Origin: a virus
Taxonomy: Duplodnaviria; Heunggongvirae; Uroviricota; Caudoviricetes
IMG/VR virus record: IMGVR_UViG_2548876867_000016
Location: 1 to 4,668 of that record
Strand: one strand, 5' to 3'
Length of the DNA: 4,668 nt
Shown here: piece after piece, positions 1 to 4,668 of the stretch
Position numbering within the stretch: the stretch's first letter is position 1
How the letters are laid out: each line of letters begins with the position of its first letter
Notes under the pieces: generated by a model
Seen by the model: the letters and a program-made list of their open reading frames with translations, nothing else
What the model was told of the DNA's origin: nothing
Databases searched by the model: none
Program-made: the position numbers and the translations under genes

Positions 1-267
1 ATGCGCAGAAAAGAATCAAACGTTAGCAGTTTGCCGGAACTCACCAATTTTGAGGTAAGCTATTCCCTAGTTACCAATGAAGTTTACTTGTCTGCATCCT
101 TCACTGATAACATGGCCTGTATACCAAACTGGCCCTTACAAGAATTTCCGGATCAACTAATATGCATTTCTCGAGCAAAAGCTATTGCCCTAATCGAAGA
201 GCTCCAGAAGACCATCGACTATATGGACGCAGGAATCGATCGACAATCAGGTAGCCTGCTCCAGTAG
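1..267 (+). CDS. Hypothetical small protein (88 aa), AT-rich; function unknown
   Basis: Open frame from ATG at 1-3 to TAG at 265-267. No recognisable motif. Lies in the AT-rich left block. The window starts exactly at this ATG, so it may be a true start or a window-edge coincidence. A second frame stays open from 255 to 440, so a frameshifted longer gene is possible. Confidence 0.4.
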   Translation: MRRKESNVSSLPELTNFEVSYSLVTNEVYLSASFTDNMACIPNWPLQEFPDQLICISRAKAIALIEELQKTIDYMDAGIDRQSGSLLQ

Positions 268-400
268 CTGGCGAGTTTTATACTCGTTCCCTGCAACAAT
301 GGGCTTTTGGTAAGGCACTCACAAATAAGGAATTCGTTAAGGCTTTTGTTCTGGAGACTCTGAAAGATACAAGGAATCAGTTGATGGCTGGTTTGATCAT

Positions 401-441
401 ACTAATTAATATATTGTCAGACTCACAATATATTAATTAGT
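401..441. promoter_or_regulatory. Near-perfect palindrome (17-bp arms, 7-bp spacer): candidate operator or protein-binding site upstream of the 281-aa ORF
   Basis: Seen directly: ACTAATTAATATATTGT (401-417) and ACAATATATTAATTAGT (425-441) are exact reverse complements around CAGACTC. It sits in the intergenic region between the 88-aa ORF and the 569 start. Function is inferred only. Confidence 0.3.
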
Positions 442-568
442 GGTAGAACATAAAACCGAGTTCTTGACTTTCAATAGCTATTATATGCGATCAACAACCT
501 TAACCACCTCCTTATATTTTATGAGATACTCAAACAATTTAAATTTATGAGCAAAGGAAAATAATAAA

Positions 569-1414
569 GTGAATAAAAATCCCTGGGATATTCCAGCATG
601 GCACGCTCTGGGCCGAGAAGCATCTTTAGTTACACAGCTCATTGGTTCTGGGGCAACAGCCATAGGTAAAGCCAATTATGCAGACAAAATAGGTGAATAT
701 TACACAGCATTTTTTGGGCTTTCTGTAGGTTTTGAGAGACTTGCTAAACTAATACTTGTTGCACACTATGCCATTGAACACAAAGGGAAAATGCCTGATG
801 AGAATATTGTAAGAAAATTTGGACATAAGCTCATTGAATTAACCAACGAGGTTGATAGTATTTCTAAAAAAATGCAACTATCTCTGAGATATTCACGTCC
901 TACACATAAAATTACCTACAAAATACTTGAATGTTTAGATTCCTTTGCTGATGCCCGACGGGGACGTTACGCAAATTTCTCCTCATTAAGCAACCCCAAT
1001 TTAACCAATAATGAACCTATTAATAAATGGTGGGGAGAAGTAGCCGAGAGTATCCTTGAAAAACATTATTATTATACAGTTGAACAAAGACGTGTTGAAG
1101 AAAATGCTAGGTTTATCAATGCCACTCTTTCACCGTATACAACGGTCATGTATATGAATGAAAGTACCAACATTATGCAAGACCTTATATCAGCATCCAT
1201 CCGTACTGGACAAAATACCATTGTTCAAAAGTGGGGAAGATTCTATTCTCTTAGCATCGCTCGTTGGCTTGCCACAGTATTAGCAGAACTGTCTGATATA
1301 GCTTCTCATAAATATGGAATAATTAGTTTTTATGGCCTTAGTGAACATTGTTGCAGTTATATAGTTGAAGATAGTTTTTTAAAAAACAGAAAAATATGGC
1401 CACTTCGCCAATAG
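569..1414 (+). CDS. Hypothetical protein (281 aa), AT-rich orphan gene; candidate accessory or defence cargo, function not recognisable from sequence
   Basis: Uninterrupted 846-nt frame. GTG start at 569 preceded by AAGGA (554-558); stop TAG at 1412-1414. Composition is clearly more AT-rich than the phage genes to the right. It converges on the invertase remnant, whose stop is 5 bp away. The predicted protein is hydrophilic with no obvious transmembrane stretch. Confidence 0.7.
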   Translation: MNKNPWDIPAWHALGREASLVTQLIGSGATAIGKANYADKIGEYYTAFFGLSVGFERLAKLILVAHYAIEHKGKMPDENIVRKFGHKLIELTNEVDSISKKMQLSLRYSRPTHKITYKILECLDSFADARRGRYANFSSLSNPNLTNNEPINKWWGEVAESILEKHYYYTVEQRRVEENARFINATLSPYTTVMYMNESTNIMQDLISASIRTGQNTIVQKWGRFYSLSIARWLATVLAELSDIASHKYGIISFYGLSEHCCSYIVEDSFLKNRKIWPLRQ

Positions 1415-1435
1415 TTAACTAGAAAATCTGCATAA

Positions 1436-1451
1436 GGGGGAGAAATCCCCC
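1436..1451. terminator. Short GC stem-loop (GGGGGA-GAAA-TCCCCC) at the junction of the convergent 281-aa ORF and the invertase remnant; possible terminator
   Basis: Seen directly: 6-bp stem with a 4-nt loop. It is 22 bp downstream of the + ORF stop. There is no clean T-run on the + strand; on the - strand it is followed by TTATGCAGATTTTCT. It lies inside the non-homologous tail of the invertase remnant frame. Weak call. Confidence 0.25.
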
Positions 1452-1624
1452 ACCTGTAATAACATAACTACTAAAATTAACACCTTGTTCGCACAACTCC
1501 TCCACCAGCACGACAAGATGCCGCACACTGCGCCCCAGCCGATCCAGCTTCCAGACAACCAGAGTGTCACCTGCCGATAATGTCCTGAGCAGTTTTTTCA
1601 GTCCCGGCCTTTCGGACTTTGTAC

Positions 1625-1712
1625 CGCTTATCTTGTCTTCAAAAATCAGCTCGCATCCTGCACAGTTCAGCGCATTACGTTGTAGATCTGTGTTCTGGTC
1701 ATTTGTTGACAC
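1625..1712. promoter_or_regulatory. Probable Fis-dependent recombinational enhancer within the 5' coding region of the invertase gene (approximate bounds)
   Basis: In Hin/Gin/Cin systems the enhancer lies inside the 5' end of the invertase gene. The minus-strand sequence here, GTGTCAACAAATGACCAGAACACAGATCTACAACGTAATGCGCTG, closely resembles the Hin enhancer-region sequence as I remember it (GTGTCAACAATTGACCAAAATATCGATTTACAGCGTAATGCGCTT). Exact Fis-site boundaries were not determined. Confidence 0.35.
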
Positions 1713-1787
1713 ACATACATAGCCAATAAGCATAGTGGATCCCTCTGACAAAAGCAGGAATGATGCCATTTGCTCGTTATTTCTGCA

Positions 1788-1813
1788 TTTTCATAAACGT
1801 TGGTTTGGGAGAA
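1788..1813. repeat. 26-bp invertase crossover site (hix/gix/pix-like), left boundary of the invertible segment
   Basis: Minus-strand reading is TTCTCCCAAACCAACGTTTATGAAAA; compare hixL TTCTTGAAAACCAAGGTTTTTGATAA as remembered. It is about 55 bp upstream of the invertase start. The inner half-site GGTTTGGGAGAA (1802-1813) is the exact reverse complement of the inner half-site of the right-hand site. Confidence 0.8.
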
Positions 1814-2161
1814 GCGGCGAAAAGGGATGTGGGTACAGGAGAAAATCAGATACCGGATATGTCAGCCTGGAAAAGAAATCCGAGTTCTAATCGCTGGAGA
1901 AAATTGCCTGATGGAACCATCATTCAAATGGGAATATCAGCATCAGGGCCATTAGGCTCACCTGTAAATATCACCCTGCCGATATCTTTCAGCAATACCA
2001 ATTATTGTGTTGTTGCATCGTACGATAATGCACGGTCAGGTGTGTCAACAATGGTTAGTTTTGCAGCATTACCTGTTTCACCATCGCAATTTTCCCTGAT
2101 GTCATCTGTGACTGAGCAAGGAATAAATCCTTTTGCTTACTGGATTGCTTTTGGAGATTGA
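1802..2161 (+). CDS. Alternative tail-fibre C-terminal cassette, promoterless and startless in this orientation; would be fused to the constant N-terminus after inversion
   Basis: The frame runs through the crossover site encoding GLGE, the same residues and frame as the expressed fibre gene at the other site. It continues AAKRDVGTGENQ...AYWIAFGD to TGA at 2159-2161, with no similarity to the currently expressed C-terminus. The ORF-track start at 1760 lies upstream of the site and is probably not used. Confidence 0.7.
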   Translation, partial: GLGEAAKRDVGTGENQIPDMSAWKRNPSSNRWRKLPDGTIIQMGISASGPLGSPVNITLPISFSNTNYCVVASYDNARSGVSTMVSFAALPVSPSQFSLMSSVTEQGINPFAYWIAFGD

Positions 2162-2164
2162 TAA

Positions 2165-2584
2165 ATGGACAGATACTTCTATTCACAAAAAGAAAATGGT
2201 TTTTTTACCGATTTAAATAAAGCACCTTCAGATGCTGTTGAGATAACCACGGATGAATGGCTGTCACTACTGGATGGTCAGGATAATGGCATGAAAATAG
2301 TCAGCAATCAGGAGGGATATCCGGTTTTGACAGAGCAACCACCTTTATCAAAAGAAAACCTTATTGCATTGGCAGAGTTGAAAAAAGGAAAACTTATTAA
2401 TGAAGCCAACGAGCACATGAACAGCAGGCAATGGCCTGGTAAAGCGGCTATTGGTCGTCTGAAAGGTGAGGAACTGGCGCAATATAATTTGTGGCTGGAT
2501 TATCTGGACGCACTGGAGCTGGTCGATACTTCCAGTGCGCCAGATATTGAATGGCCTACGCCTCCGGCAGTTCAGGCCAGATGA
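2165..2584 (+). CDS. Alternative tail-fibre assembly protein (Tfa/U-like, 139 aa), partner of the silent cassette
   Basis: ATG at 2165, 3 nt after the upstream stop. C-terminus ...LWLDYLDALELVDTSSAPDIEWPTPP parallels the C-terminus of the other assembly protein (...LDYIDAVTVTDTSTAPDIIWPELP). Position and size match the second assembly gene of Mu/P1/e14-type invertible segments. Confidence 0.8.
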   Translation: MDRYFYSQKENGFFTDLNKAPSDAVEITTDEWLSLLDGQDNGMKIVSNQEGYPVLTEQPPLSKENLIALAELKKGKLINEANEHMNSRQWPGKAAIGRLKGEELAQYNLWLDYLDALELVDTSSAPDIEWPTPPAVQAR

Positions 2585-3158
2585 TATCCGGCGCGGTGCT
2601 GGTATCTGTTACCGTCACCGCGTCAATGTAATCCAGCACGGCGTTAAGTCGGGTTGTTTCTGCCTGCGTCAACTTCCGTCCGGCCTGCAATTTCAGTTGA
2701 ATCAGACTAATGGAAGCCATTGCAGTATCAATCAGTGACTGACGCTGTGCTTCTGCCGCGTCTACTGCGGCGCTATGCTGTGCCTCGGTATCCGTCACCC
2801 ATTTCTCACCATCCCATTTATCGTATGGCGTTAACGGGGCGATAGTGGTTGTATTATCAGGGTAATCACCCGGAACTGTGATTTCTTTTGATTCTCCTGT
2901 TTCGGTGCTAAAGACGATTTCACCGCGATGGTCTGGCACATATTCCCATGAGTTAAAATCAGCAGATCGGCAGATTGCATAACCAGCTTTGTATGCGCCT
3001 GGGGCATCTAAACAGGAATATGCCGGAATGCCGACACCAATAGCAAGATATTCAGTTGAAGCTGAAATATATTCCCGACTCATGACATCAAAGTTATAAA
3101 CAGTAATTTCTCCTGCCATAGTGGCAATTAATTCACTGTTTAATTCTGCGTTATTCAT
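2556..3158 (-). CDS. Tail-fibre assembly protein (Tfa/U-like, 200 aa), expressed partner in the current orientation
   Basis: Its ATG (3158-3156) overlaps the fibre stop by one base (TAATG), suggesting translational coupling. Conserved assembly-protein C-terminal motif ...DTSTAPDIIWPELPEA. Its 3' end overlaps the convergent alternative assembly gene by 29 bp. Confidence 0.85.
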   Translation of the reverse strand: MNNAELNSELIATMAGEITVYNFDVMSREYISASTEYLAIGVGIPAYSCLDAPGAYKAGYAICRSADFNSWEYVPDHRGEIVFSTETGESKEITVPGDYPDNTTTIAPLTPYDKWDGEKWVTDTEAQHSAAVDAAEAQRQSLIDTAMASISLIQLKLQAGRKLTQAETTRLNAVLDYIDAVTVTDTSTAPDIIWPELPEA

Positions 3159-3988
3159 TATGCAGCCCTCACAATATAGTTAAAAGCGACATTTCGTGGG
3201 CGTGTTTCATTCGCACCTGCAGGTTTAGTCGTTGCCGCAACAACACCACCCTCTGTAATAGCCGGGTTGGGAATTGGGTAATTATCGAAGTCAATGGCCG
3301 GAGACAGGGGCGTGATTTGTTTTAAAATCGTGGTGCCTGTAAAACTTTCCAGAGTCTGGTCGTTAGTTCGTGAAGTCCAGATTCCCCAATAGTGGTTATG
3401 ACTGACAATCGCACCGTCCTGAAGCGTTAATAATCCCCTTCCGTTATCCACTCCACGTCCGTCATCCCAGCCACGAATAAACTCACCGCGTAAATCAGGC
3501 AATTTATTTGTCGGGTAAGCCTTTGCCAGTTCCGGGTATTCTTCAGCAGAAAAAGCCGCACCATTGCATTTCAGCCAGCCTGTCGGCGGAGTGGCGGAAG
3601 GCCACGGAACAGGCACACCAACAGGTAATGCAGAGCCTTCTCCCAAACCAAGGTTTTCGAGAGCTGTTTTCACCGTGCCATCCGATTTGATATCACCAAA
3701 CGGATTCTTGCGGCTCAGGTATTCAACAGCAAACCCCGATCCCAGCAATTCAACAAAACCGGGCAGATCACCATTATCAAGCACATCCCGTTGCGTTTTA
3801 TCACTTACAAACTGGGCCAGAGCTGCAGCAATAAAGCTGGCCTGCCGAATAACCTTATTGACTTGCGCACTGGATGCTTTCCCTGCTGTAAATCCGGATA
3901 TAAGCGCAGGCAACGCTTCCCATTCCTCCTGCGACATAACATTGGCATTTCGATCAGTTGCAAACGCTTTAAAGTCATTTTTCGCCAT
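3158..3988 (-). CDS. Tail-fibre protein: constant N-terminal part (outside the segment) fused at the crossover site to a variable C-terminal receptor-binding part with a tail-collar-like motif
   Basis: Start ATG at 3988-3986 overlaps the upstream gene stop by one base (TGATG), with GGGGAG about 10 nt upstream; an alternative in-frame ATG is at 4006. The crossover site at 3638-3663 lies in-frame and encodes ...ENLGLGEGS. The downstream part contains [24 protein letters not shown]...[11 protein letters not shown], which matches the phage tail-collar motif as I recall it. Stop TAA at 3160-3158. Confidence 0.85.
3638..3663. repeat. 26-bp invertase crossover site (hix/gix/pix-like), right boundary of the invertible segment, inside the tail-fibre coding sequence
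   Basis: Plus-strand TTCTCCCAAACCAAGGTTTTCGAGAG. The first 14 bp are identical to the minus-strand reading of the 1788-1813 site. Central AA dinucleotide at 3650-3651, as in hixL. Confidence 0.8.
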
Positions 3989-4668
3989 CAGAGTAATACT
4001 CCCCATGCCCCTACATCAAAACCACTGATGAATTCGTTATCCATGTCAAAACCAAAAAATTTAGAGCCTTCCGATGGAGTTTCCACCGAAGGTGTTTCAA
4101 TGCCCCCCGCCCATACCCCGGCGGCTTTTACTGTTAGATACCCCTGTTTAATTGCCGCAATTAACTCACGCGATACATCTGAAATATCAGTATCAGGAAA
4201 GACCCAGACCGATATCGTCATGTCCTGGTTATCGACTATCTGCATTCGCAGCCCGGATCCTGCTGTTGCCGCGTCAAGAATTGCCGGAAGCGAATCATTC
4301 CGTCCGTCCCAGTTATTAATCGCAATCTTCGCTTTAAGAATGACACGATAAGTTTCATCGCTGAGATACATGTATCCTGAATCAGGATCGTATGGTCCCT
4401 GCCATACCCCCTGATCATATCCAAGCCCGTCGGTATCCCAGCTGAAATAGACACCTGAGATAGGCTGGCTGACAACACGGCTACGTCCGATCCACAATCC
4501 AAGAATGTCAAGTTGCACACCAACCGCAGAGTCAATATCAAATGCAGTAATCAGCCCTCTGGTGGCAGCCGCAACATCAATAAGTGGCCGGGTCATCAGA
4601 TCAACATGCGCAAGAAATTTAGGTTTGGTGGCGTGGTAGTTCGTGATTAGTTCGGTGTATTTGCTCAT
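3988..4668 (-). CDS. Phage baseplate or tail structural protein (226 aa) immediately upstream of the tail-fibre gene (Mu gp48 / e14 YmfQ-like position)
   Basis: Uninterrupted 226-codon frame from ATG at 4668-4666 (the window edge) to TGA at 3990-3988, overlapping the fibre start by one base. Phage-like composition. The family assignment rests on gene order only; I do not recognise a specific motif. Confidence 0.7.

Follow-up and report, generated by a model that had tools for sequence, protein, structure and literature searches.

What is the function of the AT-rich gene that lies beside a truncated tail-fibre invertase at the end of this prophage? The window, by which we mean the whole stretch of 4,668 nucleotides analysed (positions 1 to 4,668 of IMG/VR record IMGVR_UViG_2548876867_000016), had been described from its letters alone as carrying a foreign block with a 281-aa orphan gene of candidate accessory or defence function. 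We asked where the block begins and ends, what its gene encodes, and what the contexts of related genes say about its role.

A cargo cassette in a variable prophage slot

The window lies wholly within a prophage, 208 bp from attR (att core AATTGTGATATGTGTGAA with its flanks). The element is a SEN34-like myovirus prophage of E. coli, inserted into yfhL at its 5' end. The foreign low-GC block spans positions 283-1466, with its edges set by blastn against a sister prophage. Its GC content is 36.1% versus 46.7% for the remaining window, in agreement with the drop from phage-like values to about one-third first estimated by eye. Across the whole prophage, windows of 1184 bp average 49.5 +/- 4.1% GC and only 0.2% of them are as low as the block, which lies about 3 standard deviations under the mean. 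The sequence-only reading had placed the block at 1-1475; the block exists, but positions 1-282 are backbone, with 96% identity to the sister prophage of CB9615, whose cargo differs. The small upstream ORF counted as part of the block also falls outside it. This acidic 88-aa ORF (1-267, plus strand) matches phrog_17793 (E 5.8e-46) and belongs to the conserved backbone genes at the genome end in this type of phage; in Salmonella phage SEN34 its homologue, SEN34_31, is flanked by the moron slot and int. As it does not accompany the 281-aa gene in other contexts, the ORF was rejected as part of a common system.

Where the block sits, the CB9615 prophage has a 1045-bp stretch that comprises the final 282 nt (94 codons) of pinE as well as a gene of 215 aa. 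The slot lies at the attR end, flanked by the last backbone gene on one side and the module for tail-fibre inversion on the other, and its content varies: SEN34 carries an O-acetyltransferase there, which is a conversion gene, and CB9615 the 215-aa gene with an intact pinE. The earlier idea of accessory cargo in a variable prophage slot is thus borne out. Positions 283-1466 are a horizontally acquired cargo cassette holding one gene, foreign to the prophage in which it lies, that displaced other cargo together with part of pin. The 281-aa gene has the marks of a moron, namely a location within a prophage, presence or absence among sister phages, and atypical composition. Among 5426 complete E. 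coli genomes the block was found in 43-44, and in all those examined the site was yfhH/yfhL. Three GenBank "phage" records (ON470579 and others) were considered as proof of packaging and rejected; they are prophage predictions, because they include the host genes tadA, yfhB and yfhH.

The cost of the exchange is visible in the neighbouring gene. The truncated pin-type serine invertase (1419-1733, minus strand) retains homology over codons 1-89 (1467-1733), followed by 15 unrelated codons and a stop. By alignment to the intact 182-aa PinE of CB9615, 89 of 182 codons are left, and blastn places the end of homology at 1467, close to the abrupt end near 1470 noticed before. What had been proposed about the arrival of the block, that it removed the 3' part of pin, is supported by the comparison with the intact CB9615 gene. 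The sole Pfam match of the remnant is the Resolvase N-terminal domain (1.3e-26), an R8C substitution lies within its YxRVS motif, and RefSeq annotates it as a pseudogene with the C-terminus missing. Beyond it, a 20-nt inverted repeat marks the tail-fibre invertible segment and is not part of the cargo: the left crossover-site repeat (1795-1814) is 95% complementary with the right one (3637-3656), which lies in the tail-fibre gene, and in strain 22AR0747 the homology break falls exactly at these two repeats. The locus is, in short, a cargo swap that destroyed the phage's cis-encoded tail-fibre invertase.

A candidate defence gene next to a Pin-family invertase at a prophage end recalls the E. 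coli K-12 prophage e14, where mcrA adjoins pin, an analogy drawn already in the sequence-only reading. McrA is an unrelated protein in a different prophage, and here the variability of the slot among sister prophages was seen directly. Slots of mobile genetic elements hold all kinds of genes, however, and the conversion gene in the SEN34 slot would suit a non-defence moron that serves the phage or the lysogen otherwise, by lysogenic conversion, regulation or nucleotide metabolism. We consider that explanation unlikely in view of the contexts and fold described below.

The 281-aa gene and its signals

The gene, a candidate defence effector, occupies 569-1414 on the plus strand, with a GTG start and an AAGGA 9-10 nt upstream. 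A predicted sigma-70-like promoter (TCAACA-16-TATATT, 491-518, plus strand; 9/12 matches in a consensus scan) could drive it. In enterobacterial homologue cassettes the shared sequence starts some 55 nt before the GTG and takes in the AAAGGAAAAT ribosome-binding region. Downstream, 22 nt past the stop codon, a GC-rich hairpin (GGGGGA-GAAA-TCCCCC, 1436-1451, plus strand; fold -14.6 kcal/mol, z -2.6) may mark the end of the transcript, and the enterobacterial cassettes have a different hairpin in the same position. The gene's own expression signals are limited to consensus-level promoter matches and this hairpin, which has no T-run.

Further upstream, a repeat search found an AT-only, perfect-stem palindrome at 401-441 (ACTAATTAATATATTGT / ACAATATATTAATTAGT, 7-nt centre) with 20-nt arms scored as 95% complementary; its RNA fold is -17 kcal/mol with a z-score of -5.2. 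It had been read as an operator. The palindrome is real, but a role as operator of the system did not hold up: it is not conserved upstream of 281-aa homologues in other contexts, and it was rejected as part of the system on that ground. Its half-site has no further occurrence anywhere in the prophage.

The encoded protein is soluble (32.3 kDa, pI 9.05), has no transmembrane segment and is all-helical. It can no longer be called an orphan. At E<=1e-3 its family comprises 953 clusters at 50% identity, whose lengths stay close to 280 aa, and these hundreds of conserved homologues establish the ORF as a real gene. The family is scattered over several phyla, with members in Gamma- and Alphaproteobacteria, Binatia, Nitrospinota, Gemmatimonadota, Desulfovibrionales and Mycobacterium; E. 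coli, Klebsiella, Serratia and Vibrio are among the hosts. All members bearing a name are "hypothetical".

That no motif or family could be assigned was confirmed, as the protein has no match in Pfam (E<=0.1), NCBIfam, PHROGs or PADLOC. The NCBIfam model HdrC was dismissed as noise (13 bits against a cutoff of 350), and PADLOC-DB v2.0.0, with its PDC models included, gave 0 families at E<=1. Among 42 diverse members, PADLOC returned just two single chance-level matches and Pfam, at E<=10, no recurring family, HEPN included. Searching PDB sequences with a single sequence and two profiles likewise gave chance matches only. Identity with DARNA/PD-T7-3, HEC-08 or a PDC candidate was ruled out on checking. 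Family accession numbers were not mentioned in a full-text literature search or in the supplements of recent discovery papers, and six of them are absent from the supplements of Payne et al. (bioRxiv 10.1101/2024.01.29.577857).

Homologues in restriction-modification operons and mobile elements

The contexts of the homologues were surveyed in 33 species-representative genomes or loci with alignment A1 as query, and the census is therefore biased to relatives at least about 45% identical. At 8 of these 33 loci the gene belongs to a type I restriction-modification (RM) operon; seven of the eight have it between hsdS and hsdR, which is the place of prrC. The seven embedded loci share the co-directional order hsdM-hsdS-[x]-gene-hsdR, the gaps measuring 9-17 nt, and at two of them the ATGA start of the gene overlaps the hsdS stop. 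Embedded operons are present in Novosphingobium and Aurantiacibacter, for example. One metagenomic copy is likewise embedded between hsdS and hsdR, while an Enterobacter copy directly follows hsdR. The RM systems concerned belong to three or more unrelated lineages (HsdR 22-32% identical from one lineage to another), and within one lineage the gene order is conserved at 60-88% HsdR identity. Neighbours of the gene in the embedded slot match PDC-S35 (TIR) and, weakly, PD-T4-4_B.

Such tight, even translational, coupling at the seven loci and in the metagenomic copy could mean that the protein serves type I RM systems as an accessory or regulatory subunit, one that tunes or licenses HsdR or guards the complex without toxicity, with phage and plasmid copies acting on the resident system of their host. 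The order conserved across one RM lineage would agree with this. However, 25 of the 33 loci, like the window copy, have no adjacent RM system, and unrelated RM lineages carry the gene at a different position, after hsdR. The embedded slot also accepts the TIR protein PDC-S35 and so seems to serve independent defence genes generally as a docking site. We therefore give the subunit explanation a low probability.

Other copies of the gene occupy the P2 gpA/portal hotspot, one of them beside a PvuII RM system, and further copies are found at prophage ends. One copy is about 3 kb from a Kiwa KwaB gene (E 4.5e-142), and the Thoeris genes ThsA and ThsB lie some 3.5 kb from another. At most of the 25 loci that are not in RM operons the neighbours are ordinary and defence genes few, and the window copy is alone in its prophage. 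Several homologues stand among housekeeping genes and no known defence model matches the family, which would suit a moron unconnected with defence. Against this stand the hotspot copies, the KwaB and Thoeris neighbours, and RM embedding in about a quarter of the sampled species, a frequency probably far above chance placement.

Plasmids are a further vehicle. There are 134 plasmid records with a family match, of which 116 are conjugative, and in the one plasmid examined, an IncX1/IncX3 conjugative plasmid, the family member is full-length and distant. There the gene adjoins DinQ-like type I toxins and a resolvase. As HEPN-like folds are common in toxins, the protein might instead be a selfish stabilisation toxin for a prophage, plasmid or RM island, or a weapon in competition that excludes rival plasmids or islands. 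A toxin of this kind, however, has no evident antitoxin partner here: no partner ORF was conserved beside the gene in any context examined, neither an MNT gene nor a tandem-repeat RNA antitoxin was found upstream, and positions 283-568 hold no meaningful direct repeats. Embedded copies leave just 9-17 nt of flank for a neutraliser, and in lysogens, where none is evident, the gene is intact and 99% conserved. We regard a stabilisation toxin as quite improbable.

Carriage by phages and conjugative plasmids, together with the thematic link to type I RM, might also recall an anti-restriction or counter-defence protein that helps mobile elements enter hosts armed with type I RM. This seems very unlikely to us, as an inhibitor encoded inside the operon that it inhibits, co-directional and coupled to hsdS, would make little sense. 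Moreover, the anti-restriction proteins Ocr and ArdA are acidic DNA mimics, unlike this basic protein (pI 9.05), and the gene lies at the late, attR end of the prophage rather than in an early-injected region.

The family is thus large and sporadic, with recurrent links to type I RM operons and hotspots of mobile elements. These contexts point to defence, and the 281-aa gene is a good anti-phage candidate because its family also occurs in RM operons, phage defence hotspots and plasmids.

A predicted HEPN-like fold with a non-canonical motif

The predicted fold of the 281-aa protein has two parts, a HEPN-like bundle of helices at the N-terminus (about residues 9-166) and a further helical domain at the C-terminus; in the monomer model the bundle has the four-helix up-and-down topology of HEPN. 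The top fold matches are HEPN-type proteins, which also argues against a moron of unrelated function, and further matches include YutE, AF0298, TT1696, sacsin, Csm6, HepT toxins, AbiV (18% identity) and HepS. Structure prediction with a fold search had been suggested earlier as a check. Foldseek against the PDB gave non-significant global helical matches only (best E 0.72). Sequence profiles of described HEPN families gave no match in Pfam, PADLOC or PDB. On the model, then, the fold resembles HEPN.

The canonical HEPN Rx4-6H motif is absent from the family. The nearest motif is [K/R]-x-[Y/F]-G-H, in which three residues separate the basic residue from H86. H86 is invariant in 110/110 cluster representatives, and the basic residue before it is K in 53 and R in 50 of the same 110. 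E56, K60, R133, Y134 and W154 are also invariant, which suggests a different or extended site.

Based on the contexts and the predicted fold, we propose that the protein is a self-contained anti-phage effector acting by superinfection exclusion or abortive infection, a proposal to which we give about an even chance, and that it is possibly an RNase. Under this scenario, conserved polar residues of the N-terminal HEPN-like bundle (E17, E56, R57, K60, H86, R133, Y134, N136, W154) would form a pocket that binds or cleaves RNA or a nucleotide, and the C-terminal helical domain would keep the protein inactive until a phage cue appears. For copies between hsdS and hsdR the cue is perhaps loss of the restriction complex, as with PrrC. 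Since the window copy has no adjacent RM system, a PrrC-like guard mechanism is not simply transferable to it. In this proposal the role in defence, the chemistry of an RNase and the trigger are all inferred.

Relation to known systems and significance

Natural points of comparison are PrrC and RloC, two anticodon nucleases whose genes are embedded in type I RM operons; for PrrC this location is almost exclusive (Payne et al. 2024, bioRxiv 10.1101/2024.01.29.577857). Many family members share the prrC position, co-directional and tightly coupled, and a HEPN-type nuclease fold may be common to both. The family differs in having no N-terminal ABC/NTPase domain, in its size of 281 aa and in being entirely helical, and it has no sequence match in PADLOC, whose models are expected to include PrrC. 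In addition, the window copy and most family members stand alone, away from RM. The HEC and PDC candidates of Payne et al. rest on the same type of evidence, "guilt by embedding" of an uncharacterised gene within a type I RM operon. One family locus adjoins a PDC-S35 gene, but the family itself is not among the published candidates and has no PADLOC v2.0.0 match.

HepS, a single-protein HEPN abortive-infection system of the Salmonella prophage Gifsy-1 (PMC13043305), has no detectable sequence relationship to the family and has a canonical HEPN active site (His105 is mutated in the deposited structure) in place of [K/R]xxGH. AbiV, a HEPN RNase of Lactococcus, needs the RNA antitoxin abiV2, whereas no such partner or upstream repeat was found for the family. 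Neither the HEPN_AbiV profile nor any other HEPN profile of Pfam or PADLOC matches it, which sets it apart from AbiV and from other HEPN Abi proteins (AbiD/F, DARNA/PD-T7-3, HEC-08).

On a bolder reading, the family may represent a new and widespread class of single-protein immune effectors with a HEPN-like fold and the non-canonical combination [K/R]xxGH + ERxxK + RYxN. Ancestrally it would have guarded type I RM against anti-restriction, like a PrrC without the NTPase, and it would later have been captured by phages and IncX plasmids as a stand-alone exclusion weapon. As a whole this scenario is tentative, and we hold it to be somewhat doubtful. Current annotation tools miss the family entirely. 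If a defence role is confirmed, a large cross-phylum family (about 950 clusters at 50% identity) would join the bacterial immune repertoire. With both embedded and solo copies at hand, one could then test directly if genes lodged in RM operons guard the restriction complex or merely shelter beside it, and a non-canonical motif in a HEPN-like fold would widen the definition of the HEPN active site.

Prophage context and limits of the low-GC block

The window forms the attR-proximal end of a ~44-kb myovirus-type E. coli prophage, kin to Salmonella phage SEN34 (Brunovirus), which in strain 82.0312 lies between yfhL and yfhH. The att core is an 18-bp direct repeat, AATTGTGATATGTGTGAA, at the 5' end of yfhL; window position 1 is 208 bp to the right of the attR copy, so the entire window is within the prophage. 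The features of the window, from left to right, are an 88-aa ORF (1-267), the 281-aa ORF (569-1414, plus strand), a truncated serine invertase (1419-1769, minus strand), a tail-fibre inversion module with alternative fibre tips and chaperones, and DUF2612, with the baseplate genes outside. The integration site (L001 14747-14793; L002 about 7340-7400) is in yfhL, a ferredoxin gene, and attR keeps a duplicated remnant of its start, MALLITKKCINCDMCE. Therefore, it is the phage end that provides the gene at attL with a substitute 5' end. Position 1 is both the start codon of the 88-aa ORF and the exact end of several IMG/VR viral contigs (L023-L027), so the left edge of the window is probably a prophage-prediction boundary and non-biological. 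The GenBank records of vB_EcoM-606R2, -611R5 and -683R1 ("complete phage genome"; ON470579.1 and sisters) contain the host genes tadA, yfhB and yfhH (L003 1-2254); accordingly, their ends are not phage ends. In the same prophage (L002), the primase gene is split, in this strain, by an IS21 copy (21032-24364), and further low-GC islands in the early region (10661-11578, 12308-13069 and 15244-15873), among them a gene for a TIR-domain protein and two hypothetical genes, may be additional accessory or defence cargo.

The sequence-only reading had placed an AT-rich foreign block at 1-1475. The composition shift is real: the block at 283-1466 has 36.1% GC against 46.7% in the remaining window, and across the prophage (49.5 +/- 4.1% in 1184-bp windows) just 0.2% of windows are as low. 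Block edges were set by comparison with the sister prophage of O55:H7 strain CB9615 at the same chromosomal site, which is homologous to window 1-282 (96%) and 1467-2300 (97%), with no homology between. The right boundary first drawn was correct while the left was not, 1-282 being shared with CB9615. In the corresponding interval CB9615 has other contents, a hypothetical gene of 215 aa and pinE in its intact 182-aa form. Therefore, the block replaced 1045 bp of the CB9615-type arrangement, including the last 94 codons of pin, and the earlier proposal that it displaced the 3' part of the invertase is borne out by this alignment. The CB9615 cargo protein (WP_001288816.1; L018 7326-7973) has a hydrophobic N-terminus and a coiled-coil-like remainder, and had no match in PADLOC. 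In SEN34, an O-acetyltransferase gene lies between the counterpart of the 88-aa ORF and the tail-fibre chaperone. Given the different occupants in SEN34, CB9615 and the window, the interval is a cargo slot with at least three occupants. About 80 E. coli genomes, like CB9615, match window 1-282 alone and so have some other downstream arrangement.

The 88-aa ORF, at first counted with the block, is on sequence comparison conserved backbone instead: it hits phrog_17793 with E 6e-46, CB9615 has it too, and its SEN34 counterpart, SEN34_31, adjoins the integrase. The palindrome suggested as an operator does exist (401-441; 20-nt arms, 95% complementary, fold z -5.2), but it is absent upstream of the homologues in other genomes, and its half-site occurs once in the prophage. 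The upstream sequence common to homologues begins ~55 nt before the GTG and takes in the ribosome-binding region AAAGGAAAAT.

The Pin remnant keeps 89 codons with homology, after which come 15 unrelated codons. An Arg-to-Cys change in its conserved YxRVS (MLIGYVCVS, window 1710-1733, minus strand, vs MLIGYVRVS in intact PinE) fits decay after inactivation. In strain 22AR0747 (L064), whose 281-aa block and truncated pin are the same, the tail-fibre segment flanked by the 20-nt crossover repeats runs the other way round and differs in part of its sequence (window 1795-3656; L064 4796-6960). Therefore, the segment was inverted or exchanged even though the cis-encoded invertase is lost, presumably in trans by Pin-family invertases of other prophages.

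A widespread family with a HEPN-like fold

The 281-aa gene is not the orphan it had seemed. A word-indexed search returned 486 relatives, the best 120 of which are ~280 aa, 56-99% identical and, where named at all, only "hypothetical". When 1.84 billion cluster representatives were searched in full with an HMM, 953 clusters passed E<=1e-3 and 686 passed E<=1e-10; almost all were 265-290 aa long and aligned over their entire length. Members are scattered among Gamma- and Alphaproteobacteria, Binatia, Nitrospinota, Gemmatimonadota, Desulfovibrionales and Mycobacterium, a pattern indicating horizontal transfer. The version in E. coli shows 99% conservation, and its most frequent variant was recorded on at least 1000 contigs. 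Neither the 281-aa protein nor 42 diverse members matched Pfam, NCBIfam, PHROGs or PADLOC v2.0.0. As the PADLOC set used contains the 2024 "embedded" candidates (a neighbour gene matched PDC-S35), the family lies outside that set as well. Family accessions were not found in the literature or recent discovery-paper supplements searched by accession.

The protein is basic (pI 9.05), all-helical and without a membrane segment. AlphaFold gave a pLDDT of 80.7 from a shallow alignment, and 95.2 (pTM 0.93) with the 42 diverse members. The fold search that had been proposed for it returned HEPN-like domains: those of ANT(6) and LinB ranked ahead of YutE, followed by AF0298, TT1696, sacsin, Csm6, HepT toxins, AbiV (18% identity over 124 residues), AbiA and HepS. 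Among 110 full-length cluster representatives, E56, K60, H86, Y134 and W154 are invariant, R133, R57, E17 and R232 are 97-99% conserved, and N136 and E198 93%. The sole HEPN-like motif is [K/R]-x-[Y/F]-G-H86. The family lacks the canonical HEPN Rx4-6H feature because the motif falls one residue short of the required spacing and its first position is lysine in half of the members. The AbiV authors likewise reported that, within the AbiV family, neither R and H nor the distance separating them is strictly conserved.

Genomic contexts

Contexts were sampled by exact-protein look-ups with precomputed Pfam labels and by a one-genome-per-species scan. The gene lies inside a type I restriction-modification (RM) operon at 8 of the 33 species-representative loci. 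Seven have the co-directional order hsdM-hsdS-[optional extra gene]-GENE-hsdR, with gaps of 9-17 nt or a 9-nt overlap and, in two, an ATGA start overlapping the hsdS stop; the embedded arrangement recurs on a metagenomic contig. At the eighth locus the gene is immediately 3' of hsdR. The after-hsdR arrangement in Enterobacter ludwigii adjoins an integrase, in an island also carrying Vsr, HNH and DUF4917 genes. The embedded cases share a single RM lineage (HsdR 60-88% identical), within which identity between the embedded genes themselves is down to 43-68%. Both after-hsdR cases belong to unrelated RM lineages (HsdR 22-32%), and so the type I RM link arose more than once. Extra genes in the embedded slot match PDC-S35 and, weakly, PD-T4-4_B, and the hsdS-hsdR gap seems to be a multi-gene cargo slot. 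Alphaproteobacterial embedding operons often hold such a second gene (L045 5291-6025; L038 10847-11554; L057/L058 9368-9979), whose product is a TIR protein of the CAP12/Pycsar type (PDC-S35) in some and, in others, 204 aa long with weak similarity to PD-T4-4_B. From the operons, the family protein could be an RM accessory factor or an anti-restriction protein; both are less consistent with the combined context.

Homologues also occupy prophage accessory slots. In Serratia, P2-like prophages carry it in the interval from gpA to the portal gene, which is the P2 defence hotspot; one of these copies adjoins a PvuII RM system. A Klebsiella copy is at a prophage end, one in a lambdoid prophage is 3 kb from a bona fide KwaB, a Chromohalobacter copy is ~3.5 kb from Thoeris ThsA and ThsB, and another adjoins an IS110 element. 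Most of the 25 non-RM loci have ordinary neighbours with defence-type genes merely scattered, which counts against a defence context and is where a non-defence moron might be proposed; that reading, too, is less consistent with the combined context. No conserved partner ORF was found in the contexts examined, the gene always being alone. About 60 nt 3' of its stop, Enterobacter, Serratia and Klebsiella copies conserve a hairpin, GCTCACAAC-AG-TGTGAGC (about 8890-8915 in locus L005; about 8885-8910 in L011, L012 and L015), unlike that of the E. coli copy; this hairpin could be the 3' limit of a mobile cassette or a common terminator.

Matches occur in 134 plasmid records, mostly conjugative. The one examined, the conjugative IncX1/IncX3 plasmid NZ_OX460314.1, codes for a distant member of full length (hhalign probability 99.9%, E 2e-31). 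A toxin stabilising mobile genetic elements (MGEs) could be read from such records, and it also agrees less well with the combined context. The matching records (about 130) come from Klebsiella, E. coli and Salmonella; the NZ_OX460314.1 member (273 aa; L065 3603-4424) sits in an accessory region by a resolvase, DinQ-like type I toxins, hns, hha and topB.

Discussion

The closest functional analogues of the family are HepS, a single HEPN protein of prophage Gifsy-1, and PrrC, whose operon position is that of many family members; by membership tests, the 281-aa protein belongs to neither, nor to any PADLOC family. Single-gene defence of HEPN-like fold, borne by MGEs and embedded in RM operons, is familiar as a kind of system; the family itself, which is large and carries a non-canonical motif, appears to be undescribed. 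The reading with the best support, to which we give about even chances, is that the block is a defence-type moron encoding a single-protein effector. Such an effector, built on a HEPN-like scaffold, would probably act on RNA or a nucleotide via its conserved polar residues, RNase chemistry specifically being rated less likely than the defence role, and would let the lysogen exclude other phages.

Follow-up and report, generated by a model that had tools for sequence, protein, structure and literature searches.

What becomes of a phage tail-fiber inversion switch once the invertase gene beside it is dead? The locus described here raises this question in a stretch of 4,668 nt, hereafter the window, in which a serine invertase gene that is both truncated and altered at an active-site codon adjoins an invertible segment. 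A reading made from the letters of this stretch (the earlier note) had concluded that the switch is either locked in its present orientation or served by an invertase paralogue encoded elsewhere. The cognate invertase is dead, and comparison with relatives of the prophage suggests a switch kept flippable by a Pin-family invertase acting in trans, an interpretation to which we assign a probability of about 0.78.

The window is the tail-fiber end of a ~42-kb Escherichia coli prophage located between yfhL and yfhH. Its exact sequence was found on contig AICC01000085.1 of the NCBI assembly GCA_000447085.2, beside purL-mltF-tadA-yfhB-yfhH. In the genome of strain WP3-W18-ESBL-08 (L002), the prophage of ~42 kb is seemingly complete, with genes for an integrase, DNA polymerase, lysis, terminase, head, tail, and baseplate, and with one small gene frameshifted. 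Further relatives named below are 97-3250 (L003), EC20017429 (L004), 22AR0747 (L005), and O111:H11 8D (L006), with e14 (L010) and Mu (L011) as comparison records. Features are collected in Table 1; coordinates refer to window positions, and nucleotide (nt) numbers are counted within the pin stub from its start. Three 99.6% matches deposited in a phage collection as whole or partial genomes of 'Escherichia phage vB_EcoM-...' (ON470579, ON470588, and ON470593; L013-L015) were rejected as proof of viable virions, because the host genes tadA, yfhB, and yfhH lie inside these records, which identifies them as prophage-region predictions, not virion genomes. The 88-aa ORF at the outer end of the window is common to the truncated-pin and intact-pin versions of this prophage end. 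The source contig, of 223 kb, stops 272 bp past the window end, inside the baseplate J gene, which hints that the source genome contains a near-identical repeat, probably in the form of a second related prophage, and an intact invertase could be encoded there.

Table 1. Features of the 4,668-nt window and the evidence for each
Position	Strand	Feature	Evidence or remark
1-267	+	88-aa ORF	phrog_17793 (unknown function), E 5.8e-46
283-1466	+	Replacement block carrying the 281-aa ORF 569-1414	No homology to L004 in this interval
569-1414	+	281-aa ORF without family	ORF list; Pfam, PHROGs, PADLOC, NCBIfam
1419-1733	-	Truncated PinE/Gin-type serine invertase pseudogene, 104-aa ORF	Pfam Resolvase N-terminal domain
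1649-1712	-	Putative enhancer-equivalent stretch, stub nt 22-85	Two candidate Fis cores, GTGTCAACAAATGAC and GTGCAGGATGCGAGC
1760-2161	+	Silent alternative fiber C-terminus, gp53-like C domain, without its own N-terminal part	ORF list and Pfam
1788-1813		Left 26-bp crossover site, pix/hix-type	TTTTCATAAACG TT GGTTTGGGAGAA; central dinucleotide 1800-1801
1801-3650		Invertible segment, 1,850 bp	Between the central dinucleotides
2165-2584	+	Tail-fiber assembly chaperone of the silent cassette, convergent with the 2556-3158 gene	Caudo_TAP, E 2.3e-26
2556-3158	-	Tail-fiber assembly chaperone of the cassette now expressed	Caudo_TAP, E 1.7e-32
3158-4006	-	Tail-fiber gene, 282 aa	Constant N-terminal part outside the segment; collar-domain C-terminal part inside
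3638-3663		Right 26-bp crossover site, inside the tail-fiber gene	TTCTCCCAAACC AA GGTTTTCGAGAG; central dinucleotide 3650-3651
3988-4668	-	DUF2612 baseplate-wedge gene	ORF list and Pfam

Descent of the stub from the Gin/Hin/Cin/Pin invertases is clear from the sequence that remains. Its 104-aa product, which begins MLIGYVCVSTNDQ, matches the Pfam Resolvase N-terminal domain over residues 3-89 (E 8.9e-27; profile positions 2-98 of 145), aligns to the Gin structure sequences 4m6f/3uj3 over residues 1-91 (E 1e-40), and is almost identical over residues 1-80 to K-12 PinE. The match to the intact 184-aa PinE of L004 and K-12 ends after nt 264-267, at about residue 88, where homology to Gin stops too. 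The pin-homologous part of the ORF accordingly spans 1467-1733, and 1419-1466 specifies an unrelated tail of 16 residues and the stop codon, both from DNA unrelated to pin. The remainder of the catalytic domain, the E-helix (oligomerization), and the C-terminal helix-turn-helix DNA-binding domain are absent, and the stub does not combine the complete catalytic domain, E-helix, and helix-turn-helix of a Gin/Hin/Cin/Pin invertase. Truncation alone suffices to prevent the gene from making an active invertase, since a protein without the E-helix and the DNA-binding domain cannot act. At a hairpin near the junction (GGGGGAGAAATCCCCC, 1436-1451), a terminator scan made no call.

The second defect lies in the Y-x-R-x-S motif, of which the stub keeps Tyr5 and Ser9 and has Cys in place of Arg7. 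Codon 7 is TGT (reverse complement of 1713-1715), a single base change at 1715 from the CGT of the closest alleles, both truncated (L002) and intact (L004 pinE); K-12 pinE has CGC. The alignment sets Cys7 opposite R7 of Gin (YVRVS) and R8 of gamma-delta resolvase. R8 of the Tn3 resolvase is essential, and its mutation strongly lowers cleavage and recombination (PMC2794168). These results bear out what the earlier note had said of the gene, i.e., that Cys sits at the active-site Arg position one base away from CGT, that the C-terminal half is lost from a protein of about 104 residues, and that no active invertase can be produced. Its description of the gene as doubly inactivated stands in that both defects are real and lie where they had been placed, but it overstates the second hit, because R7C struck a gene that was already dead.

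The distribution of the two defects sets their order. The same truncation junction (...VNFSSYVITGGGFLPLMQIF) occurs in L001, L002, L003, L005, L006, L016, and L017, that is, in all relatives fetched at the locus except the intact-pin L004, and PGAP labels the same gene in RefSeq relatives as 'recombinase family protein, incomplete, missing C-terminus' (pseudogene). When the block to the left of the junction served as a specific query, block and junction were found in 44 of 5,426 complete E. coli genomes, searched as chromosomes, and the junction region is common to all 44 genomes with the block. Truncated alleles in a collection of ~15 billion proteins are carried by 95, 862, 364, 112, 76, 72, and further contigs, a total of well over 1,000, and occur in E. 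coli, Shigella sonnei, and Escherichia albertii. A protein that matches the C7 version exactly is found there on a single contig, the window's own source, as opposed to 95 contigs for the otherwise identical R7 version, and Arg7 is retained in every other truncated allele examined. The shared junction and the Arg7 kept elsewhere therefore make truncation the ancestral event and R7C a late change in a dead gene (or a base-call error). R7C is functionally redundant and private to one draft assembly.

The stub differs from the intact L004 allele at 4 synonymous and 6 nonsynonymous positions; two intact alleles, those of K-12 pinE and L004, differ at 5 synonymous and 0 nonsynonymous ones. In this comparison the stub shows relaxed constraint. 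A base-call error at codon 7, which would leave the gene singly rather than doubly inactivated, is unlikely. It would account for a C7 protein confined to one NCBI contig of a draft assembly, a contig that ends 272 bp past the window, when 95 contigs carry the otherwise identical R7 protein; a real G-to-A transition is, however, equally expected in a pseudogene under relaxed constraint, and other stub alleles carry comparable changes. The stub of the enterohemorrhagic-type (EHEC) clade (O26/O111-type strains, including 97-3250 and O111:H11 8D) has Y5H, a change at another catalytic residue (compare PMC2794168), and I30F, T57P, and similar changes are present in further alleles.

Truncation was not a simple deletion. 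L004, which retains an intact pinE at this chromosomal position, is homologous to the window to either side of 283-1466 and carries, in place of this interval, a different 215-aa ORF without family and the last ~290 bp of pinE (L004 6283-7341). Since L004 differs only in the replaced block, a 1.2-kb block replaced an accessory gene and clipped pin. Exchange has also affected the other end of the locus. The L001/L016 stub diverges from that of the window over nt 1-200 (pS 0.46; pN/pS 0.08) and is identical to it from about nt 204 to the junction, and the L001/L016 fiber cassettes differ from the window's despite the same truncation junction. Because this divergence stops at about nt 204, homologous recombination has exchanged the segment and the 5' end of pin with those of other, functional pin loci. 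Cassette content within the segment is mosaic among lineage members.

All cis components of a Gin-type switch other than the enzyme's own gene appear to have outlived the truncation. The cassettes are bracketed by a 20-nt inverted repeat (1795-1814 and 3637-3656) with 19 of 20 bases matching. When extended to 26 bp, the two sites stand in inverted orientation and agree in the central dinucleotide (TT/AA). Both sites match, base for base, those of L004 and of every fetched relative except L001 and L016, where one base differs in the left site. Inversion in silico at the central dinucleotides yields an open, in-frame fiber of 238 aa, made of the constant N-terminus and the gp53-like C-terminus. 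The segment thus offers two alternative fiber C-termini (282 aa now, 238 aa when flipped) along with two Caudo_TAP genes, and what lies beside it is a stub in place of a functional cognate invertase gene.

The putative enhancer would be as intact as in functional alleles. Over nt 20-131 the stub does not differ from the intact L004 allele, and this stretch includes two G-N13-C 15-mers, at nt 22-36 and 71-85, whose centers lie 49 bp apart with TAATG in between. The center of the proximal 15-mer is 95.5 bp from that of the left site; in the Hin system, the enhancer lies ~100 bp from the crossover site (PMC3798978). R7C, at nt 19, falls 3 nt outside the proximal candidate Fis core. The claims that both crossover sites and the enhancer region remain intact thus agree with our comparison, the first by identity of the sites to those of the intact-pin relative and the second as far as identity to the intact L004 allele goes; Fis binding and enhancer function may be retained.

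Relatives that carry the same truncated gene have the segment in both orientations. The flanks of L002 and L005 show 0 mismatches (left, 2,814 bp; right, 2,392 bp), and the 1,822-bp segment between them is the 100% reverse complement. L003 and L006 form an independent pair, with 2 mismatches in total in the flanks (left, 2,814 bp, 100%; right, 2,603 bp, 99.9%) and a 1,611-bp segment that is again the 100% reverse complement. All four have the truncated gene, ~5.2-5.4 kb of flanks were compared, and in both pairs the exchange falls exactly at the central dinucleotides. Junction-specific queries returned 18 versus 3 genomes for the two orientations in the ST38-like clade, i.e., the near-identical genomes including strain ST38, and 4 versus 5 genomes in the EHEC clade. 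The segment is therefore found inverted among relatives with the same truncated gene, as judged by genome comparison. Repeated transfer of the same block into otherwise identical prophages would be a far less parsimonious account than a single post-truncation inversion in each clade, and therefore the switch has flipped at least twice without its cognate invertase. It is not locked in the lineage. Of the two outcomes foreseen in the earlier note, the comparison favors the paralogue over the lock for the lineage, both orientations standing beside the same truncated gene within identical flanks.

A locked switch nevertheless deserves to be weighed. The segment of the source genome would then be frozen with the collar-type fiber on, and the opposite orientations of the relatives would either pre-date the truncation or result from recombination of the block into either orientation. 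Exchange of this kind is known in the lineage, where L001 (pS 0.46, same junction) has acquired the 5' part of pin together with the segment by homologous recombination; 18 of 21 ST38-like genomes share one orientation, and on 13 of 44 lineage chromosomes blastn detects no second invertase. A lock would, however, require the same block and junction to have moved independently into base-for-base identical prophages, twice and in two clades, when a single inversion per clade accounts for flanks of ~5.2-5.4 kb with 0-2 mismatches around segments that are 100% reverse complements. Both sites and both fiber frames are, moreover, still intact. On balance we regard a locked switch as quite unlikely, and the segment of the source genome may likewise be flippable.

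Recombination between the inverted repeats by the general machinery offers another route to inversion. Repeats of 20 bp are shorter than the length usually required for efficient RecA recombination. A general mechanism, RecA dependent or independent, that needs no site-specific invertase would suit repeats matching at 19 of 20 bases and the lineage genomes without a detectable invertase paralogue, but it is very improbable, since two exact events in about 30 close relatives would be frequent for homology so short and since the repeats are true pix/hix-type sites that match those of intact-pin relatives exactly and have the very core on which PinE and PinQ act in e14 (PMC12529663).

An invertase supplied in trans would thus be the best explanation of flipping in the lineage. 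PinQ, encoded by prophage Qin and 38% identical to PinE, has been shown experimentally to invert the e14 P segment in trans, and the left crossover site of the window shares its core with the repeat TTGGTTTGGGAGAAGG of that segment (PMC12529663). Flipping of the e14 segment by the unlinked PinQ is a recent demonstration of the cross-complementation to which the earlier note had pointed for this family. Lineage chromosomes were searched by blastn, for presence or absence, with a chimeric query in which pinQ and three 3' halves (from K-12 pinE, gin, and L004 pin) were joined to the lineage-specific block. A second invertase-like match was obtained on 31 of 44 chromosomes, including all three flipped ST38-like genomes. 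No second invertase-like match was obtained on the other 13 in this blastn search, which covers chromosomes and invertases above about 65-70% nucleotide identity; these 13 include strain 8D (L006), in which the segment has one of the two orientations. Flipped state set against paralogue match gives 3/3 versus 9/18, which is in the expected direction and, with too few genomes, not significant. An apparent lack of paralogues in most lineage genomes, obtained with the 3' half of pinE as the sole query, was rejected; this query was too narrow, because PinQ flips e14 at 38% identity to PinE.

We therefore favor a switch of the Mu G or e14 P type, with a 1.85-kb segment, two fiber C-termini and their chaperones, and inverted 26-bp sites, that would have been orphaned in the following way. 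In an ancestor, a 1.2-kb block with an unrelated accessory gene would have displaced an earlier accessory gene and the last ~290 bp of pin, leaving behind the 5' stub and, with it, the enhancer-equivalent DNA. The stub would have drifted afterwards, R7C being one late change without added functional effect. The switch would still be flippable because everything required in cis survived, and flipping after the truncation would most probably have been carried out by a Pin-family invertase from another prophage or a plasmid.

A broader proposal is tentative and, in our estimate, possible rather than probable: this widespread and otherwise complete prophage lineage might be an obligate 'invertase borrower' that lost its own enzyme to an incoming defense-gene cassette, perhaps keeps the stub for the enhancer in cis, and varies its fiber through co-resident invertases. 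If so, host-range switching would hinge on other mobile elements in the cell. About 30% of the lineage genomes have no chromosomal invertase detectable by blastn.

Among known systems, the closest likeness is to e14/PinE of K-12, with which the locus shares the crossover core TTGGTTTGGGAGAAG and a layout in which the constant part of the fiber is followed by two C-terminal cassettes and their two Tfa chaperones, an outward-reading invertase, and an accessory gene at the prophage end. Unlike in e14, the cognate invertase is here truncated at about residue 88 and altered by R7C, and any flipping is therefore wholly trans-dependent. The element itself is another one, seemingly complete, of 42 kb, and inserted at yfhL/yfhH. 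Mu G/Gin, P1 C/Cin, and Salmonella H/Hin share with it the serine invertase family and 26-bp, imperfectly palindromic inverted sites; the Gin, Cin, and Hin systems also have an enhancer (putative here) that lies in the 5' part of the invertase gene at a distance of about 100 bp from the closer crossover site, and Mu and P1 likewise enclose alternative tail-fiber C-termini and chaperones within the segment. In contrast to the window, the invertases of Mu, P1, and Salmonella are intact, and the fiber cassettes found here are unrelated in sequence to theirs. The 'missing C-terminus' pseudogenes annotated at the same locus in RefSeq are the very same truncated gene, the annotation being silent on the adjacent switch. 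The pinH fragment of K-12 is a decayed serine invertase remnant of a similar kind.

Truncated invertase genes are routinely annotated, and both the mechanism and the cross-complementation are textbook knowledge for this family. The present additions are modest: the truncated allele proves to be common and to have originated by cassette replacement, R7C is private, and the orphaned switch is still reorienting in natural isolates. The label 'recombinase pseudogene' should consequently not be taken to mean a frozen switch, given that the adjacent fiber segment has been reoriented in natural isolates. The locus would also provide a natural example of prophage cross-talk, in which the host-range switch of one element runs on the enzyme of another, as with PinQ and e14. 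Finally, the turnover of accessory or defense cassettes at a prophage end can clip the adjoining core gene.

The slot beyond the invertase is a variable accessory-gene position, occupied at the prophage end by mcrA in e14 and by com/mom in Mu. Where e14 has mcrA, the window has the 281-aa ORF, an uncharacterized HEPN-like gene for which searches of Pfam, PHROGs, PADLOC, and NCBIfam returned no family. About 130 bp upstream of this ORF, inside the replacement block, lies a near-perfect AT-rich palindrome (401-441; ACTAATTAATATATTGTCAG / CTCACAATATATTAATTAGT) with 20-nt arms that are 95% complementary and 1 nt apart, which could be an operator or a relic of recombination.

Follow-up and report, generated by a model that had tools for sequence, protein, structure and literature searches.

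The closest described relative of the locus reported here is the invertible P segment of the e14 prophage of E. coli K-12 with its invertase PinE, as outlined in Plasterk and van de Putte 1985, PMC4272514 and PMC12529663. The Mu G segment with Gin and the P1 C segment with Cin are built in the same way, with 26-bp inverted sites inside a fibre gene and alternative C-termini that each come with their own assembly protein, and both phages carry an intact invertase. The Salmonella Hin/hix system uses a recombinase of the same subfamily and the same 26-bp site design, but what it inverts is a promoter and not a set of coding cassettes, and the hin gene is itself part of the inverted DNA; the reaction requires Fis and an enhancer within hin, about 100 bp away from a site (PMC3798978). 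One prophage can also act on another: the e14 P segment is a substrate for PinQ, the invertase of the Qin prophage, which recombines it at the repeats that PinE uses (PMC12529663). Tail-fibre genes beside DUF2612 proteins were already conspicuous in a systematic survey of programmed inversions (PMC9881135).

We analysed a 4,668-nt stretch of viral DNA (the window; features in Table 1). Complete E. coli genomes cover at most 83% of it, and a source outside E. coli was considered for that reason; the 100% identity of the window with the draft E. coli assembly GCA_000447085.2 led us to reject this. The region occupies the end of a temperate, myovirus-like prophage that is integrated beside yfhH/tadA in E. 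coli, and a relative of this prophage has complete modules for head, lysis, terminase and immunity. The region is very probably an e14-type P segment, that is, a 1849-bp invertible cassette block between two 26-bp pix sites, flipped by an invertase acting in trans. Along its entire length the segment is 97.7-98.4% identical to P segments in e14-like prophages, among them one with an intact pinE. Its layout is that of e14, with a constant fibre N-terminus, two convergent pairs of cassette and Tfa gene and an StfE-like leader ORF. The surroundings differ: the phage backbone has a DUF2612 wedge protein where e14 has YmfQ, a HEPN-like ORF takes the place of mcrA as the cargo gene beside the invertase, integration is at yfhH/tadA and not at icd, and homology to e14-type fibres stops at position 3715, 52 nt past the crossover site.

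Table 1 Features of the tail-fibre inversion segment in the window
Feature	Position	Strand	Basis or remark
Dead invertase gene pin'	1419..1733	-	Pin-like over codons 1 to ~89 (of 184); the last 15 codons are unrelated
Putative counterpart, by position, of the family's Fis-dependent recombinational enhancer	1650..1712		5' part of invertase gene, ~100 bp from nearest site
Left (invertase-proximal) pix site TTTTCATAAACGTTGGTTTGGGAGAA	1788-1813		Central TT at 1800-1801; 26/26 identical to K-12 e14 site, L004 6606-6631
Variable cassette 2, gp53-like C-terminal domain, ends ...AYWIAFGD	1814..2161	+	Pfam Gp53-like_C, E 1.6e-13
Cassette 2 assembly chaperone, 139 aa, silent in present orientation	2165..2584	+	Pfam Caudo_TAP, E 2.3e-26
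Cassette 1 assembly chaperone, 200 aa, TfaE-like	2556..3158	-	Pfam Caudo_TAP, E 1.7e-32; PHROG 105
Variable cassette 1, Collar domain, predicted to be expressed in present orientation	3158..3637	-	Pfam Collar, E 2e-15; PHROG 3100/523 tail-collar fibre
Right (fibre-proximal) pix site TTCTCCCAAACCAAGGTTTTCGAGAG	3638-3663		Central AA at 3650-3651; 26/26 identical to K-12 e14 site, L004 4779-4804
Constant fibre N-terminus, ~114 residues (MAKNDF...ENLGLGE)	3651..3988	-	ORF and frame; outside the invertible segment
Baseplate wedge gene, DUF2612/Phage_Wedge1, 226 aa	3988..4668	-	Pfam PF11041, E 3.8e-47

The first-pass annotation had proposed, from the letters alone, two inverted 26-bp sites with identical inner half-sites that encode GLGE in the fibre frame, and all of this was borne out at exact coordinates. 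In inverted register the two sites match at 21 of 26 positions, forming a 20-nt repeat with one mismatch; their inner half-sites are the same 12 nt, GGTTTGGGAGAA, and they have a common central dinucleotide, read on the + strand as TT at the left site and AA at the right. The exact 12-mer occurs at only two places in the window, on opposite strands, and a half-site scan that allowed 2 mismatches still returned only two matches (mean in shuffled sequence, 0.42). Because both sites are identical at every position to the pix sites that flank the e14 P segment in K-12 MG1655, a chance origin is ruled out. The annotation had also suggested aligning the sites to known crossover sites, and beyond the full match to pix they are 17-18/26 identical to Mu gix (18/26 for the fibre-proximal site). 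The 16-nt repeat used by PinQ on e14, TTGGTTTGGGAGAAGG, is present at the right site and matches 15 of 16 positions at the left. No further long inverted repeats were found in the window; a multi-site shufflon or Min-type system (Min of p15B) was rejected, as it requires more than two sites.

Frame analysis places the GLGE codons of the right site at residues 114-117 of a 276-aa fibre and those of the left site at residues 15-18 of an ORF at 1760-2161. Fibre numbering here follows the 276-aa form, which starts where the stop of the wedge gene upstream overlaps the fibre ATG (ATGA) and which has entries in 79 public-collection blocks; a 282-aa form starting at the upstream ATG 4006, in which GLGE would be residues 120-123, is not on record. 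The order of wedge and fibre genes is the same in all relatives, and a PHROG 11303 tail fibre match spans fibre residues 1-122. With the constant N-terminus outside the segment and the alternative C-termini and cognate Tfa proteins inside it, the fibre is in frame in both orientations. Cassette 1 and the constant part make up the 276-aa fibre, and cassette 2 is silent as a fibre part at present; inversion in silico joins it to the constant part as an uninterrupted 232-aa fibre ending ...AYWIAFGD. The two C-termini had been called unrelated, and they gave no alignment to each other in BLASTP and carry different Pfam domains. The 200-aa and 139-aa products, predicted to be assembly proteins, both proved to be Caudo_TAP proteins; their mutual similarity is confined to the C-terminal ~65 aa (38% identity). 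Their convergent genes overlap by 29 nt, as do tfaP and tfaE in e14. An earlier impression that the fibre is unusually short did not hold: lengths of 276 and 232 aa are normal among e14-type segments (K-12 StfP, 209 aa; the e14-like prophages L008/L009, 260 aa; sibling prophages, 231-282 aa), and the fibre, with its 114-aa constant part, is short only beside Mu S (504 aa, of which 169 aa are constant).

Both orientations occur in natural isolates, with breakpoints at the two sites. The predicted flipped fibre is identical at 232 of 232 residues to a protein (P0001) that is present in public E. coli assemblies and is listed in 35 public-collection blocks. When the segment was inverted, the window aligned collinearly and ungapped over 4668 nt with four independent assemblies (L021-L024), with 3-4 mismatches; uninverted, it aligned as one ungapped 4668-nt block with L010-L013, again with 3-4 mismatches, and at 100% with L015/L018. 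The patterns of single-nucleotide differences define two haplotypes, each of which is found in both orientations with no other difference over 4668 nt. The same holds for a second cassette pair, found in complete genomes: the segments of L003 and L006 are identical at 1608 of 1609 positions but inverted, with flanks matching at 3997/4003 and 2998/3000, so that the two differ at about nine positions over 8.6 kb besides the inversion, and four assemblies have one orientation of this pair and five the other. These naturally flipped molecules confirm the two-state Gin/Hin/Pin-type switch that had been proposed at these sites, including the exchange of the fibre C-terminus after about residue 114 together with its chaperone.

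The switch had also been described as complete, which is correct for its sites, cassettes and enhancer-equivalent DNA but not for its own enzyme. Over its Pin-like codons, the product of pin' is identical to PinE at 83 of 89 residues (254/267 nt) and to Mu Gin at 66 of 89, and the gene adjoins one site at the same 80-nt offset as in Mu. Homology to pinE ends at about 1467, the Pfam Resolvase match covers profile positions 2-98 of 145 only, and helix E and the DNA-binding domain are missing. The stub further carries R7C, at a residue that we take to correspond to the catalytic arginine R8 of resolvase. The segment thus has no adjacent functional serine invertase with catalytic domain, helix E and C-terminal DNA-binding domain, and PGAP labels the same gene in relatives 'incomplete; missing C-terminus'. 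All relatives, divergent ones included, share one and the same truncation joint, and R7C and the truncation are present in all flipped and unflipped relatives of the window. This segment therefore belongs to the Din family and is of the e14 P-segment type but is not autonomous, in contrast to the segments of e14, Mu and P1.

The retained 5' stub probably supplies a cis-acting enhancer. The putative enhancer was placed from the description of the Hin enhancer (PMC3798978) and by positional homology, and the stretch is identical to K-12 pinE at 62 of 63 positions and to Mu gin at 50 of 63. A crude scan for the Fis consensus (G-N13-C with an AT-rich core) in the 5' regions of the window's stub, pinE and gin yielded many weak candidates, with no clear 48-bp-spaced pair in the window.

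Since every relative, whichever way its segment points, has the truncation and R7C, the invertase behind the flipping most likely acts in trans. In the set of flipped and unflipped assemblies, the three chromosomes without another pin-like copy all share one orientation and all four assemblies of the other orientation have extra copies, a link that comes from nine related assemblies taken without phylogenetic correction. Extra copies were counted as places per record; in the one genome compared with its annotation, that of the carrier strain 357900, the count was confirmed by an intact pinE lying elsewhere in the genome. Many carrier chromosomes have no second pin-like 3' half at the DNA level (places = 1). 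Carriers of this kind would need a distant (PinQ/PinR-like) helper or one borne on a plasmid; otherwise their segments would be locked.

Such carriers, together with the truncated, R7C-bearing invertase and a report that a K-12 pinE mutant is locked in one orientation (PMC12529663), would be expected if inversion had ended with the truncation and the two orientations were old, separately inherited states. We consider this highly improbable, and the data already largely refute it. The truncation joint is the same in divergent members of the family and so predates them, there are no other substitutions between flipped and unflipped forms within either haplotype, and L003 and L006 have hardly diverged. 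Given the shared joint and the absence of other substitutions, the flips must be recent, repeated and later than the truncation. A functional invertase missing in cis, an imperfect 20-nt repeat and carriers with no other pin-like gene could point to RecA-dependent general homologous recombination between short inverted repeats instead of a site-specific invertase. That explanation is very unlikely. Repeats of 20-26 bp are at or below the length that RecA needs for efficient exchange, and the repeats here coincide exactly with the pix sites on which PinE and PinQ act. Flips also recur in several lineages, and only in the strain set with extra pin copies does the orientation vary.

A different question is what the inversion is selected for. 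The ORF that contains cassette 2 extends upstream to ATG 1760, beyond the segment, giving it a leader, MMPFARYFCIFINVGLGE, that is conserved with K-12 StfE (MPFACYFFIFINVGLGE), and gene callers annotate such an ORF whichever way the segment lies, with lengths of 132-133 aa and 176-181 aa. Its product would combine the leader with whichever C-terminal domain faces the invertase stub, and a chimeric StfE2 of K-12, arising when PinQ inverts the segment, reportedly prevents T2 from adsorbing (PMC12529663). The main selected function might thus be a short, host-beneficial StfE/StfE2-like protein that blocks the adsorption of other phages, rather than phage host range. We regard this as unlikely, although less so than the two explanations above: no promoter-like signal above chance was found upstream of the ORF (counts in a promoter and terminator scan of 1350-4100 were at shuffle level), the K-12 result rests on different C-terminal alleles, and the prophage family looks complete, which makes a role in the virion the simpler reading.

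For a host-range switch driven by an invertase in trans, the following mechanism can be proposed. The fibre gene would be transcribed from outside the invertible block, with its first 114 codons fixed. Invertase dimers would bind both sites and form a synapse with the Fis-bound enhancer, after which cleavage at the central AA/TT dinucleotide, a 180-degree rotation and religation would invert the block, as in the Gin, Hin, Cin and Pin systems; in this family the serine invertase makes a 2-bp staggered cut, and inversion depends on supercoiling as well as on Fis. With only a stub of its own invertase gene, the element would have to obtain the enzyme in trans from some other invertase of the Din family present in the cell, such as an e14-like PinE or PinQ/PinR of Qin/Rac. 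As the crossover lies inside the conserved GLGE codons, each orientation combines the unchanging baseplate-attachment part with its own receptor-binding C-terminus and has the matching assembly chaperone downstream of the fibre. In state 1, that of the window, the Collar-type C-terminus of the 276-aa fibre is paired with the 200-aa Tfa, and in state 2 the gp53-like C-terminus of the 232-aa fibre with the 139-aa Tfa. We infer that host range would change with the state.

The segment is a real, working member of the already well-known class of e14 P-segment-type switches and reveals no new mechanism, as Pin, Gin, Cin and Hin switches are textbook cases. The PinQ/e14 precedent likewise has one prophage's invertase flip another's P segment, but the K-12 target keeps its own PinE, whereas the target here has no working invertase and would depend wholly on a helper. 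Tentatively, the locus may be a 'satellite switch', an idea that we find plausible but hold at slightly less than even confidence: its own invertase was lost to cargo-gene replacement, the enhancer-bearing 5' stub was kept, and its state is set by the invertases of co-resident prophages. If so, the host range of one prophage, or possibly an anti-adsorption product like StfE2, would be under the control of a second prophage, and flipping would be confined to strains with a helper. At the population level, its repeated flipping in nature despite a demonstrably dead recombinase of its own makes it a clean natural example of prophage cross-talk. For the annotation of phage host-range determinants, it means that a pseudogenised invertase does not equal a locked switch.

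The top inverted repeat of the region (1795-1814 and 3637-3656, 20 nt, 95% complementarity) falls on two 26-bp sites that match at 21 of 26 positions in inverted register and have identical 12-nt inner half-sites. On the plus strand the central dinucleotide is TT in the left site and AA in the right, becoming the same once one site is inverted, and the half-site 12-mer does not occur again across the window. GLGE is encoded over both sites in the fibre frame, and inverting the 1,849 bp in silico gave an open 232-aa fibre. The two inverted 26-bp sites, their identical inner half-sites and the GLGE coding had been described in the first-pass annotation, and translation and alignment agree with it. 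It had also proposed a comparison with known crossover sites: both are identical at 26 of 26 positions to the pair flanking the e14 P segment of E. coli K-12 MG1655, and their positions correspond to those annotated as the ends of the G segment in phage Mu. On these alignments, a chance origin of the two sites is excluded.

Features of the invertible segment and its surroundings
Feature	Position	Strand	Details
Baseplate wedge gene	3988-4668	minus	DUF2612/Phage_Wedge1
Tail-fibre gene	3158-3988	minus	276 aa, Collar domain
Tail-fibre assembly gene	2556-3158	minus	200 aa
ORF with gp53-like C-terminal domain	1760-2161	plus	faces the fibre genes
Assembly gene	2165-2584	plus	139 aa, faces the fibre genes
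Resolvase-domain ORF	1419-1769	minus	start most likely ATG 1733
Left site	1788-1813		26 bp, TTTTCATAAACGTTGGTTTGGGAGAA
Right site	3638-3663		26 bp, TTCTCCCAAACCAAGGTTTTCGAGAG

No similarity was detectable between the two variable C-termini, which fits their earlier description as unrelated, and the two assembly chaperones are alike only over their C-terminal ~65 residues. The fibre had been called unusually short; at 276 or 232 aa it is typical of e14-type systems and is short only beside Mu S. The ORF of the silent cassette begins outside the segment (1760-1813, plus strand), and its leader MMPFARYFCIFINVGLGE is conserved relative to that of K-12 StfE (MPFACYFFIFINVGLGE; positions 6606-6656 of the e14 locus L004). 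In K-12, inversion makes the chimeric StfE2, which reportedly blocks adsorption of T2 (PMC12529663). Given the conserved leader and this precedent, the invertase-side junction might also yield the C-terminal domain as a free protein, whichever way the segment lies.

The switch had been read as complete, but the neighbouring invertase gene is a truncated stub. Its codons 1-89 match K-12 PinE at 83 of 89 amino acids and 254 of 267 nucleotides; homology stops at about 1467, followed by an unrelated 15-codon tail. Pfam recognizes the catalytic domain over its first two-thirds only, and the stub lacks both the oligomerization helix and the DNA-binding domain. Cys also replaces the conserved Arg of YVRVST, the residue that corresponds, among serine recombinases, to catalytic R8 in resolvase. 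With its invertase gene truncated, the switch therefore has no enzyme of its own. PGAP labels the same gene in related E. coli chromosomes 'incomplete; missing C-terminus', and all relatives examined share the same truncation joint (...GVNFSSYVITGGGFLPLMQIF*), so the truncation dates from the ancestor of this prophage family. In switches of this type the Fis-dependent enhancer lies ~100 bp from the closest site, inside the invertase gene (PMC3798978); the stretch at the equivalent position here (1650-1712, 63 nt) is retained and is identical to pinE at 62 of 63 nt.

Both orientations occur in nature. A contig of E. coli assembly GCA_000447085.2 matches the window at 100% identity, and the predicted flipped fibre is exactly a public 232-aa protein listed in 35 blocks of a public collection. 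Contigs encoding this protein carry, in order, the wedge gene, the 232-aa gp53-like fibre and the 139-aa assembly gene, then the oppositely oriented 200-aa assembly gene and Collar ORF, followed by a 104-aa Resolvase fragment, the 281-aa and 88-aa ORFs and yfhH. The inverted window aligned to each of four public contigs (L021-L024) as one ungapped 4,668-nt block with 3-4 mismatches, and the uninverted window likewise formed one ungapped 4,668-nt block with L010-L013. These fall into two haplotypes, one uniting unflipped L010 with flipped L022 and L023, the other unflipped L011-L013 with flipped L021 and L024; inversion is the sole difference within each. Thus, as the two-state reading had predicted, flipped molecules exist in public data with breakpoints at the sites. 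In the same prophage family, another cassette pair behaves similarly in complete genomes: between strains 2003-3014 and O111:H11 8D the segments are inverted (1,608 of 1,609 identical) and the flanks identical at 3,997 of 4,003 and 2,998 of 3,000 positions, with four assemblies in one orientation and five in the opposite. The truncation and the Arg-to-Cys change (R7C) are common to all haplotype copies, flipped or not. Inversion at these sites has therefore been repeated, recent and later than the death of the invertase gene. Draft contigs ending at the left site (L014 at 1816, L019 at 1829) and ~28 nt into the stub (L020 at 1495) are only suggestive, fitting reads with alternative continuations, both orientations in culture or a second pin copy.

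Din-family invertases act on one another's sites. PinQ of the Qin prophage has been shown to flip the P segment of e14, acting on the same repeat (PMC12529663), and strain 357900 carries, besides a truncated-pin prophage, an e14-like one whose 555-nt pinE is intact. In the small sample of nine related assemblies with the other cassette pair, the three chromosomes without another pin-like copy (8D, 01_3327 and 03_3013) all share one orientation, and all four assemblies in the opposite orientation carry one or two further copies, a pattern consistent with helper dependence. In many other carriers no second pin-like 3' half was found at the DNA level; there the segment may be locked, or distant or plasmid-borne invertases may act on it. 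Overall, the orphan segment still flips, and trans-acting invertases most likely do this. Separately, four apparently clonal chicken isolates (DG341-1, DG342-2, DG343-1 and DG351-2, all 5,067,659 bp) give hits to junction queries of opposite orientation at a pin-linked segment, likely reflecting within-clone flipping, there with an intact recombinase.

The segment is also a mobile module. Together with the 5' part of pin (1467-3715) it is 97.6-98.4% identical to the P segments of the e14-like prophages L008 and L009, which have a YmfQ/GP46/gpV baseplate and one of which has an intact pinE, whereas it matches sibling prophages at yfhH at 88-93% and in patches only, the flanks matching those siblings at 97-99%. 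Homology to e14-type fibres stops 52 nt past the right site. The P segment and stub have thus evidently, judging from these identities, been exchanged wholesale as a mobile module among unrelated prophage backbones. Beyond the invertase gene lies a slot (1-1466; L004 7347-8180, L008 2687-3691, L009 2879-3652 and L032 1379-2152 in the prophages compared) whose cargo varies: mcrA in e14, an SDH/Clp-fold serine protease, a LEM-3-like GIY-YIG nuclease and, here, a HEPN-like ORF. It looks like a moron or defence hotspot, and cargo replacement in this prophage family appears to have removed the invertase 3' half too. Left of the Resolvase-domain ORF, a low-GC block (GC 0.376 versus 0.467 elsewhere in the window) holds the 281-aa and 88-aa ORFs. 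Apart from a match to PHROG 17793 (E 5.8e-46), a family of unknown function, the latter (1-267, plus strand) carries no annotation; it is kept beside yfhH in relatives. The two ORFs are separated by an AT-rich spacer holding a 17-bp inverted repeat without mismatches, its arms 7 nt apart (401-441; ACTAATTAATATATTGT cagactc ACAATATATTAATTAGT). BLAST shows this repeat as a self-reverse match in every relative, and it could be an operator or terminator.

The inversion switch is therefore real and was correctly read except as 'complete' and 'unusually short'. In a systematic survey of programmed inversions, DUF2612, tail-fibre and tail-fibre assembly proteins were enriched (PMC9881135). Modules for terminase, head, lysis, immunity and replication are present in a relative of the prophage, so the switch plausibly has a real host-range role. 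Systems of this kind are thoroughly known, and the one mildly notable point is that this orphan segment keeps flipping.
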